A stretch of DNA of 64,000 nt from a virus. Taxonomy: Duplodnaviria > Heunggongvirae > Uroviricota > Caudoviricetes. The stretch is taken from positions 32,001 through 96,000 of IMG/VR virus record IMGVR_UViG_3300029288_000055. One strand, 5' to 3'. A model generated the notes under the pieces. It saw only the letters and a list, made by a program, of their open reading frames with translations. It was not told where the DNA came from and ran no database searches. A program made the position numbers and the translations under genes. This document shows, piece after piece, positions 1 through 64,000 of the stretch. Numbering within the stretch: the stretch's first letter is position 1; each line of letters opens with the position of its first letter.

Positions 1-2
1 AT

Positions 3-1190
3 TTCCAATTCTTCATATGACATAAAATTCTTGCCACCAAACTTAACAACATTCCATTCAATACTCTGATCTTCACTTGTATCAATTAACGCAAGTATTT
101 CTTCATCAAGTGCAATAATATCTTCAATAAGTTGTGGGTTAGTACCAATTTTACTTAAATATTCTCTGAATATTTCGTGTTGAACGTTCTGGTCAGTTAT
201 GTTTTGTAAAGTAATGTTCTCATTAATATCAATTTTTTCGCTTTCAATGAATTCATTCTTATGTGAAATAACAATACCCTTATGTAAACTCTTAACATAT
301 TCGCTTAATTTTCTTTCAGCTTCTTTAACTCTTGTTTGTGGCAATGTACCCCAGATAAATCTTATTTTCATATATTTGGTTGGATTCGGTATTTCAAAAT
401 CCAAATCATCAAAATCTGTAAATTGAGTAATTCGAATATTCTTAAATGAGTATTCGCTTTCAATTGGAATCTCCTGAATTGATTTGTTTTCAATATCCCA
501 TAGTAAGTAGCCATGAAAATTATCGTCACCTTCTGTTACATCTTGTGCTATAAGTGAGCCACAATATGCTTTGGTTTGAGCTTTATCCAGATATTGAAAC
601 TTATGTATGTCACCAAAGAATGAATATTGACCCTTAAAATCACTAAGTTTGTAATATGATTTGCTTTTCATTTCAAAGTTTGTGGTTGATTTACAACCAT
701 TCACAGGGTCATGGAAAAGATCAATGAAAGTAAATTCAGGTGAGCCAGCAGGGTCAAGTTTTTTACCGTCCTTAGTTTTCCAAGGATTGTTTTTAGGGTC
801 ACCATGATGCCAAACCATCCACATTATATTATCGTCAGCAAAAAATCTTGTTTGATCATAATAAATAACCTTTGGGTTATCCAGCGTTTCTACAATTGCC
901 TTAACTGAATCAACTCTTTTAAGACTTTTCTTTCTGCAATCATGATTACCTCTGGTAATACGTACTGGTGCAATTTTACTCAAATCATTGAGTAATTTGT
1001 GTGCCATGATTAATTGTTCACCTTGTAGATCAAGATAATCGTGAACCAAGTCACCGACAATTACAATTCTATCGGGTTTTGTTTGTTGTAAAGATTTAAT
1101 TAAATTATCGAATACAATTTGATATTCTTCATTACGAGTGGGACTCTTACGGATATGAATATCGGCAATTTGGCATATGGTTTTAATCAT
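3..1190 (-). CDS. Mre11/SbcD-type nuclease fused in frame to the start of a Rad50/SbcC ATPase (3'-truncated by window edge)
   Basis: Not in ORF track; translated by hand from ATG at 1190: MIKTICQIADIHIR..IVIVGDLVHD..RGNHD..LFHDP..FGDIHK..YCGSL (calcineurin-like metallophosphoesterase motifs), continuing without a stop into ..EWNVVKFGGKNFMSYEELE, the typical first strands of SbcC/Rad50 (xxNFxSY). Confidence 0.85.
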   Translation of the reverse strand, partial: MIKTICQIADIHIRKSPTRNEEYQIVFDNLIKSLQQTKPDRIVIVGDLVHDYLDLQGEQLIMAHKLLNDLSKIAPVRITRGNHDCRKKSLKRVDSVKAIVETLDNPKVIYYDQTRFFADDNIMWMVWHHGDPKNNPWKTKDGKKLDPAGSPEFTFIDLFHDPVNGCKSTTNFEMKSKSYYKLSDFKGQYSFFGDIHKFQYLDKAQTKAYCGSLIAQDVTEGDDNFHGYLLWDIENKSIQEIPIESEYSFKNIRITQFTDFDDLDFEIPNPTKYMKIRFIWGTLPQTRVKEAERKLSEYVKSLHKGIVISHKNEFIESEKIDINENITLQNITDQNVQHEIFREYLSKIGTNPQLIEDIIALDEEILALIDTSEDQSIEWNVVKFGGKNFMSYEELE

Positions 1191-1205
1191 TAATAAAAAT
1201 TTTCA

Positions 1206-1236
1206 CAAATATATCAAAATGAACACTAAAAAGCAA
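1206..1236 (-). promoter_or_regulatory. Bacteroidota sigmaA-type promoter (-33 TTG / -7 TAnnTTTG)
   Basis: Minus strand reads TTG-N20-TATATTTG, 15 bp upstream of the ATG at 1190. Confidence 0.75.
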
Positions 1237-1250
1237 GGATTTTTTTAAAT

Positions 1251-1321
1251 TGTCAGAATGTCAAAAATTATTAAACTCAACTGTAAATTTGTCAGAAAAT
1301 TTATTTTGGCATAATTTTTTA
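1251..1321 (+). promoter_or_regulatory. Possible sigma54-like promoter with upstream TGTCA repeats in front of hsp20
   Basis: TGGCAT at 1307-1312 fits the -24 box but the -12 box is degenerate (TTTA); TGTCA at 1251, 1259 and 1290. Confidence 0.3.
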
Positions 1322-1364
1322 TGTATGTGTTTAAAAAATAACTTTATATTAAAATTTTAAAATT

Positions 1365-1775
1365 ATGTTACCAGTAAGACGCACAAAATCTTCACTTAAT
1401 TTATTTGACAATTTTTTTGATGAATTATTCGTGTTCCCAACTTGGGATTTTCCTTCAATTAGCAATCCGCTTCATGATATTGTTGAAAATGAAAAAGAAT
1501 ATGTTGTTGAAATGGCATTAGCAGGAGTAAAAAAGGAAGATATTTCATTAAATATTGAATACGATGTTTTAACAATCAAAGCAGAACGCAAAGAAGTTGA
1601 AGATAAAAATTTTAATAGAAAACAAACTTTCTATGGTAAGTATCAAAAATCATTTACACTTCCTGAAGCTACCGATAAAGAAAACATTCAGGCTTCGTTC
1701 GAAAATGGCATACTTAAAATTACAGTACCAAAAATTGAAGAAGTTAAAACAACAAAACAAATCAAAATTAAGTAA
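1365..1775 (+). CDS. Small heat-shock protein, Hsp20/alpha-crystallin family
   Basis: DIVENEKEYVVEMALAGVKKEDI..LTIKAER..YGKYQKSFTLP..IQASFENGILKITVPK. Confidence 0.95.
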   Translation: MLPVRRTKSSLNLFDNFFDELFVFPTWDFPSISNPLHDIVENEKEYVVEMALAGVKKEDISLNIEYDVLTIKAERKEVEDKNFNRKQTFYGKYQKSFTLPEATDKENIQASFENGILKITVPKIEEVKTTKQIKIK

Positions 1776-1805
1776 AATGAGGTCACAATTTGTGACCTCA
1801 TTTTT
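1774..1805. terminator. Bidirectional intrinsic terminator between convergent hsp20 and sigma genes
   Basis: AAAATGAGGTCACA-att-TGTGACCTCATTTTT perfect inverted repeat with A/T tails on both sides. Confidence 0.85.
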
Positions 1806-2472
1806 ATTCTAAAATGTCAGCATTTTGTTTCTTTAATTTGGTTTTAATATAATTTATTCTGTTGCTAACAGTACTACTGGTAAGATTAAATTCTTTACCG
1901 ATTTCACAATGGCTATATCCCTGCACATATTTCATATTTAACAAACTATAATCTGCTGGAGAAATTTGTGATGATATATAGTTTACTGCATTACAATTTT
2001 CAAATTCTGAACTATTACAAACAGTAAATGCTGCATTGTTTGTGGTCATTATTGTGCCACTTATTGCATTTGATATTGATGTGCTACCTGCTGCCCATGA
2101 AGTTGCTTCTCCACTAAACATTAAATTTTGCGCACTATTATTACTAATGCTTATACCACAATTATTAAATGTTGATGTAAATGTTATTAAATCTTTTCTG
2201 TATGTATCAATCATGAAGTGTTTTGCAATAACTAACGCCCATGTTTTAACGCTGCCTTTTTCTATATCAATTGTCTTAATATTTTCAAAGATTTTAATTA
2301 AAATCATTTGAACGCAATCATCGAGATCGTCTGGTTTTAATGTTGTAAATTTGCTTCTTAAAAAATCTTTAACTATTTTTTGATATTTCTTAAAAAATTG
2401 TTCCTCCGCTTGACGGTTTCCATTCAAAATATTTTGAATTAGTATCACGTCTTCCGTATCCTTTTCTATCAT
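1804..2472 (-). CDS. ECF-type sigma-70 family RNA polymerase sigma factor
   Basis: Region 2 (DDCVQMILIKIF..SVKTWALVIAKHFMIDTYRK) and region 4 HTH (GYSHCEIGKEFNLTSSTVSNRI); start moved to MIEKDTED at 2472, which resembles usual ECF N-termini. Confidence 0.85.
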   Translation of the reverse strand: MIEKDTEDVILIQNILNGNRQAEEQFFKKYQKIVKDFLRSKFTTLKPDDLDDCVQMILIKIFENIKTIDIEKGSVKTWALVIAKHFMIDTYRKDLITFTSTFNNCGISISNNSAQNLMFSGEATSWAAGSTSISNAISGTIMTTNNAAFTVCNSSEFENCNAVNYISSQISPADYSLLNMKYVQGYSHCEIGKEFNLTSSTVSNRINYIKTKLKKQNADILE

Positions 2473-3466
2473 AGGGTTTCTGTAACTTATTAATAAAGTA
2501 ATCATCGACAGTTAAACTCCTTGCACCATATAGACTTTTTATAACTTCATCAATACCAAATTTTTTTCTAAGATTATCCAAGTCATCTATTGTAGGCAAT
2601 TTAACTATCTTTACCCTTTCTTCGCATCCAACATAAATATTATGTAGCTTATAATAGAGTTCAATACTACTTTTATATGCGTCAGGGTCTAACAATACAA
2701 CCACGTCAGGTTTTAATTCATTCAATTTTGTAAATAATGTGGTCGATAGTGTTTTTCCCAACATTGGTATTATGTTAACAGGAAATGACAGCATTTCAAA
2801 CGCACCTTCAACAAGGTATACAGTAGAATCCCAATTTACAAGACCCTCATTAAAAATAATCTTATCCTTATCTGATCGTGGATTGTCATACTTCTTTTTT
2901 TTCTCAATTTTCGGGTCATAAGTTCTTCCCACAAAATAATTTACTTCACCTTTTGCATCATATGAAGGAATTATTATTCTTTTTTCATATTTTCCAGTAG
3001 TACAAAAACCGAGCCGATATTTTAAAATTATATCTCTCGATATTTTTCTATCATTAACCATATAGTTATATGCTTCAAAATGTTCCAAATTACCTGCTTC
3101 CATTTGTGAAAATAAAATCATTTCAATTGGTAATTTAACAGGAACATATTCTTTTTCATCTTCATCAAATTCATAATCAACAAAAGAACCTGCATATGAC
3201 TTATATATTTCATAATCTATATATGAACCAAATGTTTTGATCAATCTTCCTAATGAACCTGAAAATTGAGGTTCATCGCATTTCCAACACCTAAACATGC
3301 GCCTTGCAGTGTTGATTTCAAGATTGAATTTACCATCTGGTTCAGACAGACCTTCACGTTCCTGACAATGAGGACAGTTTACCTGCAACTGTTCGGATTG
3401 CATTGCACCTTGAACATCACCAAAAATATTCTGAAGTATTGCATGAAATTCCTGCCCTCTAATCAT
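2390..3466 (-). CDS. dnaG: DNA primase (zinc-binding domain + TOPRIM)
   Basis: CPHC..CWKC zinc finger, RIIIP..YFVGR, KYDNP, YLVEGAFE and LDPDA TOPRIM motifs. Confidence 0.9.
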   Translation of the reverse strand: MIRGQEFHAILQNIFGDVQGAMQSEQLQVNCPHCQEREGLSEPDGKFNLEINTARRMFRCWKCDEPQFSGSLGRLIKTFGSYIDYEIYKSYAGSFVDYEFDEDEKEYVPVKLPIEMILFSQMEAGNLEHFEAYNYMVNDRKISRDIILKYRLGFCTTGKYEKRIIIPSYDAKGEVNYFVGRTYDPKIEKKKKYDNPRSDKDKIIFNEGLVNWDSTVYLVEGAFEMLSFPVNIIPMLGKTLSTTLFTKLNELKPDVVVLLDPDAYKSSIELYYKLHNIYVGCEERVKIVKLPTIDDLDNLRKKFGIDEVIKSLYGARSLTVDDYFINKLQKPYDRKGYGRRDTNSKYFEWKPSSGGTIF

Positions 3467-3491
3467 AATGAACCATTTTTATATATCATTA

Positions 3492-3517
3492 AAGGTCCGC
3501 ATATATTTGCGGACCTT
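3492..3517. other. GC-rich stem-loop upstream of primase (terminator or 5'-UTR structure)
   Basis: AAGGTCCGCA-tatatt-TGCGGACCTT, 10-bp perfect stem, weak U-tract. Confidence 0.5.
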
Positions 3518-3548
3518 AATTATAACTTAATTTAGTTCAAATATATAA

Positions 3549-4115
3549 TTAAAATCGTTTATGTTGTTCCAAAAACGGGAAGAACATAATTAATCTGTTC
3601 ATAAATCCAATAGGGAAAATTATAAAGTTTGGTTGACCTGTCATTGGATTAGTGCCCATTGAAAGATATTGTGCTTGAAGTTCATTAAATAGTTGAACTA
3701 CTTTTATTTGCAATGCATCATCATTGGTAGTAACTGTTTCTTGAATACCGCCATTTTTTAATTGCTGATATTGAACAAAAATTTTCTTATAATCCTCATT
3801 GGCAAGTAATAATTCACTTTTAATTCTTTCATTTTCTTCAGATAATTTAGTGCATTGTTCTTCAAGCCATTCGGTACTTTTTGGTTCATCATCATCCACT
3901 TCAAGTAGCTCTTCTTTTTCACCTTCGGTTTTTGGTGTTAACACAACGCCATCTAACAATTCATCAACCTTTGCTTTTGTTTTAAGGTCTCTTTCTTCTT
4001 CTGGAGTAAGTACCTTTTCAGGTGTTATATCCTCTTTTTTTTCTTTTTTAACAACAGGTGCTTTTGGCTTTTTTTCAGCACTCTTTGCTAATTTTACTAA
4101 GTTGTCTTTTTTCAT
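3549..4115 (-). CDS. Hypothetical protein, charged/coiled-coil
   Basis: 188-aa ORF in operon orientation, heptad-like central segment. Confidence 0.7.
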   Translation of the reverse strand: MKKDNLVKLAKSAEKKPKAPVVKKEKKEDITPEKVLTPEEERDLKTKAKVDELLDGVVLTPKTEGEKEELLEVDDDEPKSTEWLEEQCTKLSEENERIKSELLLANEDYKKIFVQYQQLKNGGIQETVTTNDDALQIKVVQLFNELQAQYLSMGTNPMTGQPNFIIFPIGFMNRLIMFFPFLEQHKRF

Positions 4116-4116
4116 A

Positions 4117-5574
4117 TTATTGTATTATTAAATTTGCATTTAAATGAGCAATCATACCTGCTTCATCATTCCATATAAAACCTTCACCAGCTTTAAGTGC
4201 ACCAATAAAACCTTTTTTATGATGCCATTCTTCCGTACCAGTAAGACTTGAAAGATATCTTACTGTAACACCTAAGTCTTCATCTGTCATTTTTGATTTA
4301 TCAAGAGTAACAGAATATTTTACATCTCTTTTTCTGTGTATATGTCCAACATGCCATTCGTGATATGTTGTTTCGCTCCACATTGGTTTTGATTCAATAT
4401 CACTTGCCATTATTAATGGTAATGAACCTTCTTTTTCTTCACTACCGTGAGTAATACCAAGTAATACCTTACCAAATCTATAATATTTTCTTGGTGAAGC
4501 ACCATTATTAATCTTTACCTGTGTATCATGATTATACCATGCTTCAAGATATGAACCAAGATAGAAACTGCGTTCAAAATCATGATTACCCGGGATATTC
4601 ACCACATCAATTGGTACTCCTATTTGTTTCAATAAACTAATTGCATCAATAAGAAGTCTTACACCGACATTAAATGTTTTTTGCCAACGTAAGTCTTCAT
4701 CCTGCGGAGTTCCTTTTGTAGTTGTATTAAAAATAGTATCACTATTAAAGAAATCACTACCAATTGGAAATAAAATTCTGTTATATTGAAATCCACTTGC
4801 ATTTTTTATAAGTGTTTGAATACAATTTAAAAATCTCTGACGTGCAATTTTAGTATCATAATTTTCACCAGTTTCACCACCCCATGCAAGTTTGCCTAAA
4901 TGAAGATCAAATATTGTTACTTCAAATAAATTGTTATCATCATCAATACCACGTGTTTTGGGATAAGTTGCAAGCACAGGTGGTTTATAATTTTTACACA
5001 TATCAAGAAACAATTCACCAATTGCTTTTTCTTTAACAACAGTAAGTTTCTTTTCCAGACGTGCCTTAACCTGAAAGTTCTGAAAAGTTCTTGGTGTTTT
5101 ATCAATAACTGCAGTAACATCCCATTTATTTACCCAATATTGAGCAACATCCCAAAGTTCAGTATCAACTTCAGTTACTTTAAGTAATTCAGGAAGTGTT
5201 TTTATGTGATCAGTAGGATAATTTGAGCCACTTTTCCATTCAATAGTTGCTTCATTGCCTTTTTCACTATATTTCAAGTCTTCACCATTTGTTGATGGTG
5301 GAATATCATCAGGTTTTTTTGATTCGGTTATGGCATCATCTTCTTTTATTCCAAAACCTCTGTAATATGCATATAATTTATATGCTTCATCAAATAATAT
5401 GTATAGTTCTTTTTCGAGTTCACCATCTTCATAAAGTTCATACACCAGAGCTTTAATATTTTTTACGTAAGTATCAGCAAATCCACTTTTTTTAGATGCT
5501 TCTTTAACTGATATTTGATTTTTGATTGCATAATTAATAATTTCTACTGCTTTTTCAATTCGTTCTTTTCTCAT
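4117..5574 (-). CDS. Calcineurin-like metallophosphoesterase with N-terminal HTH-like extension
   Basis: FDLHLG, GSDFFNSD, PGNHD, THG, HVGHIH motifs. Confidence 0.85.
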   Translation of the reverse strand: MRKERIEKAVEIINYAIKNQISVKEASKKSGFADTYVKNIKALVYELYEDGELEKELYILFDEAYKLYAYYRGFGIKEDDAITESKKPDDIPPSTNGEDLKYSEKGNEATIEWKSGSNYPTDHIKTLPELLKVTEVDTELWDVAQYWVNKWDVTAVIDKTPRTFQNFQVKARLEKKLTVVKEKAIGELFLDMCKNYKPPVLATYPKTRGIDDDNNLFEVTIFDLHLGKLAWGGETGENYDTKIARQRFLNCIQTLIKNASGFQYNRILFPIGSDFFNSDTIFNTTTKGTPQDEDLRWQKTFNVGVRLLIDAISLLKQIGVPIDVVNIPGNHDFERSFYLGSYLEAWYNHDTQVKINNGASPRKYYRFGKVLLGITHGSEEKEGSLPLIMASDIESKPMWSETTYHEWHVGHIHRKRDVKYSVTLDKSKMTDEDLGVTVRYLSSLTGTEEWHHKKGFIGALKAGEGFIWNDEAGMIAHLNANLIIQ

Positions 5575-5610
5575 GCTAAATATTTTAGATAAAATTATTT
5601 AAATTTTCGT

Positions 5611-5641
5611 CAAACTTATAACAAAAATGTCATAAAGACAA
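5611..5641 (-). promoter_or_regulatory. Bacteroidota sigmaA-type promoter
   Basis: Minus strand TTG-N20-TAAGTTTG, 36 bp upstream of the start at 5574. Confidence 0.7.
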
Positions 5642-5645
5642 GACT

Positions 5646-5954
5646 TTATATAAATACATTATCATTTTTTTTAAGGAAATCAATAGTTTCTTCAATTTTT
5701 TGGCATTCTTGACGAAAACTGACTTCATTGCTTATTGACATATCAAACCATTCGCCTTCTTTACGAAGATGCGTATATCTTCTCTGTAAAGTTCTTTCAA
5801 TCTTTTCAGCAAATTTAGATTGATATGTTTCAATCAATTTTAATGGTGAAGGATTTCCAGTATTTAACTCTTTTATTCTTTTATTTGGGTGTTTAGATAC
5901 TCCTATTTTATAATAACCATCCTCCAGTGATTGTATTAAATAAACATACTTCAC
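5646..5954 (-). CDS. GIY-YIG superfamily protein, T5orf172/MUG113-like
   Basis: YVYLI..YYKIGVSKHPNKRIKELNTGNP..IERTLQ..GEWF. Confidence 0.85.
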   Translation of the reverse strand: MKYVYLIQSLEDGYYKIGVSKHPNKRIKELNTGNPSPLKLIETYQSKFAEKIERTLQRRYTHLRKEGEWFDMSISNEVSFRQECQKIEETIDFLKKNDNVFI

Positions 5955-5963
5955 TTTAAAATA

Positions 5964-6320
5964 TTATTTTGAATTTAACTGATTTATTTTACTGACACAG
6001 AATGCACGCACAAATTCGGCTTCTGGGTCTATTGAATTTGGCAATGTTGACGGGTCAAAGATTTTAAATCCAGTATATATTTCTTTACAAATAGTCAATA
6101 CTTCTTCTTCAGAGACATCAACCTCATTTGCAATTTTAACAATTACAGGTAGAACTATTGATTCTCTATAATCGTTAACATTTGTACTAATTGGCAATCC
6201 AATTAACCATTGAACACCAATATTCAAAGCATTAACAACCTTATCTTTTCGGTCTTCAAATGTAATACTTAATATTCCAATTGCTTCCCATTCTTCTTTA
6301 GTTTTAGTAAAATTTTTCAT
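5964..6320 (-). CDS. Hypothetical protein
   Basis: 118-aa ORF tightly packed in operon. Confidence 0.65.
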   Translation of the reverse strand: MKNFTKTKEEWEAIGILSITFEDRKDKVVNALNIGVQWLIGLPISTNVNDYRESIVLPVIVKIANEVDVSEEEVLTICKEIYTGFKIFDPSTLPNSIDPEAEFVRAFCVSKINQLNSK

Positions 6321-6338
6321 ATCTTCTTTTATCTATTT

Positions 6339-6968
6339 TTATTTTAATATACCCAATTGTTTTAATCCAGCAATTCCAACCGCATAACTATCAGACATAT
6401 CAAAACACATATCTTTTGGTTCATTTGAGTCTTTCTTATAAAACCATTCGATTTGGGGTTCTAATTTACAAACTTTTTCCCAAATATACAACTTTTTTTC
6501 TTTTTTATATTCATCTGGAAATGAAAGCGTTTCAACAATATCAATTTTACCAGTCTTTCTATTTTTTACTTTTGAAGTGTGAACCAGTTCTGTACAGAAT
6601 GATTTACGTGAATCATAAACACTGATTTTTTTTGGATATATATTAAATATTCTAAATAAAATATATCTACATATACCATTAAAGCCATATAATAATGAAA
6701 CAGTATTTGCATTATTACTACCACCTAAAGGTTCTTCCACAACAATGTAAAGAATTTCACCATTTAATTCATATCTGATACGTTCTTTATAGTCTTCAAC
6801 ATACTTTCTGAATATTTCTGCTTTATGCATATCACGATCTTCAACAGGTATATCTTTACCAAGTTTTAATTCAAGATGTTTTAATTCAATAAGTTTGCCT
6901 TTTTTATCCCATAAGGCACTGCCAATGTTGGTAGTACTAATATCCAACGACCAAATATATTTTTCCAT
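6339..6968 (-). CDS. RuvC-like Holliday junction resolvase (RNase H fold)
   Basis: WSLDISTTNIGSA, IVVEEP and C-terminal DMSDSYAVG acidic catalytic residues. Confidence 0.75.
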   Translation of the reverse strand: MEKYIWSLDISTTNIGSALWDKKGKLIELKHLELKLGKDIPVEDRDMHKAEIFRKYVEDYKERIRYELNGEILYIVVEEPLGGSNNANTVSLLYGFNGICRYILFRIFNIYPKKISVYDSRKSFCTELVHTSKVKNRKTGKIDIVETLSFPDEYKKEKKLYIWEKVCKLEPQIEWFYKKDSNEPKDMCFDMSDSYAVGIAGLKQLGILK

Positions 6969-6975
6969 AAAAATT

Positions 6976-7185
6976 TTATTCTACTTGCTTAAAAATTAAT
7001 TTTTCGTCTTTTGATTCTTCAATCATTACCTGAATTTTCTTTGGATTCTGAAGGTATAACCTGATTAAATCTTCAATAACACCACCAATTTTCATGCTTT
7101 TGCCTTTACATAGTATTTTGAATTGACTATGTAATTTACCATCAATTATAATTGATTTAGGCTTTGTTTCTTCATTACTTCCCAT
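6976..7185 (-). CDS. Small ribbon-helix-helix-like DNA-binding protein
   Basis: KSIIIDGKLHSQFKILC..MKIGGVIEDLIRLY beta-alpha-alpha pattern. Confidence 0.6.
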   Translation of the reverse strand: MGSNEETKPKSIIIDGKLHSQFKILCKGKSMKIGGVIEDLIRLYLQNPKKIQVMIEESKDEKLIFKQVE

Positions 7186-7273
7186 ATATATTATAAATTT
7201 TAAATCATCATGATTTATAATAAATACTAAGAATTTATAAAAAAATATAAAATTTTATGATTATTTTGGATAA

Positions 7274-8017
7274 TTAAAAATCTAATGCAAATAAAATAGT
7301 TCTGGTAAGGGTTGAATCTTTTATTATTGGGTCATTTAATTTACCAATAGCAACCAAATTTTTATTTGCATCATATATACCAATTTCAGTTATTGCAACA
7401 GATGATAATCCATCCCAAGTAAGATTTGTACTTGAATTAAATTCATTCATATCCAAATTAATTGAAAGATCAGTTGTATAGACATCAGCATGAATATCTG
7501 TTGTAATATTACCAAGAAAATATGTTTCATCACCAAAAGATAAATCATCATTAGCATATAAATCAACATCAACTGATTTAGGATAATTTAAATATGTTAA
7601 AGTATATGATGAATATGTGCCATAAAGATTTAATGGAATTCTAAAAACAGTACTTACTAATTCAGTAGCAGTTAATGGTACTCCTGAAACATGCCCTGTT
7701 ATTTGAGAAGTAACATCGACCATTTTCCAATTTGCAGGGTCTGCTTTAGTTGCTCCTGTTGTACTATTAAGTACTTTTTGAATTACTGCATATATTTTAT
7801 GTACAGTAAATCCAGTACCATTTGTAATATTATCACTTAAAAATTTAAAAGTAGTTGCACCAGAAAAATTAATTAATACTTCCTGAATGTTAATATTATC
7901 AGTCTCTATTTGCATAGATTTGATATAATTACAATGTATAGCTTGACCATAACCATAGCCAGTATTACCACTTGGTGCTAAAAAATATGTTGCAAATATT
8001 GTATAATTTTGTATCAT
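7274..8017 (-). CDS. Virion structural protein (baseplate/fibre-attachment-like)
   Basis: C-terminal ITEIGIYDANKNLVAIGKL..PIIK motif typical of tail-collar/baseplate fibre-attachment domains; baseplate gene context. Confidence 0.6.
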   Translation of the reverse strand: MIQNYTIFATYFLAPSGNTGYGYGQAIHCNYIKSMQIETDNINIQEVLINFSGATTFKFLSDNITNGTGFTVHKIYAVIQKVLNSTTGATKADPANWKMVDVTSQITGHVSGVPLTATELVSTVFRIPLNLYGTYSSYTLTYLNYPKSVDVDLYANDDLSFGDETYFLGNITTDIHADVYTTDLSINLDMNEFNSSTNLTWDGLSSVAITEIGIYDANKNLVAIGKLNDPIIKDSTLTRTILFALDF

Positions 8018-8031
8018 AATAATTTATTTAT

Positions 8032-10866
8032 TTACTCTGTAGGAAGTACTCTACCCCTACCATTCGGTCCAGTATCAATTGCTACCAATGATGATGCTGC
8101 ACCAACACAATAATTAGCACCACCAGAATTCAATGCACATGTTAAATCAATAGATGCCGTATTTCTGAAATCTTGACCAATATCAGCAGTACTACTATTA
8201 GTTATTGCATGTAATATATAACAATTAATATTTGTACAATTAATATTAATTGAGTTACTTTTAATTTGTGAACAAGTAGTAGTTTCACCGCCAGAAAGTA
8301 CCATACTACTAACAAAATTACAACATACTGTAGAAGGACTACAACTTATCCATGAGCATGCGCCAATAGGATGTGTTAATGCTACATTTGATTCTGAAAA
8401 TGCTGTATCGGTAAAACATAATGTGATATTTTGTCCCGCAAGTAATGGTGTACTTACTCCAAGATGAGCACACATACAACTTCTAATGTCAGTATTTGAT
8501 GATAATTGACATGTGCCACAAACAAAAATAGTTTGTGTTGCAGGTGGTACTACAATTGGATTTGTTGTTCCATTTCCAATTTCACCATATCCAATACCTG
8601 CTGAATTTTGTGCAAATAATCTAAAATAAATTGGTGAACTACCAAGCAAATCAGGCATTGTCATAATAAATGACGTACCAACAGTAATATCAGCAATAAC
8701 AGATACTTTACTAATTCCAAGTCCACCATATACTAAATTACTACTATTATTTTTTGCTGGGTCTTGTGTATATAGTAAACCATATTCTGTAATTACAGTA
8801 CCACCATTATCATCAATAGTATTATTTCTTATTAGCATATCAATTAATTGTGTTGTAGTATTTGAAAGTTGTTTAAATATAATACCAGTTGTAACTTCGG
8901 GAATAAAAATTGTTGGTGGTGGCGATGATAATGTTGTAAGTGTTTGTGTTATACCAGAATATGTCACACCACCAACAGTTATAAATGCACGATAATCATA
9001 AGAAGTGCTTTCAACTAAACCAACTATTGTAGTAACAAAATTATTTACAGATAACGGTCCTGTCAATGGTACTGCAGGTGATAAATGCCAATTTTGAGCA
9101 ATATCTCCATCACTATGTAATTTATAAGCCATTCCATATTTTTCAACAGCAATAAACACATTGGCAGGTATAGTATTACCTCCAGTATTGTAAATTTGTC
9201 CAATTCCAGCAGTACCTATAATTGTTTGAACACTTGGTATAATAACTGGTGGTACAGGTGGTACTACTGGTGTTGGTAATGTAGTAATACTATATGATGT
9301 TGAATTATCAATATATTCATTATTACCTATTTTAACATATGAACGGTAATTATATGTTGCATTTGGAGTCGTGCCAGTAATTGTATAATTAAAATTATTT
9401 GCAGCAAGTGAAGTACCTACAACTATACGTGTCCAAGTAGTCGCACCAGTTAATTTATATTCTACACCAAATTCGGTAACATTTTCATATCCAATAATAT
9501 TTCTACCACCAGTATTCTTAATAGAACCGGGCGTACCAACTATTGTTTGAACAAATAATATTGATGGTGTTGGTGGTGTTGGTGAATTACCACCACTGCC
9601 ACCGCCCATTATAAATTCGGGAAGTGTCCACGATCTATTTGATTTATATGACATTGCAAATAATAATTCTTGATCTTCAATAAGAAATATTTTTAATTCA
9701 TCGAATATTTTACCAACAATAATAGTTGGGTCATTTACATCAACCAAATCATAATAATGTATACCCAGATTTGTTAATGTAAAACCATTTCCAGATTTAA
9801 ATTTAGCACCTAAAGTAGCAGTATTGTTTTTATGCCACATTATTGTTGGAATTTCTAAAAGGGGTGTTTTTAAATAAAATCCTTCACCATAAACATTGGC
9901 TGGTGATGAATTAGTATAATGAATTACACCTAATTTTTTATAATAAGGTTGTTGACTTTGAATATATGAAACAAAACCACCATATGCTCTACTATCGAAT
10001 TGACCAAATGTTTTATCTCCTAAAAGACTGGCTTGTACTCCTGCGATTTCTTCAGTGAAAATAATTGACATATTCCAAAATGGAAATACTATTGTTGGAC
10101 ACTGACTGTTTTGAAAGAATGATAATACACTTTCATCAATATAATCAGTTGAAAAATCATTAAAAATTGTACTACCACTATAATTGATAAAATTATAATA
10201 AATAAGTGCACCTGCATAAATACCAGCACCTGCAATGCCAGTAAAATTAGGTAAAGGTCTATCAACAGTTACAAATAAATTATTGGCAGCTAATGTACCA
10301 CTTTTTGTTGAAATTCTGTATATTAAATATGGCGTAGGATTTGTTTTATTAAGTGTATCACCTGTTGTATTTATATTTACTGCCCATTTAATTAAAATCA
10401 AATCCCCAATAGCAGGTTCTTCTGCACTTCTACCATATAATGGTGCTTTTTTTAAATATAATCCTGTACCACCTGTAATATTACTCATTAAAATCATGAC
10501 ATCAGGTTGTTTAACATGATTAGAATCGGTAATAAAAGACGTACAACCGCTTGTAAAAAAACCTATCGATTCTACTGAATTTGTAACAAGATACCATGAA
10601 GAAGGTATTGTTGGTATTTCATTATATGGGTCACCACTTATTGATCTTGGTATAAAAGATATTAAATTTGGATTGTTATCAGCAGGTCTTAAAATTTTAG
10701 AATCAAATGGTACTAAACCCGTTTCATTATTAAATTCATAATCAATTTCACTATCACCAATAGCAAAATATTTAAATGTTAAATTACCAGTAGAAAGTAA
10801 TTCTCTACCTTTTGTAGTTAATTTTATATTTAAAACTACAGGGTCTTTTTTTTCAATGAAAGCCAT
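8032..10866 (-). CDS. Virion structural protein with FN3-like repeats and Cys-rich C-terminal domain
   Basis: N-terminal KLTTKGRELL..FAIGDSEIDY; Pro-rich linkers separating three FN3-like units ending Y(N/D)YRxY/F or IYFRLFAQN. Confidence 0.7.
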   Translation of the reverse strand: MAFIEKKDPVVLNIKLTTKGRELLSTGNLTFKYFAIGDSEIDYEFNNETGLVPFDSKILRPADNNPNLISFIPRSISGDPYNEIPTIPSSWYLVTNSVESIGFFTSGCTSFITDSNHVKQPDVMILMSNITGGTGLYLKKAPLYGRSAEEPAIGDLILIKWAVNINTTGDTLNKTNPTPYLIYRISTKSGTLAANNLFVTVDRPLPNFTGIAGAGIYAGALIYYNFINYSGSTIFNDFSTDYIDESVLSFFQNSQCPTIVFPFWNMSIIFTEEIAGVQASLLGDKTFGQFDSRAYGGFVSYIQSQQPYYKKLGVIHYTNSSPANVYGEGFYLKTPLLEIPTIMWHKNNTATLGAKFKSGNGFTLTNLGIHYYDLVDVNDPTIIVGKIFDELKIFLIEDQELLFAMSYKSNRSWTLPEFIMGGGSGGNSPTPPTPSILFVQTIVGTPGSIKNTGGRNIIGYENVTEFGVEYKLTGATTWTRIVVGTSLAANNFNYTITGTTPNATYNYRSYVKIGNNEYIDNSTSYSITTLPTPVVPPVPPVIIPSVQTIIGTAGIGQIYNTGGNTIPANVFIAVEKYGMAYKLHSDGDIAQNWHLSPAVPLTGPLSVNNFVTTIVGLVESTSYDYRAFITVGGVTYSGITQTLTTLSSPPPTIFIPEVTTGIIFKQLSNTTTQLIDMLIRNNTIDDNGGTVITEYGLLYTQDPAKNNSSNLVYGGLGISKVSVIADITVGTSFIMTMPDLLGSSPIYFRLFAQNSAGIGYGEIGNGTTNPIVVPPATQTIFVCGTCQLSSNTDIRSCMCAHLGVSTPLLAGQNITLCFTDTAFSESNVALTHPIGACSWISCSPSTVCCNFVSSMVLSGGETTTCSQIKSNSININCTNINCYILHAITNSSTADIGQDFRNTASIDLTCALNSGGANYCVGAASSLVAIDTGPNGRGRVLPTE

Positions 10867-10926
10867 TTTTTATGAATTTAATTATAAATACTATTAATTT
10901 TATTTATCTTTTTAATATTTAATTTT

Positions 10927-13900
10927 TTAACTCAGTCTGGTATCAAAAACTCTACCAGCAACATAAGTAATTCCCAAACTATTAATTGCATAAAATCTCC
11001 AAAACCAATATCCATGTGGTAATGCATCTACATCAGTTGCTACACTAAATATTCCTGCACCTGTACCAGAAGCAACATAACGATAATCTGCAATTGTTGG
11101 TTGATTTTGTAATGCCCAAACAGTACCACGTTCAGTAACTGGTAAACCGCCATCATTCGTTATATTTCCAACTGCCGTTAATGTAAGTGCAGGACTAAAA
11201 GAACCAATAGATGATACATAAATAATTGTTGGTGTTGATAGTGTTGTAAAACTTAATTCATCTCCATATGCAGTTCCTTGACTATTGGTAGCATATGCTC
11301 TTGCATAATATGTTGTACCCCCAATTAATCCTATTATTGAACCTGAAAATGTGCCAATATCAGTACCATTTACAGTATGACTACCAGCAATAGTTGGATT
11401 ATGTGATGTACTCCATGCAATACCACGAGCAGTAACAAATGCATTACCATCTGAAGTAACATTTCCATTACCAATTCCTGTAGTTTGTAATACATCAGTA
11501 ATATTTGTTGTTACAACTATTGGTAATGATAGTGGTAATGAAGTTGTTGTTGCAATAAGAGTATTTCCATAATATGGCATTCCACCCACCACAATGTATG
11601 CACGATAGTAATATAACGTACCTTCAGTTAATCCAGCAACAGTAATTGAATAATTATTAGCAGCTAACGGTCCTGCTAATGGCGATACTGGTGAATATAA
11701 CCAATTAATATTATCTATTGAATATTGTATTGCATATGATTCTACTATTCCAAACACATTGGCAGGTATACTATTACCACCTGTTGCAAATGAATTAAGA
11801 CCAATGCTTGTTGCTGATGTTGTTACAACCGAAGGATGGATTACAATTGTTGCACTTATAAAACTTACTTCATTACCATAAGCAATACCTTCATTATTAA
11901 TTGCATATGCTCTGACATAATATGTTGTGTTTGGACTTAATCCAGTCATTAGGCTTATGAATGCACCAGTTCCAGAACCATCTATTGTTGTACTATCAGT
12001 TGTTTCTGGATTAGGTGACGTACTCCAACATATACCTCTGGTAATAACAGACAAACCACCATCATTTGTTACATTACCGCCACCAGTAGCTGTAGTTTGT
12101 AAAATATTTGTTATTGCATTGGTTGTAACCGTTGGTACTGTAGTTGTTATTGTTATTATGTTTTGATTAATCAAAAATTGACTTCCATCATCACCAAAAT
12201 AATATAATATTGGAAAATTTCTTACATCGGTTGTTGTTGACCCGCTTGCAAGTAAGTTAACCCCTCTCTTATATGTAAATTTTTGCTTTGTAAATACGGT
12301 ATTTCTAACCAATAAGCCACTTTTTTTCAATATAACTGTTGCTGCTAATAATTGATCAACAAATTTCTGAAAAAATGAATTATATTTACTTAAAAATGGA
12401 TATAAATTTTCAAAAGTATAACCGTTTGAATGTAATGGATCATTTACTGGTAATAAACCTCTTTTAAGATACTCAATATATATTCTTAATAAAGAAGGAT
12501 ACCAACCACCTTTAAAATCTGATATAGTTTTTCTATTTCTTGCATTTATTAATCTTCTTTGTATTAATTCAATAAATTCAAGAAATGATAAATTACTTAT
12601 ATCACCAACACCAAAAGCATTTGCAACAATAGGATTAAAATATGCATTACCAGCAATAAGATAATATACACTAATTACTGTACCATATCTAATACCCCTT
12701 GGTAAGAAAATTTCATATTGATTTTGTACATTAACTGTGTAATCTCTAAATGGCTCTAAAGCAATACCGTCTATAAGCACTTTAATATTAGATGCATCTG
12801 TTGCTTTATAATTCATCTTATAAACATACTTATTTGCTGAAACATTAAAATATATTTTACTACTATTAAAACTATCAACTCTCACTATTTCACTTCTTGC
12901 ATTAAGTTCATTACTGCCATTAACTTGAACATATGCTACCATTATATTTGGATTAACTGCCAAATATGATATTATTTCTGGATTTTGAATAATAATATTA
13001 TTTGTTCCACCAGTTGAATTAGTTGGGTCAAGAATATAATCAGCAGTAAATTGATTAGTACCTTTTGTAAGAGCAATACCGTTTACAGTAAGTTGTACGT
13101 CACCACGTGGATAGCTTGGCAATGGTATTGCAGTTCCAGTTATATTTGCAGTAATTCTCATTACAATATATTGAACTGATATACCAGTTACAGGATGTGT
13201 TCCGCCAGAATAAACAAACGTTACTTGAATAACATCTCTTCGATTACCAGAATTTGTTGCAAAATTACTATTATTTAAATTAATAACATTACCGCCAGTA
13301 ATATAATAATCAATCTCTTCACCAATGCTTGTTGTTCCTGTAAGAGTACCATCATATTTATCTCTCGTAGTTAACAAAATACCATTATAGCGAACTTCCA
13401 AATAACCTTGAATTTTGTTTGGGTCATATGTAAATGGTAATGTAAAAGAAGATTGAGTACTTGTATAATCCAAAGAAATATTAACATATGAGAATGGTAA
13501 TGTAAAACCACTTGAATTTGCTGGAAAATCAACAGTTTTAATGTAATCATAAACATCAAATTCAATACCACGTGCAGTATCAAGTGCCACATCTACTTCT
13601 TTAGTATTTATAACTAATTTACTATCTTCTTGATAATATTGTGGTGTACTATAATGAACTCTTGTAGTTGCACCTGTTTGAATCCATGATTTTTTATTAT
13701 CAACATTTTGTTTTAAGTTGAACCCAGCCATGCGAAATACATCCAAATATTTCTGTCCTGCATCAGTATTACCAGAAATTTGGAAAAAGAAATCACTGGT
13801 TTCTAAAGGTGCTTTAGGATATCCATCACTATCATAAGGTAGTGAATTGCTTGGAAATTCGGATTGTTTTAACGGTACTGTATTGGGGTCTATTTTACCG

Positions 13901-15363
13901 TCAACAGTATATACATATTCAGTTATATTAATAAATGGTTCTGGAATACCAATCAAAAGAAACATTGATTTAATTGCTTCTCGTGTACCTTTAGATTTCC
14001 AAAAATAATTAGTATTCATTAATATTCTTCTCCAAAGTTCAATATCTATTTCTGCTGGCATTAAATCTGTATCAAGATTTCTTTCAGTATCGTCAATACT
14101 TAAAAAACTATTAACTAATTCGCTTTCATTAACCAAAGAAAAATAATTCCAACCAAATGTTTTTGAAAGATTTTTAATTAATTGATCGGGAATATTATTA
14201 GTTTTATTATAACTAACACGATTAATATTAACTAATGAATCAATAAATTGCCTTATTTGATCAAACTCTCTACCATATATTCTTAAAAGTTTTGTTACTT
14301 TACCATTTTCAGTTAAATCATATGTTTTAAGGGATGTGGGAGTAAGAAATCTTGCGATTAAATCAGTTTTAATGGTATCATATTTACTACCAATAGTCAA
14401 TACAATATTTAAAAAATTACGATATTTTGGAGTATTAATATCAATATTATAATTATCATTTGTTGCCCAAAGTATTGAAGAATTTGAATATGTGATTGAA
14501 CCATTATCAAGTAATGTTGGGTCTTTTAATATAAATTTAAATCCACTTGTTGTGCCACTCACTCTTTGTGACATAATATATTTTTCGTATTCAGGTAATA
14601 ATGCACGAAATTCTTCAAAAACCTCATTGTTTGGCTTAATATGAAAATCAATCTTACCTGTTGTCGAACCAGTAAGAGTAGGAAATGGATTGCCAATTGT
14701 CTTTATAATTAATCGCTTATAATTAGCTGCTGATGGGTTATTTGCAGTACATCCAGTAAATCCAACTATAGTATATGAATTACCAGTTAAATTAATTGCT
14801 GACCAAACAACATATTTATCATATGATAAATTTACATTTTTAAGTTCATTATTATCTGGTTTACTTACATTGCCAAAATTAATTGCAAGTCCAAATGTAT
14901 TAACAGTACAACCAGTTGGTATTCTAAACGTTGAAATATTTGTAATTGGGTCATATATAAAATCAGTAAAAGTATCAGGACTTGTCCTATTTAATTGTGA
15001 ATTCATGAATAAACTACCCGGATATGCTACAATGATATTTTCTATTGATATTCTAAGAAATTCATACGCTGAACCAAATCTTACAAAAGTATTTAAATCT
15101 GATCTATCTAAGTTTAATACTGCATTAGTACTATATAGTTGTATTATTTCTGATTGTGTTTGTGTCAGTCCCATTGTTTCTAATGTAACTGGACGCACGA
15201 ATGAACTCAACGTATTACTATAATCAATAGGTACTCTACCTTCAAAATTTGATGTAACAGCAAAACTACCAAACGAAAATATTGTTTCGGATGCAGTATG
15301 ATTAAAATTTGTTCCGTTTAAATTCTGGTCAAGATTTGTACCAACTACTTTTACTTTTGCCAC
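10927..15363 (-). CDS. Large baseplate protein with P2 gpI-like wedge segment and four C-terminal FN3-like domains
   Basis: IPDQLIKNLSKTFGW..WRRILMN..WKSKGTREAI; FN3 units PTVTT..GGNVTNDGG..RGICWS..YYVRAYAIN..GIAYG; GTG start. Confidence 0.7.
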   Translation of the reverse strand: MAKVKVVGTNLDQNLNGTNFNHTASETIFSFGSFAVTSNFEGRVPIDYSNTLSSFVRPVTLETMGLTQTQSEIIQLYSTNAVLNLDRSDLNTFVRFGSAYEFLRISIENIIVAYPGSLFMNSQLNRTSPDTFTDFIYDPITNISTFRIPTGCTVNTFGLAINFGNVSKPDNNELKNVNLSYDKYVVWSAINLTGNSYTIVGFTGCTANNPSAANYKRLIIKTIGNPFPTLTGSTTGKIDFHIKPNNEVFEEFRALLPEYEKYIMSQRVSGTTSGFKFILKDPTLLDNGSITYSNSSILWATNDNYNIDINTPKYRNFLNIVLTIGSKYDTIKTDLIARFLTPTSLKTYDLTENGKVTKLLRIYGREFDQIRQFIDSLVNINRVSYNKTNNIPDQLIKNLSKTFGWNYFSLVNESELVNSFLSIDDTERNLDTDLMPAEIDIELWRRILMNTNYFWKSKGTREAIKSMFLLIGIPEPFINITEYVYTVDGKIDPNTVPLKQSEFPSNSLPYDSDGYPKAPLETSDFFFQISGNTDAGQKYLDVFRMAGFNLKQNVDNKKSWIQTGATTRVHYSTPQYYQEDSKLVINTKEVDVALDTARGIEFDVYDYIKTVDFPANSSGFTLPFSYVNISLDYTSTQSSFTLPFTYDPNKIQGYLEVRYNGILLTTRDKYDGTLTGTTSIGEEIDYYITGGNVINLNNSNFATNSGNRRDVIQVTFVYSGGTHPVTGISVQYIVMRITANITGTAIPLPSYPRGDVQLTVNGIALTKGTNQFTADYILDPTNSTGGTNNIIIQNPEIISYLAVNPNIMVAYVQVNGSNELNARSEIVRVDSFNSSKIYFNVSANKYVYKMNYKATDASNIKVLIDGIALEPFRDYTVNVQNQYEIFLPRGIRYGTVISVYYLIAGNAYFNPIVANAFGVGDISNLSFLEFIELIQRRLINARNRKTISDFKGGWYPSLLRIYIEYLKRGLLPVNDPLHSNGYTFENLYPFLSKYNSFFQKFVDQLLAATVILKKSGLLVRNTVFTKQKFTYKRGVNLLASGSTTTDVRNFPILYYFGDDGSQFLINQNIITITTTVPTVTTNAITNILQTTATGGGNVTNDGGLSVITRGICWSTSPNPETTDSTTIDGSGTGAFISLMTGLSPNTTYYVRAYAINNEGIAYGNEVSFISATIVIHPSVVTTSATSIGLNSFATGGNSIPANVFGIVESYAIQYSIDNINWLYSPVSPLAGPLAANNYSITVAGLTEGTLYYYRAYIVVGGMPYYGNTLIATTTSLPLSLPIVVTTNITDVLQTTGIGNGNVTSDGNAFVTARGIAWSTSHNPTIAGSHTVNGTDIGTFSGSIIGLIGGTTYYARAYATNSQGTAYGDELSFTTLSTPTIIYVSSIGSFSPALTLTAVGNITNDGGLPVTERGTVWALQNQPTIADYRYVASGTGAGIFSVATDVDALPHGYWFWRFYAINSLGITYVAGRVFDTRLS

Positions 15364-15391
15364 AAAATTTCTATTTTACTATAAATACGAT

Positions 15392-15426
15392 AAAAAAAAA
15401 TCTCAATTCAATATATTGAGATTTTT
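15392..15426. terminator. Intrinsic terminator
   Basis: A9-TCTCAAT..ATTGAGA-T5 hairpin just after the stop of 15437..16372. Confidence 0.7.
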
Positions 15427-15436
15427 AATGTTAGAA

Positions 15437-16372
15437 TTATTGTACACCACTTGTTACGCTGTCAAAATTTTGCGTTTCATCAATATTGGTTCTTTCTTCT
15501 TTAACTTCAAATAATGGTACATTGGTTACATCATCCTTAATTTCATATAGATTATCTTGTTTTATGATTACTCTATTCTTATCAAAATATGTTAAAATGC
15601 CATTCTGAACATCTTTAATTTGTTCACCAGCAACATAATTTGTTAAAGTATCTATTGTATTTTCAACCATTTCAACTTCTAATACAAGTGGCGAAAAATA
15701 TGTATTGCTTATTAAAATAATACCACCAGTATTGCCAATAAAAGGTAATACGTTTGGTTTTACATCTGAAGAACTACTTGGAGTAAGCTGTAAAAACATC
15801 AACGTGCCTGAGTCATCAAAACGATATCTGACTGCTTTTTGTGAAGTATTTCCTATGTTTTCACTAACTGGAACTACTTTATTTGCTGTAACAACATATC
15901 TTACTGTATTTCTTAACTTAGTTCCATCAGTATTAAGATATTCAATCTTAAATCCTTGTAATGCATTATTTGCTTTTAAGTTATCTGGAAGTTGCGTTGC
16001 ATTAAGATCAATTACAATACCATTAATGGTAGGTAATGATGATAAAACTCCACAATCCACAATTGTTGACAAAATAAGTTTTGGTTTTATATAAATTGTA
16101 TATATACCTAACTGATTAAATATAGTTGCAGGTAATCTTAAATTATAAAGTCCCTCTAATAAATTACTGTTTTCAACTAAATTCGGGTCAGCAATAGATA
16201 TTGCGTTTGGGTCATCAGTTGGTAAATATGAATATGATAGTAATTCAATAGCATTTAATTTGATATTTGGATTAGGAGATGTTTGTCTGTCTGGTGCAAA
16301 ACTATAATACATATCAATATCATCGATATTAACGTCTGAAGGTCTCACTATACCATAAATTCCAGTTGCCAT
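15437..16372 (-). CDS. Putative baseplate structural protein
   Basis: 311 aa, beta-rich, coupled within the baseplate operon. Confidence 0.6.
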   Translation of the reverse strand: MATGIYGIVRPSDVNIDDIDMYYSFAPDRQTSPNPNIKLNAIELLSYSYLPTDDPNAISIADPNLVENSNLLEGLYNLRLPATIFNQLGIYTIYIKPKLILSTIVDCGVLSSLPTINGIVIDLNATQLPDNLKANNALQGFKIEYLNTDGTKLRNTVRYVVTANKVVPVSENIGNTSQKAVRYRFDDSGTLMFLQLTPSSSSDVKPNVLPFIGNTGGIILISNTYFSPLVLEVEMVENTIDTLTNYVAGEQIKDVQNGILTYFDKNRVIIKQDNLYEIKDDVTNVPLFEVKEERTNIDETQNFDSVTSGVQ

Positions 16373-16373
16373 G

Positions 16374-17021
16374 TTATGTGTTTTTTACTATGTTAAAAAA
16401 ATTGCCAGCAGCGTATGTTTCAAGATCAATTAAATTTTTTATAAATTCTAATCTATAATTTCCATCAAATGCTGATAATTCTTGTCTTACTATAAATACG
16501 TCATCACTAATTTTTGGGTTACTTATAATATTTTCTTTATTCGGGTCTTGATATATTGGTTTATTAATAAAATTAGGATTGGTATACCCTAAACTTGTAA
16601 AACTAAATGTTGAACCAGAAGTACTGCCAGTAAGAAGATCAACATATCTAATTCCGCCAAGAAAATATACAACACTTACGCCTGAAATAGAATTAGAATA
16701 ATCAACTCCATCAACAATATAATTACCATTACCAAAATACTGATTAGCAAACACATCAGTGACTGAATATTTTCTGAGTTCTAATAGTCTGCTTGTGCAT
16801 TGACCTGTTACCACATATGGAACATATGTTATTGTTGTGCCAGTAATTCCACTAAGCGGATATGCATCAAAAAACCCAACATTTTTTATTTCTTGATTTA
16901 ATAATAATTTAAAATTATATGTAGCACCAGTATCTGGAATAATCACACGACATGTTCCAGTACAACCAGTTGTTGTGCCAGTTGTCATTATTCGTAATAC
17001 TGTTTTTTGAATTAATTCCAT
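16374..17021 (-). CDS. Putative baseplate structural protein
   Basis: 215 aa, Thr/Gly-rich, start overlaps the stop of the gp6-like gene. Confidence 0.6.
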   Translation of the reverse strand: MELIQKTVLRIMTTGTTTGCTGTCRVIIPDTGATYNFKLLLNQEIKNVGFFDAYPLSGITGTTITYVPYVVTGQCTSRLLELRKYSVTDVFANQYFGNGNYIVDGVDYSNSISGVSVVYFLGGIRYVDLLTGSTSGSTFSFTSLGYTNPNFINKPIYQDPNKENIISNPKISDDVFIVRQELSAFDGNYRLEFIKNLIDLETYAAGNFFNIVKNT

Positions 17022-18868
17022 TATCCAACACTTTTTCTTAAAAATACTCTAATATCTTTTTCGGGATATTTTATTTCAAACATTGAATCAGCAGTAGAAT
17101 GAATAGTATTGTTAATAACGGTTATTTCACCAGTAAGTGGATTAATTGTTTGAGAAACAACATTATTTGAATATTGACCACCTACTCTATTATATACTTT
17201 AATACTAATAACATTAATAACACCATTTGCAGTAAGTATTTCTCGCTGAAGCGGACCCAAAAATATATCCTGATTCATTTCATAATTATTAATATCCAAA
17301 TAATTTCTAACAAGTGTAATTATACTATTTGCAATCTGATTATCAGCAATATTATCAACATAAACATCAACATCAAATGCAAGATTAAATATTTTACCAT
17401 TTTTAATTTCAATGTAATCATTAATCATTCTGAATTGAGTAAGATATTCAGTAATGTTTGTCATTAAAAGTGTATTGCTTGAATTATCCAATTTACCATC
17501 TGAACCAATATCAAGTATTGGAATAACTACTTTATTATTTAGTTTAAAAGCATTGGCACGAAAGGGTGAACCAAACTTTCCGGGCATCTTATAAAGTTGT
17601 AATAAATAGTCAGTTAAACTAACATCTCTAAATTGACTTGCATAATTATATTTAATTAATTGTCTTATTTGTTCTACACTTAAACCATCATTACCGCCAA
17701 TTGCTGGAATTGGATTATTTACTGTTAAACTTCTTTGGACAGATTGATTAAAATCCTGACGAGAACCAGTTACTGTTAAATTATATCCACCAAGTTGTGT
17801 TAAAGTTCCTGCGCCCACATTTGAATTACTACCACCACCAGTTCTATATAAAACAAATAAAGTATAGTTTGATAATAATTTTTCACCCAAAGCAGTATTA
17901 TTTAAAAAATTTTCAAGAAAATATTTATTACTTACACCTTCTTTCAAGAAGCCATTTTTAAATGCATTTACATCAGCATCGCCAGAACCAAATGTTATCA
18001 TACAATAACCATTAGTTGTAAATTCTTTAATAAATTTTTTAGTTACATCAATCCAAGTAGCTGCTTTAAGTCCATTTGTATTATTATTAACTAACGAACT
18101 GCTTGTATCTTCAACAAACACTCTTTGTTGAGCAAGAAAGTCAACCTCATAATATTTAAAACCAATTGTATTAAAATCACTTGCTGAAGGAGTTGATGCA
18201 TAGTTAGTCCCGGGCATTAAATATATGGCAGTAATTTCAAGCACATCTGGGTCTGGCAATGTTACATTAAAAAATGGTACAATATCTGTTGAACTAATTG
18301 TTCTTTTAAATACACCAGAAGAACCATTAACAACTACTTCTCTTTTTGTGATACTATAATTAACTATAGTTCCGTTCGAATCAGTATTTGGTAAAATTGA
18401 ACGATTAGGGTCGCCTAAATTACTTACTGGTGAATTCCAATCAATTACATCAGTTGTTTCAAATATTTTACCACCGCCAAGAACCTGTGCGCCAGCACCT
18501 AATTTTGGATAATATGAAGAATCTGGACTATCTCCAAGAACAGGAACAACTACTGTAAAATCAACTACTGTTACTGAAGGTCTTCTTGCTGGAATATTAA
18601 ATCCCATATTCTTCGCTATATTCAATATTGATACTCTTTGTTGTGCATACTCTAATTGAGTTTCTTGAAATGCTCTATCGGTATTTACACTTAAATTGTT
18701 GGTTACACCTGCATTTAAATCAATAAGCATTGCTCCAACGCTTGAATCAGTAAAATCACTAAGTACATCTGGATATGCTTGTCTTATTAACGAAATTAAG
18801 TCAGTGCGTATTTCTCCAAATGTTCTGCTTCCGTATTGTATTACATTAGTTGCTGTATTTGTTGCCAT
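17021..18868 (-). CDS. Baseplate wedge subunit (T4 gp6 / baseplate J-like)
   Basis: RTFGEIRTDL..DFTDSSVGAMLIDL..AQQRVSILNIAKNMGF; YRTGGG..N; NPIPAIGGND..EQIR..QFRDVSLTDY. Confidence 0.9.
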   Translation of the reverse strand: MATNTATNVIQYGSRTFGEIRTDLISLIRQAYPDVLSDFTDSSVGAMLIDLNAGVTNNLSVNTDRAFQETQLEYAQQRVSILNIAKNMGFNIPARRPSVTVVDFTVVVPVLGDSPDSSYYPKLGAGAQVLGGGKIFETTDVIDWNSPVSNLGDPNRSILPNTDSNGTIVNYSITKREVVVNGSSGVFKRTISSTDIVPFFNVTLPDPDVLEITAIYLMPGTNYASTPSASDFNTIGFKYYEVDFLAQQRVFVEDTSSSLVNNNTNGLKAATWIDVTKKFIKEFTTNGYCMITFGSGDADVNAFKNGFLKEGVSNKYFLENFLNNTALGEKLLSNYTLFVLYRTGGGSNSNVGAGTLTQLGGYNLTVTGSRQDFNQSVQRSLTVNNPIPAIGGNDGLSVEQIRQLIKYNYASQFRDVSLTDYLLQLYKMPGKFGSPFRANAFKLNNKVVIPILDIGSDGKLDNSSNTLLMTNITEYLTQFRMINDYIEIKNGKIFNLAFDVDVYVDNIADNQIANSIITLVRNYLDINNYEMNQDIFLGPLQREILTANGVINVISIKVYNRVGGQYSNNVVSQTINPLTGEITVINNTIHSTADSMFEIKYPEKDIRVFLRKSVG

Positions 18869-18878
18869 ATTTTATATC

Positions 18879-19277
18879 TTAAAAGTTTAAATCTAATTCA
18901 CCGTTTTCACTAAAAGCATCTTCACTAAAAGTAAATTTAATATTTACATTTAATTGATTTTCAGAAATTGTATTTCCTTGATCATCCGTGTTCCAATTAA
19001 ATGTTACCTTATTAATTGTAAGTGCAGGAATATATGCTGATACTATTCTTTTGATTTCTTGTTCAACATCATTTGCATCTAAATTATCATTTGGTTCAAA
19101 TATATATTTTAGTAAGTCAGTACCATAGTCTGGTTCATAATATCTTTCACCCTTTTGTGTCAATAAAAGCAATAATAAATCGGAACTAAATGCGTCTTTA
19201 GTTACTTTACTCATTAAAAAGTAACTATTTGTGCTGACATCATCACGTATCGGATAGGTAATATTATATGAAGCCAT
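18879..19277 (-). CDS. Baseplate wedge protein, T4 gp25/GPW family
   Basis: LLLLLTQKGERYYEPDYGTDLLKYIFEP. Confidence 0.9.
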   Translation of the reverse strand: MASYNITYPIRDDVSTNSYFLMSKVTKDAFSSDLLLLLLTQKGERYYEPDYGTDLLKYIFEPNDNLDANDVEQEIKRIVSAYIPALTINKVTFNWNTDDQGNTISENQLNVNIKFTFSEDAFSENGELDLNF

Positions 19278-19303
19278 TATAAGATTTTCTAATAAATACT
19301 AAT

Positions 19304-19337
19304 AAAAAAAAATCCCAACATTTGATTGTCAGGATTT
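19304..19337 (-). terminator. Intrinsic terminator
   Basis: Minus strand AAATCCTGACA-atcaaa-TGTTGGGATTT followed by a T-run. Confidence 0.75.
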
Positions 19338-19359
19338 GTCTGAATTTAAATAATTTTAT

Positions 19360-19818
19360 TTAAAAGGCTTTTTGAAAACTCTTTTTAGCTTTTTTTTCTT
19401 TCTTTTGAGCTTTCTCTTCATCCTCTTGCTGTTTTTTAGCGTCATAGAGACTTTTAAGAACAATGATTGGGTCATGTCCAAACTTCTCAAGAATGCCCCT
19501 GTAAGTACTGAAATTTGGTTTCTCCAAAGTTATTTTATCATTTTCATCAACCATAACACCTGCAAGACATTCGCTAATTGCGATTTCTTTCATATCATCA
19601 GGTAATTTATCAAAAATTTCTTCATTGAAGATAACTGCAAAATTAATACCATTGCTCAATATTTCTACAAGATCATTCGTTTTAACGATCTTATATAGTT
19701 CTTTCTGTTTATCATTACAAAGAACTTCAAATTCAAGCCAGTCTTTAATTGCTGTTTTTTCTTTAACTGTATCAAACAGTTTGATCATTTCATCAGATGC
19801 TTTTTCAATTTTTGCCAT
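19360..19818 (-). CDS. Hypothetical protein (weak resemblance to phage putative metallopeptidase family, HExxH absent)
   Basis: 152-aa ORF; FAVIFNEEIFDKLPDDMKEIAISECL. Confidence 0.55.
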   Translation of the reverse strand: MAKIEKASDEMIKLFDTVKEKTAIKDWLEFEVLCNDKQKELYKIVKTNDLVEILSNGINFAVIFNEEIFDKLPDDMKEIAISECLAGVMVDENDKITLEKPNFSTYRGILEKFGHDPIIVLKSLYDAKKQQEDEEKAQKKEKKAKKSFQKAF

Positions 19819-19829
19819 AAATAATTGTT

Positions 19830-20285
19830 TTAATTGTTAATAATAGAATTATATTTAGTTTTAATTTCTTCAAGTTTTGCAAGCAAATCTTTATATATTG
19901 GTTCAGCTTTGTCAAATTTACTTTCTAATTCAGCCACGAAAGTCATCATGTCACCGATACTTAACTTTACCATATCTTCAATATCAATTATTGTTGCTAA
20001 TTGTTGATTAGCTGCATCCTGTTTTTTTATTTCTTCCATTTTCTTTTCATATTGTGAATTAAGTTCTAATGCTTCTTCTTCGCTAATAATTTTAACACCA
20101 GCTTCTTTTATTCGATCATCTACTGATTTTGCCAAATCAGAATCTTCAATACTTTGACCAGTTTTTGTCAATGATTTTATTTTTTCTTCAGCAAGTTTAT
20201 CGATTTCAATTATTTTTTTTGCAGCCTCTGAATTAAATTCACCAGTTTCTACAGATTTTTTTAAATTTTCTAAAAATGTGCTCAT
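19830..20285 (-). CDS. Hypothetical helical protein
   Basis: 151-aa ORF in operon. Confidence 0.65.
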   Translation of the reverse strand: MSTFLENLKKSVETGEFNSEAAKKIIEIDKLAEEKIKSLTKTGQSIEDSDLAKSVDDRIKEAGVKIISEEEALELNSQYEKKMEEIKKQDAANQQLATIIDIEDMVKLSIGDMMTFVAELESKFDKAEPIYKDLLAKLEEIKTKYNSIINN

Positions 20286-20297
20286 ATTTTTTAAGTT

Positions 20298-21206
20298 TTA
20301 AGTTCTCATGTTCTGCATTTCAATTGCTTCGAATTTAAGTACATCATGAGTATCATTATATTTTATTCTTTTTATGAATTTAATCACTCCATAACCAATT
20401 AATTCTCCATAATCATCACGAAGATAAACCTCTTTAATATTAGTTAATTCCTTGAAAATATTAGTATCTTCTTCAAAATCATTTGTTTTATACTTTAACG
20501 GAATTAAAAATTCCAGTTGACGATAATCGAAACCAATTTTTTTTACATGCAAAAATTCAGTAAGTTGTTCGATCTTATTGACTACATTTTCATTTTCTCT
20601 AATAATCTTAATTGGAAATTCAAATGTTTTTGATTTTTCACTTATATCCATTACTTCAAATTCGAATTCCGTATTTTCTTTATCAGTTTTCTTAACTACA
20701 TTCATAATTTTTTCTAATCCAACTTCAATTGGTTTATTATTAAAAATGTGAAGTAGTTCATAATCATCATCCTTAAGTCTTCTTTCTTCAAACTCTTGAA
20801 CCAATACTTCGCCAATTGTTTTACCTGCATTTTTGTGTTTTTCATCATAAAAACCAAAATGTTCATATCTTCTACCATATTGATCTTTTTGAGCATAAGA
20901 AGAACCATGTCTGTCTGCTGCAAGTGCCATTTGGCGTGGAGTTGCGTTACGAATAAACTTATCAGCTTTTTTTAATATTTCATAATATTCCTGAACATAC
21001 TTTTCATCGGTTTTACCAGCATAGAATTTTTCAAGTGTTTGATTCCTATGAAGCATTCTCTGAATTCGCTTATCACCTTCTTGTATATTATTGGGGTCTG
21101 CTATCATGTCTGCTTCCGCCCTATACAACATAATACCGATATTTATTAAAATAGTATGTATCTTAATATATATCCAAAAATATATTCTCTTAAAAAAATC
21201 AATCAT
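20298..21206 (-). CDS. Hypothetical protein with hydrophobic N-terminus
   Basis: 302-aa ORF; overlaps upstream stop by 8 bp. Confidence 0.7.
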   Translation of the reverse strand: MIDFFKRIYFWIYIKIHTILINIGIMLYRAEADMIADPNNIQEGDKRIQRMLHRNQTLEKFYAGKTDEKYVQEYYEILKKADKFIRNATPRQMALAADRHGSSYAQKDQYGRRYEHFGFYDEKHKNAGKTIGEVLVQEFEERRLKDDDYELLHIFNNKPIEVGLEKIMNVVKKTDKENTEFEFEVMDISEKSKTFEFPIKIIRENENVVNKIEQLTEFLHVKKIGFDYRQLEFLIPLKYKTNDFEEDTNIFKELTNIKEVYLRDDYGELIGYGVIKFIKRIKYNDTHDVLKFEAIEMQNMRT

Positions 21207-21615
21207 TAATTAATACTTTCTTTTTTACTTCAAGTTCCCTTACATCATCCTGAAGCCTTCTTTTTTCAATTTTTAAATCAGAAATTTTATTGGTTAATGT
21301 TTCTGCTTTAACCTGAAGTCCGTTGTTATATTTCTCAACCAGTTTTTTGAACTCAGAATATAATTCTTGAAAATATGATTCTTGCCATTTCTTCAACACA
21401 TCTTTATCTCTGTTCAACATTCTTTTGTTAAGAATAACTGATTTAGTAATTGCGTCAACAAGTTGATTACTTTTTTTATCATCCCGTTTATTAAAGCATT
21501 TACTGCTTTTTTTCTGTTTTCCAACTCTTTTATTAAATTCTTTATTTACAATAGAGTGAATTTTTTTCTCTTTTTTTGCTTGTTTTTTCTCAAATTGTTT
21601 TACTGTTTTTTTCAT
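21199..21615 (-). CDS. Hypothetical basic coiled-coil protein
   Basis: 138-aa Lys-rich ORF in operon. Confidence 0.6.
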   Translation of the reverse strand: MKKTVKQFEKKQAKKEKKIHSIVNKEFNKRVGKQKKSSKCFNKRDDKKSNQLVDAITKSVILNKRMLNRDKDVLKKWQESYFQELYSEFKKLVEKYNNGLQVKAETLTNKISDLKIEKRRLQDDVRELEVKKKVLIND

Positions 21616-21624
21616 GTTTTTAAA

Positions 21625-23007
21625 TTAAGATACCGCTAATGTTTTAGCAACAGCAGCTTTATAAAAGTCTGCACGTTTTTTTGTAACCGTTGCCAAGTTA
21701 TATTCCTCTTTAAAGTCCTCATATAGCTGTTCGCCAAGTTGTTTACGTAGATCAGCATCTAATATAAGTCTTTTGAGGTATTTCTGCCAATATTTTCTGG
21801 CATTTTTTTCTGCAGGAATAAGAACACAATTTTCCATGTGTCTACCGTGTACGTTATATGGTGGTATATCTGAACAAACTATTGGAAGTTTTCTTGTCCA
21901 ACATTCTACCTGTTTCAAATTTGATTTCATTCTATTGAAAGAATTGTCAGCAAGTGGTGCTATTACTATATCAGTTTCATCCAATACCTTTGCATATGCA
22001 TTTGCTTTTTCTGTCCAACGTCTGCCATAATTAAATTCATTTTCATATTTAACATTTCTTTCGAAATTTGAAAGCCATTGAATATAATCGGGATTATTAA
22101 TTATGTGATGCTTATCAGTCAATATCTTTTCATATATGAGATAGACACTTTCAGTTGATTTAATATCTCTTTGTTTTTGATCAAAAATTTTACCTCTGTA
22201 CTTTTCTTTTATTTCTGGTGATAATTTAGGTATTTGATCAACATCGCCTCTTGATCTGTTAATTGCTTTAACTGTTTGTGGTGTCCACAAACCTTTTTTC
22301 TGAAGTAATTCACCAAACTCTTGATTAAAAGTAATATCAGTTGTACTACCTTCAGTATCCCATCCAGCAAGAATTACTTTGAATTTATCCTTTAAAGCTG
22401 GGTCATTATAAAGCACATTAAATACCCCATCAAGTTGTTCAACATCACCCATGTGAGAAGACCCTGCCATATATGTTACCCTTACAAGTCCATCTGGGTC
22501 AGGTTTTCTATTGTCCTGAAATTGTTTCATCATAATTGGGTCAATAGAATTATAAAATACACCAACATTATCCCTGCCAGTTACCTTACGAATTGCATCA
22601 GCAAATAAGTCAGTTGTAGTTGTAACATAATCTGCAATTTTCAAATTCTCCAATATTGGAATATGCATTTTCTTTTCAAGATTCAAAGAATAAAACGGAT
22701 GTTTTTTATGTAATTGCCAGTAGTCATCAATATCTACCATTAATATTGTACCTGCTTTTCTTAATTCAGTTGCCAGTCTTAACATATCTTTTGTGTCGCC
22801 CAAAAATTGACGGTGATAATGTATAATATGAAATGTTTTAAGATAGTCAATATACTTAGGGTCATTAAAATCTATTTGTGGATTAATTTCAACATAAAAT
22901 TCATCTGAATGTTTTTTATCGAGTTCCATTGCTGGTGTTAATGTTCTAAAGTAGTTTACTCCTGCTGAGTCTAAGTTATAGAATAAAATTCTAATCTTTC
23001 CGTTCAT
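21625..23007 (-). CDS. GT-B fold glycosyltransferase (GT4-like)
   Basis: SAGVNYFR..P, VDIDDYW, ADYVTTTT, DIVIAPLADNSFNRMKSNLKQVE..PIVCSDIPPY. Confidence 0.85.
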   Translation of the reverse strand: MNGKIRILFYNLDSAGVNYFRTLTPAMELDKKHSDEFYVEINPQIDFNDPKYIDYLKTFHIIHYHRQFLGDTKDMLRLATELRKAGTILMVDIDDYWQLHKKHPFYSLNLEKKMHIPILENLKIADYVTTTTDLFADAIRKVTGRDNVGVFYNSIDPIMMKQFQDNRKPDPDGLVRVTYMAGSSHMGDVEQLDGVFNVLYNDPALKDKFKVILAGWDTEGSTTDITFNQEFGELLQKKGLWTPQTVKAINRSRGDVDQIPKLSPEIKEKYRGKIFDQKQRDIKSTESVYLIYEKILTDKHHIINNPDYIQWLSNFERNVKYENEFNYGRRWTEKANAYAKVLDETDIVIAPLADNSFNRMKSNLKQVECWTRKLPIVCSDIPPYNVHGRHMENCVLIPAEKNARKYWQKYLKRLILDADLRKQLGEQLYEDFKEEYNLATVTKKRADFYKAAVAKTLAVS

Positions 23008-23094
23008 ATAGTGTTTATAAATTATTATAAAATTATGTAATTAATTATAAATAGTCAAAAATAACTGAAAATCATCAAAGATGCCAGACATTTT

Positions 23095-23120
23095 AAAAAA
23101 AAAGCCAACAAAATGTTGGC
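23095..23120 (-). terminator. Intrinsic terminator
   Basis: Minus strand GCCAACA-ttt-TGTTGGC followed by T9. Confidence 0.8.
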
Positions 23121-23148
23121 ATTAATCAATAATAATTAAAAAATTATC

Positions 23149-23496
23149 TTATTCTTTTTTCTTTTTATTCGATCTCCTTGTAGTTTCTTCTGTTGTAACT
23201 TCTTCAACAACTGCTACTTCTGCAACAGGTACTGCAGCAACTTTAAGTTTGCTTGCATTCATAACATTTTCCAATTCTCTTTGACTAATTTCAACAACAC
23301 TAATTAAGTTTTTAATTCTTAATTTATGTACTGAAACTGGTAATTCTGCAACAGTAAGATAAAGACTCTCACCCGGTTTTACGGTTACAGTCTTTCTTAT
23401 CATATTATCAACATAATCAATATCTAATGAAGAGTTGAATTTAAAATCACGCTTTGCTGCGGTATTTGTTAAGTTTGTAATTTTGTATGTGTTCAT
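23149..23496 (-). CDS. Hypothetical protein
   Basis: 115-aa ORF, low-complexity C-terminus. Confidence 0.65.
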   Translation of the reverse strand: MNTYKITNLTNTAAKRDFKFNSSLDIDYVDNMIRKTVTVKPGESLYLTVAELPVSVHKLRIKNLISVVEISQRELENVMNASKLKVAAVPVAEVAVVEEVTTEETTRRSNKKKKE

Positions 23497-23502
23497 AGTT
23501 TT

Positions 23503-24336
23503 TTATTTTAATCCTTGTATTAATGTATCTCCGTACTTGATTCCGTCATAACCCAATTTCATTGCTTTCTCGGCAATTGCTTTATTTTTCAGATTAATTG
23601 ACGGCATATCATATTGCTCGCTTATTTTTTCGAAATTTATATGTGGAAACCAAATCTTTGCCATAATATCAACAGGTTCTTGACCATCCTTATATGTAAC
23701 ACCCAACGAATGTAAATCAAGAAGGTTGTTAAATTCAATTTCATATTTATCAAAACCTTCAACTGGTTTTAATAAAAAGAAATTGCCAACTACTGAATTT
23801 TCTTTTATTGGGTCTTTTCGATAACCAATGATAACTTTACTATTTGTACCAGTATCTCCAGAAGGTTTAATTGCTATATTATCTTCTTCCAATGAATTTA
23901 AAAATTCACTATCACTAACTCCACTGCTTGCCTGATTATCTTGGTTAATAACATCCTGAGTGATCACTTCTTCCATCTGTTGTTTCTGCTGGTAGTCATA
24001 AATGTCTTGTATTTTATTAAGTAGTCTACAAGCATCTTTTTCATTCAATCCAAGTTTAACTCCTTTAATATTGACACCATCCAAGATTGCTTTAACCATC
24101 CTGTGATGACCATCACAAACCTTATTTTCGCCAGCAATCCAAATAGGATTACTATCAGCAAGATTAACCTTTTCTACTTCATCAGAAAATGTAACACCTT
24201 GTGATGCTTCAAGTTCATTAGGGTCTACTTCGATCAATTCATAATCCACACCTTCTTCTTCGAGCTTCTGCAATACAATTTCGTAAGGTGCATTTACCTG
24301 TGGAAGAAAAGCTGGCTTATAGCGCATGTCAATCAT
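23503..24336 (-). CDS. ParB/Srx-like domain protein with possible C-terminal ADP-ribosyltransferase-like domain
   Basis: PNELEASQ..PIWI..VCDGHHR (ParB-like); C-terminal GYR..GNFF..YEIEFNNLLDL..LGYDGIKY. Confidence 0.6.
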   Translation of the reverse strand: MIDMRYKPAFLPQVNAPYEIVLQKLEEEGVDYELIEVDPNELEASQGVTFSDEVEKVNLADSNPIWIAGENKVCDGHHRMVKAILDGVNIKGVKLGLNEKDACRLLNKIQDIYDYQQKQQMEEVITQDVINQDNQASSGVSDSEFLNSLEEDNIAIKPSGDTGTNSKVIIGYRKDPIKENSVVGNFFLLKPVEGFDKYEIEFNNLLDLHSLGVTYKDGQEPVDIMAKIWFPHINFEKISEQYDMPSINLKNKAIAEKAMKLGYDGIKYGDTLIQGLK

Positions 24337-24349
24337 TGTGATAATTTTA

Positions 24350-24922
24350 CTATAAATACGACTGTTTAAATTTTTGAATTTCTATAATGATAATATCATC
24401 CAGCTTATTTACTGCTTCAGTTAATCTTAACTCACCATTATTTGCTGTAAATATTCGATATTTTATGTTTTCTGGTACTTGTGATTCGATTTCTTGATAT
24501 GAAATAATGTCAGTATCCCTGTCATCATAAACATTAACTTCTCTCAAATCAGGAAATTTTTTTATATAATCAAGAATTTTTTGACCCTTATTTCTTTCAT
24601 CGCCTTTCATATCAAGTTTATCAACATGGATATTATTAACATCCAATATTGCCTGAACCAAGGGACGTAACCTTACTACTCTTGAAGTTAATACAATAAC
24701 GTAGGTGGCAGGTGTTGAAACATCTTTATTTAAAATGCTTAATACCTTTGGAAATGGTTTAATGTCAAAAACATTTAAATCCAAACTTTCGGGTCTGCCC
24801 CACCAGCCTTGATATTTAAATGGTTCGCCCATTACTTCTGACCAAGTAATCTTTCCAGATTCTTTGTCAGGAGAATTTATGAGTGTTCCATCAAAATCAA
24901 ATGCACAAAATCTTGTTATCAT
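24350..24922 (-). CDS. HAD-family phosphatase, RNA-repair ('Swiss Army Knife') type
   Basis: FDFDGTLINSP, WWGRPESL, VLTSR, K, VYDDR = HAD motifs I-IV plus the WW motif of the RNA-repair HAD clade. Confidence 0.8.
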   Translation of the reverse strand: MITRFCAFDFDGTLINSPDKESGKITWSEVMGEPFKYQGWWGRPESLDLNVFDIKPFPKVLSILNKDVSTPATYVIVLTSRVVRLRPLVQAILDVNNIHVDKLDMKGDERNKGQKILDYIKKFPDLREVNVYDDRDTDIISYQEIESQVPENIKYRIFTANNGELRLTEAVNKLDDIIIIEIQKFKQSYL

Positions 24923-24923
24923 T

Positions 24924-25307
24924 TTATTTATATTCTACTTCGGTTACTTTTCCTGTTAATGAAAGTGGTTTTCTGATTTTTTCCCAATTAGTGAGATTGT
25001 TAGACATTATTGGTTTACTGCCATTTGTCCTATTCACAGCCAGAGTTATGTGTGCTTTTGCATTATTCGTTTTAAATCCTGATACACCTATTGCAATTAC
25101 CTTATCATCCATTGCAATGTCTTCAACAGCTAATCGTACTGGCAATCCAAGATATTTTTCATACTCAGAGTCTATTTCACCCATATTAATAGTCATATGA
25201 TCAGCTATTACATTCCAGTTTTCAGGAATTATATTTTTAAATCTATTGATCAGTCTTTTTCTTGAATTTTCATCAAGAACAACTGCACTATAAGATATTC
25301 CAGCCAT
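24924..25307 (-). CDS. 2H phosphoesterase, tRNA-ligase CPDase-like (2',3'-cyclic phosphodiesterase)
   Basis: Two HxT motifs, DHMTI and AHITLAV, followed by KP..SN.L..W. Confidence 0.8.
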   Translation of the reverse strand: MAGISYSAVVLDENSRKRLINRFKNIIPENWNVIADHMTINMGEIDSEYEKYLGLPVRLAVEDIAMDDKVIAIGVSGFKTNNAKAHITLAVNRTNGSKPIMSNNLTNWEKIRKPLSLTGKVTEVEYK

Positions 25308-25963
25308 TAATATGTAAATTTTGTAAGTACATTATAATTTTTTCCCAATGCAGTTAATGCAATTTCAACTTCTTTAAAACATTCATTAATACCACCGCCA
25401 CATATTACCAATTTTCCTGAATATTTTTGTAAATATTCCATTAAATCAGGTATATTAAGAGCATCTTGTGCAGGTTGAAGAAAATCACGAACATCACTCG
25501 AATTGTAACCATATTCTTTCATAAAACCAAGCCACATTTCTTCATCAATATCTCTACTATCATTAATATTATTTCGAATCATGTATTTAACAAGATTAAC
25601 TATTTCTTCTTCATCATGACCACTATCCATGCAACTTCTGAAAAATGCATAACCTTTATCATAAAATCTGGCATAGTCGAGTATTGATTCTTTAAGACCG
25701 TTTTGAATTAACCACATTTTATATTCTTCTTCGCCCATACTGCCAACAGTATTTTCACCATTATATAAAAATGTAAGAGAATTCATTGTATCAAAATTTC
25801 TATTTAAAAATCGTATATAATCACCTAATACAAAACTAAATGCATTATGATATTCTGGTTGAATATCAACAGACAAGAGATTTGCATTTTGAACCAGATT
25901 AATGCCTGAATCTTCTAACAATTTATTACGTTGTTGCTCTTTAAGTAGTTTTTCTTTTTTCAT
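25307..25963 (-). CDS. Cysteine hydrolase (isochorismatase/nicotinamidase-like)
   Basis: LLSVDIQPEY (Asp), YDKGY (Lys), VICGGGINEC (Cys) triad pattern. Confidence 0.6.
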   Translation of the reverse strand: MKKEKLLKEQQRNKLLEDSGINLVQNANLLSVDIQPEYHNAFSFVLGDYIRFLNRNFDTMNSLTFLYNGENTVGSMGEEEYKMWLIQNGLKESILDYARFYDKGYAFFRSCMDSGHDEEEIVNLVKYMIRNNINDSRDIDEEMWLGFMKEYGYNSSDVRDFLQPAQDALNIPDLMEYLQKYSGKLVICGGGINECFKEVEIALTALGKNYNVLTKFTY

Positions 25964-28900
25964 TAACCAGTATTTTCAATAAAATTAATTTCTTTTATTG
26001 GTATTTTTTCAGGTGATTCATATGAATCCGAACGTGCTCTATGTGTATAAACAAAGAATCCATCTTTATCTGCACCCATGCTTACGCCTTCTGCTTTTAG
26101 CGTTTTATCCATTAATTCTTTTGGTTTAGTTAAACCATGTACATGACCACCTTCTTTATATGTCGAACCACCAGTAAAATATTTAAGAATCTTTTCTTTC
26201 ATTTCGGCACTAATAGATTTTGATCTCATTAATGCTGCTTTAGCATTTTCATAATCTGATTTGCCTTCATTTAATAATTCTCTATCTGTCAACGCCCAGA
26301 GTAATTCTTTTTTTAGTTTTTCATCATGTGTAAAGTCTTCATAATTATTTTGTATAAACTCAAGTACTGAAGCCTCTGAAGGGTCTTTATAACCACTATT
26401 TTCACCACCTTGATGATTCCATTCATCATATTTTTCAACAAAAAATGGTATGCCAACTTTCTGACCATTTATATCCCAAGTACTTATTTTTTCAGGCTCT
26501 AAAGCATCATATGAAAATTCTTTTAATAAACCTTTTTCATCAAGTGACAATATTTTACCGTCTTTTTTACCTTTATGACCTTTCCAAGTATAAACCAACT
26601 CATTACCTTTTAATATTCTTTCTTTTTCAAATGGTTTAACATATTTATCACCTTCACCTTTGTTAACATATGCAATAGTAATATGAGCATGATAGTCAGG
26701 AAATTTACTTGTATTTGGTAATTCTTTCATTATTCCATTTGCTTTTTTCAATACTTCTGAATCAACATCAAATTTAACTACGTCAAATTCAGGATTTTTA
26801 AACACTGAAATACCTTTAATACCTATTTCAATTGGCTTTAATGGCATTTTAGACTTGTAAAGCTCAAATACATCTTCTGCTGTTACTTCGTCATGAAAGC
26901 CATATAAAATTGTGGTATGTGGTTCGTTTTCAATACCATATCCTTCTTTATCATATATATCATTCTTGTCAATTATTGATGTTATCTTACTCCAGATAGG
27001 TACATCAAGAAATAACATTAAGCAACCATATTCAATTCTTTCTGGTATTTTTTCTTCATTAATTTCTTCTGCATTTGCAAATCCAACAATATTTCTTGCG
27101 TTTTGTAATGCATCATATTTTTTTATTGTTGTTAATCTTACATGCGAACCATTAATTGGATGGTTGTAATCAACTCTACCATTGTTAATAAATTCTTTAA
27201 GTTGTTCTTCAGTCATATTTGTTGTCCAAATATCGCCTTTAAATTTAGTGTCTAATGGACGCATTTCAATTAAATATGTGTTTGTTTCTTTATCAAAAAC
27301 AATTTTATTTAATATAACCATCATCATACCACTTGGACTGCCAAAATATAGTTTTTGATTACTATATTTTTTCCAACCCCAACTTTCGACATCTTCTTTA
27401 ATCATTGGCTTTTCTTGCTTTGCCAAAGATAATAATTCTTCTTTATTATTCATAGCCTTATTAGCATAAATTTTCAATAATAATGATTTTTGCATATCAC
27501 CAATTACTTTACCTTGTAAACCAAGTTGCATTAAATCATTACCATTTATTGCTAATTCATTAACTGTTTTTGGATATTTACCCTGCAGTAATTCTTGTGC
27601 TGCAGTTTTAATAACATTAGGTAATATCTGACTTTGCAATGAAGTTGGAGATATCACACACATATTATGAGCAACTGATCTTGCTTCAATCAAATTGGTT
27701 GCTTCACCACTTTCAAATGCTAATTGAAGTGCTTTTATTTCTCTGTATGCATTTTCGTCACCCTTTAAATTAGTTTTATAGAATTCTGCAGGATTATTAA
27801 CAAGATTTTTACTTAACAAGTAAACAAATTCACCCATTGTTCTGACTTTATCAAACGGTTCTTTTGTATTCCTGAAGTCATAATATAAACCTTTACCAAA
27901 TATTTCTTTTAATAAGCCAGTTTCATCCAATAATATAGCACCTGTCAAAATATTACCTTTTTTGATAATTTTATCAAATTCTGTCAAAATTCTTTCAGGA
28001 GCAATTTCTTTTACTCGACCAGCATTGTCTTGAATCATTTTCATTGTCTCTGGTTCAATAATAAAACCAAAACGACTTGCGAACTGTACGGCACGCAACA
28101 TTCTGAGTGGGTCATCACTGAATGCTTGTGGGTTAACAACCTTAATTATTTTATTCTTTAGGTCTTCCTGACCACCAAATGGGTCAACAACATTACCCTC
28201 AATGTCTTTTGCAATTGCATTTATTGTAAAATCTCTACGTTCCAAATCTTTTTCAATTGGTAATGCGTGATCTGATTTAACATCAAATCCTTGGTGACCG
28301 CCTTCACCAGTTGGTGTTTCAGTACGTGGAATTGCAATATCAATATCTTCAGTTGCTCCCTTTGGTTTAAATTTAAGAACACCAAATGATTTACCAACAG
28401 CATCTACACGACCATATTTGCCAAGTATTTGTTCAAGTTGTTCAAATGGCACACCAGTGATAAGAATATCTAAGTCTTTGGATTCTTTGCCAAGAAATTC
28501 ATCCCTGACAGCACCACCAACCGAATATATTTTACCACCAACTTCTTCAACATCTTCCCTGAACGGAAGATAATTTAATCCCATTATTTGTGCTTCATAT
28601 ATCATGCTACGCACTTTTTTATTTGAATATAAAAAATTATTTAAATTTTCTTTATCCATCGGTAATTTGAAAACGTAATTATATCCTTTAAATTCATCAT
28701 CAAGACCAACATCACCATAAATTTGTGATTCTCCACCCAATGAACTCGAATATGCATCAAGCAATATTTCTTTTAGTCTTTCTACTGTTGGTGCATGAAT
28801 ATCTAAAATATTTCCGATCTCTCCTTTATTAAAAATAATTCTTGTATAACCATCACCATATGCTTTTTCATATATTTCTCTTTGATTTTTTATCTCAGGA

Positions 28901-31900
28901 TATAATCGCACCAAATAAGCCAAATGTATATCAGAAGAAACAAATTTATTATCTGGTGTTATCCAACCTGAATGATCATAATTAGGCACAATAATTTTTG
29001 ATTCTGTCAACATTTCATTTACTGGTTCATGTTTTTGTTTACTCTTTTCTGGTTTAAAAGTTTTTACAAATGTATCATAAATTTTCTCAGCAATAACACG
29101 ATTTGCTCCATTTGGTATTTTTTTTCTGAACATCATTTCAATTTTGTTCGCAATCTCGTGAGCGTCATCATATTCGTAACCGTAATGTCTTATAATAAAA
29201 CTTTCAGTTCTTTCATGTAATAGTATTGCTTCAAAATCATTTGGCTTAATCATGAATACATCATCAATCCAATATTCATTTTCTGGAATATTTTTGGCAT
29301 ACTTTTGTTCATCTTCTGGAAGATCAGCATCAACCCAATGATTACCACCATCAACCCATTCAATAAATCCACTGTCACGAACCTGATCACCATTAACTAC
29401 AAAAACTTTATAAGTATTTTTTCCATCCTGATAATTTCTTATAAATTTTTTATCAAGTTCGTGAGTAATAATATCTTTTTCAATTTGTTTTTGAAATGTT
29501 GAAAAATCTTGTTCTGTTAAATCAAATTTATTTTCGGGACTAATGTTTGCAACATAGTCTGAGTAATTATCTGAATATATTTCAACAGATATTGTTTTTT
29601 CTTTATTCAAATATGCCTGTGCTACACGATGATATCCATCTTCAACTAAAAATGTTTTGTTTTCAATATTATAAAACACTAAAACTGGCTCATTTGTGGT
29701 AGTAGGTCTATCTTGTTTAATATCTTGAATTGATGCAATTATACCACGTTTACTAACTGTTAACTTGTTTAATGGAAAATCATTTACTGATATTGGTTCA
29801 TCTTTACTAACACCACGACTTAATTTATTTATATCAATTTTTTCATCTAAATCGTGTACATCTTCTTCGTTTAAATCCCAAAAATCAAATGAAGCCTGTT
29901 CAGCAAGATCATCAAAATCATCTGGTGATTTATCTGACATTATAGGTACTTTGCTGCCATATTTATTACGAATATAATTTTCAACATCACTTGATTTATA
30001 TTCTAATAATCGTCCAATCTCACGTGCTTCTTCTGGGGTTCTATCTGCAATATAACCATTGTTTCTTTTAACAATTTCATATAATAAATATGCATTAATT
30101 TTATCACGATATATGATTGCCATCATTGTTTGATGTGAAGTCATTCTCGTAGGAATAACACTAATTTTCTTTTTTTCTAATTTTTGAGCAATTGCTTTAT
30201 TTATTTCAGCAAAACCCACATTTCTTTTATTATTTAAAACCGATTTAATTGAATCAATATTAGTGCGAACATCTTTTACACTTATTTCTTCATTAATTTC
30301 TTCATTTTCTTTAAGCGGTTTTATATCCAAATTTTTAATATCACCTTGATTACAAGCAACGCTGGTATTACCAAGACCGCCTAATCTACATTTCTTTTTA
30401 ACATCAACAGTACTACTGCCAGCCATTGAAGATAATACTCGTTCAGATATTTCAAAATCATTAACTGGTGATGATATGTCAACAGCATTAATTGTTGATA
30501 TTTCTTTATTGAAAAAAGCAACTAATTTATGATATCCATCTATTAAAATTTTATCTGACACATTAACCACAAAATAGTCATTTAAATGTTTCTCAATATT
30601 TTCTTCATAATATTTTATTGTTTCTATTTGTTCTTTTTTTGCATAATCAAGACTATCCTCAATTTCACCATTATTGTAAAACAAATAAATATCTTTTACT
30701 TTTATTTGTTTAACTTCAAAATAATTATTATCATATTCATCAATAGTAATAAAATTCCATAATATTTCACGTTTGTCAGGCATTTCAGAATAAACATTAG
30801 ATAACTTAACGCCATTAATATGCTGAAATTCTTCACTCATTAAATATTCATCTTTGGTTGCATCATTCACATGATTATATTCTAAATCTTCATTATACAT
30901 TGATCTGTTTGCATTAAGATCATTTTGAATTGATGGCGAATTATCTGTATTATCATGTACAGGAAAATCATCTTGACCCATTGAATTATCGGTTGAAAAC
31001 TTAGCTGAACCATCTTCAGGTATGTATACAATATCCTGTGCGGTAAGTGTTGGTTCATTTGCTCTATAACCACCAATATCAAAGAATTTTAGTATCCCAT
31101 TTTTATATCCTAAATTACTTGGATTGCCATAATCATCTGATTTAATACCATATTTATATAATTCTTCCTGTATATTAATCAAATCAATTAAATAATCATA
31201 TGCCAATTCTCTATCTTCATTAGATATGTTTGTTTCAGGTTTATCTGTTAATATGTGCTTTGCAACTTCTGTTATTTCTGCAGGAGTTCTTTTACGCATT
31301 TTTAATAATATATCAATAAAATTTAAACCTGCTGGTTCAATTTTATTAATAATATCCATATATCTAAAAAATTCTGCTCTTGGTTTATCCTGAATGTTTT
31401 CTTGAAGTATAGCAAAAAATGCCAATTGTTTTTCAGTGTCAATTACTTTATAAAACGAATATATTTTACTAATATATTTTGGTTCTTCATTCATTAATTT
31501 ACCAGCAGCATCTGCTTCGCTTTTATCTGCTGTTAATTTAAAAATTACATTATCATTTACTGTAAAGGCATAACCATTTGCACCACCATCCAAATATTGT
31601 AATTGACCAATATTTAATTTTGCTGCAACAGCATTTGCCAATTCAATTGCATAGTTCTTATTCTCTAAAGTATATGGTTGAACTGCAGGTTTTGATGTAC
31701 TTGTTATTTCATTAATTTCATATTCTTCTTTAAGTAATGGTTCTCTATTATATAAATTTTGTTCAATAAGACATTCTTGAAGTGCTAACAAATTATTATA
31801 GAATTTCTTTTTCTCAGGAACACGTTTCAATACTTCTTTAAGATTATTTACACAGTTATGAAATTCATCAAGAACATATGGTGCACTTGGCAACTTTTTT

Positions 31901-32706
31901 GGATATTTATCTCTGGCAAGCACAAACGAAATGAAACCTTCATTAATAACGCCACCGCCATCACCAACACTATAGGGCATTTGCGCCCACATACCTCTAC
32001 GTGTATCAACAGCATCTTGTGGTGGCATATCTGAAAGCATATCATCATTACCATCAGCACAATTAAACATTTCATATATTTGATATTGACGTTTTCTTTG
32101 TGGACTGTAATGTGTATTATATACTTCGTCAGTTAAACCATAGTCAGTAAGAACAATTGTTGGCTTACCATTACGTATTACTTCACCAAATGTACTTGCT
32201 CTATTTAAATCACCAGCACTAATAGAATAATTTCCTATTATATCTTCTAATTCAATAACAAATTCATTATTATTTAAAAGTTCTACAATTGCTTCATCCT
32301 GACCAAATGTGCCTCTTCCACCTTTATGATTATCTTCAAAATTCTTAAGAAATAAAAATAATTGAAATAAACTTGGGATGCCAGTTAATTGTTTAATTCT
32401 TGATTCACTAACTTTTTTTGCTTTTTCAGCAATAATCCAATTGCCATTTGGGTCATATTCATAAATTTTAGTGACAATATCGTGACTATCTTCATATGTA
32501 CCGATATTTATTTCTTCTTCGTTTTGTGCTACTCCTTTGGTATTCTTAGCAATTTTAAATACTTTAGTACCATCAATATCATATACAATTCTACCACTAC
32601 CTGCACCAAGTTTTTGAAGGTTTTGATCAGCAAACATTATTTTCTGTCTAAATGATTGTATTTCTTCAAATTGGTCTAAGAAATTTAAGAAATTTTCGTA
32701 AGTCAT
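25963..32706 (-). CDS. 2247-aa polyvalent protein: 2 kinase-like, 2 ParB-like, HE-type domain, CCA-adding nucleotidyltransferase, Acb1-like 2H phosphodiesterase and several unknown domains
   Basis: LGAGSGR/VFKIAK/DYG; DGGANG/IFKLT/DYGNPSN/FFDIG; IDGYHK; EDGYHR; LLHERTE..AHEIA; VGGAVRD..KDLD..RRDFTINA..DDPLRMLRA; PHTTILY..HAHITIAY. Confidence 0.85.
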   Translation of the reverse strand: MTYENFLNFLDQFEEIQSFRQKIMFADQNLQKLGAGSGRIVYDIDGTKVFKIAKNTKGVAQNEEEINIGTYEDSHDIVTKIYEYDPNGNWIIAEKAKKVSESRIKQLTGIPSLFQLFLFLKNFEDNHKGGRGTFGQDEAIVELLNNNEFVIELEDIIGNYSISAGDLNRASTFGEVIRNGKPTIVLTDYGLTDEVYNTHYSPQRKRQYQIYEMFNCADGNDDMLSDMPPQDAVDTRRGMWAQMPYSVGDGGGVINEGFISFVLARDKYPKKLPSAPYVLDEFHNCVNNLKEVLKRVPEKKKFYNNLLALQECLIEQNLYNREPLLKEEYEINEITSTSKPAVQPYTLENKNYAIELANAVAAKLNIGQLQYLDGGANGYAFTVNDNVIFKLTADKSEADAAGKLMNEEPKYISKIYSFYKVIDTEKQLAFFAILQENIQDKPRAEFFRYMDIINKIEPAGLNFIDILLKMRKRTPAEITEVAKHILTDKPETNISNEDRELAYDYLIDLINIQEELYKYGIKSDDYGNPSNLGYKNGILKFFDIGGYRANEPTLTAQDIVYIPEDGSAKFSTDNSMGQDDFPVHDNTDNSPSIQNDLNANRSMYNEDLEYNHVNDATKDEYLMSEEFQHINGVKLSNVYSEMPDKREILWNFITIDEYDNNYFEVKQIKVKDIYLFYNNGEIEDSLDYAKKEQIETIKYYEENIEKHLNDYFVVNVSDKILIDGYHKLVAFFNKEISTINAVDISSPVNDFEISERVLSSMAGSSTVDVKKKCRLGGLGNTSVACNQGDIKNLDIKPLKENEEINEEISVKDVRTNIDSIKSVLNNKRNVGFAEINKAIAQKLEKKKISVIPTRMTSHQTMMAIIYRDKINAYLLYEIVKRNNGYIADRTPEEAREIGRLLEYKSSDVENYIRNKYGSKVPIMSDKSPDDFDDLAEQASFDFWDLNEEDVHDLDEKIDINKLSRGVSKDEPISVNDFPLNKLTVSKRGIIASIQDIKQDRPTTTNEPVLVFYNIENKTFLVEDGYHRVAQAYLNKEKTISVEIYSDNYSDYVANISPENKFDLTEQDFSTFQKQIEKDIITHELDKKFIRNYQDGKNTYKVFVVNGDQVRDSGFIEWVDGGNHWVDADLPEDEQKYAKNIPENEYWIDDVFMIKPNDFEAILLHERTESFIIRHYGYEYDDAHEIANKIEMMFRKKIPNGANRVIAEKIYDTFVKTFKPEKSKQKHEPVNEMLTESKIIVPNYDHSGWITPDNKFVSSDIHLAYLVRLYPEIKNQREIYEKAYGDGYTRIIFNKGEIGNILDIHAPTVERLKEILLDAYSSSLGGESQIYGDVGLDDEFKGYNYVFKLPMDKENLNNFLYSNKKVRSMIYEAQIMGLNYLPFREDVEEVGGKIYSVGGAVRDEFLGKESKDLDILITGVPFEQLEQILGKYGRVDAVGKSFGVLKFKPKGATEDIDIAIPRTETPTGEGGHQGFDVKSDHALPIEKDLERRDFTINAIAKDIEGNVVDPFGGQEDLKNKIIKVVNPQAFSDDPLRMLRAVQFASRFGFIIEPETMKMIQDNAGRVKEIAPERILTEFDKIIKKGNILTGAILLDETGLLKEIFGKGLYYDFRNTKEPFDKVRTMGEFVYLLSKNLVNNPAEFYKTNLKGDENAYREIKALQLAFESGEATNLIEARSVAHNMCVISPTSLQSQILPNVIKTAAQELLQGKYPKTVNELAINGNDLMQLGLQGKVIGDMQKSLLLKIYANKAMNNKEELLSLAKQEKPMIKEDVESWGWKKYSNQKLYFGSPSGMMMVILNKIVFDKETNTYLIEMRPLDTKFKGDIWTTNMTEEQLKEFINNGRVDYNHPINGSHVRLTTIKKYDALQNARNIVGFANAEEINEEKIPERIEYGCLMLFLDVPIWSKITSIIDKNDIYDKEGYGIENEPHTTILYGFHDEVTAEDVFELYKSKMPLKPIEIGIKGISVFKNPEFDVVKFDVDSEVLKKANGIMKELPNTSKFPDYHAHITIAYVNKGEGDKYVKPFEKERILKGNELVYTWKGHKGKKDGKILSLDEKGLLKEFSYDALEPEKISTWDINGQKVGIPFFVEKYDEWNHQGGENSGYKDPSEASVLEFIQNNYEDFTHDEKLKKELLWALTDRELLNEGKSDYENAKAALMRSKSISAEMKEKILKYFTGGSTYKEGGHVHGLTKPKELMDKTLKAEGVSMGADKDGFFVYTHRARSDSYESPEKIPIKEINFIENTG

Positions 32707-32750
32707 ACTTAAATTATTATTAGTATGTTTATAAATACAAACTTAATGCG

Positions 32751-32783
32751 AAAAAAAAGCGCAATTACAGTTGCGCTTTTTTT
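32751..32783. terminator. Intrinsic terminator (bidirectional form) overlapping the stop of 32765..33442
   Basis: A8-GCGCAA-ttacag-TTGCGC-T7. Confidence 0.85.
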
Positions 32784-33442
32784 GCTTTATTTTTGTCTGA
32801 AATTTCTTTAATTACTTCAATTATTACTGCTCTGATCATTTCTTTGTTTTCTGTTAGCACTTCTTTTATTCGTTCAGCAGCATACATTTCAATTATTGTG
32901 CCTTTAATTGCTTCCTCAACAACAGGACCGAAATTATCAATTAAATAATTATCAACTATTTTTTTTACATTTTCAACCAAATAACCTTCATTAAGATTCA
33001 TTTGTGTTGGAGTTGGAATACCAGTGTTTTGTCTTTGCTGATTACCAGCTACAAATGGTGTAATAGCTTCTGCTAATGTTTGCTTGCTCTTAGTTTGAAG
33101 ATCAATAAATAATTGTTCATCCCTTTCTGGTGACATATTAACTGGCTTAGTTGACTGTATTGGTATACGTGCAGATTCTCTTTCAACTACAGTAGTTTCA
33201 TCAATATTATGATGTATAGTTTCTTTATTTTTTATAGCAACTTTATTTTCGACTAATTTGATCAAATTGGTTGCTGATGTTTGAACACCAGTATCATGTG
33301 ACTTTAATAATTCATATAAAAACTTATCTCTCGGTGCAATATTACTTCCTACTTCACCTGTTGGTGAAGAAGATATTGTGTTTCTCTCCCTTTTTCGAGA
33401 ATCAATTTCAGTTCTAAGTTTATTTAAATCAGGTTTTGCCAT
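32765..33442 (-). CDS. Hypothetical protein (possible head-associated)
   Basis: 225-aa ORF with own GTATTTATA motif upstream; LNE motif before C-terminal helical domain. Confidence 0.65.
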   Translation of the reverse strand: MAKPDLNKLRTEIDSRKRERNTISSSPTGEVGSNIAPRDKFLYELLKSHDTGVQTSATNLIKLVENKVAIKNKETIHHNIDETTVVERESARIPIQSTKPVNMSPERDEQLFIDLQTKSKQTLAEAITPFVAGNQQRQNTGIPTPTQMNLNEGYLVENVKKIVDNYLIDNFGPVVEEAIKGTIIEMYAAERIKEVLTENKEMIRAVIIEVIKEISDKNKAKKAQL

Positions 33443-33474
33443 TTTATAAAATTTTATATTTTTTTATAAATACT

Positions 33475-34377
33475 CTAATCTTTGAAAAAAGTCTTTCTAA
33501 TTATAGGAATATTTTCATTTTCTCTGAACATAGGTGGATTTGTACTTTCTTTTTGTTCGATATCTTTTACCATCTTATCTTTTTGATTTTTGGCAAACTG
33601 ATCTTGTTGAGTTTTATTTATTGGTGTTTTGAGAATAAGTCTATTATATAAATTAGTTAGATCATCAATATATGCGTTTTGTGGAAAATTAGGCTTAGTT
33701 CTAATGTCTTGCAAATTAAAATTGTTTTTATCATCAATTGCAATAAAAAAATCAGTAATAGGTTTTTTCATAACTTTTTTTGCAATATCAATTAAACCAA
33801 GAACGTCATTTTTAGTAATTTTACGATTATTTTTATTTGCATTTTTATATTTTTCCCATCTTGGAACTTTAGGTTTTACAGTTGGTAATATGCCACTAAC
33901 AGCTTCTTTACCACCAGTAACTGCTGCAATAATACCGCCTGTCATATCTTTATCATTTTCTTTGTATCCGGGTGGAACTTGCACATTACCTTGAACATCA
34001 ACAAATTTTTTTCCTGTTGGCATTGCAGAAGTTATATTATTAACGAGAAACATTCTCCAACCGGGTTTTGTTACCCCATCTGTGTCAATCTCATGTTCAT
34101 GTCCTCTCCTGTTTCTTGGAGAATCAGGTCTAAGACTATCACTTCTACCTTTATCCTGCCATGCTCTAAGTGCCAAATTACCACTGGTATTTACTCCTAA
34201 TATAAACGGTCTTATTGTTCGATAGCCAGTTTCAACAGTCGTATCTCCCTTATAATATATATACAAGAATTTATGATTGTTAATAGCATCAACAATAGTT
34301 TTATCACTAACGCCCTCTGTTAAGAGTCTGCGAAAATGCTTAATATTTTCAAATAATATTTTAAACTCACTAATCAT
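33475..34377 (-). CDS. WYL-domain protein
   Basis: LYIYYKG..GYRTIRPFILG..LRAWQ..PGWRMFLVNNI. Confidence 0.7.
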   Translation of the reverse strand: MISEFKILFENIKHFRRLLTEGVSDKTIVDAINNHKFLYIYYKGDTTVETGYRTIRPFILGVNTSGNLALRAWQDKGRSDSLRPDSPRNRRGHEHEIDTDGVTKPGWRMFLVNNITSAMPTGKKFVDVQGNVQVPPGYKENDKDMTGGIIAAVTGGKEAVSGILPTVKPKVPRWEKYKNANKNNRKITKNDVLGLIDIAKKVMKKPITDFFIAIDDKNNFNLQDIRTKPNFPQNAYIDDLTNLYNRLILKTPINKTQQDQFAKNQKDKMVKDIEQKESTNPPMFRENENIPIIRKTFFKD

Positions 34378-34616
34378 TATGCAGTACTTGCATCATATTG
34401 TCTGTCCTGTTGAAACTTATTTTTAGTGATTTCACAGTTTCTTGTTTTTATGTCTGTTTTGCCACCAATACTACCATTCAATTCACCTTTACCGTCTTCA
34501 TCACCTGTTGATAATGCATCTGGATGTCCAGTACTATACTGATCATTATCCGTAAAATCATTCTTAGCAACTGCACATTTTCTGAAAGGCAAGCTAACAT
34601 CTTCTAATCTGCTCAT
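34377..34616 (-). CDS. Small hypothetical protein
   Basis: 79-aa ORF, coupled to WYL gene, preceded by GTATTTATA. Confidence 0.6.
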   Translation of the reverse strand: MSRLEDVSLPFRKCAVAKNDFTDNDQYSTGHPDALSTGDEDGKGELNGSIGGKTDIKTRNCEITKNKFQQDRQYDASTA

Positions 34617-34659
34617 TTTTTTCGTTTTTAATTATTTTATTATCTTATATAAATACAAT

Positions 34660-35442
34660 TTAATCATATTTTGTAAATACTAAATTTATATATTCCAAAA
34701 GGTTTGGCACAATATCTAAATATTCCATTTCATCAACATCATACCAACCATAATTGGTATGTTCATCATTTAATTTTATATCTGTCGGGTCACCTTTATA
34801 ACGACATGCAAATATGGTTTCAATACTATCTGGATTTCTTTGAATAGTAAATGACTTAATAAATTTATCAATATCAACATTAATCTCTTCTTTAATTTCT
34901 CTCTTAATTGCTTTTTCTGGTGTTTCTCCCTTTTCAATTCCACCACCAACTAATGCCCATTTACTTGGTTGCCATATCTTAGGGTTTGACCCTCTTTTTA
35001 AAAGTAAAATTTTATTATCTTCATCAACAATTACAGCAACAGCATTTTTCTTCAATTCATCTTTTTTCTTTTTTTCTTCATTTAATTTTGGAGTTTGATA
35101 CGGCTTTAATTCTGAATTAGGATTGATTGTCATATCCTGTTTAACATCTTTTGTCATTTGAACACCTGCCCTATCACTTACTAATGTCGTATCAATAAAT
35201 TGTTTCATAGCATTTCCACCAGCAAGCGCATATTGAATTTTATCACCAATTTCAGGATTAAAATAATCAAAGAAATTTTTTAATCTTTTCATTGCCTGAT
35301 AAGTTATAGCACCATTTTTAAGCATGAATTTAGCTCTTTTAACGCCTTCACCATTTGGATTGGATATGAGGGTTGTTTGGATGCTTTTCAGTACTTCTGG
35401 GGGTATTTTATACGTCTTATCGTATAATTCTTGATTAGCCAT
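34660..35442 (-). CDS. Nudix hydrolase with unknown N-terminal domain
   Basis: Nudix box GGGIEKGETPEKAIKREIKEEI; ILLLKR..W. Confidence 0.9.
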   Translation of the reverse strand: MANQELYDKTYKIPPEVLKSIQTTLISNPNGEGVKRAKFMLKNGAITYQAMKRLKNFFDYFNPEIGDKIQYALAGGNAMKQFIDTTLVSDRAGVQMTKDVKQDMTINPNSELKPYQTPKLNEEKKKKDELKKNAVAVIVDEDNKILLLKRGSNPKIWQPSKWALVGGGIEKGETPEKAIKREIKEEINVDIDKFIKSFTIQRNPDSIETIFACRYKGDPTDIKLNDEHTNYGWYDVDEMEYLDIVPNLLEYINLVFTKYD

Positions 35443-36293
35443 TATTTTCTTTCTAATAAATTTGCAAGTTTATCTTTATCTTTTTGATCTAATTTACTAA
35501 TAAGACCAGCAATTTTTTCAAGTTTTTTTTCTTTTATATCATTATCTTCAGCTTTTTTGGACATTTCATCTTCACTTTTGTCAACAAGTTTATCTTCAAC
35601 AACATTGTCTTCAACAATTTTATCTTCATTTATTTTATTTAAATTTTTATCATATGCAAACAATTTTTGTGCAATTTCTTCTGCACCATATTGTTTTTTT
35701 GCCATTTCCAACCATTTGCCATGCATATCTAATAATTGTTCAATTCGTTGATCAAGTATTCCAGCTTTATCATAATTACTACCACTAAATATTTTTTTTA
35801 ATTCATCTTTAATACTATTATCAAATGGTATTGTTGAATTAACTTCTTCATCAATTGGTTCTTTAAATGCTTTTTCGAAATGTGGCTCAACTATTTTAAT
35901 AATTTTTCTTGCCCAATCAATATCCTCTTTTTCACACTGTTCTGAATGTGCTTCACCAGCATCTTCCTTCCTGTAATCGGGTTTCAATAAATTAGGATTC
36001 TTATAATAATATCTTAAAGTATCAGTATGCTTGTCATGCATAAGTTGTGCTAAATCTTTTAGTAATTCTTTTTGCCCCTCATCTTCCTTACCTTCAAAGA
36101 ATGGAAGCAATGTAAAACCAAAACGACCCAACATATCGTATCTAAACGGTTGTTGGGCAATTTTAGAATTATAATCAGTAGTATTATTTGCTTGGGTATC
36201 TGCGTTGGCATCATTTGTTGGCACATCATTTTTGCCAATCAATTCACCATTAGAATCAATGATCTCAAATAATTGTATCTTTTTTATTTTCAT
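35442..36293 (-). CDS. Hypothetical acidic protein (possible internal head protein)
   Basis: 283-aa ORF with repeated INED/IVED/VVED motifs. Confidence 0.65.
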   Translation of the reverse strand: MKIKKIQLFEIIDSNGELIGKNDVPTNDANADTQANNTTDYNSKIAQQPFRYDMLGRFGFTLLPFFEGKEDEGQKELLKDLAQLMHDKHTDTLRYYYKNPNLLKPDYRKEDAGEAHSEQCEKEDIDWARKIIKIVEPHFEKAFKEPIDEEVNSTIPFDNSIKDELKKIFSGSNYDKAGILDQRIEQLLDMHGKWLEMAKKQYGAEEIAQKLFAYDKNLNKINEDKIVEDNVVEDKLVDKSEDEMSKKAEDNDIKEKKLEKIAGLISKLDQKDKDKLANLLERK

Positions 36294-36339
36294 GAGTGCA
36301 TATTTTCATATAAATACTATTAAATGTTAATATGCACTA

Positions 36340-39300
36340 TCAATCTTCTTCGTTTTCATCATCAAATGATTCTGCATCATCTTCTTCATCAATACCCTCC
36401 ATTTGATTAACATAAAAATCAAGCATTTCACCTGCAGTAACTTCTTCACGTAAAAGCACTTCCATTGTCATCTCTTCAGGTATTTTAAAGCGTTTTTTAA
36501 AATTATTAAAATATTTTTCTCGTTTTAATTTGATAAGTTCAATTTCCTGTTCCTTTTCAGTCTTAGTAGCCAATGTTATTTCAAGATTCCTGATTCTTTC
36601 TTCTTCTTCGGCTTTTTTTCTATCCAGTTCTAATTCAATTTCACACTTGGGTATATTAACACTTTCTCTTATTGTTTCAATAAACACACCATTATGTTTT
36701 CCAAGAATATATTCACCACCATTTTTAATTAAAACCAAATCACCCTCAAAACATTCCTCATTTACTGATTTAATTTTTGGTTTGTCATTCTTAGCCATCA
36801 GATCATTTAAATAATTTAATGCATGATCATATATTTCATAATAAACTTTATTATCATCAAACATTTTAAACCCTTTCCATATTTTTCTTGGGTCATAACC
36901 AGTTTTATTCCAAAATTCAACCTCTTTTTCTTCCAAATGCATTGATTCATCAAAATCATTCAGATCAAAATTCTTTAATTCTAATTGATATGATGCAAAA
37001 TCCTTACCACCACATCTTAAATCAACTTCTTTAGTTTTTTTATCTTTAACTATTTTGGCAAGTATTTTTTGAGATACTTCAGGTTCAAAGCCAACAAGTA
37101 TTGTTTTAACTCGCTTATTGAATGCATTTAAATATTTTGCAACATTATACTTGCCCATCATGTTTGGATTTTCTAACAAATCATCAGCAGTAATTAAAGT
37201 AGAACAATATCTTTCTTCACCAGTTACAGGGTCTTTAATAATGCTTGAATTTCCTTCGGATGCCTTTGTTCCAGTATTTACATAATAAACAACACTATCA
37301 AGTTCTGGTTCGGGTGGCATGTAGTTTGTAACCAGTTTCAACTTATCATCAATACTTAATTTATCTTCGTCTTTAGTAAAAATTAATTGCGATTTGTGCT
37401 TTTGAAATATTTCTTCGGCAATTTTATTTCTCTTATCAATCAAAAGTTCCATATGTGCCTGTTTACCTTTTTCTCTTCCGTTTTTATCTTTACCTCTCTT
37501 TTTATATGCAGTAATTGTATTTTTTATCTTACTTTTACTTGCAATTTTTTTCAATGGGATTTGACATAAGTACAAATTTTCAGCATAATCATTATAATAA
37601 CTAACAAACTCAGCACCTTTACCATGAAGAATTAATTCCAAACCTTTATCAATGAAGTCTTCAATGTACCCGGGCATGATCTTTGATTTAATCGTATTAC
37701 CCGTCAATTTAATTTTTTCTTTCATTTCGCCAGTCTTTTTATCTTTGGCAAATGCTAAAGTTGCATAATTAATTCTTGAAAGATTAAGGCAAGAAATTGA
37801 TTCACCATCATTATCAATTGACATGTACGGTGGACGCATTTCTTCTTTATTGTACTTATCAATAAGTGCATTAATACCTGTCTTGCCATTATATTGCCAC
37901 ATTTCTTCAATTAATCCCTCACTTAATCCCTCAGTTATTCCCTCATCAGTAATTCTAATTGTTGTTTTTTCTGGATATTGAAAATTAATACCATCAGTTA
38001 CAGCAAGCAATGCAATACAACCATATCTACTGAACCAACTAATTGCATGTCTAAGATGTAATCTACCAGTACAAGTAATACGTGCTGCGCATACGTTATC
38101 TGACCAGTTAAATGAAATATCAGAACCAAGAGCACCGTATAATGAATTGTTCAAAATTTTGATAGGTAATTGTTTGATTTTAAACATCGCAACATCAGCA
38201 GGGGTCAATAATTTATTAACATACTTCAAATGCATTTCTGGGTCGATCTGTTTGAAAAGAACAATTTCTTCGGAATTCAATTCAATACCATTTCCTAATT
38301 TCTTATAGATGTTACGAGTTGTAGTTAAGTACAACAATATTTTCTTCATAACACCAGTAATATCAAATATTGGAAATACGTCTTCAGTTAATTCTATTGA
38401 AGGATAAAGACCAGCATAATCAATTTTGATAATTCTTTTAGTAAATCCTGATTTATAACATCTTGCAAGACCACCTGCAAATTTTTTAGCTAATTTAACA
38501 TCACTTTCAGGAATAGCAAGGTCATTTTCATAACTCCATGCTGTCATAAGTAAATTCCAAACGGAAGCAGTACCCATAGTACAGATTCTCTGATATGTGG
38601 TTGGGATGATCTTAGCAAGCATGAATGATGATTGATTATAAAGTTCATCAACCTGTTCAGTTTCCCAGAGGTCATCAAGAAGATAATTTTTTACAAGTTT
38701 TTTTCCGCCAATAAAGGCATTCATTTTCTTTGGAAGTGCTTCTTCTCTAAACCATTTAACGAAGTCTGGTGCATCATTAAGATATGCAATTTTTAGTGCA
38801 CTGTATTTTTCTGGAGATAATGTTTCTTTATTTGCTTGTAACGTATATAATTTTCTTGCAATAATTTGATATACGTCAGGAACTTGAATATAATTATTTT
38901 TATCGTCAATAACAAACACTTTATTCTCCCAATAAATTCTTCCAATAGCATTATCTTCGCCCGGGATATAGGTGCGATTAGGTCTTGCAATCTTTTCGAA
39001 TTTTGCAATATATTTTAGTTTATTTTCCTTTATTTCACTATTTACTGCTGCAGTTCTTCTTACCGCATGTAATATATCAATTACTGAATACCCCCACATT
39101 TCAGTTGCAATATATTTATCGGCAGTATTACCATATTTAACTGATGTATTGGGTTTTCTTTTTAACTGAACACCCTCTTTAAGACTTGTTGGAATTTTTG
39201 ACATATCCATCTTTAAAAGTTTTGCTCTACCTAAAATGAATTCAAAGTCAAACATTTCTGAGTTAAAACCTAAAATAACTGCTGGTCTTATTTGATCGAT

Positions 39301-40020
39301 CAGATTAAAGAAATCTTGAATAAGCTTAATTTCAGATTCGTCATCATTTGGCTTATTGGTTTCAAGTATCATTTCAAAACCTCTGTTGTCCCTGACACCA
39401 ATAGCAAATAATCTTGCCATTTGATATCTCAAACCAGTTGTTTCACAGTCAAAAGTAAGTTTATGAATTTGCTTATATTCTTCAAGACCTTTGTATAATC
39501 TTGATTGCGTTGATATAAAAAATTGTTCATATGGTTTAACAGAATGAAAAAGGTCACGATGTAAATATTTTACATCGCCTTTTTTATTTCTAACAACATT
39601 TCCATCACTATCTTTAACTTTGTCAAACGGATTGAGACCACCATCACTAAAATAATTTATAATTGCATTATATGATTTATTGCTTGTTACTTTATAACAG
39701 AAACCGTTAACTAATCTTTTTTGATTACCTGTTTTTAGTTTAGTAATTGTAATTCCATATTTTATTCTTTTGCTTTCAATATATGTGTCAGAATAACCTT
39801 CATATAAATTATAACCCAATTTAGGTAAATCTTTCATATACATGAAAGGTTCATATGCCATTTTTATTGTTTTTGGTTCTTTGTTTGGCTCATGAATAAT
39901 ACAATCAGCAAGATTAGTACTTGGGTCTGTTTCAACATTTACCAGATATTTTAAATCATTATTGTAACCTTCAAGAAATCCTTTAATCTCCGCAAGGACT
40001 TTTAGCTTATCCATTTTCAT
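36340..40020 (-). CDS. Family B DNA polymerase
   Basis: Exo I FDCETTG, Exo II FNSEMFD, Exo III YLLDD; motif A DYAGLYPS, motif B KILNNSLYG, variant motif C AVTDG. Confidence 0.92.
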   Translation of the reverse strand: MKMDKLKVLAEIKGFLEGYNNDLKYLVNVETDPSTNLADCIIHEPNKEPKTIKMAYEPFMYMKDLPKLGYNLYEGYSDTYIESKRIKYGITITKLKTGNQKRLVNGFCYKVTSNKSYNAIINYFSDGGLNPFDKVKDSDGNVVRNKKGDVKYLHRDLFHSVKPYEQFFISTQSRLYKGLEEYKQIHKLTFDCETTGLRYQMARLFAIGVRDNRGFEMILETNKPNDDESEIKLIQDFFNLIDQIRPAVILGFNSEMFDFEFILGRAKLLKMDMSKIPTSLKEGVQLKRKPNTSVKYGNTADKYIATEMWGYSVIDILHAVRRTAAVNSEIKENKLKYIAKFEKIARPNRTYIPGEDNAIGRIYWENKVFVIDDKNNYIQVPDVYQIIARKLYTLQANKETLSPEKYSALKIAYLNDAPDFVKWFREEALPKKMNAFIGGKKLVKNYLLDDLWETEQVDELYNQSSFMLAKIIPTTYQRICTMGTASVWNLLMTAWSYENDLAIPESDVKLAKKFAGGLARCYKSGFTKRIIKIDYAGLYPSIELTEDVFPIFDITGVMKKILLYLTTTRNIYKKLGNGIELNSEEIVLFKQIDPEMHLKYVNKLLTPADVAMFKIKQLPIKILNNSLYGALGSDISFNWSDNVCAARITCTGRLHLRHAISWFSRYGCIALLAVTDGINFQYPEKTTIRITDEGITEGLSEGLIEEMWQYNGKTGINALIDKYNKEEMRPPYMSIDNDGESISCLNLSRINYATLAFAKDKKTGEMKEKIKLTGNTIKSKIMPGYIEDFIDKGLELILHGKGAEFVSYYNDYAENLYLCQIPLKKIASKSKIKNTITAYKKRGKDKNGREKGKQAHMELLIDKRNKIAEEIFQKHKSQLIFTKDEDKLSIDDKLKLVTNYMPPEPELDSVVYYVNTGTKASEGNSSIIKDPVTGEERYCSTLITADDLLENPNMMGKYNVAKYLNAFNKRVKTILVGFEPEVSQKILAKIVKDKKTKEVDLRCGGKDFASYQLELKNFDLNDFDESMHLEEKEVEFWNKTGYDPRKIWKGFKMFDDNKVYYEIYDHALNYLNDLMAKNDKPKIKSVNEECFEGDLVLIKNGGEYILGKHNGVFIETIRESVNIPKCEIELELDRKKAEEEERIRNLEITLATKTEKEQEIELIKLKREKYFNNFKKRFKIPEEMTMEVLLREEVTAGEMLDFYVNQMEGIDEEDDAESFDDENEED

Positions 40021-40022
40021 AC

Positions 40023-40385
40023 TTAATCATAGATTATTGTATATGTTAATTCTTTTGTTTCTTTATTGTATAGATATTTTTTATTACCGATAATAAATGC
40101 ATTACTTTTTATTATTAATGTCGCATCAGTTGGAAAAAATCCGCTTAACCATAATGCACTTATTGAATTTTTTCCTTTTATTTTAAAATAATTTTTGTCA
40201 TTAATAATTTCAAAATCCAAATATACTACCTCATTAGGATTAATCAAAAGATTTCCTAAAATATATTTAAATGCACCATCAATATCTCTTTTGGCTTGTT
40301 TTGTCGATATATCAACGCCTAAATAAATTGAATCAAGTAAAAAATCCCTAAAAGGATTGCTGCCATAAACATATCTACTTCCCAT
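40023..40385 (-). CDS. Hypothetical protein
   Basis: 120-aa ORF filling the gap between helicase and polymerase. Confidence 0.6.
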   Translation of the reverse strand: MGSRYVYGSNPFRDFLLDSIYLGVDISTKQAKRDIDGAFKYILGNLLINPNEVVYLDFEIINDKNYFKIKGKNSISALWLSGFFPTDATLIIKSNAFIIGNKKYLYNKETKELTYTIIYD

Positions 40386-42168
40386 GTTTTTCTTTTATCT
40401 TCTTAATTACTTCAGTAAGTACAGATTCTTCAACATTTGACGTATAATCTTCATTGTCAATAACCTTAGTAATTTCTTTTCTTTTACTTTCAATTGAACT
40501 AAATACATAGTCGTCAATAGTATCTCTAAACATTAAAGGATAAATATTTACGACTGCTTTTTGACCAATCCTATGAAGTCTATCACTTACCTGATCATAT
40601 TCTCCTACTGAATAAGGAAGTGTCATAAAGAATAATTTACTGGCTGCAAACAAATTTAAACCATATCCGCATGTTTGTACTGTGCCTAAGAATACTTTTA
40701 AATCACTATCTGGGTCTTGAAACTTCTTTACAATGTCTGCTCTTTCATCATCTTTTTGATCACCAGTATGAAGTGCAGCTACATCACCAAGTTTTTCTTT
40801 CAATTCATATAAAGCATCTTTAAAATAATCAACAATTACAACCTTTTCTCCTGTTTCAAGAATATTTTCAACTAATTCAATTACCTGTTTAATTTTCAAC
40901 GATGCGGTATATTGTCTTAAGCGTAGCATTGTAGTTAAGGGATTACCGTTTGGATGCAATACAAATTCATTTGCAACACCTTCTTCAATTTCATTATATG
41001 TTGCATATTCATTATCATCCATTTCAAACATTATCTTCTGATATATTTTATCTGGAAGATCAAGCAATACTTCGAATTTTCTTTTTCTATGTGTATATGG
41101 TGCTGCTTTATGATAAAGTTCTTCAAGTTTAGCTTCTGCACTGTTTGTAACATAACCCCAACCACTATCATGATCATAAGTCATACCACAATAATATTCA
41201 TAAAAATATTCTTTTGTGGCAAAATCTACAGGAGATATTTGATTTAAAACAGTATATAATTCATATGCCCTGTTTGGTGCAGGTGTACCAGATAAGAAAA
41301 TTTTACTAATTTTACCGCTTTTAAATAAAAGTTTATTGAATGTTCTATTGAAATTCTTATAAGTATTTGCTTTTGTGTTTTTCAATTTCTGACTTTCATC
41401 GCAAATAACAGCATCAATACTATCTATGCCCAATTTTTTCCACTTGGCTAAAAACTTATCTTTATTACTTGAATTAAAAAAGTCATAATTAACAATTACA
41501 TATTTAGCATCTTCAATAGTACATTTGTTTCTTCTCCAGCCAACAATATATGAAATACTTTTCGTGAACTTTTCAACTTCGCTAAAATAATTGAATTTTA
41601 ATGAATTAGGAGTAATAACCACAACCTTTTCAAAGCCATTCATTTCAACATAAAGAATCGAACTAAGACTTTTTCCTAAACCCATTTCGTGAGAAATTAA
41701 CGTGTTACGAGTGGCATTTGCAAATAATGCTGCTTGAATTTGATGTGGATAAAGTTTAACGCCTTCATTCAAAAGTGCATGCATTTTATCAGAATATTGA
41801 ATATAAGTAGCTTCTAATTCTTGCTTATATTTAACCCAATGTTCTTTTTTAATATTAAGATCAGCAATGAATTTACGTTTTTCTTCTTCTGCTGCTTCGA
41901 CTTTTTTGATTTGTTGAATAAAAATCTTTCGGCTATCTTCAGTACCAAAATCAAAATGAATTTTATTAGAACCTTTATATCTTTTTATAAGCAAAAATAA
42001 TCCTAATGTATTAAGTTCCCACGCATATTCCATTGCAACCCATCTTCTTGTAATATGTGGAAGCTCTTTAATTCTATCAGTAAGCTGATTATTAATTGGA
42101 AATCTTAATTGATATAGAGATGTTTTACGAATTCTTAAACAATGTACAATAAAAACGGGTATTTGCAT
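40375..42168 (-). CDS. SNF2-family (SMARCAL1/HARP-like) helicase/ATPase
   Basis: HEMGLGKS, DESQ, LSGTP, GYGLNL, QVSDRLHRIGQ. Confidence 0.92.
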   Translation of the reverse strand: MQIPVFIVHCLRIRKTSLYQLRFPINNQLTDRIKELPHITRRWVAMEYAWELNTLGLFLLIKRYKGSNKIHFDFGTEDSRKIFIQQIKKVEAAEEEKRKFIADLNIKKEHWVKYKQELEATYIQYSDKMHALLNEGVKLYPHQIQAALFANATRNTLISHEMGLGKSLSSILYVEMNGFEKVVVITPNSLKFNYFSEVEKFTKSISYIVGWRRNKCTIEDAKYVIVNYDFFNSSNKDKFLAKWKKLGIDSIDAVICDESQKLKNTKANTYKNFNRTFNKLLFKSGKISKIFLSGTPAPNRAYELYTVLNQISPVDFATKEYFYEYYCGMTYDHDSGWGYVTNSAEAKLEELYHKAAPYTHRKRKFEVLLDLPDKIYQKIMFEMDDNEYATYNEIEEGVANEFVLHPNGNPLTTMLRLRQYTASLKIKQVIELVENILETGEKVVIVDYFKDALYELKEKLGDVAALHTGDQKDDERADIVKKFQDPDSDLKVFLGTVQTCGYGLNLFAASKLFFMTLPYSVGEYDQVSDRLHRIGQKAVVNIYPLMFRDTIDDYVFSSIESKRKEITKVIDNEDYTSNVEESVLTEVIKKIKEKHGK

Positions 42169-42186
42169 GTTTTATTCAATATCTTG

Positions 42187-42216
42187 CAAAGATAATCAAA
42201 AAAATGAACTTGTCAA
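42187..42216 (-). promoter_or_regulatory. Bacteroidota sigmaA-type promoter for helicase-polymerase operon
   Basis: Minus strand TTG-N19-TATCTTTG, 18 bp upstream of ATG 42168. Confidence 0.75.
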
Positions 42217-42219
42217 GGT

Positions 42220-42678
42220 TTAAAATTTTGAAAAAAGTTTTTTTATTAGTGGCAAGTCATACCATTTTTTTGAACCATTTGATAATTCAGCATCATAATG
42301 CTTACCATTATAATAAATCCATGAATGATTTATTTCTTCACTAACTTTTTGTAAATCTACTGGTGGATAGCCATAATAATCTAACATCATTTTTGACCAA
42401 ATGCCATATGGCGTTTCAATTATTTCCTTCCAATTTTCTCTGGCAAATTCTGGGTCTCTCGTATTAAAAAACATATCACCAGTTAGTTCATGTAAATTAT
42501 TTGATTCTTCACCTATTTTATTAATAATATCTTGTGTAAATTGATCACACATACCATTATTAATATCCCATAATGTACATTTATGCTGTGTGGTATATTC
42601 ATTAGATAATTGTTTAATAATAAAAGATATGTACGAATCTCGTATTTCTTCGTTCACTATTTCAACAACATTTTTCAT
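42220..42678 (-). CDS. Papain/transglutaminase-like fold protein (putative Cys-His-Asp triad)
   Basis: INNGMCDQF..HSWIYYNGKHYDAE; start moved to MKNVVEIVNEE (42678) because a GTATTTAT motif lies at 42703-42710. Confidence 0.55.
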   Translation of the reverse strand: MKNVVEIVNEEIRDSYISFIIKQLSNEYTTQHKCTLWDINNGMCDQFTQDIINKIGEESNNLHELTGDMFFNTRDPEFARENWKEIIETPYGIWSKMMLDYYGYPPVDLQKVSEEINHSWIYYNGKHYDAELSNGSKKWYDLPLIKKLFSKF

Positions 42679-42770
42679 ATATAACAGTTTGTTTTTTAAA
42701 TAATAAATACTACCCAAATCAAATAATTTAAATATTTTCCACAATAATCACCCAGAAAATCTAATTCAAA

Positions 42771-42779
42771 GTATTTATA
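42771..42779 (+). promoter_or_regulatory. GTATTTATA phage promoter-like motif (plus-strand copy)
   Basis: 13 bp upstream of the plus-strand endonuclease ATG; same sense orientation as the minus-strand copies. Confidence 0.7.
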
Positions 42780-42792
42780 TAAAAAGAATATT

Positions 42793-43689
42793 ATGGAATC
42801 AGGAATATATAAAATTGAAAACATTATTAATAACAAAAAATATATTGGTAGTGCTAAAAACATCGAAAAAAGATGGTATCAACATAAATATGCTCTTAAT
42901 AATAATTGCCATGATAATTCATATTTACAAAATGCTTGGAATAAATATGGAGCAAATAATTTCAAATTTGATGTTCTTGAAAAGGTTAAGCCTGAAAAAT
43001 TAATTGAAAGAGAACAACATTACATTAATTTACATGATGCTTGTAATAAAATTGTTGGTTACAATTTAGCTCCAACAGCAGGAAATACTTTAGGATTCAA
43101 ATTTTCTGAAGAAAGTAAATTAAATATGTGTTATATGAAAAAAGGTAAACCATCATCAAGAAAAAATTATAAAATGTCTGATAAGACTAAAGAAAAAATT
43201 GGCAATGCAAATAAGATTAGCCAACTTGGAAGAACGCATAGTGAGAAAACAATCGAAAAAATGAAAAAACCTCATGGGGCAATGAAAGAAACAACTAAAA
43301 AACAAATAAGTGATTGGAGAAAAGGATTAATTCCATCTAAAAAAACTGGTAAATTTATTACTAATGACATTAAAAACACATTATTAACTGAAGAAGTAAT
43401 TAATAAAACAAAAATAATAAACAAAAATAATAAATATAGGTCAAATCAAAAATCTACGAATATATCTAAAAAGAAAATATTAAATTCAAATAAAGGTAAT
43501 AATAGAGGTGAAAATAATGGTATGTCCATTAGTAATGAAAATGAAGTACTTGCAATTAGAAAAGATTATGCAAATGGTTTATTAATATCTGAATTAATGA
43601 TAAAATATAATAAAAAATATATTTTTATCTATAAAATAATTAAAAGATTAAGATGGGATTGGTTAGACAACAGTAGTTTTAGTGATTGA
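42793..43689 (+). mobile_element. Free-standing GIY-YIG homing endonuclease with NUMOD3-like repeats
   Basis: SGIYKIENIINNKKYIGSA..RW..H..LQNAWNKYG..REQHYI..YN; FSEESKL, MSDKTKEKIG, HSEKTIEKM repeats; opposite strand to neighbours. Confidence 0.88.
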
Positions 43690-44082
43690 ATCACTTATTA
43701 ATACATTAATGTAACCATTTACAGGTAATTTAATTTTTCCGCATCCAATTTGCTCACCTAAAAAATCGATGACAAATTCCGCATTGTATCTACCAGATTT
43801 TCTTGTGTCTTTCAATGTAAATTTATAAATAAAAGTATATTTTTCTTCTGCTGGAAATGCTGGTCTATCATTATTAATAGCAAGACTTGCAGGTACATTT
43901 GCAATACGATATAAACCAGTCTCTGCATCTATCATAGAAAATGTAATTGCAACATTTTCAAGCATATCTTCTGTAATATTATACTTTTCCATTATTGGCT
44001 GAATAAGGGGATATTTTAATTCAGGAAGAGTACTATCTTTCTTAATAAAAAAATTGCTAATATCAAATGTACTGTAATTCAT
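43663..44082 (-). CDS. BppU-like Ig-fold structural protein
   Basis: FFIKKDSTLPEL..ITFSM..Y.F...DT..SGRYNAEFVI..P. Confidence 0.55.
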   Translation of the reverse strand: MNYSTFDISNFFIKKDSTLPELKYPLIQPIMEKYNITEDMLENVAITFSMIDAETGLYRIANVPASLAINNDRPAFPAEEKYTFIYKFTLKDTRKSGRYNAEFVIDFLGEQIGCGKIKLPVNGYINVLISDSITKTTVV

Positions 44083-44084
44083 AA

Positions 44085-44516
44085 TTATCCTTCTTCTTTA
44101 GGTGTTTCACGATGTTCAGCATTATCTTCTGCTGGTTTATTTTCGTTATTAATTTGTGCTGTTAAATTTTCTCTATCTCCACCAATTGCTTTAACTCTTC
44201 TTTTTACTGTTGCAGCAATACCATCACCAATAAGACCTAACGAAATGGCATCAAAATAACCAAATGGATGTCCAGAAACCTCAATATTAAATCTAAATAA
44301 TATATATGAACATAAAATAGTTGTTAAATATCTACGCCAGTTATCATGAAACCAGAATTTCCAACTCCATTTTTTAGGTGTAGTTGGACTTTGAATATCA
44401 CGACCTGTTGTTTCAGTTAAGCCATAAATCAAATAACCGATTATAAAAAACCATAAATATCCAAATAATTGAATAAAGGTATACTCCCCAAAAATTACTT
44501 TTAAAATTTCAGTCAT
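44085..44516 (-). CDS. Membrane protein, holin candidate
   Basis: Two to three hydrophobic segments and a charged C-terminal tail; late-type motif upstream. Confidence 0.45.
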   Translation of the reverse strand: MTEILKVIFGEYTFIQLFGYLWFFIIGYLIYGLTETTGRDIQSPTTPKKWSWKFWFHDNWRRYLTTILCSYILFRFNIEVSGHPFGYFDAISLGLIGDGIAATVKRRVKAIGGDRENLTAQINNENKPAEDNAEHRETPKEEG

Positions 44517-44566
44517 AATTGATATTTTATTATAAATACAATAAATCTTTTATTTTCTTGTTAAAA

Positions 44567-45925
44567 TCAAATTTTCTTCCAATTATTACCATCACTCACG
44601 ATTCTAATTGATTGATATTGCGTACTTATTGTTGCTGTTGTTATACCATCAATTGTTTGTGCGCCATAACATGCTATTGTTAATACGCCAGTATTACTAT
44701 TTTTAATTATATATTGTTTTCCACGTTTTCCTACTGCTGTTGGTAACATTAAAGTAAATGTACCACCTGTAACATCAATAATATAATCATTAGTTGTACT
44801 TGCTGTATATGCTGCACCAATTATTGTATATGCTGTATTATATTCAGTACCATTAGACAATCTATAACGAATTGTAGTTGGTGCTATTAATGCTGTTGTT
44901 GTTAATTTATGTGGATTTTTATTACTATTAACAAAATTAGCACCCTTTTTAAAAATTTTACCCTCAGATTTATTAAGATAAAGATTAACACCATTATAAG
45001 TAATAACATTACCTTCTATATTAAAATTTTTTAAACCATCAAGTAAATCATTAAATTGAGAATTTGAATCTAACGCAACATCAGGAAGATTATTTACTGC
45101 ATTTATGTAAATTTTATTTGAATGAATTACTGCACCAATAATAATTAAATCTCTTCTTTGCTCATTAGTAAAATATGATGTTTGTTGTTGTATAGTACCA
45201 CCACTATCAATTGCTAAATAAGTAACAAGATTAGTATTTAAATATGTTAATGGAAATGCAGTTACACCACTAAAATGTACAAAATGTATTTGCGGATTAA
45301 GATAATTTGTATAATTATTTACGATAAACCCTTCACCAACACTTATATCAATTGTTGTACATGCACTTGTTGGTGGATGTTGAGTGATTGTGAAACCACT
45401 TAAAACACCATTTCCACCATAACTTTCAAGATGTGTTAATTGAAAATTAGTATCACCTGTATATACAAGAAATTTAGAAGTGTTTAATTTAGTATTTGTT
45501 ATACCAGAAATATAATCTATATTGTTAATTATATCAGTATGTGTATGTCCTGTTTGAAAACTTTGTAATGTTGTTCCTGATAACCACTGTGGCTTTAATG
45601 TTATTACTGCCCAACTTGGAGTATTTCCAGATACTTTGTTGTCAACATATTCTTTATCAATAAGTGAACGATTAGTAAAACTTGCCGAATAATTTCCACC
45701 ATATTCAATACCAGTTCGACCCGAAGCAATTCGTCCATCTGTAATTGTCGTTGTACAAATTAATGTGCCACCAAGTTTAACCTGATTTAATCCAACTATA
45801 CTTAAACCATTGTTTGCTGTGGTAATACCAGTGACACCTGTAACAATAGTAATAGTACTTCCAGTAAAAACTCCACTAAATAAATATCTATTACCCGTTA
45901 ATAAATCAATTGCGCTTATTGCCAT
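44567..45925 (-). CDS. Tail fibre-like protein
   Basis: Shared ANNGL..LGGTL and IEY..YS..RSLIDK.YVD modules, GHTH, C-terminal TLMLP..GKQYIIK..IDG..SDGNNW domain. Confidence 0.7.
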   Translation of the reverse strand: MAISAIDLLTGNRYLFSGVFTGSTITIVTGVTGITTANNGLSIVGLNQVKLGGTLICTTTITDGRIASGRTGIEYGGNYSASFTNRSLIDKEYVDNKVSGNTPSWAVITLKPQWLSGTTLQSFQTGHTHTDIINNIDYISGITNTKLNTSKFLVYTGDTNFQLTHLESYGGNGVLSGFTITQHPPTSACTTIDISVGEGFIVNNYTNYLNPQIHFVHFSGVTAFPLTYLNTNLVTYLAIDSGGTIQQQTSYFTNEQRRDLIIIGAVIHSNKIYINAVNNLPDVALDSNSQFNDLLDGLKNFNIEGNVITYNGVNLYLNKSEGKIFKKGANFVNSNKNPHKLTTTALIAPTTIRYRLSNGTEYNTAYTIIGAAYTASTTNDYIIDVTGGTFTLMLPTAVGKRGKQYIIKNSNTGVLTIACYGAQTIDGITTATISTQYQSIRIVSDGNNWKKI

Positions 45926-45935
45926 AATGTAAATA

Positions 45936-47219
45936 TTAAGTTTCTGATGTTAAGACACCATTTATGAATGTTATTTTTCTTGTAGCAATTCCCCCATTTG
46001 TATCTGAAACATAATAAGTTTTTGTTCCTGCAAGTGGCGTTTGTCCATCTATTAATCTACCATTCGTTGAAGCGATAGGTATTTTTCCAGAGGTTAAATT
46101 TGTACCATCATTTAATATAATTCCTTTTCTTGCAGTACCTGTTGTTATTGTTGCAAAATAATTATCAGTAGTAAATTCTATTGCACCAGCTACTGGTGTT
46201 GTAAGTGACACACCAGAAGTAAGTTTAAGTGGTGCTATTGCATTTGTACCAGCATATAAAGTAATACCACGCAATAATGTTTGTGCAATATCTGCATTAC
46301 CAATTACAATTTGATTATTTGCTGTTGTATATGCACCATTACCAATTGCTATAGAATTCGAAGCATTAATCTTTTGTAAAGAATTATATCCAGCAAAATT
46401 ACCAAGAAATGTATTACAATTACCATTGTAAATACTTGCACCAGCATAATAACCAATAGCAACGTTACTACTACCTGTTCTATTAGCAGTAAGTGCTCTA
46501 CAGCCAAGTGCAGCATTATAATTACCTGTAAGATTATCATGAATTGCTCTTGCACCAATTGCAGTATTACCACAACCAGTTGTATTAAAATCAAGTGTTG
46601 CAAAACCAACACCAACATTGTCTGTACCACTAATATTATCATCAATTGCCGAATAACCAATTGCAACATTACATTGACCAATGGTATTAACTTTAAGTGC
46701 AGCATTACCAATTGCAACATTAAGATTACCACTTATATTACCACAAAGTACAGCCCAACCGACTGCAACATTATGATAACCAATTGTATTACAATAAAGT
46801 GATTGATATCCAGCAGCAATATTATATCTACCATTTGTGTTTCGACTAAGAGTATCTTGACCAATGGCAACATTATATTTACCATTAGTACTACCTGAAA
46901 GTGCACCATATCCAATTGCAGTATTACCACTGCCACTTGTTATATTTTTACCAGCATTAACACCATATAGTGTATTATACATGATTGCACTTATTGGTGT
47001 TCCATAACCAGCAACAGTTGAACTATTAATTAAATTTGACCAACCTGTTAAATATTGACCATGTGTGTGCCCTGATTGAAATGTACATAAAGTTATACCT
47101 GACAACCATTGTGGCTTATTAGCAAGTGTAGTCCAAGTTACTATACCAGTATTACCCGTAAAATCACCTTTAATTAAAAGTAAATTACCGCTTAATAAGT
47201 CTATTGTAAATATTGCCAT
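45936..47219 (-). CDS. Tail fibre-like protein with 17-aa NxAxGxxALxxNxxGxx beta-solenoid repeats
   Basis: About a dozen tandem 17-aa repeats; N-terminus paralogous to 44567..45925. Confidence 0.75.
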   Translation of the reverse strand: MAIFTIDLLSGNLLLIKGDFTGNTGIVTWTTLANKPQWLSGITLCTFQSGHTHGQYLTGWSNLINSSTVAGYGTPISAIMYNTLYGVNAGKNITSGSGNTAIGYGALSGSTNGKYNVAIGQDTLSRNTNGRYNIAAGYQSLYCNTIGYHNVAVGWAVLCGNISGNLNVAIGNAALKVNTIGQCNVAIGYSAIDDNISGTDNVGVGFATLDFNTTGCGNTAIGARAIHDNLTGNYNAALGCRALTANRTGSSNVAIGYYAGASIYNGNCNTFLGNFAGYNSLQKINASNSIAIGNGAYTTANNQIVIGNADIAQTLLRGITLYAGTNAIAPLKLTSGVSLTTPVAGAIEFTTDNYFATITTGTARKGIILNDGTNLTSGKIPIASTNGRLIDGQTPLAGTKTYYVSDTNGGIATRKITFINGVLTSET

Positions 47220-47306
47220 GTGAAAAGACTTTCACATAAATACTAAAAATAAATCAATTTGGCACTAATTACAAATAAATGAAAAAATAAAACTCTCTTT
47301 TATAAT

Positions 47307-47549
47307 TTATTGATAAGTATATCCTGCTCTACTATTCCAAACAAATGAATATGATTGATCACCATTTGGATATTCAGTTCTCCATACAGTACCATCTTTC
47401 CATACTTTCTTAATTCTCCAACATGCAGCACTTGGATTATTACTATTTATTGAAGTACCAATGTAACTTGTATTACCCGTCAATTCATCGGTTAATATTA
47501 TTGTCTCATATGTAAATACTTGATTACTAAAATTACTTAAAACTGTCAT
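47307..47549 (-). CDS. Small fibre-associated hypothetical protein
   Basis: 80 aa, YIG..WRIKK..YPNG..FVW..R..YTY; own GTATTTATA motif. Confidence 0.65.
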   Translation of the reverse strand: MTVLSNFSNQVFTYETIILTDELTGNTSYIGTSINSNNPSAACWRIKKVWKDGTVWRTEYPNGDQSYSFVWNSRAGYTYQ

Positions 47550-47617
47550 ATTTGAATATTTTATTATAAATACTTATTAAAACAACATTATTTGTTAATT
47601 CAATTTTAAAATTATTT

Positions 47618-50600
47618 TTATGGTGCAATTTTTTTATTACCACCCCACGCACCACCTGTTCTATATTGAACAACTAAACTTGCTCCGCTTGTTACAAATC
47701 TCCAGCTACCATCAGTATCTTTATTACCTAAATATAAATAATTACATGTACCATTTACAATTTCTGTTGTTCCACTTATTACTAATCTTTTTGTATCAAA
47801 TTCACCATAAATTAATGAACATCCACTATTGTTTGCAATATATAATTTATTTGAGCCAGTTTCATTATAACCCGCTTGATATCCAATACCAACATTATAA
47901 CAACCAGTTACATTGTATTTTAATGCTGTATAACCAATACCAACATTATACTGACCCATCCTATTACTTAATAATGCACAAGTACCAATTCCAATATTTT
48001 GAATTCCGCAAATATTATTATTACCTCTAAGTACACATTCACCAATACCAATATTATTAACGCCATTTGTATTGGTTAAAAGTGCCTGATAACCTATAGC
48101 AATATTTTTAGTACCACAAGTATTCGCACAAAGTACTTGATATCCAATACCAACATTATCACAACCACTTACATTATTATATAATGCTTTACAACCTAAC
48201 GCAATATTATTATTGCCTATTTTATTCCAATAAAGAGCGTCAGCACCATTTCCTATATTACCAGTACCACCTGTATTATTATAAAGTACTGCATAACCAA
48301 ATGCAATATTATTATTAGATGCTGAATTACTATAAAGAGCACATGCACCATTTGCAACATTATCACTACCAGTTGTATTAAATGCAAGTGCTTGATAACC
48401 ATTTGCAACATTAAAACAACCAGTTAAATTATTTTGAAGTGCAGAACCCCCATAAGCAACATTACCACAACCAGTTGTATTACAATAAAGTGTATATGCA
48501 CCAAAAGCAATATTATCACAACCAGTTGTATTATTATAAAGTGTATTAACACCAAAAGCAATATTTGTATTTCCACTTGTATTGGTTTGAAGTGCATTAT
48601 ATCCCAAAGCAATATTATAATTACCAACTAAATTACAGGACATTGATTCAAAACCAATCGCAATATTATAATTACCTGTTATATTATTTAATAATGCACG
48701 ATAACCAGTCGCTATATTATAATTACCATTTTTATTTGAAAAAAGTGCACATATTCCATTGGCAATATTGCCTGTGCCACCTGTATTACTATTAAGTGAT
48801 TGAAAACCAATACCAACATTATCACTTCCACTTGAATTAGACTGGAGTACCTGAGCACCAAAAGCTAAATTTTTGTTACCACTGTTATTTAATAATAGCG
48901 CATAATCACCAATTGCAATATTATAACAGCCACTATTATTGTAATAAAGTGTATGATTACCAATTGCTAAATTTGAATAGCCAATTCCTGCTGATTCACC
49001 ATAAAGTGCCTCAAACCCAATACCTATATTATTATCTGTTAAGCTATTATATAATGCACTATAACCAATAGCAATATTACCATTACCAATTAAATTATTT
49101 TGAAGTGCATGAGTACCATGAGCAATATTATTATCACCTCCAACATTACTATAAAGTGCCTGAGTACCAATAGCAATATTACTTGTATCTCCTGAACTGT
49201 TTGCAAGTGCTTGTGTACCAATAGCAACATTATCCAAACCCGTTGTCAAACTTGCACCCGCACATACACCATATATTGTGTTGCAACATATTGTTCCGCC
49301 ACTTGCAACAGTTCCACAACCTGCTACCGTTGAACCATTTGTTAGGTTAGACCAACCAATACCACCACTTGCTATCTGCCATGTTGCATAACCATCAGCA
49401 TCAGAAGTTAACACTTTACCTAAACCTTGATTACCTTCAACAAATCTTAATTTATTTGAACATGTACTACCAGTTGCAATAACATGCAATGCCGAATCTA
49501 ATTTCAAATATTTATTATCAAATTCGCCATAAATTAATGAACAAGTATAATTATTTGCAATATATAATTTATTTGAACCAGTTTCATAAAATCCAGCATA
49601 TGAACCAACTGCAACATTATTACAACCAATCATATTAAATCCAGCATATGAACCAACTGCAGTATTATTACAACCTATTATGTTGGTGTAAAGTGCTGAA
49701 TTACCAAGTGCAACATTATCATTACCACATGTATTGTTTAAAAGTGTACCATAACCATGTGCAAGATTATTACAGCCTTCTTTGTTATTTTGAAGCGCAC
49801 AAGTACCTATAGCAACATTATTAGTACCGCCACTATTATATAAAAGTGTTTGACAACCAATACCGATATTATTATTACCTAAAACAGCACATTTCAATGC
49901 TTCAACACCAATTGCAATATTATTACATCCATCTAAATTATTTTGAAGCGCACATGCACCATTAGCAATATTATTAGTACCGCCAGTATTAAAATAAAGT
50001 GCTAAATATCCGATTGCAATATTATAACTACCACATAAATTTTGACGCAAAGCACTAAATCCAACTGCAAAATTGTCATGACCACTTATATTACACATAA
50101 GCGAACTAAAACCAATTGCAGTATTATTATATCCAATTGTATTATTTTGAAGTACACTATTTCCTATTGCAATATTTGTACATCCAGTTGTATTGTAATA
50201 AAGTGAACCAATTCCAATCGCAATATTACCACTACCAATTGTATTATTAAACATTGCCTGATTACCAATAGCGGTATTATCACTACCAATAGTATTTTTT
50301 ATAAGTGCTTGACTACCAATAGCAACATTAGTACATCCACTTGTATTACAATAAAGTGCTCGATAACCAACAGCAACATTATTCGTACCAGTTGTTGTAC
50401 TCATACCTGCACAAACGCCATAAAACGTATTACAAAATAATGTGCCACCACTTACAGGTGTACCACAACCAGCAACAGTTGAACCATTTGTTAAATTTGA
50501 CCAACCTATGCCACCACCAGTACCAGTACTTAACATACCTGCTGCATCTATATAAACAACACATGTTTCTGTTGTTTTTGGTGGTAAATTACACATATAA

Positions 50601-52963
50601 ACATTACCACATAGATTAGTTGCAGTTGAACCCGAAAGTGTAAGTATATATCCGTTCAATTCAACAGCACTAAAACTATTATCAATTCTAATAATATTAA
50701 CTTGTGGCGTTAATTTAATTGAAGTTATTGAATTTGCACTTATTGCAATAACATTATCAGTTGGACTAACACTAATGAACGCATTCGCAGGATGACCAAT
50801 TGAAGTGCAACCAGCATTATCAATTCTTAAACCATAAGAATTTGTACTACTATAAACACAAAATGCGTTTGTGGTTGTATCAATTACAGTATCACCAGTT
50901 AATGTACCACCAAGACCAATACAATTTCCACTGTTTTTATTCAAACCATTAGTTGCATATGTAAGAGTACCACCAGTTGCAGCAGCAATCATTGAAGCAC
51001 TACAACCACTTGCCCAACCAGCATCAACAAGTGAATATTGAGTAAATTGTGTACGATAATCACCTGCATATACTAAACCTTTAGCAACATTATCAGTAAC
51101 TGTCATTGCACCACCAAAACCAGAAATATCAACACATGTATTCGTTACACAAATATAAGAACCTGCTGTTGTAAGCATTGAAACACAATCACTGGCATTA
51201 CTAACACAAATACGACCACCACCAGTGGTTATTATTGAAGTATCATTCGTTTTGGTATCTACGAATAAACCACTACATAATTTAAGATATTCTGCTGTAC
51301 ATGTGCAATCGCCAAGAATAACACCACCACCAGTTCCAAAAACATTTAAACCAATCCCTGAAGATGTTATACTGAAGTCATATGTGCTGGTAGTATTAAT
51401 TATTGTCGTACCAGTTAAATCACCACCAAGACCAATACAATTTCCACTGTTTTTATTTAAACCATTTGTTGCTGTAACTGCACTTGCAGAAATCATTGCA
51501 GCAGTACAACCACTTACATAATTAGCACTAACAAGAGATAAACAAGTAAATTGTCCACAATAATCGCCAGCATATACTAATCCTTTGCTTGCTGCATCTG
51601 TAAATGTATTACATGCTGTTGTTATGTCTAAACAACCAGCAGAAGCAACTTGTAAAGAAATTAATGCACCTGAACTTAAGCAAACATTTTCTGCATTACC
51701 ACATACTTTAACATCTGTAGTATCAACATAAACATGACCTGCAGTAACACCAATATCACCAAGAATTGCTCTGGTACTATTAACATTGAAACCATAAAAT
51801 GAGGCATTACAGATACTTATTTCATTTGCACCCGCATCAATTACAGTAAGTGCTTCGGTTAATACACCGCCAAGACAAACAGCACCAGAAGTTAGTGTTA
51901 AACCATTAGTGAACGTATATCCACTTGTTCCACCTGATATCCATATTGCATTATCAACATATCCCTTATCAACAAGTGAACGGTCAGTATATGAACCACT
52001 ATAATCTGCTGCATAATTTGCTGGATTATAAGTAATCAAAACTTCTGTTTGAGAAATATCAAGACATGTCAGACTTGTACCAGCATCAATATGAACACAA
52101 TTTTCTCCATGAAGGCGTACATCACCACAAGTACCACTACCACCAATAGATATCACACCCAAAACAGGACCTACAGAATTATATCCACAAAGAGTAATTA
52201 ATGTAGAGCCTTGTTCAATTCCAGTGTAATCACTACCATTAACTATTGTTGAACATATGCAACCACCAGATGCGGTACTACATAATGTATATAAATTCGC
52301 ACCTAAATCAATAGAAGTATTACCAGTTAAACTGCCACCTAAACCAATACAATTACCACTATTAAGATTTAAGCCATTAGTTGCTCCATATGTGGTACTA
52401 CCTGATGTCCATATTGCATTATCAACATACCCTTTATCTACAAGTGTACGAACACCAAATGTTGGACATGTACTATAATCAGCACAATAATCAAAAATTC
52501 CTGCACCACCCATTATAGTACCAACTCCACCAGAACATATTGAAAGTGAACCAGCACCAACCTGAGAAGTACTAATTACTGTTTTATCAGTACCTGTTCT
52601 TAAATTAAAACCACTTGCACCTGATACTGTAAGACAATCAATATCAAAACTTAAATTATAAACTCCATCAATTGTTGTGTTACCAGTTAAAGTTCCACCT
52701 AATGTTATGTTTTTACCTTCGACATGTAAACCATTAGTTGCACCAGTAATACCGCCACCACTTGGAGTTTGCCATGTTACAGTACCACCAGAATTTGATG
52801 TTAATACTTTTCCCGTACCAGCATTTGCTAATATTGATAATGTTGCACCACTTGCTATTTCAAATTTGCCAAAAATATTTGTGCAACCTGATAAATTCAG
52901 AACTTCACCTGAACATTGTTCAATTTTACTACTATTTAAATTAAGTTTTGTGGTAAATATCAT
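47618..52963 (-). CDS. Large Cys-rich tail fibre/adhesin-like protein with two 17-aa-repeat beta-solenoid cassettes
   Basis: 1781 aa; repeated ATNGL..LGG.LTG.T modules then two arrays each bounded by WSNLTNGSTVAGCG and ETGSNKLYIAN. Confidence 0.8.
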   Translation of the reverse strand: MIFTTKLNLNSSKIEQCSGEVLNLSGCTNIFGKFEIASGATLSILANAGTGKVLTSNSGGTVTWQTPSGGGITGATNGLHVEGKNITLGGTLTGNTTIDGVYNLSFDIDCLTVSGASGFNLRTGTDKTVISTSQVGAGSLSICSGGVGTIMGGAGIFDYCADYSTCPTFGVRTLVDKGYVDNAIWTSGSTTYGATNGLNLNSGNCIGLGGSLTGNTSIDLGANLYTLCSTASGGCICSTIVNGSDYTGIEQGSTLITLCGYNSVGPVLGVISIGGSGTCGDVRLHGENCVHIDAGTSLTCLDISQTEVLITYNPANYAADYSGSYTDRSLVDKGYVDNAIWISGGTSGYTFTNGLTLTSGAVCLGGVLTEALTVIDAGANEISICNASFYGFNVNSTRAILGDIGVTAGHVYVDTTDVKVCGNAENVCLSSGALISLQVASAGCLDITTACNTFTDAASKGLVYAGDYCGQFTCLSLVSANYVSGCTAAMISASAVTATNGLNKNSGNCIGLGGDLTGTTIINTTSTYDFSITSSGIGLNVFGTGGGVILGDCTCTAEYLKLCSGLFVDTKTNDTSIITTGGGRICVSNASDCVSMLTTAGSYICVTNTCVDISGFGGAMTVTDNVAKGLVYAGDYRTQFTQYSLVDAGWASGCSASMIAAATGGTLTYATNGLNKNSGNCIGLGGTLTGDTVIDTTTNAFCVYSSTNSYGLRIDNAGCTSIGHPANAFISVSPTDNVIAISANSITSIKLTPQVNIIRIDNSFSAVELNGYILTLSGSTATNLCGNVYMCNLPPKTTETCVVYIDAAGMLSTGTGGGIGWSNLTNGSTVAGCGTPVSGGTLFCNTFYGVCAGMSTTTGTNNVAVGYRALYCNTSGCTNVAIGSQALIKNTIGSDNTAIGNQAMFNNTIGSGNIAIGIGSLYYNTTGCTNIAIGNSVLQNNTIGYNNTAIGFSSLMCNISGHDNFAVGFSALRQNLCGSYNIAIGYLALYFNTGGTNNIANGACALQNNLDGCNNIAIGVEALKCAVLGNNNIGIGCQTLLYNSGGTNNVAIGTCALQNNKEGCNNLAHGYGTLLNNTCGNDNVALGNSALYTNIIGCNNTAVGSYAGFNMIGCNNVAVGSYAGFYETGSNKLYIANNYTCSLIYGEFDNKYLKLDSALHVIATGSTCSNKLRFVEGNQGLGKVLTSDADGYATWQIASGGIGWSNLTNGSTVAGCGTVASGGTICCNTIYGVCAGASLTTGLDNVAIGTQALANSSGDTSNIAIGTQALYSNVGGDNNIAHGTHALQNNLIGNGNIAIGYSALYNSLTDNNIGIGFEALYGESAGIGYSNLAIGNHTLYYNNSGCYNIAIGDYALLLNNSGNKNLAFGAQVLQSNSSGSDNVGIGFQSLNSNTGGTGNIANGICALFSNKNGNYNIATGYRALLNNITGNYNIAIGFESMSCNLVGNYNIALGYNALQTNTSGNTNIAFGVNTLYNNTTGCDNIAFGAYTLYCNTTGCGNVAYGGSALQNNLTGCFNVANGYQALAFNTTGSDNVANGACALYSNSASNNNIAFGYAVLYNNTGGTGNIGNGADALYWNKIGNNNIALGCKALYNNVSGCDNVGIGYQVLCANTCGTKNIAIGYQALLTNTNGVNNIGIGECVLRGNNNICGIQNIGIGTCALLSNRMGQYNVGIGYTALKYNVTGCYNVGIGYQAGYNETGSNKLYIANNSGCSLIYGEFDTKRLVISGTTEIVNGTCNYLYLGNKDTDGSWRFVTSGASLVVQYRTGGAWGGNKKIAP

Positions 52964-53033
52964 TTGTTTCTGTTTTTAATTTTTGTTATTAAATATAAAT
53001 ACTTAGATTAATGTTAATACATTTCGTTTTTTG

Positions 53034-56000
53034 TTAATATAAATCATGTACCACACCACCAATATCTTTATAAACTAATTTACTTGAAGTTGTTGAAAAA
53101 TATATACTATTGTTTGGATATGATGCATCTGCACCACTTGAAGGTATTATTGCTTTACTTGCTTCCAAACTACCACAAATTTTAACACTACAAGCACTGA
53201 AATCACCACAAATTAATGTACATACACCACAGTTACCAATATGTAATTTATCAGAACCAGTTTCACTCAAACCAACACATCTTCCGATAAATACATTTCT
53301 TGCACCCGTATAATTACCCATACCTGCTTTTATACCAATACCAATATTCTCACTACCACACTCATAATATAATGCTTGACATCCAAGTGCAATATTATAA
53401 TTACCAACAGCATTTCTATAAAGTGATTGAAATCCTATTGCAATATTTTGACTTGTAGTGGTCATACACATCGCTTGATCACCAATTGCAATATTAAAGC
53501 CACCAGATATATTTGAATAAAGTGCCTGACAACCAATAGCAATGTTATTTGTACCAGTATTAATTGATGACGATGCCAGACAACCAATACCAATATTAAA
53601 AGAACCAACACCATTAGAACCAGCACTTTTGCCAATATAAATCGAATCTATTGCACCTGTCGATGTTCTAAGTATTGTATTGCCTGAAATCTGATAACCA
53701 CAAGTAGTACTTAATTTAGCAGCACCACAAATATTAAGAGTAAACGCACCAATAATTGAAGTGGTTTGAGTCAAAACACCACCAAGACAAACAGTTGTAC
53801 CATTTGTTGTTAAACCATTACTTGCTGCAGATATTCCACCACCACCACTTACAGTACCACTACTCAATTTACCAGCAGTATCAATATAAACAACACAAGT
53901 TTCTGTTGTTTTTGTTCCTATTCCTGTTAAACAAACAATACCTGTTGTGCATAAAATACCAGTAAATATTGGATTAGCTTTAGGAGCAAATTTTGTGTTA
54001 ACATAACCACAATCAACTAATGAACGTGCAATATAATTTGCACAATAATCATCAATATATTGAATTCCTGCAAATGTTGTACAACCATTAACTGTTAATG
54101 AATTAGGCATTATACACATTTCAACACTACATGTACCATTAGCAGCAGCAAGACAAACGGATGGTGTCACACTACTCCAAGTAGTCATTGCAAATTTACT
54201 TGCTATTGGGTCTGCAGAAAATGCTTGCATTTGAGTTCCACCAGCAGTAAATGTATTTAAACAGGTAGTTCCTGCCATATTATATATTACAATATTAGCA
54301 GCAGTTGTACATATAAAATTAGAACTATTACCCAATACTCCAAATGAAGGAGTTAAATCAACATAATTACAAGTAGACGGATTTTTTGATGTTAATACTA
54401 TTTCCCCCACATTTGCAATACAACCACAAAAAGCAGTTGCTGGGTTATATGTGCATGTAGTAAATATACCAGAACATATATTTGTTTTATTAGTACAAGT
54501 ACCATTAATTGAACATAAATTCAAACCATTAGTAGCACCAGTTGCTGTTAATGTTATAAGTGATGTTATTGAACCACCAAGACAAACATTCATACTATTA
54601 TATAAACACACACCATTAGTTGCACCAGTAACTGCCGTACTAAGACTGCCTGTACCACCACTTGAAATGCCTGTACTTAATCTGCCAATTGAATCAACAT
54701 AAACCACACAACTTTCTGATGTTTTTGCAGGTAATCCACATAATTGAATTCTACCGTTTGCACCACCACTAATACCTAAACCAGCTTTTAATGTAACATT
54801 GCCACCAATTTTTGGAGTAGCACCAATACCATCAGCAGCATTACCAGCACAAATATTAAGTGTACCACCACTACCAGCATATCCTGTTTGAGATGCACCC
54901 TGACCACCAGTTATATTTATTGAGCCACCATTAGTATAACCAGCAAGACCAAAGCCACTATAACCACAAACATTAGCATTATATGGTAATTGAAGCGTTT
55001 TTGATGTACTTACAAATCCAAAACCATTAACACCACTATTACTTACATTAACTATTGGAGCGAACAAATGAATTGGGCAACTACCCTTTGAACTAATTAA
55101 CAGATCAATATTTGTAGCTGCACCAGCCACTCCAATTCTTTGACTTGTTATTGCTGCAGATGCGGTTGGTTTACCAATCAAAACACATCCATATCCAGAA
55201 ACAGTACATGTTGTTGCAAGATAAATTGATTTAGTGTCAGGTGTTTCAATAGTTAAATCATCTGTATTACTTAAAAGATTAGTTGTAAATGTAAGTGTTG
55301 AATTCTGAATATTATTGCCAAAACTATTAAATAATGGAATACGATTAACTGTTCCACCCACAATTGTTGTCATACCTGTACCAACAATACCTTTTGCTAA
55401 ACAACCAGTTGCATTAATATAAATTGCACATGTTTCAGTTGTTTTTACAGGTAAATTTGTAATTTGAATTTTACCAGAATTACTGGTTGATAATAATATA
55501 TTACCACCAACAGTGCCAGTACCACCAGTTAATATAACATTACCACCTGCAGCACCAATACCATCACCACCACTAAGGCGCAATGTTTTTCCTGCACAAC
55601 CAGCCGATACTGCCGTACCTGCATGAAGTAATAAATCCTGATATGTTGCAGCGCATAGTGTAAGACCATCAGTTGTACAACCAATACAAACACATGCATT
55701 TAAATCTCCAATATTTACTCCGCTTGATGCAATTAATTCAATTTTTCTTGTAAAAGATGGTTTAATTGTTATTTTACATCCATTCGCAACATTATCACCA
55801 AGAAGTAGATTATATCTAAGTATTCGAACATTATCTGTATTAGTTATACCACTATCAAAAATAGAACTATTAATAATATTATCTCCAATAGAATTAAACC
55901 TTGGAATATAATTTGTTGCACCACTTATTATACTACCAGCACCAATACTACTTATTGTAAGAGTAGTTTCACCAGTAATTATTGATAAGCTACTACCAGT

Positions 56001-56129
56001 TACTAAAATTGTTTTAAATTGCAAAGTATTACCAGTAATATCTTTACATTTAAAAACACCTGAACCATTACCAAGATTAATCCCGCTTGTAGAATTGGCA
56101 ATTAAATCTATATCTGATCTATTTAACAT
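53034..56129 (-). CDS. Cys-rich tail fibre-like protein
   Basis: 1031 aa; three KT(T/S)E(T/S)C..Y(I/V)..G.L modules, Gly-rich GGN(V/I) repeats, short 17-aa repeat array. Confidence 0.75.
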   Translation of the reverse strand: MLNRSDIDLIANSTSGINLGNGSGVFKCKDITGNTLQFKTILVTGSSLSIITGETTLTISSIGAGSIISGATNYIPRFNSIGDNIINSSIFDSGITNTDNVRILRYNLLLGDNVANGCKITIKPSFTRKIELIASSGVNIGDLNACVCIGCTTDGLTLCAATYQDLLLHAGTAVSAGCAGKTLRLSGGDGIGAAGGNVILTGGTGTVGGNILLSTSNSGKIQITNLPVKTTETCAIYINATGCLAKGIVGTGMTTIVGGTVNRIPLFNSFGNNIQNSTLTFTTNLLSNTDDLTIETPDTKSIYLATTCTVSGYGCVLIGKPTASAAITSQRIGVAGAATNIDLLISSKGSCPIHLFAPIVNVSNSGVNGFGFVSTSKTLQLPYNANVCGYSGFGLAGYTNGGSINITGGQGASQTGYAGSGGTLNICAGNAADGIGATPKIGGNVTLKAGLGISGGANGRIQLCGLPAKTSESCVVYVDSIGRLSTGISSGGTGSLSTAVTGATNGVCLYNSMNVCLGGSITSLITLTATGATNGLNLCSINGTCTNKTNICSGIFTTCTYNPATAFCGCIANVGEIVLTSKNPSTCNYVDLTPSFGVLGNSSNFICTTAANIVIYNMAGTTCLNTFTAGGTQMQAFSADPIASKFAMTTWSSVTPSVCLAAANGTCSVEMCIMPNSLTVNGCTTFAGIQYIDDYCANYIARSLVDCGYVNTKFAPKANPIFTGILCTTGIVCLTGIGTKTTETCVVYIDTAGKLSSGTVSGGGGISAASNGLTTNGTTVCLGGVLTQTTSIIGAFTLNICGAAKLSTTCGYQISGNTILRTSTGAIDSIYIGKSAGSNGVGSFNIGIGCLASSSINTGTNNIAIGCQALYSNISGGFNIAIGDQAMCMTTTSQNIAIGFQSLYRNAVGNYNIALGCQALYYECGSENIGIGIKAGMGNYTGARNVFIGRCVGLSETGSDKLHIGNCGVCTLICGDFSACSVKICGSLEASKAIIPSSGADASYPNNSIYFSTTSSKLVYKDIGGVVHDLY

Positions 56130-56153
56130 TTTTCCGTTTTTTTATTAATTTAT

Positions 56154-57302
56154 TTAATTTACAATACAATCTTCATTACAACTACCAGCAAATACAGTTA
56201 ATCCAACGCTACTACTAAATGGATATATACTAAAATCACTACATGAACCAGAATTACCATCTGAAAAGTTTGTATAGCAAAGACAGTCACCATGACAAAT
56301 ATAAACCTGCCCACCACCGTTACGACAGAATTGTACACTATCAGTACACATACAAAAAGATGGGTCTATTGAAGCAGTTACATCAGTAAAATATGGATTT
56401 CCATATGGTTTGCAATATATTGTAACTTTACTACAACCAAAATCAGCTACTGTTTGCTGATAAAATGCTGATATGCATATCCATTGACCAAGACCTAACG
56501 ATGGACTGATATCAATATAACCATTTGTTTGATTGCCATAATTATTTACCTGATTTAAATTAATGATAACACTTGAAGGTAATGGTAATACTGCAGTCGT
56601 GCAAGATTTAACAATACCATAACCAGTTTCTTCACAGTTTTTTGCATATGCTCTAAAATATGTTAATGTACTATCCTGAAGACCAGTTATTGTTTTTGTA
56701 TATGGTGTGCCAACTGCAATTGTACCAACAGTACAAACCTTACAACTTGATATTGTAGGATTTGAAGTAGATTGTGAGTATACAACACCATATTCACAAA
56801 TTGGGGCATTGCCATTATTAGTTACCACATTATTATCAACATTAAATGATGTTCCACCTAAACAAGAAACAGTACCAGTTGTAAGTGTTGCTCCAGTTAT
56901 TGTCGAATATTGTACTGCAATCCAACCTCTATTATTATATGAATTACTAAAACCACCAGTATCAAAAAAATATCCATTTTCTCTACCAATTTCTACTGTG
57001 GCATTATTTGTTGGTGTGTTACATACTTTAACACAACCAGCCATTTCCCAATTACTATTTGGAAATGTGAGTGGAAATATTTCTCCAGTATCTGATCTTA
57101 TTGATGCAGTAACGCCTTTTACTTTACATAAAAGAACATCTGTTGAAATTACTTTTGTTCTTATATTTGTATGCATATTCCAACCACCAATATCAATCAT
57201 TTTAGTTCTTATTTGCTCAATATTTGTAGTTGTTGTAGCAGTTGTTCCAGTAATACTACCACCAGCAAGATTGCCAACAATTTTAATATATGATCTATTC
57301 AT
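56154..57302 (-). CDS. Virion protein with FN3-like domain
   Basis: NNGNAPICEYGVVYS..NPTI..ITGL..TYFRAYAKN..GYG. Confidence 0.65.
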   Translation of the reverse strand: MNRSYIKIVGNLAGGSITGTTATTTTNIEQIRTKMIDIGGWNMHTNIRTKVISTDVLLCKVKGVTASIRSDTGEIFPLTFPNSNWEMAGCVKVCNTPTNNATVEIGRENGYFFDTGGFSNSYNNRGWIAVQYSTITGATLTTGTVSCLGGTSFNVDNNVVTNNGNAPICEYGVVYSQSTSNPTISSCKVCTVGTIAVGTPYTKTITGLQDSTLTYFRAYAKNCEETGYGIVKSCTTAVLPLPSSVIINLNQVNNYGNQTNGYIDISPSLGLGQWICISAFYQQTVADFGCSKVTIYCKPYGNPYFTDVTASIDPSFCMCTDSVQFCRNGGGQVYICHGDCLCYTNFSDGNSGSCSDFSIYPFSSSVGLTVFAGSCNEDCIVN

Positions 57303-57411
57303 TTCATTGCTTTTAATATAAATACTAAATTTAATACAAATACCAAAATCTATTCAATATTCTTACTTATAAATACTTTTAAAACAAGCCATGACGATCA
57401 TTATCTAAAAT

Positions 57412-57439
57412 AAAAAACCCACCGAAATTCGATGGGTTT
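57412..57439 (-). terminator. Intrinsic terminator
   Basis: Minus strand AAACCCATCGA-at-TTCGGTGGGTTT followed by a T-run. Confidence 0.75.
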
Positions 57440-57462
57440 AAAAACAAATAAAAATATGGCTA

Positions 57463-58371
57463 CTATTTTTGTTTATTCACGGCTTCAATAATTTTATTAA
57501 TATCAAATACATTTACTGTATCATAAGGAAATGCTTGGATTTGCCCAGAAATATCCTCCTGTAAATATGTAAATTTATTCAAATTATTTATAATATTAGC
57601 ACTTGGTAATACGTTTATATGTTCAGTATAACCAAATACTTCAGGTTTATTTCCAATCCAAACAACAGTTGATTGTAAATCAAGTGCAGCAGCAACGTGC
57701 TGTGCAAAACTGTCAATAAAAAGTCTTTTCGTACTAAGAGGAAAAACAGCATAAAGTTCTCTATATGGTAAAGTCAATGGTTCTACTCCCTGTAATATTG
57801 GTTGCTCTGGCGATTTAATATGTAAAATACGATAAGATTTACTAAAATAATTTACAAGTTTTTGAGCAATTTCAATAGGCATATCTCTATACCATGATTT
57901 TTTACTATATTGCCCTGTAGGAGCACCACCATGAGTTTGAAGTAACATAATTGGTCTATTATCTGGTTTAATCTTATCCTTCGCTATTTCAAGTTCTCTG
58001 GGGTTTAAATACAATTCGGGTTTATGCCCATCATATTTAACATTAAACATTTTACACCAAGTTTCAGTTAAATGCTCTTTTCTAAGAATATGATTAGTTT
58101 CATTATATGGGTCTTGTTTCATTATAATAGTATCTTCGTTCAAAAAATCATCCTTAAAATATTGCATTTGATTAAAGGCATAAAAACGAAAAATATTGGG
58201 ATTATAAAATGCGGGTCCGTCCCACGGAGTAATCCATATCAACTTTCTATCAGGATATTGTTTTTTTATTGCACGAATTACTGCAGTTGCTGCACACTGC
58301 TTACCATGTCCGCCTTGACTTTCGAAAATTATATACTTATCGTTGTCCCTAATTTTACTGTCTGTTATCAT
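57463..58371 (-). CDS. Glycosyltransferase, GT9 (heptosyltransferase)-like
   Basis: GGHGKQCAATAVIRAIKKQYPDRKL; LFIDSFAQHVAAAL..VVW. Confidence 0.75.
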   Translation of the reverse strand: MITDSKIRDNDKYIIFESQGGHGKQCAATAVIRAIKKQYPDRKLIWITPWDGPAFYNPNIFRFYAFNQMQYFKDDFLNEDTIIMKQDPYNETNHILRKEHLTETWCKMFNVKYDGHKPELYLNPRELEIAKDKIKPDNRPIMLLQTHGGAPTGQYSKKSWYRDMPIEIAQKLVNYFSKSYRILHIKSPEQPILQGVEPLTLPYRELYAVFPLSTKRLFIDSFAQHVAAALDLQSTVVWIGNKPEVFGYTEHINVLPSANIINNLNKFTYLQEDISGQIQAFPYDTVNVFDINKIIEAVNKQK

Positions 58372-58391
58372 AATTTAAAAATTTTATTTAA

Positions 58392-59111
58392 TTAATTATT
58401 ATTTTTATATTCCCAACAAAAACCACCAGCATGCTTTCGTTCTTTTTTTAAGCAATGATTTATATTTGGTTGGAAAATATTTGTTAATGTTGATGCTTCT
58501 TTTTGACTTTTATATTCTCTAATAAAATTACCGTTTGACAAACATTGTATTACTGGTATATTATCTTTCTTAGTCTCTTTAAATATAAATAAATTTGCTT
58601 TTTCTTCAGAAGAAAATAAATATGTGCCTCTATATGATTTTTTTCCTCTTTGGTCAATGGCTTTCGATATTATATCTGCGCCTATTTTATATTTATTTGC
58701 AACTTCATTAACTGAATCATATCTTTCTAAAAATTCACCGTCTTCAGAATATTGATAAACTGGTTTTAAATAAGTACGTCCGCCATCGCCACCATCAGTT
58801 AAATTTGTTAACTTAATTCCTTCATTTCTGTATTTTTGAATATAATATCTTTCCAATCTTTCATGCTCACACATATTTAATTTATTATTATATTCATGCT
58901 CACATTTATCAATTATTTTCATTTCTGGTTTTAGTCCTAATGCAAGTATTTTATTAATAACATTATCTTTATATGTGTTTTTTTCTCTTTTCCTACCATT
59001 TGTATTTAAATGCTCATGAAACCTTTTATTTATATCATTAGCAAACCCAACATAAAAAATCTGATTATTTAAAGGATTTGTTAATGTATATATGTAGACT
59101 TTTTTCGTCAC
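58392..59111 (-). mobile_element. Free-standing GIY-YIG endonuclease with two NUMOD1-like domains
   Basis: VYIYTL..FYVG..RFHEH..ERYYI..LTNLTDGGDG; PVYQYSEDGEFLERYDS and PVIQC..GNFIREYKS..AGGFCW; GTG start. Confidence 0.8.
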
Positions 59112-59177
59112 ACTTATTATAATTTTTTATATTTTTTTATAAATACTAATATAAATGAAAAAAGCACAACTTACAAG

Positions 59178-59211
59178 AAAAAAAATGAGAATCATTTAAT
59201 TCCCATTTTTT
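59178..59211. terminator. Intrinsic terminator
   Basis: A8-TGAGAAT..ATTCCCA-T6 hairpin (one G-U pair on the minus strand). Confidence 0.65.
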
Positions 59212-59226
59212 ATTATTAATTCAAAA

Positions 59227-62200
59227 TTAATTAACGAAAGATAATATATACCATGACCCTAATGTAATATCATACATTAATTCAATAGCACCACCATCTG
59301 TATTAATTATTGCATCATTTGCAACGCTATCAATATTATTACCATTACGAGCAATCATAATATTATAAGTTAATGCAGCATTTGCAACATCTTTAATCTT
59401 AAATGCTTGTCCATCAATTGGAAGTGCTGGTAATGTAAGTGTTACTGTAGCACCAGAAGAATTAACTAAAATTGTATAAGAACTACCAGTTGTTAATAAA
59501 GTATTACCAGTAACAATTGTTTTACTATAAATATTATTCTTATCACCAAGAGAACCGCCAACAACAGTTTTAATTAATTTATCACCACTATTCCAAACAA
59601 GAACTGAATCACTTGTACTTCCAGCAACAGGAGCTACAAGAAGTGATGTTGCACCACTTGTTTTAAACGCACCATGAATTATTGCACAACAAGCACTAAA
59701 ATCACCATAAATAAGTGGTTGTGTAGTACCATCATTTGCAATATATAATTTATTTGAACCTGTTTCATAATAACCTGCACAATAACCAATTACAATATTA
59801 GAACAACCACTTATGTTATTATAAAGTGCTGAATTACCAATTACAATATTATTGTTACCAATTGTATTTAAATAATGTGCAGTATTACCAAAATCAATAT
59901 TAGAACAACCACTTATGTTATTATAAAGTGCTTGTTGACCGATAGCAGTATTATTACTACCATCTATATTTTGGTAAAGTGTTTGATAACCCATAGCATT
60001 ATTAGAACAACCACTTATGTTATTATAAAGTGCTTGATAGCCCATAACATTATTATAACAACCACCTATATTATTTACAAGTGCAGAAAAGCCGTTTGCA
60101 ACATTAGATTTACCATAGGTATTTTTTAATAGAGCATAAGTACCAATAGCAACATTACCACTACCTGTTGTTATAAATTCACCAGCTTCAACACCATAGA
60201 ATGTATTATTATATATCGTACCACCACTTACAACAGTACCACAACCAGCAACAGTTGAACCATTTGTTAAATTTGACCAACCTATACCACTTGTTATACC
60301 AGTTATTTGTGAAAGAACATAATTTTTATCAACTAATGAATGAGAAGTAAAACCACTGCTATAATTTCCACCATATTCAATACCTTTAGTTATAACACGT
60401 ATATCATTAATTATTGTTGAACCTGTTAATGTGCCACCAAGACCAACTTGTTTAGCTGAATTTATATTTAAACCATTTGTTGCACCAGTAATTACATCAC
60501 CAACAGTAGAACCACTTATTAATATATATCCAGCATATGGTAATACCCATCCAGCATCATTTGCTGTTGTAATAAGAACTGATCTTACAACATGTGTAGG
60601 TATTGTTGGTTTAACTGTTGTTAATAAACCAGCAGTAGCATCACTAAGAAAATATGTTGTATTTGCACTAAGTGTTGTAAATCCACTAAAATAACCTGCT
60701 TGTGTTACTTCAAAAGTATCACCAGTAGTTTTAGTTACAATACCAATAACTTCACCATTATATAAACCATCTGCAATCGCTTTATTATATGTTCCACCAC
60801 TCCAACCAATCACATCATTAAGAACAAATCCATGTCCTATTTGTGAAATACTTTTTACAATTCTTTCTCCATTATTAGTACTATTACCAGTAAGACCACT
60901 TGAAACCACATAACCTGCATATGGCAATATCCAACCACTTGTTGTTGTATCTGCAATAAGAACCGTCTTATTAATATGCCCTTGAATTATTGGTTCAGTT
61001 GAAGTTAATAAACCAGCAGTAACATCACTAAGAAAATAAGTTGTATTACCAACTAATCCTGTAAATCCAGTACCATAACCAGCTTGTGTCAATTCAAATG
61101 TATTACCACTAATTTTTGTTACAATACCAATTATTTCACCATCATATGTACCGTCAGCAATTGGTTTATTATATGTTCCACCACTCCAACCAACAACAGT
61201 ACCTACAGTAAATGTATGACCAATCTGTGTAATTATTTTACTAACTTTTTCATTTATTTTATCAGCATATGCTTTATCAATAAGTGATCGTTCACTAAAA
61301 CCTGAATGATAATCAGCAAAATATTCAATACCAGCAGTATTACCAGCACCACTAACTATTGTTGTTGGAGTAGTTAAAGTACCACCTAAACCAATATTCA
61401 TACCAATAACTGTCAAACCATTTGTTGCACCTGTAATTATACCACTACCAGTTCCACCGCTTGCAAGACCAAAAGATATTTTACCTAATGTTGAATCATA
61501 GTACAATACATTAATTTCACTTGTTTTTGCTGGTAAACCAAGCATTTTAATATTACCATTTGCACCACCACAAATACCTAAACCAGTTTTTAATATAATA
61601 TCACCACCAGCTTTTGATGTAGCATCAGTAATGTTTTGAGCACAACCACCACAAATATTAATTGTACCACCACTACCACAAAAACCAACATATGAAAGAC
61701 CATTACCACCAATAATACTTAAAGGTGGAGAATCAGGAATTAAAGCACTACCGCCATATGCAGAAATTTTACCATATTGTGGCATTCTTAATGTACGTAA
61801 TGAACAAAAATAACCTAAACCATTAGAACCATTACTACCAAAATAAGCTGCTGGTGTTGCCAGCATAATATAACCATTACTACCAGTACCTTTTGAACAA
61901 ATCGTTAAATTAATATCAGTTGCCAAACCAGCTACATTAATAAAATTATTTGTTGTACCACTACCTAATGTTGGCTTACCTAATGTTAATATATTATATT
62001 GACTTGCATTACTTGGAGCAACAATGTAAATACTATTAGTATTAGGTACTTCAATAGAAAGATTACTTGAATTATATAATGTAGTACCAGTAAATGTAAG
62101 CGTAGTATCTTGAATACTATTGCCTGAAACACCAAATACTGGAATATGATTTGTAGTACCAGATATTTTAGTATCTGCATATCTTTTTGTTATAAGAGAT

Positions 62201-62592
62201 TCATCAATAAATGTACTACTATAATCAGCACCATACACAATACCAATTGGTGTAACACGTGCATCAGTAATTGTAGTACCAGTTGTCAAAGTACCACCCA
62301 ATGTTATATTTTTATCAATAGCAGTTAAACCATTTGTAGCTCCAGTAATAGTACCAGTTCCACCAGTACTGCTCGCAGTTTTTAAAACTAAATTACTATC
62401 AGTAACACCGTTTTTATACCAGTATTCAACACCCAATATATTTACAGTTAAACCAGTATATCTTTGTGATTCTGAAATTGCTGTATTTGTAGCACCAGTT
62501 GAAGCATATGGTTGATTCAAAGAATTCAAATATTTTGAATCGATTGGAGCACCGATACCTATTTTAAAATTATTATTAAATGTTATTGCCAT
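59227..62592 (-). CDS. Tail fibre-like protein with internal domain duplication and 17-aa repeat cassette
   Basis: 1121 aa; two copies of QIGH.F..GWSGGTYNK.IADG..TYFLSD.TAGLLT..GW.LPYAGY; WSNLTNG..ETGSNKLYIAN cassette. Confidence 0.78.
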   Translation of the reverse strand: MAITFNNNFKIGIGAPIDSKYLNSLNQPYASTGATNTAISESQRYTGLTVNILGVEYWYKNGVTDSNLVLKTASSTGGTGTITGATNGLTAIDKNITLGGTLTTGTTITDARVTPIGIVYGADYSSTFIDESLITKRYADTKISGTTNHIPVFGVSGNSIQDTTLTFTGTTLYNSSNLSIEVPNTNSIYIVAPSNASQYNILTLGKPTLGSGTTNNFINVAGLATDINLTICSKGTGSNGYIMLATPAAYFGSNGSNGLGYFCSLRTLRMPQYGKISAYGGSALIPDSPPLSIIGGNGLSYVGFCGSGGTINICGGCAQNITDATSKAGGDIILKTGLGICGGANGNIKMLGLPAKTSEINVLYYDSTLGKISFGLASGGTGSGIITGATNGLTVIGMNIGLGGTLTTPTTIVSGAGNTAGIEYFADYHSGFSERSLIDKAYADKINEKVSKIITQIGHTFTVGTVVGWSGGTYNKPIADGTYDGEIIGIVTKISGNTFELTQAGYGTGFTGLVGNTTYFLSDVTAGLLTSTEPIIQGHINKTVLIADTTTSGWILPYAGYVVSSGLTGNSTNNGERIVKSISQIGHGFVLNDVIGWSGGTYNKAIADGLYNGEVIGIVTKTTGDTFEVTQAGYFSGFTTLSANTTYFLSDATAGLLTTVKPTIPTHVVRSVLITTANDAGWVLPYAGYILISGSTVGDVITGATNGLNINSAKQVGLGGTLTGSTIINDIRVITKGIEYGGNYSSGFTSHSLVDKNYVLSQITGITSGIGWSNLTNGSTVAGCGTVVSGGTIYNNTFYGVEAGEFITTGSGNVAIGTYALLKNTYGKSNVANGFSALVNNIGGCYNNVMGYQALYNNISGCSNNAMGYQTLYQNIDGSNNTAIGQQALYNNISGCSNIDFGNTAHYLNTIGNNNIVIGNSALYNNISGCSNIVIGYCAGYYETGSNKLYIANDGTTQPLIYGDFSACCAIIHGAFKTSGATSLLVAPVAGSTSDSVLVWNSGDKLIKTVVGGSLGDKNNIYSKTIVTGNTLLTTGSSYTILVNSSGATVTLTLPALPIDGQAFKIKDVANAALTYNIMIARNGNNIDSVANDAIINTDGGAIELMYDITLGSWYILSFVN
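59797..60034. repeat. Three exact 34-bp direct repeats, 102-bp period, in frame
   Basis: ATTAGAACAACCACTTATGTTATTATAAAGTGCT at 59797, 59899 and 60001; encode ALYNNISGCSN. Confidence 0.9.
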
Positions 62593-62620
62593 TTTTCAAT
62601 TTTATTAATTTTTTATTTTA

Positions 62621-64000
62621 TTAAGTTAATGCCATTGGTATTACTACACTTGTTTGTGCGTTTGATATATAAACATTATATGATTTACCTGCCCAACATG
62701 CACTTGTAACACTAACCACATCAGGAGCAGGAAATAAATTACATGCTGGATTTATACCACCACCAATTGCACCATTATTTGTTGGAGCAGATGGTGTACA
62801 CCAGCAAACTTTTGATACTGTTGCTGGAACAGCAAACCACAAATAATCATCATTACCACTATTAAATGTAATACTAATACTTCCAGAACTACTTGCAAGA
62901 ATTTTAGTTCCACCAATTACCATTGCACATGTTGCTGTTGGACGATTTGTACCAGAAGGACCGGGACACGTACATATGCCCCAATAATAAGGTAAATATG
63001 CTGTTGTTGTATATGCAACTGAACCAAAACAAGTACCACATGTATTTGTAACACAGCCACACCATGATTGTTGTTGACCACAAGTTGTGGCAGTATATGA
63101 TGTTATTGTTGCTGATTGTGGTGATGAAATTGGACACGCAGTTGCAATGTTACTTCCGAGTGTAACATCCCTAATTGACAATGTATTTGCACAAATATTA
63201 CTTGAATTAGTAAAACCAAAAGTAAATGATTTACTACCACTTATCTGACAACCAACCTCAATAGTTGCAGGAACACCAGCAGTACTAAAACTACTAAAAG
63301 TAGGTACTAAGTATTCAACAAGAATTTCTTCAAGAATGCTCTCCAGAGTTCTACCACATAATACAGTACTTGCTGGCATTCCACCTACAGTTACTGTAGA
63401 AGGACTTGCTGAACTATATGTCGTGCTACCAGTTATTTGATCATCTACATATTTTTTATCAACAAGTTGAGTATCGCCAGTAAATATGGGATGTGTAACA
63501 TAGTTCATATTTGTTCCACACACACATATATTATTACTAACTAAATTTAAATTACCTGAACCTGAGTCAATATCTGTATCTGCTGGTGATACAAAAATAT
63601 GATTAGCACCTAAAGTTTCATCACCAATAACAATAGCTGTTGGGTCAATTACAACACTATATCCTGCAGTTCCAAGTGTTAATTTTTTTGTAGCTGTTCC
63701 TATAACAGTATCACCAGTTAATGTACCACCAAGAATAATATTTCTACCAACAGCAGTTAAACCATTAGTTGCACCAGTAATCGCTGTATTAAGTATTGGG
63801 GCTGTTGTGGCAGTATATGCATTATATGCACTAACATTAAGTTTTGTTGTTTGTAAATTATTTAATATTGTTGCTAAAGTACCAGTAGTTATATCAACAC
63901 TAATAGTACTACCACTAATTATTATACTATTTCCAGCAGAATATGATGAACTACTGAACAATCCAAATGTTAATGGCGTAACATCAATTGTTATTGGATT
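62621..64000 (-). CDS. Tail fibre-like protein, 5'-truncated by window edge
   Basis: Frame stays open to 64000 (NPITIDVTPLTFGLFS..); GATNGL..LGGTLTG module. Confidence 0.75.
   Translation of the reverse strand, partial: NPITIDVTPLTFGLFSSSSYSAGNSIIISGSTISVDITTGTLATILNNLQTTKLNVSAYNAYTATTAPILNTAITGATNGLTAVGRNIILGGTLTGDTVIGTATKKLTLGTAGYSVVIDPTAIVIGDETLGANHIFVSPADTDIDSGSGNLNLVSNNICVCGTNMNYVTHPIFTGDTQLVDKKYVDDQITGSTTYSSASPSTVTVGGMPASTVLCGRTLESILEEILVEYLVPTFSSFSTAGVPATIEVGCQISGSKSFTFGFTNSSNICANTLSIRDVTLGSNIATACPISSPQSATITSYTATTCGQQQSWCGCVTNTCGTCFGSVAYTTTAYLPYYWGICTCPGPSGTNRPTATCAMVIGGTKILASSSGSISITFNSGNDDYLWFAVPATVSKVCWCTPSAPTNNGAIGGGINPACNLFPAPDVVSVTSACWAGKSYNVYISNAQTSVVIPMALT

Follow-up and report, generated by a model that had tools for sequence, protein, structure and literature searches.

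The window, by which we mean the whole 64,000-nt stretch analysed, belongs to a 363-kb jumbo phage contig with T4-type head genes, from an uncultured T4-like phage, probably of a Bacteroidota host. Its minus strand carries the single long open reading frame described in the original prediction, and both the length and the modular build given there (about 12 modules, counted here as at least 12) were confirmed (Table 1); the encoded chain is about 250 kDa. The upstream gene ends in a terminator-like hairpin and T-run, so the polyprotein gene opens a new transcription unit, and at its far end, at position 25963, the stop codon and the beginning of the following gene overlap. The gene as a whole sits upstream of the baseplate cluster.

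Table 1. Features of the polyprotein locus, in the direction of transcription (positions in the window; residues of the polyprotein)
Feature	Residues	Position	Strand	Basis or remark
Terminator-like hairpin and T-run ending the upstream gene		32751..32776	-	T-runs equally placed in related loci
GTATTTATA promoter-like motif		32730..32738	-	32 nt ahead of ATG; class common to head and tail genes
Polyvalent polyprotein gene (P0001)		25963..32706	-	2247 aa; at least 12 modules (homology breakpoints and AlphaFold)
Module 1, protein-kinase-like	1-196	32119..32706	-	phrog_4301; AF2 pLDDT about 88; Foldseek kinase/APH matches
Acidic DGNDD segment, low confidence	197-252	31951..32118	-	between IYE 210-212 and INE 254-256
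Junction IYE	210-212	32071..32079	-	P1 Glu 100%, full motif 100% (49 aligned homologues)
Module 2, helical domain	253-329	31720..31950	-	AF2
Junction INE	254-256	31939..31947	-	Glu 98%
Junction INE	331-333	31708..31716	-	within 8-aa AF2 linker 330-337
Module 3, second protein-kinase-like domain	338-564	31015..31695	-	AF2 pLDDT 90-97; Foldseek; ends at IPE 562-564
Junction IPE	562-564	31015..31023	-	Glu 100%; homologue P0272 starts MNE|D exactly at site
Acidic conserved stretch, then putative ParB-like module 1 (DGYHK)	565-750	30457..31014	-	modelled poorly
Junction ISE	753-755	30442..30450	-	Glu 94%; P3 hydrophobic in only 12%
Small two-Cys module	756-806	30289..30441	-	kept in about 116/120 homologues; then LKE 798-800 and INE 804-806
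Alpha/beta domain, no function assigned	807-920	29947..30288	-	AF2 pLDDT 83-91
Junction cluster LAE, LNE, LDE	934-955	29842..29907	-	breakpoints; AF2; alignment
Putative ParB-like module 2 (EDGYHR)	970-1045	29572..29799	-	phrog_17560; AF2; ParBc in homologues
Junction LTE	1063-1065	29512..29520	-	breakpoints; AF2
HE..H domain	1073-1219	29050..29490	-	AF2; ESM Atlas: unnamed clusters only
Junction LTE	1233-1235	29002..29010	-	breakpoints; AF2
GWITP module	1236-1366	28609..29001	-	rare among homologues; modelled poorly
Junction IYE, ahead of CCA module	1369-1371	28594..28602	-	Glu 96%
Class II CCA-adding enzyme	1375-1765	27412..28584	-	Pfam PolyA_pol and PolyA_pol_RNAbd; Foldseek 1MIV
Junction IKE, past CCA module	1769-1771	27394..27402	-	within 10-aa AF2 linker
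Small beta-rich module, no function assigned	1776-1848	27163..27381	-	AF2
Junctions INE and IPE, ahead of 2H domain	1882-1889	27040..27063	-	breakpoints; AF2
2H phosphoesterase, Acb1-like	1890-2057	26536..27039	-	two HxT motifs (HTT, HIT)
Junctions LDE and LKE, past 2H domain	2055-2063	26518..26544	-	breakpoints; AF2
Conserved module (WDINGQ..FFVEKYDEWN)	2074-2142	26281..26487	-	about 85/120 homologues and many short forms
Junction LNE	2145-2147	26266..26274	-	within 7-aa AF2 linker; Glu 97%
C-terminal module	2150-2247	25966..26259	-	final 44 aa match phrog_3666
Downstream genes coding similar modules as separate proteins		23503..25963	-	co-transcribed
218-aa protein, no function assigned		within 23503..25963	-	downstream gene
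2H/CPD-like protein		24924-25307	-	downstream gene
HAD_SAK_1-like phosphatase		24350-24922	-	downstream gene
277-aa protein with DGHHR		within 23503..25963	-	downstream gene

Module positions had been proposed from the letters of the DNA, and those of the two kinase-like domains, the CCA-adding enzyme, the 2H domain, the HE..H domain and additional folded modules agreed with results from Pfam, PHROG, AlphaFold and Foldseek. The CCA-adding module matched the PolyA_pol head (PF01743, 5e-23) and the RNA-binding neck (PF12627, 4e-14), and its model aligned to 1MIV in Foldseek (E 1.6e-18, TMt 0.71). For the 2H domain, Foldseek found Acb1 (7T27, E 8.7e-5, TMt 0.60), and the Pfam Acb1 score of 23.2 bits was under the 27-bit cut-off. 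Both ParB-like modules are putative assignments from the DGYH(K/R) motif and from ParBc matches in homologues. The small two-Cys module has eight invariant residues (V767, K770, C773, G777, C785, N786, G788 and D789), and module 1 begins with an N-terminal MTYENF helix. Across a family of about 170 homologues (1263-3198 aa) modules turn over like cassettes: residues 565-750, which comprise the acidic stretch and the first ParB-like module, occur in about 30 of 120 homologues, and PF18760 (ART-PolyVal), GNAT and ParBc domains are found in other members. The fused form was present in no cultured phage of the collection searched.

All of the junction motifs listed in the original prediction were found in the sequence. 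In the query, the Glu of an [IL]-x-E trimer lay within 6 aa of 14 of the 20 homology breakpoints, with 4.9 expected, a count that none of 2000 random placements reached and that ranked at the top of 47 control trimers. Family-wide, the count was 696 versus an expected 232.6 (3.0-fold; 1347 breakpoints in 121 homologues), the best of 96 control trimers, and in the subset below 60% identity 88 breakpoints had [IL]xE versus 28.5 expected. Related trimers were enriched family-wide to a smaller degree (MxE 2.4-fold, VxE 1.9-fold), and [IL]xD was not enriched (0.7-1.0-fold). When boundaries were instead taken as the short inter-domain linkers of the AlphaFold model, 10 of 10 contained [IL]xE versus 4.8 expected (0 of 1500 random placements). 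A per-residue count is less favourable: low-pLDDT sequence, 24% of the protein, holds only 16 of the 48 [IL]xE sites.

The original prediction had itself cautioned that [IL]xE is a common trimer, and the pattern could in principle reflect chance in an AT-rich genome with a Glu-, Ile- and Lys-rich proteome, or an artefact of boundary calling. The trimer does occur 48 times in this protein where composition predicts 33.5; however, two independent boundary definitions, random placement and the 47-96 control trimers all pick out [IL]xE, the equally common [IL]xK, [IL]xN and [IL]xD are unenriched, and the junction Glu is conserved over homologues of 40-90% identity. We give this explanation next to no credence, since the random-placement and control-trimer tests and the junction conservation refute it at the level tested.

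In the comparison that the original prediction had asked for, the linkers were enriched in the motif and the domain cores were not, and conservation likewise sets the two apart. At ten junctions the P1 Glu is kept in 82-100% of rows and replaced by Asp in at most 3%, a share that stays within 6% over the junction sites as a whole, with the flanks kept at 44-70%, whereas core [IL]xE motifs are kept in about 37% of rows (median). Ile and Leu are favoured over Val and Met at P3, and both P2 and P1′ are polar. Only 18 columns of the N-terminal half are invariant (50 sequences), and E212 is among them despite its position in a low-confidence loop, and several homologues begin 8-12 aa upstream of its IYE. 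The idea that related phages gain or lose domains at these motifs was borne out: the points at which modules come, go or are exchanged among homologues fall exactly on hydrophobic-x-E sites, and the seam after the CCA domain reads hydrophobic-x-E whichever module comes next.

Conserved sites of this kind might be cut by the protein itself, through the internal HE..H domain as a zincin-like metallopeptidase, or by a host protease; in-cis zincin-like peptidases have indeed been predicted for polyvalent proteins (PMC5512222). The HE..H domain is possibly zincin-like; ESM Atlas points weakly to Peptidase_M78 (score 0.78). However, its motif reads HE(x8)H instead of HExxH, Pfam and PDB searches gave no peptidase support, and only about 33 of 120 homologues (about 27%) have the module, whereas the junction motif is universal. 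We consider this reading very improbable.

A trans-acting candidate is encoded in the same genome. The source contig carries the portal, the capsid protein and, at C1:174117-174818, the gp21-type protease that the original prediction said should be sought; this S77 enzyme has 31% identity to T4 gp21 (PF03420, E 6.5e-19; phrog_207), and its conserved catalytic His (in EADHP) and Ser (in GISSRG) align with residues mutated in PDB 5JBL. An S77 protease is encoded in all five complete related phage genomes, and a search of this phage genome found no second one. In the gp23-like capsid protein, residues 58-60 read I-N-E in 118 of 120 homologues and LNE or MNE in the remaining two; the trimer stands ahead of a variable Ser/Thr stretch and is the predicted maturation site; T4 gp23 has LTE65|A at the corresponding place. 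In the scaffold-like protein [IL]xE occurs at 2.6 times expectation, versus 1.1 times genome-wide. Jumbo phages of this kind are very abundant and uncultured, the capsid protein having at least 8000 relatives.

The late-type motif that had been reported at position 32730 is real and belongs to the promoter class of head and tail genes. The GTATTTAT motif precedes the scaffold, protease, portal, fibre and polyprotein genes, and all 39 related viral loci have it ahead of the polyprotein gene, against a background of 0.7%; the class stands ahead of 66 genes, some of them not obviously structural. Transcription from this class would mean that the protein is made late.

Late synthesis is also compatible with a protein that never enters the head. 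The chain could be a cytoplasmic multi-enzyme hub, uncut or cut outside the capsid, made late for tRNA and RNA repair and for damping host signalling during the long jumbo-phage cycle, with a linker motif that is another protease's site, mediates docking or reflects a favoured linker structure. The HAD_SAK_1-like and CPD-like RNA-repair modules in the downstream genes fit such a role, as do the stand-alone homologues of the first kinase, which in two cultured jumbo phages (XacN1 and 121Q) lie among non-structural genes, and the CCA-first short forms, which have no N-terminal leader and still keep the junction motif. However, a hub leaves unexplained why the sites show the exact specificity of T4 gp21 (Glu and almost never Asp, Ile or Leu above Val or Met at P3, a polar P2), why they match the predicted maturation site of the capsid protein, and why the structural-gene promoter motif is constant; the lack of a second S77-type protease in the genome search also counts against it. 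We regard the hub as possible but unlikely.

The leader bears on both readings. In the family it reads MTY[DEA]EFK.NFLPE|F, in which an L-x-E comes after the Tyr and Phe known from T4 IPIII as its capsid-targeting residues; the query has LDQ, without the Glu found there in most homologues. By analogy with the T4 leader MKTYQEFIAE, the MTYxEF helix may be a capsid-targeting signal. The missing Glu of the query speaks against this, as does the result that no other ORF of the contig starts with MTYxxF. AlphaFold, too, places residues 3-15 in a confident helix packed in kinase domain 1, a model in which the leader may belong to the kinase fold and not be a propeptide. For the CCA-first short forms, either head targeting is achieved in another way or the motif has another purpose.

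We incline, with some reserve, towards a polyvalent effector of late synthesis that goes into the head, where the prohead protease cuts it into separate enzymes for ejection. All of the computational tests named in the original prediction came out in favour of this packaged-and-cut interpretation, which is supported. The polyprotein would be transcribed late from the head/tail-gene promoter class and enter the assembling prohead, possibly by way of the MTYxEF helix; the S77 protease would then cut after the Glu of [IL]-x-E in nearly all inter-module linkers. The head would hold about 10-12 separate small enzymes to be ejected with the DNA: two truncated kinase-like proteins, ParB-like proteins, a CCA-adding enzyme, an Acb1-like 2H phosphodiesterase and several with no assignment. 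Acting before phage gene expression, they might repair tRNA 3′ ends, destroy cyclic-nucleotide alarm signals and modify host proteins. Because every module would be flanked by a cut site, modules could be added, lost or swapped as cassettes. Whether this widespread T4-like jumbo lineage makes at least 10 injected enzymes from one late gene through a capsid-protease [IL]-x-E 'linker code', with evolution shuffling enzyme cassettes between the cut sites, we put at an even chance.

Polyvalent proteins are viewed as anti-defence cocktails that the phage injects, and a prohead-protease site at each seam offers a concrete, testable answer to how a 250-kDa, 12-domain chain could be packaged, pass the tail and be activated. 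It would link the biochemistry of T4 head maturation with counter-defence, account for the cassette-like module turnover, and supply a sequence rule for spotting virion-delivered effectors in uncultured jumbo phages, whose injected effector sets, if the reading is true, could be read straight from sequence. Candidate new anti-defence activities would include the two truncated kinases, the Acb1-like 2H domain, a virion-borne CCA enzyme and several unassigned folds.

Polyvalent proteins of phages and conjugative elements were described by Iyer, Burroughs, Anand, de Souza and Aravind in 2017 as chains of 2-15 distinct effector domains, predicted to travel in the virion and reach the host together with the DNA, and encoded in a late or virion gene context by phages with a portal-terminase system; their repertoire includes truncated kinase, ParB, 2H, GNAT and ART-PolyVal domains, and the C-lobe-less kinases are reported mainly from phages of Bacteroidetes and Verrucomicrobia (PMC5512222). 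The present protein is similar in its several effector domains (kinase-like and 2H here; ART-PolyVal, GNAT and ParBc in homologues) and in its setting, with a portal, a structural-gene promoter class and a baseplate cluster downstream. It differs in its conserved [IL]-x-E sites, which match a trans-acting prohead protease in place of the in-cis peptidases proposed there. CCA-adding enzymes have 0 occurrences in PMC5512222, and a full-text literature search returned no paper in which polyvalent proteins are connected with linkers of the prohead-protease type.

Among phages with related proteases, T4 provides IPI-III and Alt, late-made, head-packaged and ejected anti-host proteins that the S77 protease cuts after L/I-x-E (PMC9026906, PMC5694885), and Asp at P1 blocks processing by gp21 (PMC9026906). 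The short N-terminal leaders are alike, without established homology, and alt adjoins baseplate genes, while a baseplate cluster lies downstream of the polyprotein gene. Each of the T4 proteins, however, has a single function and is trimmed only of short terminal propeptides, whereas about 12 internal sites here would free about 12 enzymes from one chain. The phiKZ-like giants (phiKZ gp175, SPN3US gp245) are likewise jumbo phages with a gp21-related protease, which cleaves numerous packaged proteins many times after Glu, some of them at multiple sites (PMC5694885, PMC9026906). Their cleavage motif is instead S/A/G-x-E, and most of the substrates are inner-body or vRNAP proteins whose long propeptides are discarded. 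To our knowledge, these phages have yielded no description of a modular enzyme polyprotein in which every domain seam carries a site. RNA viruses such as picornaviruses make a single product that is cut, by 3C, at short conserved sites between folded modules. The likeness to these polyproteins lies in a viral protease cutting at such sites; there is no homology, and in this dsDNA phage the cuts would serve to deliver virion cargo and not genome economy.

The phage CCA enzymes and Swiss-army-knife RNA-repair proteins of the HAD_SAK_1 family (PF10307) are regarded as cytoplasmic (jumbo-phage survey, PMC7824862). As in those systems, CCA-adding, 2H/CPD and HAD proteins occur together, fused in homologue P0291, which carries PF10307, and adjacent in the window; here, in contrast, they are embedded in a far larger kinase/ParB polyvalent frame with protease-type linkers.

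The reading frame of the polyprotein was intact, and the architecture of about a dozen modules attributed to it from sequence was recovered by Pfam and PHROG searches, Foldseek, and AlphaFold2 models of its two halves built from 50-row alignments (see table). Foldseek on the half-protein models resolved only the dominant kinase, CCA and 2H folds and gave no assignment for the smaller modules. The two ParB-like modules were recognized from a DGYH(K/R) motif and from ParBc matches in homologues. Neither the HE..H nor the GWITP module could be assigned to a family, and an ESM Atlas search with the HE..H domain returned unnamed clusters alone.

Positions of the polyprotein, its modules and other features of the phage (unprefixed coordinates, window; C1, the phage contig, of which the window is C1:32001-96000; L003, the stretch of C1 with the head genes; residues, polyprotein numbering)
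Feature	Position	Basis or description
Polyprotein ORF	25963-32706 (-)	2247 aa
Protein-kinase-like fold, two copies	residues 1-196, 338-564	Foldseek: APH(2''), MTR kinase, Hanks kinases; probability about 1
Two-Cys module	30316-30441 (residues 756-797)	VxVKKKCRLGGLGNTSxACNQGDI
CCA-adding enzyme	residues 1375-1765	Pfam/PHROG; Foldseek 1MIV, E 1.6e-18
2H domain	residues 1890-2057	Foldseek: phage Acb1 (7T27) nearest
Further confident domains	residues 253-329, 807-920, 970-1045, 1073-1219, 1776-1848, 2074-2142, 2150-2247	AlphaFold2
Separate proteins directly after the polyprotein	23503-25963	module kinds like those of the polyprotein
Helicase upstream motif	42169-42260	TAnnTTTG
S77 prohead protease	C1:174117-174818	gp21 type
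Scaffold-like protein	L003:8344-9975 (-) = C1:172344-173975	543 aa
Protein beside portal	L003:16937-17722 (-) = C1:180937-181722	261 aa
Endolysin-domain protein	L003:11540-16936 (+)	1798 aa
[IL]NE-rich proteins, outside the window	C1:22088-24760 (-), C1:187163-189814 (-)	about 890 aa each
Clusters of small genes with CGTATAA(G/T)	C1:269-306 kb (+), 318-356 kb (-)	about 45 genes

The original prediction held that [IL]xE, the motif cut by T4-type prohead proteases, gathers at the boundaries between modules, with the caveat that the trimer is common and the argument rests on this clustering. In the window's copy, the Glu of an [IL]xE lay within 6 aa of 14 of the 20 BLAST breakpoints (4.9 expected), a count reached by none of 2000 random placements, and the motif ranked first of 47 control trimers. 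The same 3-fold excess, first of 96 controls, was found across 121 family members (696 versus 232.6 expected) and among 12 members with less than 60% identity (88 versus 28.5); the runners-up were MxE (2.4-fold) and VxE (1.9-fold), and [IL]xD, [IL]xK and [IL]xN occurred at expectation or lower. When boundaries were instead taken from the AlphaFold models, the motif occurred in every one of the 10 short linkers of low confidence that separate confident domains, against 4.8 expected (0/1500). The clustering is therefore real by two independent definitions of a boundary. Counted per residue, 16 of the 48 motifs fell in low-pLDDT sequence, a modest rise over the 24% of sequence so classed; the signal sits in the seams and not in disorder as such.

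The T4 protease gp21 cuts on the C-terminal side of L/I-x-E, and a site with Asp at P1 is not processed (PMC9026906). At ten junction sites of the polyprotein (E212, E256, E333, E564, E800, E806, E936, E1371, E1771 and E2147) the P1 Glu was conserved in 82-100% of rows and replaced by Asp in at most 3%, with flanks conserved at 44-70%, whereas motifs in domain cores were kept in a median of about 37% of rows; the junction sites are thus under selection. Their P2 and P1′ residues are polar, as would fit exposed sites. Seams of divergent homologues read INE, LKE, IDE, LNE, ITE or ISE, often doubled, and a hydrophobic-x-E follows the CCA domain whichever module comes next, in keeping with the predicted turnover of domains at these motifs. 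The motif was judged not to stem from recombination at conserved DNA in the linkers, since its middle residue varies (LKE, INE, IDE, LTE, IYE, IPE), as do the codons.

The gp21-type protease that the original prediction called for elsewhere in the genome was found on the same contig, which is 362,763 bp long at 30.5% GC; the bin that contains it totals 1.27 Mb, and GC in the other large contigs there is 33-43%. Since the window holds phage genes for DNA polymerase, helicases, baseplate and tail fibres, and a T4-type head module stands 100 kb from it (portal, S77 protease, scaffold-like protein and gp23-family capsid protein), the contig is that of a jumbo phage, which probably shares its bin with a cell. 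Identity between the S77 protease and T4 gp21 is 31%, and the His and Ser that are mutated in 5JBL, the inactive T4 structure, are retained. Recombinant phiKZ gp175 offers a precedent for activity of such a protease in vitro. All five related complete genomes with a polyprotein homologue encode S77. In three complete related phages (G001, G002 and G004; loci L034, L056 and L057) the S77 match fell into two segments with about 1.1-1.2 kb between them in an open frame of 615-651 aa, a pattern suggesting that the protease gene has undergone a fusion or gained a large insertion.

Head proteins of the contig also carry the motif. The capsid protein aligns to T4 gp23, with an N-terminal region like the T4 propeptide (LLEG, then FENQ), and has MINE60/S (slash after P1) where gp23 has LTE65/AEIGG; INE was present in 118 of 120 relatives, with LNE and MNE replacing it in the remaining ones, and the Ser/Thr stretch that follows is variable. 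With a genome-wide [IL]xE ratio of 1.1, the scaffold-like protein held 20 motifs versus 7.8 expected (2.6x) and the protein beside the portal 13 versus 5.9 (2.2x), an excess such as would be expected of prohead core proteins degraded by the protease. Two proteins of about 890 aa showed an excess of [IL]NE (5 versus 0.8 and 4 versus 0.4 expected), which makes them possible additional substrates of the protease or cargo of the virion. The 1798-aa protein of the head module ends in an endolysin-like domain (phrog_291, 2e-41), carries a GTATTTAT motif and is a candidate for an ejected cell-wall-digesting protein.

The interpretation in the original prediction passed all in silico tests able to refute it. 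The likeliest mechanism, to which we give somewhat better than even credence, is that a polyvalent protein made late would enter the prohead and be cut at its seams by the prohead protease, the single enzymes then being ejected with the DNA. The chief alternative, a cytoplasmic hub for RNA repair and signalling that stays uncut or is cut differently, gains support from the HAD_SAK_1-like and CPD-like genes adjoining the polyprotein but leaves the copying of gp21 specificity at the seams unexplained, and we consider it rather improbable. On the prohead reading the polyprotein would be a variant both of polyvalent proteins and of head cargo processed by gp21. Our literature search found no paper linking polyvalent proteins to prohead-protease linkers; a survey of jumbo phages refers to CCA enzymes and to polyvalent proteins, each on its own (PMC7824862).

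Packaging by the T4 route would call on an N-terminal signal, and most homologues start MTY[DEA]EFK.NFLPE/F, which shares with the MKTYQEFIAE/A of T4 IPII and IPIII a Tyr and a Phe at equal spacing; in the family an L-x-E comes after them. Capsid targeting in T4 is directed by Tyr at residue 4 and Phe at residue 7, and processing by residues 8 and 10 (PMC9026906). Where kinase 1 is missing, the variants open with a stretch of 8-12 residues that closes with [IL]YE. We treat this likeness to a targeting signal as a lead, not proof, because the window's own copy has LDQ in place of the L-x-E, the leader helix packs onto kinase 1 in the AlphaFold model, no other ORF of the contig begins MTYxxF, and CCA-first short forms without the leader still keep the seam motif. 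With the leader unique on the contig, the phage lacks a T4-style cargo family sharing one leader.

Timing was approached through upstream motifs, of which discovery on the contig returned three classes. The first, (A/T)AGTATTTAT(A/T), precedes 66 genes, at 20-47 nt for most, including those for scaffold, protease, portal, fibre and polyprotein; the second, CGTATAA(G/T) with TTGTAACC, precedes small genes; the third is the Bacteroidota-like TAnnTTTG, whose presence upstream of some genes suggests a host in that phylum. Gene neighbourhoods of homologues were examined through IMG/VR loci found by an alignment-based scan of viral contigs, a single-sequence scan having given no match. Each of the 39 distinct loci with a homologue had [GC]TATTTAT 25-47 nt upstream of the ATG, usually after a T-run, versus 0.7% of background windows. 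The late-type motif first proposed for the polyprotein gene accordingly recurs throughout these loci and belongs to a class common to structural genes; that the class is late is argued from the genes downstream of it, which would place the polyprotein among late products.

The database contained 168 homologues of 1263-3198 aa, which have in common the kinase pair, the small two-Cys module and the CCA enzyme. The remaining modules vary and include GNAT, ART-PolyVal, CPD and ParB, the repertoire that defines polyvalent proteins in Iyer et al. 2017 (PMC5512222). Outside the CCA enzyme the two-Cys module is the best conserved part: about 116 of 120 homologues possess it, and 8 of its residues are invariant. 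Neither a family nor a confident fold was found for it, and it could serve to dock the protein in the prohead. Close relatives have the polyprotein divided between two genes directly before the CCA module (P0257 and P0267, both on one 136,940-bp contig; P0272, on a 364,702-bp contig), and the gene start MNE/D of P0272 coincides exactly with the seam IPE564/D of the window's copy.

Against cultured phages, megablast with the polyprotein gene gave no match, and tblastn found the CCA part and stand-alone homologues of kinase 1 only. The latter (about 195-216 aa, phrog_4301) occur in the jumbo phages XacN1 (ORF170), 121Q (gp308) and Slickus01 (loci L006, L007 and L008). The main text of the XacN1 paper does not name ORF170 among virion proteins; its gene adjoins GNAT, 5′-nucleotidase and macro-domain genes, which are the same module kinds, unfused. 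Separate proteins of this sort also follow the polyprotein in the window: a DGHHR ParB-like protein, a HAD_SAK_1-like phosphatase and a 2H/CPD-like protein (PF08302, 27.8 bits). The polyprotein stop is overlapped by the gene immediately downstream. An [IL]xE lay within 20 aa of the start in 4 or 5 of 9 neighbour genes versus 22% of all ORFs, an excess too weak to use; two of the downstream genes begin with short leaders ending in the motif, MKKEKLLKE and MAGISYSAVVLDE.

Follow-up and report, generated by a model that had tools for sequence, protein, structure and literature searches.

A predicted 2H phosphodiesterase domain, akin to Acb1 and joined to a CCA-adding domain in a giant jumbo-phage protein, with a possible role at RNA 3' ends

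The 2247-residue protein and its neighbours

The window analysed here is the whole 64,000-nucleotide stretch at positions 32,001 to 96,000 of the IMG/VR virus record IMGVR_UViG_3300029288_000055, from a jumbo phage of roughly 363 kb. On its minus strand lies a 2247-aa ORF of polyvalent type, located between the baseplate/fibre genes and the replication genes. The ORF, its relevant parts and the two adjacent genes are as follows.

25963..32706, minus strand: the whole polyvalent-type ORF, 2247 aa, carrying the CCA-adding domain and 2HA
27412..28554, minus strand: class II CCA-adding tRNA nucleotidyltransferase domain, residues 1385-1765 (PF01743, 82 bits; PF12627, 53 bits)
27037..27411, minus strand: 125-residue insert between the CCA-adding domain and 2HA, residues 1766-1890, shared only with P0101 and L005
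26539..27036, minus strand: 2H phosphoesterase domain (2HA), residues 1891-2056, located by translation, Pfam, AlphaFold2 and fold comparison
26911..26919, minus strand: first catalytic HxT motif, H1930-T-T1932, aligned with H44/T46 of T4 Acb1
26668..26703, minus strand: second catalytic motif, FPDYHAHITIAY, an Acb1-type signature with H2008-I-T2010 at 26677-26685 and Tyr at His+5
25966..26538, minus strand: C-terminal tail module, residues 2057-2247, with phrog_3666 on the last 44 residues
24924..25307, minus strand: second, stand-alone 2H protein (2HB), 127 aa, with HMT and HIT motifs, Trl1-CPD-like
24350..24922, minus strand: HAD-type phosphatase with an FDFDGT (DxDxT) motif, PF10307 HAD_SAK_1, in conserved synteny

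The preliminary description of this DNA had placed an Acb1-like phosphodiesterase, embedded in a polyprotein, at 26570-27045. The embedding was confirmed: this interval corresponds to residues 1888-2045 of the uninterrupted ORF, and the four strings quoted from it (YGCLML, EPHTTILYG, VVKFDVDSEVL and NTSKFPDYHAHITIAY) are all present in the minus-strand translation. With the last beta strand included, the domain extends over about 26539-27036. Its AlphaFold2 model (pLDDT 94, pTM 0.86) has the 2H fold; over 40 solved 2H entries matched it with Z scores of 10-13. In an alignment of 26 relatives, the His of the first motif was invariant and the Thr nearly so. 2HA thus shows both hallmarks of the 2H superfamily, two HxT motifs kept in its relatives and the pseudo-symmetric alpha+beta 2H fold, and is a catalytically intact-looking 2H phosphodiesterase domain whose activity is predicted from sequence and model. 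The Pfam E-values (Acb1, 7e-6; 2_5_RNA_ligase2, 1e-4), the match to PHROG 755 (E 6.5e-10) and the profile of its relatives, which collected 6298 protein clusters at E<=1e-3, 5002 of them at E<=1e-10, indicate that the assignment is not a chance match. The clade is very large and is found mainly on viral contigs.

The CCA-adding domain also matched NCBIfam PRK13299 (158.8 bits, positions 14-393 of 396) and phrog_2244 (229 bits). No HD domain was detected in it by Pfam, and with 152.7 bits against a cut-off of 451 it is not a member of NF008137, the class II CCA nucleotidyltransferases with an HD phosphohydrolase. Where the 125-residue insert sits, most relatives have a CCA-2H linker of 12-17 residues. 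The tail module is also the C-terminal part of a HAD protein, of solo 2H proteins and of numerous proteins of polyvalent type; a protein atlas search with it returned no match. The ORF further contains two kinase-like regions and ParB-like DGYHR/DGYHK motifs. The order in homologues is two kinase-like domains, middle domains, ParB-like, CCA, 2H and tail, and some of them have a GNAT or ART-PolyVal insertion. By this predicted make-up the ORF is a multi-domain protein in the sense used for polyvalent proteins by Iyer et al. (2017), and the occurrence of 2H domains in such proteins was already described in that year (Iyer, Burroughs, Anand, de Souza, Aravind; PMC5512222). No MuF or portal fusion was found in the 2247-aa protein, and nothing in the window indicates packaging. 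Delivery in the virion, which the preliminary description had proposed, could be supposed only by analogy with the general polyvalent-protein model (PMC5512222).

Next to the large gene, 2HB scored 27.8 bits against PF08302 (tRNA-ligase CPD), above the cut-off of 23 bits, and in about 20 loci it either lies beside the CCA-2H block or is joined to it in one polypeptide. As had been noted earlier, 2HA and 2HB are distinct in sequence: their BLASTP match comprises 21 residues around the second HxT motif (E 0.013). The HAD protein scored 24.2 bits against PF10307 (cut-off, 25.6) and matched phrog_415, annotated 'polynucleotide kinase'. Another neighbour, p277, was considered as a Tpt1-like 2'-phosphotransferase; this was rejected, and the protein resembles a ParB-like domain (DGHHR) joined to an ART-like domain. 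Among the genes scanned around the block, no RNA ligase or polynucleotide kinase domain was identified.

Association of the 2H clade with CCA-adding enzymes

A CCA-adding domain and a 2HA-type domain were found on one polypeptide in 73 related proteins, in either order. The CCA-adding domain comes first in 44 proteins with a gap of at most 30 residues and in 20 with an inserted domain, and the order is reversed in nine. The median CCA-to-2H gap is 15 residues in the CCA-first proteins, and seven of the nine reverse-order proteins have a gap of 25-51 residues. Proteins made of these two domains also exist (P0104, 576 aa; P0287, 585 aa). In a tree of 288 2H domains, built without a reliable outgroup, the CCA label requires at least seven changes on well-supported branches. 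Much of the adjacency could be due to shared ancestry, and a local swap of the two domains would preserve it without selection. The AlphaFold2 model of a minimal CCA-2H protein had a pTM of 0.61 with a disordered linker (residues 398-409, pLDDT <50), so that no fixed interface between the two domains is predicted.

The block consisting of CCA, 2HA, 2HB, HAD and p277 is kept together in about 20 IMG/VR jumbo-phage loci with varying fusion states, and in one of them, L028, it is separated from the kinase-bearing part. The same 2H clade is fused to an NTP_transf_2/MTPAP-like nucleotidyltransferase in L025, L043 and L041, where a CCA gene lies 1.4-2.2 kb upstream, and, with the 2H domain first, to an RNase_T exonuclease (L052, L083). 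All five phage records of at least 90% completeness with a solo homologue encode a CCA enzyme elsewhere; in Maribacter phage Molly_1, whose gp186 is a solo 2H homologue, no CCA enzyme was found. The neighbours of 31 solo-gene clusters (140 proteins) displayed no common theme, of RNA repair or otherwise. The commonest Pfam families near solo 2H genes were PTPS, YqeY, PrsW and gp32, and Thg1 was seen once. In the literature searched, no paper connected Acb1 with either polyvalent proteins or fusions of CCA and 2H domains, and none dealt with the BCSR5 phosphodiesterase.

The phage carries 55 tRNA genes and a tmRNA gene. Given that encoded CCA is absent from 50 of these 56 genes, tRNA 3' ends would constitute a major substrate pool for the locus. 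An Rfam search of C1:194001-231000 for self-cleaving ribozymes in the tRNA arrays gave only tRNAs and one tmRNA.

Kinship to Acb1 and candidate substrates

Acb1 is one of the few known phage enzymes that erase CBASS signals. The best Pfam match of 2HA was Acb1 (PF23474, 26.2 bits), followed by 2_5_RNA_ligase2 (PF13563, 22.5 bits). The gathering cut-off of PF23474, 27 bits, was not reached by the domain alone (26.2), the whole protein (20.2) or the genome scan (25.2). Some relatives exceed it (P0100, 38.6; P0117, 37.5; P0109, 36.6 bits), whereas in most the generic PF13563 scores above the Acb1 model. Against the PDB, the family profile retrieved Acb1 7t26 (27 bits, E 2.6e-5), the BCSR5 'Acb1' 9q2g (22.8) and an archaeal LigT-like protein (20.8). 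The hhalign comparison of the 2HA family with an Acb1 alignment gave 95% probability (E 2e-8) and matched the HxT/HxT tetrad, which in T4 Acb1 is H44, T46, H113 and T115 (PMC9117128). The top Foldseek and VIA matches of the model were 7t27 and 7t26 (Z 13.0 to 7t26), but Usb1, TT0787 and cGAMP PDE are tied with Acb1 between Z 13.0 and 12.2. The 2H subfamilies are not separable by fold over the range 13.0-11.7, in which Acb1 is followed by Usb1, ThpR-like proteins and LigT.

The signature [FYW]xxYxxHxTxxY is common to 2HA and Acb1; the pattern Y..H.[TS]..Y occurs in 271 of 277 family members and in 10 of 11 Acb1 proteins. The T4 sequence quoted in the preliminary description proved correct, as gp57B contains LVLDSEYL followed by THDFDDYTPHITLSY. 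Of the base-stacking aromatics of T4 Acb1, W74 aligns with 2HA F82, which is invariant in the 26 relatives and is Phe also in FBB1 Acb1. The counterpart of F107 is F115, a position occupied by F, Y or W in the majority of relatives. The median pI is 5.2-5.6 for the family and 5.5 for Acb1. Around T4 Y12, a base-stacking Tyr in strand 1, the N-terminal strand was unreliably aligned by hhalign (YGCLM in the family, GLYVA in Acb1).

For two features of Acb1 no counterpart was seen. E141, the adenine-specific contact (Hobbs et al. 2022, PMC9117128), is invariant in 17 Acb1 proteins; it aligns with 2HA W154, a position that varies among W, Y, F, K, C and T in the family. No conserved Trp equivalent to the lid Trp (T4 W147, in the flexible C-terminal lid 145-152, which closes over the ligand) was seen past the last core strand of the 2HA family. 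The tail after the core is a predicted beta strand (P0104 residues 569-572), after which 190 more residues ensue in the internal 2HA domain. A different kind of lid is conceivable. The term 'Acb1-like' is accordingly supported in part: it holds for the nearest characterised relatives by Pfam, PDB profile and fold and for the signature of motif 2, and falls short at the gathering cut-off, the tied fold scores and E141, with no lid Trp seen. Clustering with LigT/ThpR, the contrary outcome named in the preliminary description, was not found, since 2HA has the Acb1 signature and a Tyr replacing LigT Arg130. That the closest characterised relatives of the clade are Acb1 nucleases and not ThpR/LigT is supported by these sequence and model comparisons, with small margins.

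Considering this kinship, there is a considerable, if somewhat doubtful, possibility that 2HA is a genuine Acb1-type nuclease, carried as polyvalent counter-defence cargo, whose substrates are the cyclic oligonucleotides of CBASS or type III CRISPR, its adjacency to the CCA-adding domain being inherited architecture. The first rank of Acb1 in Pfam, PDB profile, Foldseek and VIA, the hhalign result, the shared signature, aromatics and acidic pI, and the relatives above the Acb1 cut-off all agree with it. So do the presence of a separate CPD-like 2H protein, which already covers end-healing, and the prediction by Iyer et al. (2017) that 2H domains of polyvalent proteins degrade signalling nucleotides (PMC5512222). 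It is weakened by the score below the cut-off, the preference of most relatives for PF13563, the variable residue at E141, the lack of an apparent W147 counterpart, the fold scores tied with Usb1, TT0787 and LigT-like proteins, and the repeated linkage of the clade to CCA-adding, Pol-beta nucleotidyltransferase and RNase T-like domains. A search of the 41 genomes akin to the bin gave no CD-NTase (SMODS). These genomes measure 0.3-1.0 Mb, which suggests that the phage contig was probably placed in the wrong bin; with its host thus in doubt, this absence carries little weight.

Iyer et al. proposed two alternatives for 2H domains in polyvalent proteins (PMC5512222), namely an RNase that trims 3' ends like Usb1 and a phosphodiesterase of the 2'-5' oligoadenylate type. 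Trimming would suit the fusions to 3'-end enzymes, and the fold scores are close (human Usb1, Z 12.7 against 13.0 for Acb1; the viral 2',5'-PDEs rotavirus VP3 and MHV ns2, 11.4-11.7). We consider both unlikely: no Usb1 or AKAP7/viral PDE sequence signal appeared in Pfam, or in PDB profiles up to E 10, and the 3'-phosphate or cyclic-phosphate product of trimming would block CCA addition unless the HAD phosphatase acts next. An ordinary ThpR/LigT-type RNA 2',3'-cyclic phosphodiesterase yielding 2'-phosphate ends has in its favour weak matches (LigT_PEase, 18.3 bits; TIGR02258, 17.4 bits) and the name '2'-5' RNA ligase' that relatives carry by automatic annotation. It is nevertheless highly improbable: the TIGR02258 cut-off is 65.7, a Tyr occupies His+5 in 274 of the 277 family members where E. 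coli LigT (Arg130) and archaeal LigT-like 2fyh have Arg, and LigT chains ranked below Acb1 in every comparison.

RNA 3'-end processing and comparison with known systems

The reading that we tentatively prefer, with a confidence somewhat short of even, is that 2HA uses Acb1-type chemistry on RNA or tRNA 3' ends. Its most consistent partners, the CCA-adding domain, the second 2H protein and the HAD_SAK phosphatase, point to such work, as do the 73 proteins with CCA and 2H on one polypeptide, the block kept in about 20 loci despite varying fusion, and the fusions of the same clade to other RNA 3'-end enzymes. The neighbours are of the RNA end-healing type, since 2HB passes PF08302 and the HAD protein has a HAD_SAK_1 match and the DxDxT motif. 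In addition, the CCA-adding domain here is without HD, and HD-bearing CCA enzymes take 2',3'-cyclic phosphates off tRNA ends according to a passage of PMC10673834 that cites Yakunin 2004. The CCA enzymes of all five near-complete solo-homologue phages and the 50 of 56 tRNA/tmRNA genes lacking CCA argue in the same direction.

From these associations we infer a substrate, a regiochemistry of the product and an order of steps. 2HA would act by metal-independent attack through the ribose 2'-OH, or by opening a 2',3'-cyclic phosphate, and would probably leave a 3'-phosphate; its probable job would be to clear a tRNA 3' terminus that is blocked by a cyclic phosphate or otherwise spoiled. Dephosphorylation by the HAD phosphatase would follow, and the tail would be made anew by the CCA-adding domain, so that 2HA would stand in for the HD phosphohydrolase domain found in CCA addition/repair enzymes of the E. 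coli type.

Several observations stand against RNA-end processing. The nearest characterised enzymes cleave cyclic oligonucleotides. 2HA lacks the Arg with which LigT hydrolyses 2',3'-cyclic phosphates (in E. coli, Arg130 at His+5, which holds the nucleophilic water and the product phosphate; PMC5283653), and it is acidic whereas the LigT groove is strongly positive (PMC5283653). With 2HB, which is CPD-like, the block may already have its healing enzyme, and the minimal CCA-2H model is without a fixed interface. Polyvalent proteins combine unrelated activities (PMC5512222), and adjacency in them may reflect ancestry. Finally, Molly_1 is without a CCA enzyme, the solo-gene neighbours are without an RNA-repair theme, and the tRNA arrays yielded no self-cleaving ribozyme by which tRNA ends with a cyclic phosphate would arise.

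One may speculate further, although we think it improbable, that the CCA-2H-2H-HAD block, borne by a polyvalent protein, serves to 'cut back and rebuild' tRNA 3' ends, with T4 Acb1 as a signal-degrading offshoot of an RNA-end clade. Terminal nucleotides that are chemically blocked or over-extended would be cut off by the Acb1-type nuclease, examples being ends to which toxins of the toxSAS/CapRel type have added pyrophosphate or which toxins of the MenT/AbiE type have lengthened; the second 2H protein and the HAD phosphatase would clear the phosphate, and the CCA-adding domain would restore the tail.

These results place thousands of phage 2H domains, as one clade, beside Acb1, many of them hard-wired to tRNA CCA-adding enzymes. 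Given that in this phage group the domain is nearly always beside a CCA-adding enzyme, 2HA may clean damaged tRNA ends instead of, or besides, erasing immune signals. If cyclic oligonucleotides are degraded, the 273 Acb1 proteins detectable by BLAST would greatly understate how widespread anti-CBASS activity is in jumbo phages. Should tRNA ends be processed instead, the clade would represent a phage tRNA 3'-end repair pathway answering defences directed at the CCA end, and would caution against labelling every Acb1-like 2H domain anti-CBASS.

Compared with known systems, 2HA shares with Acb1 (T4 gp57B; FBB1 7T26/7T27; BCSR5 9Q2G/9Q2Y; PF23474) the compact phage 2H fold, the HxT/HxT motifs, the form [FYW]xxYxxHxT[IL][AS]Y, the aromatics at the T4 W74 and F107 positions and the acidic pI. 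It differs in its identity of about 15-17%, in an inter-His spacing longer by 8 residues and in being embedded in a 2247-aa protein, whereas Acb1 is a free protein of 150 aa; it is also persistently joined to a CCA-adding domain, whereas T4 is without any CCA-adding enzyme. With ThpR/LigT (5LDI, 1IUH, 2FYH) it shares the 2H fold (Z 11.7-12.3), but LigT Arg130 is a near-invariant Tyr and the family is acidic where LigT is basic. The 2H domains of polyvalent proteins (PMC5512222) resemble it in lying in a giant phage protein with truncated kinase-like and ParB-like domains, in the ART-PolyVal and GNAT domains seen here in relatives, and in the solo versions of other phages. In PMC5512222, however, the 2H domain is fused to MuF or portal domains, and the text is without the term 'CCA-adding', whereas the constant partner here is a class II CCA-adding domain.

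The end-healing enzymes of tRNA ligation (Trl1 CPD; T4 Pnkp phosphatase; the 'Swiss Army Knife' HAD, PF10307) are matched by the neighbours 2HB and HAD, the CPD-like 2H being 2HB and not 2HA. The E. coli-type CCA addition/repair enzyme (NF008137) likewise couples a CCA enzyme to a phosphoesterase that could in principle remove a 2',3'-cyclic phosphate from tRNA 3' ends. The 2H domain here would be metal-independent and is not HD, and the CCA-adding domain is of the Bacillus type (PRK13299, tRNA_NucTran2_2), so that the resemblance is a functional analogy only.

Identity and kinship of the 2H domain

Every string that the preliminary description quoted for an Acb1-like anti-CBASS phosphodiesterase is present in the minus-strand translation of 26570-27045, within a polyvalent-type ORF:

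25963..32706, minus strand: giant ORF, uninterrupted, 2247 aa (translation)
about 26539-27036, minus strand: 2H domain including its last beta strand (AlphaFold2 model of a relative and translation)
26911-26919, minus strand: first HxT, H1930-T-T1932 (translation)
26677-26685, minus strand: second HxT, H2008-I-T2010 (translation)

An alignment of 26 relatives shows no variation at either His or at the second Thr, and very little at the first Thr. An AlphaFold2 model from 26 relatives (pLDDT 94, pTM 0.86) has the 2H fold by Foldseek and VIA-align. Judged from sequence and model, the domain is real and its predicted catalytic tetrad intact. The 158-residue piece scored 26.2 bits (E 7e-6) against PF23474 (Acb1), 22.5 bits against PF13563 (2_5_RNA_ligase2) and 18.3 bits against LigT_PEase, all under the Pfam cut-offs, with 39.8 bits for phrog_755 and 17.4 bits for TIGR02258 (NCBIfam; cut-off 65.7).

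When the family profile was compared with all PDB sequences, Acb1 of phage FBB1 ranked top (27 bits, E 2.6e-5), followed by the Burkholderia phage 'Anti-CBASS protein Acb1' (22.8 bits) and two archaeal LigT-like proteins (20.8 and 20.4 bits). Against 17 Acb1 proteins, hhalign gave 95% probability (E 2e-8). This homology favours a cyclic-oligonucleotide nuclease, and a true eraser of cyclic-nucleotide signals is possible, though somewhat less likely than RNA 3'-end work, which the genomic context favours. The model was matched best to Acb1 structures, 7t27 by Foldseek and 7t26 by VIA-align (Z 13.0), with Usb1 (12.7), TT0787 (12.3), penguinpox cGAMP PDE (12.3) and LigT (11.7) so near that the modelled fold scores can be taken as effectively tied. 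A Usb1-like enzyme or a 2'-5' PDE is unlikely.

The second motif is the most telling feature common to the domain and Acb1. It reads FDDYTPHITLSY in T4 Acb1 (the T4 sequence given in the preliminary description agreed with the T4 protein), YPDYRPHITLSY in FBB1 Acb1, EYNAHLTLAY in the protein of Burkholderia phage BCSR5, and FPDYHAHITIAY in the window; the pattern Y..H.[TS]..Y occurs in 271/277 sampled family members and 10/11 Acb1 proteins. His+5 is Tyr in 274/277 sampled members. The corresponding E. coli LigT residue, Arg130, holds both the water that acts as nucleophile and the 2'-phosphate of the product (PMC5283653), and archaeal LigT-like 2fyh also has Arg at this position. With Tyr and not Arg at His+5, the domain therefore lies outside the ThpR/LigT cluster, the grouping named beforehand as speaking against an Acb1-like enzyme, and a ThpR-type enzyme is very improbable.

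In the alignment, the family's invariant F82 is the counterpart of T4 W74 (FBB1 also has Phe there), and a conserved aromatic is that of T4 F107. Acb1 E141 contacts adenine (PMC9117128); it is invariant in the Acb1 alignment, and the aligned position is variable in the 2H family. No lid Trp was seen after the 2H core, which continues into a beta strand and 190 further residues, and a majority of relatives match the generic PF13563 better than PF23474. The kinship implied by 'Acb1-like' is supported by profile, hhalign, best fold match and second motif, but because the score falls just under the Pfam cut-off, most relatives prefer PF13563, the position aligned with E141 is variable and no lid Trp was seen, the domain is best described, on its sequence, as Acb1-related and not as an Acb1 family member.

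Linkage to a CCA-adding enzyme

The giant ORF and its downstream genes also encode the following.

Residues 1385-1765 of the giant ORF: complete class II CCA-adding enzyme (PF01743, PF12627, PRK13299 over full length)
24924-25307, minus strand: second 2H protein; passes the PF08302 cut-off (tRNA-ligase CPD domain), with two HxT motifs of its own
24350-24922, minus strand: HAD protein with DxDxT; matches HAD_SAK_1, the 'Swiss Army Knife RNA repair' HAD family

Pfam detected no HD domain in the giant ORF. The 2H family is very large: its profile matches 6298 clusters of the representative library (E<=1e-3), and many of these matches lie within proteins of 500-2300 aa. In 73 related proteins CCA and 2H share one polypeptide; proteins made of these two domains only also occur (P0104, P0287). 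CCA is N-terminal to 2H and separated from it by <=30 residues (median 15) in 44/73; an extra domain intervenes in 20/73, including the giant ORF with its 125-residue insert; and 2H precedes CCA in 9/73, at a distance of 25-51 residues in seven. The 'with CCA' state changes at least 7 times on well-supported branches (FastTree, 288 domains). Each of the five solo-2H phage records of >=90% completeness has a CCA enzyme at another locus; Maribacter phage Molly_1, which has a solo 2H copy, and T4 have none.

CCA, both 2H domains, the HAD protein and a 277-aa protein are kept together in about 20 IMG/VR loci in varying states of fusion. In more distant members of the clade the fusion partner is either a Pol-beta-type nucleotidyltransferase, in which case a CCA gene lies just upstream, or an RNase T-like exonuclease; fusions with NTP_transf_2/MTPAP-like nucleotidyltransferase, DUF3008, DUF5661 and RNase_T-type DEDD exonuclease lie at L025:7206-8897, L041:6702-8951, L052:1061-2377 and L083:7953-9263 of related loci.

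The 277-aa protein (23503-24336, minus) follows the HAD gene as a conserved neighbour in about 18 loci. A ParB-like DGHHR motif lies near its N-terminus, and R173, S181 and GNFF are invariant in its C-terminal region; it weakly resembles an ART-PolyVal cluster (atlas, 0.83) and has no Pfam match. A 218-aa gene (25307-25963, minus) separates the giant ORF from the second 2H; with no Pfam or PHROG match and no homologue in any of 80 related loci, it seems to be an insertion peculiar to this phage. The giant protein closes with a C-terminal tail (25966-26538, minus; phrog_3666 on the last 44 residues; no match in the atlas) that recurs at the end of unrelated proteins from related phages, namely a HAD phosphatase (L037), solo 2H proteins (P0280, P0274) and many polyvalent proteins, and that may serve as an address or packaging tag.

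The phage and its tRNAs

The contig, C1 (362,763 bp, 30.5% GC; the window is C1:32001-96000), is a jumbo phage, given its size and its baseplate, fibre, family B DNA polymerase and helicase genes. The other contigs of the bin stand at about 36% GC, and the genomes of the bin's 40 nearest relatives measure just 0.3-1.0 Mb; the phage has probably been mis-binned, and the bin is therefore no reliable guide to the host. The genes a short way upstream of the giant ORF include a Nudix hydrolase (34660-35442, minus; 70 bits) and the family B DNA polymerase (36340-40020, minus), which places the ORF's locus outside a head-assembly module; none of the features examined demonstrates the virion delivery that the preliminary description proposed.

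Outside the window, C1:195944-237385 (L085, L086) carries 55 tRNA genes and a tmRNA, with CCA encoded in only 6/56. Many of the tRNAs are followed by AAA; one has the amber-reading CUA anticodon (C1:237313-237385) and another a four-base anticodon call, taag (C1:203185-203265).

A candidate role at RNA 3' ends

From this context we tentatively propose that the 2H domain works in RNA/tRNA 3'-end processing, although we stop short of calling this probable. PMC10673834, citing Yakunin 2004, reports that CCA enzymes with an HD domain rid tRNA ends of 2',3'-cyclic phosphates. Placed on a CCA enzyme that lacks HD, and followed by a phosphatase gene, the 2H domain would take over this role. Pnkp-like HAD phosphatases take off 3'-phosphates. 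Acb1 chemistry passes through a cyclic phosphate and ends in a 3'-phosphate (PMC9117128). The 2H, HAD and CCA activities would thus form a coherent path.

Several points caution against this 3'-end role. Polyvalent proteins combine unrelated enzymes (PMC5512222), and much of the CCA-2H adjacency may be shared descent; AF2 predicts that the linker of the minimal CCA-2H protein is disordered and gives no fixed domain interface (pTM 0.61); the 2H domain is acidic, like Acb1; a CPD-like second 2H is already present in the block; and no ribozyme able to make cyclic-phosphate tRNA ends was found by Rfam in C1:194001-231000.

The searched literature yielded no paper describing the CCA-2H pairing, an absence that is weak evidence. 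2H domains in polyvalent proteins were published in 2017, before Acb1 (2022), as proposed degraders of signalling nucleotides or Usb1-like RNases, in a paper that does not use the term 'CCA-adding' (PMC5512222). Set against these systems, the value of the finding is a choice between two substrates for one 2H domain.
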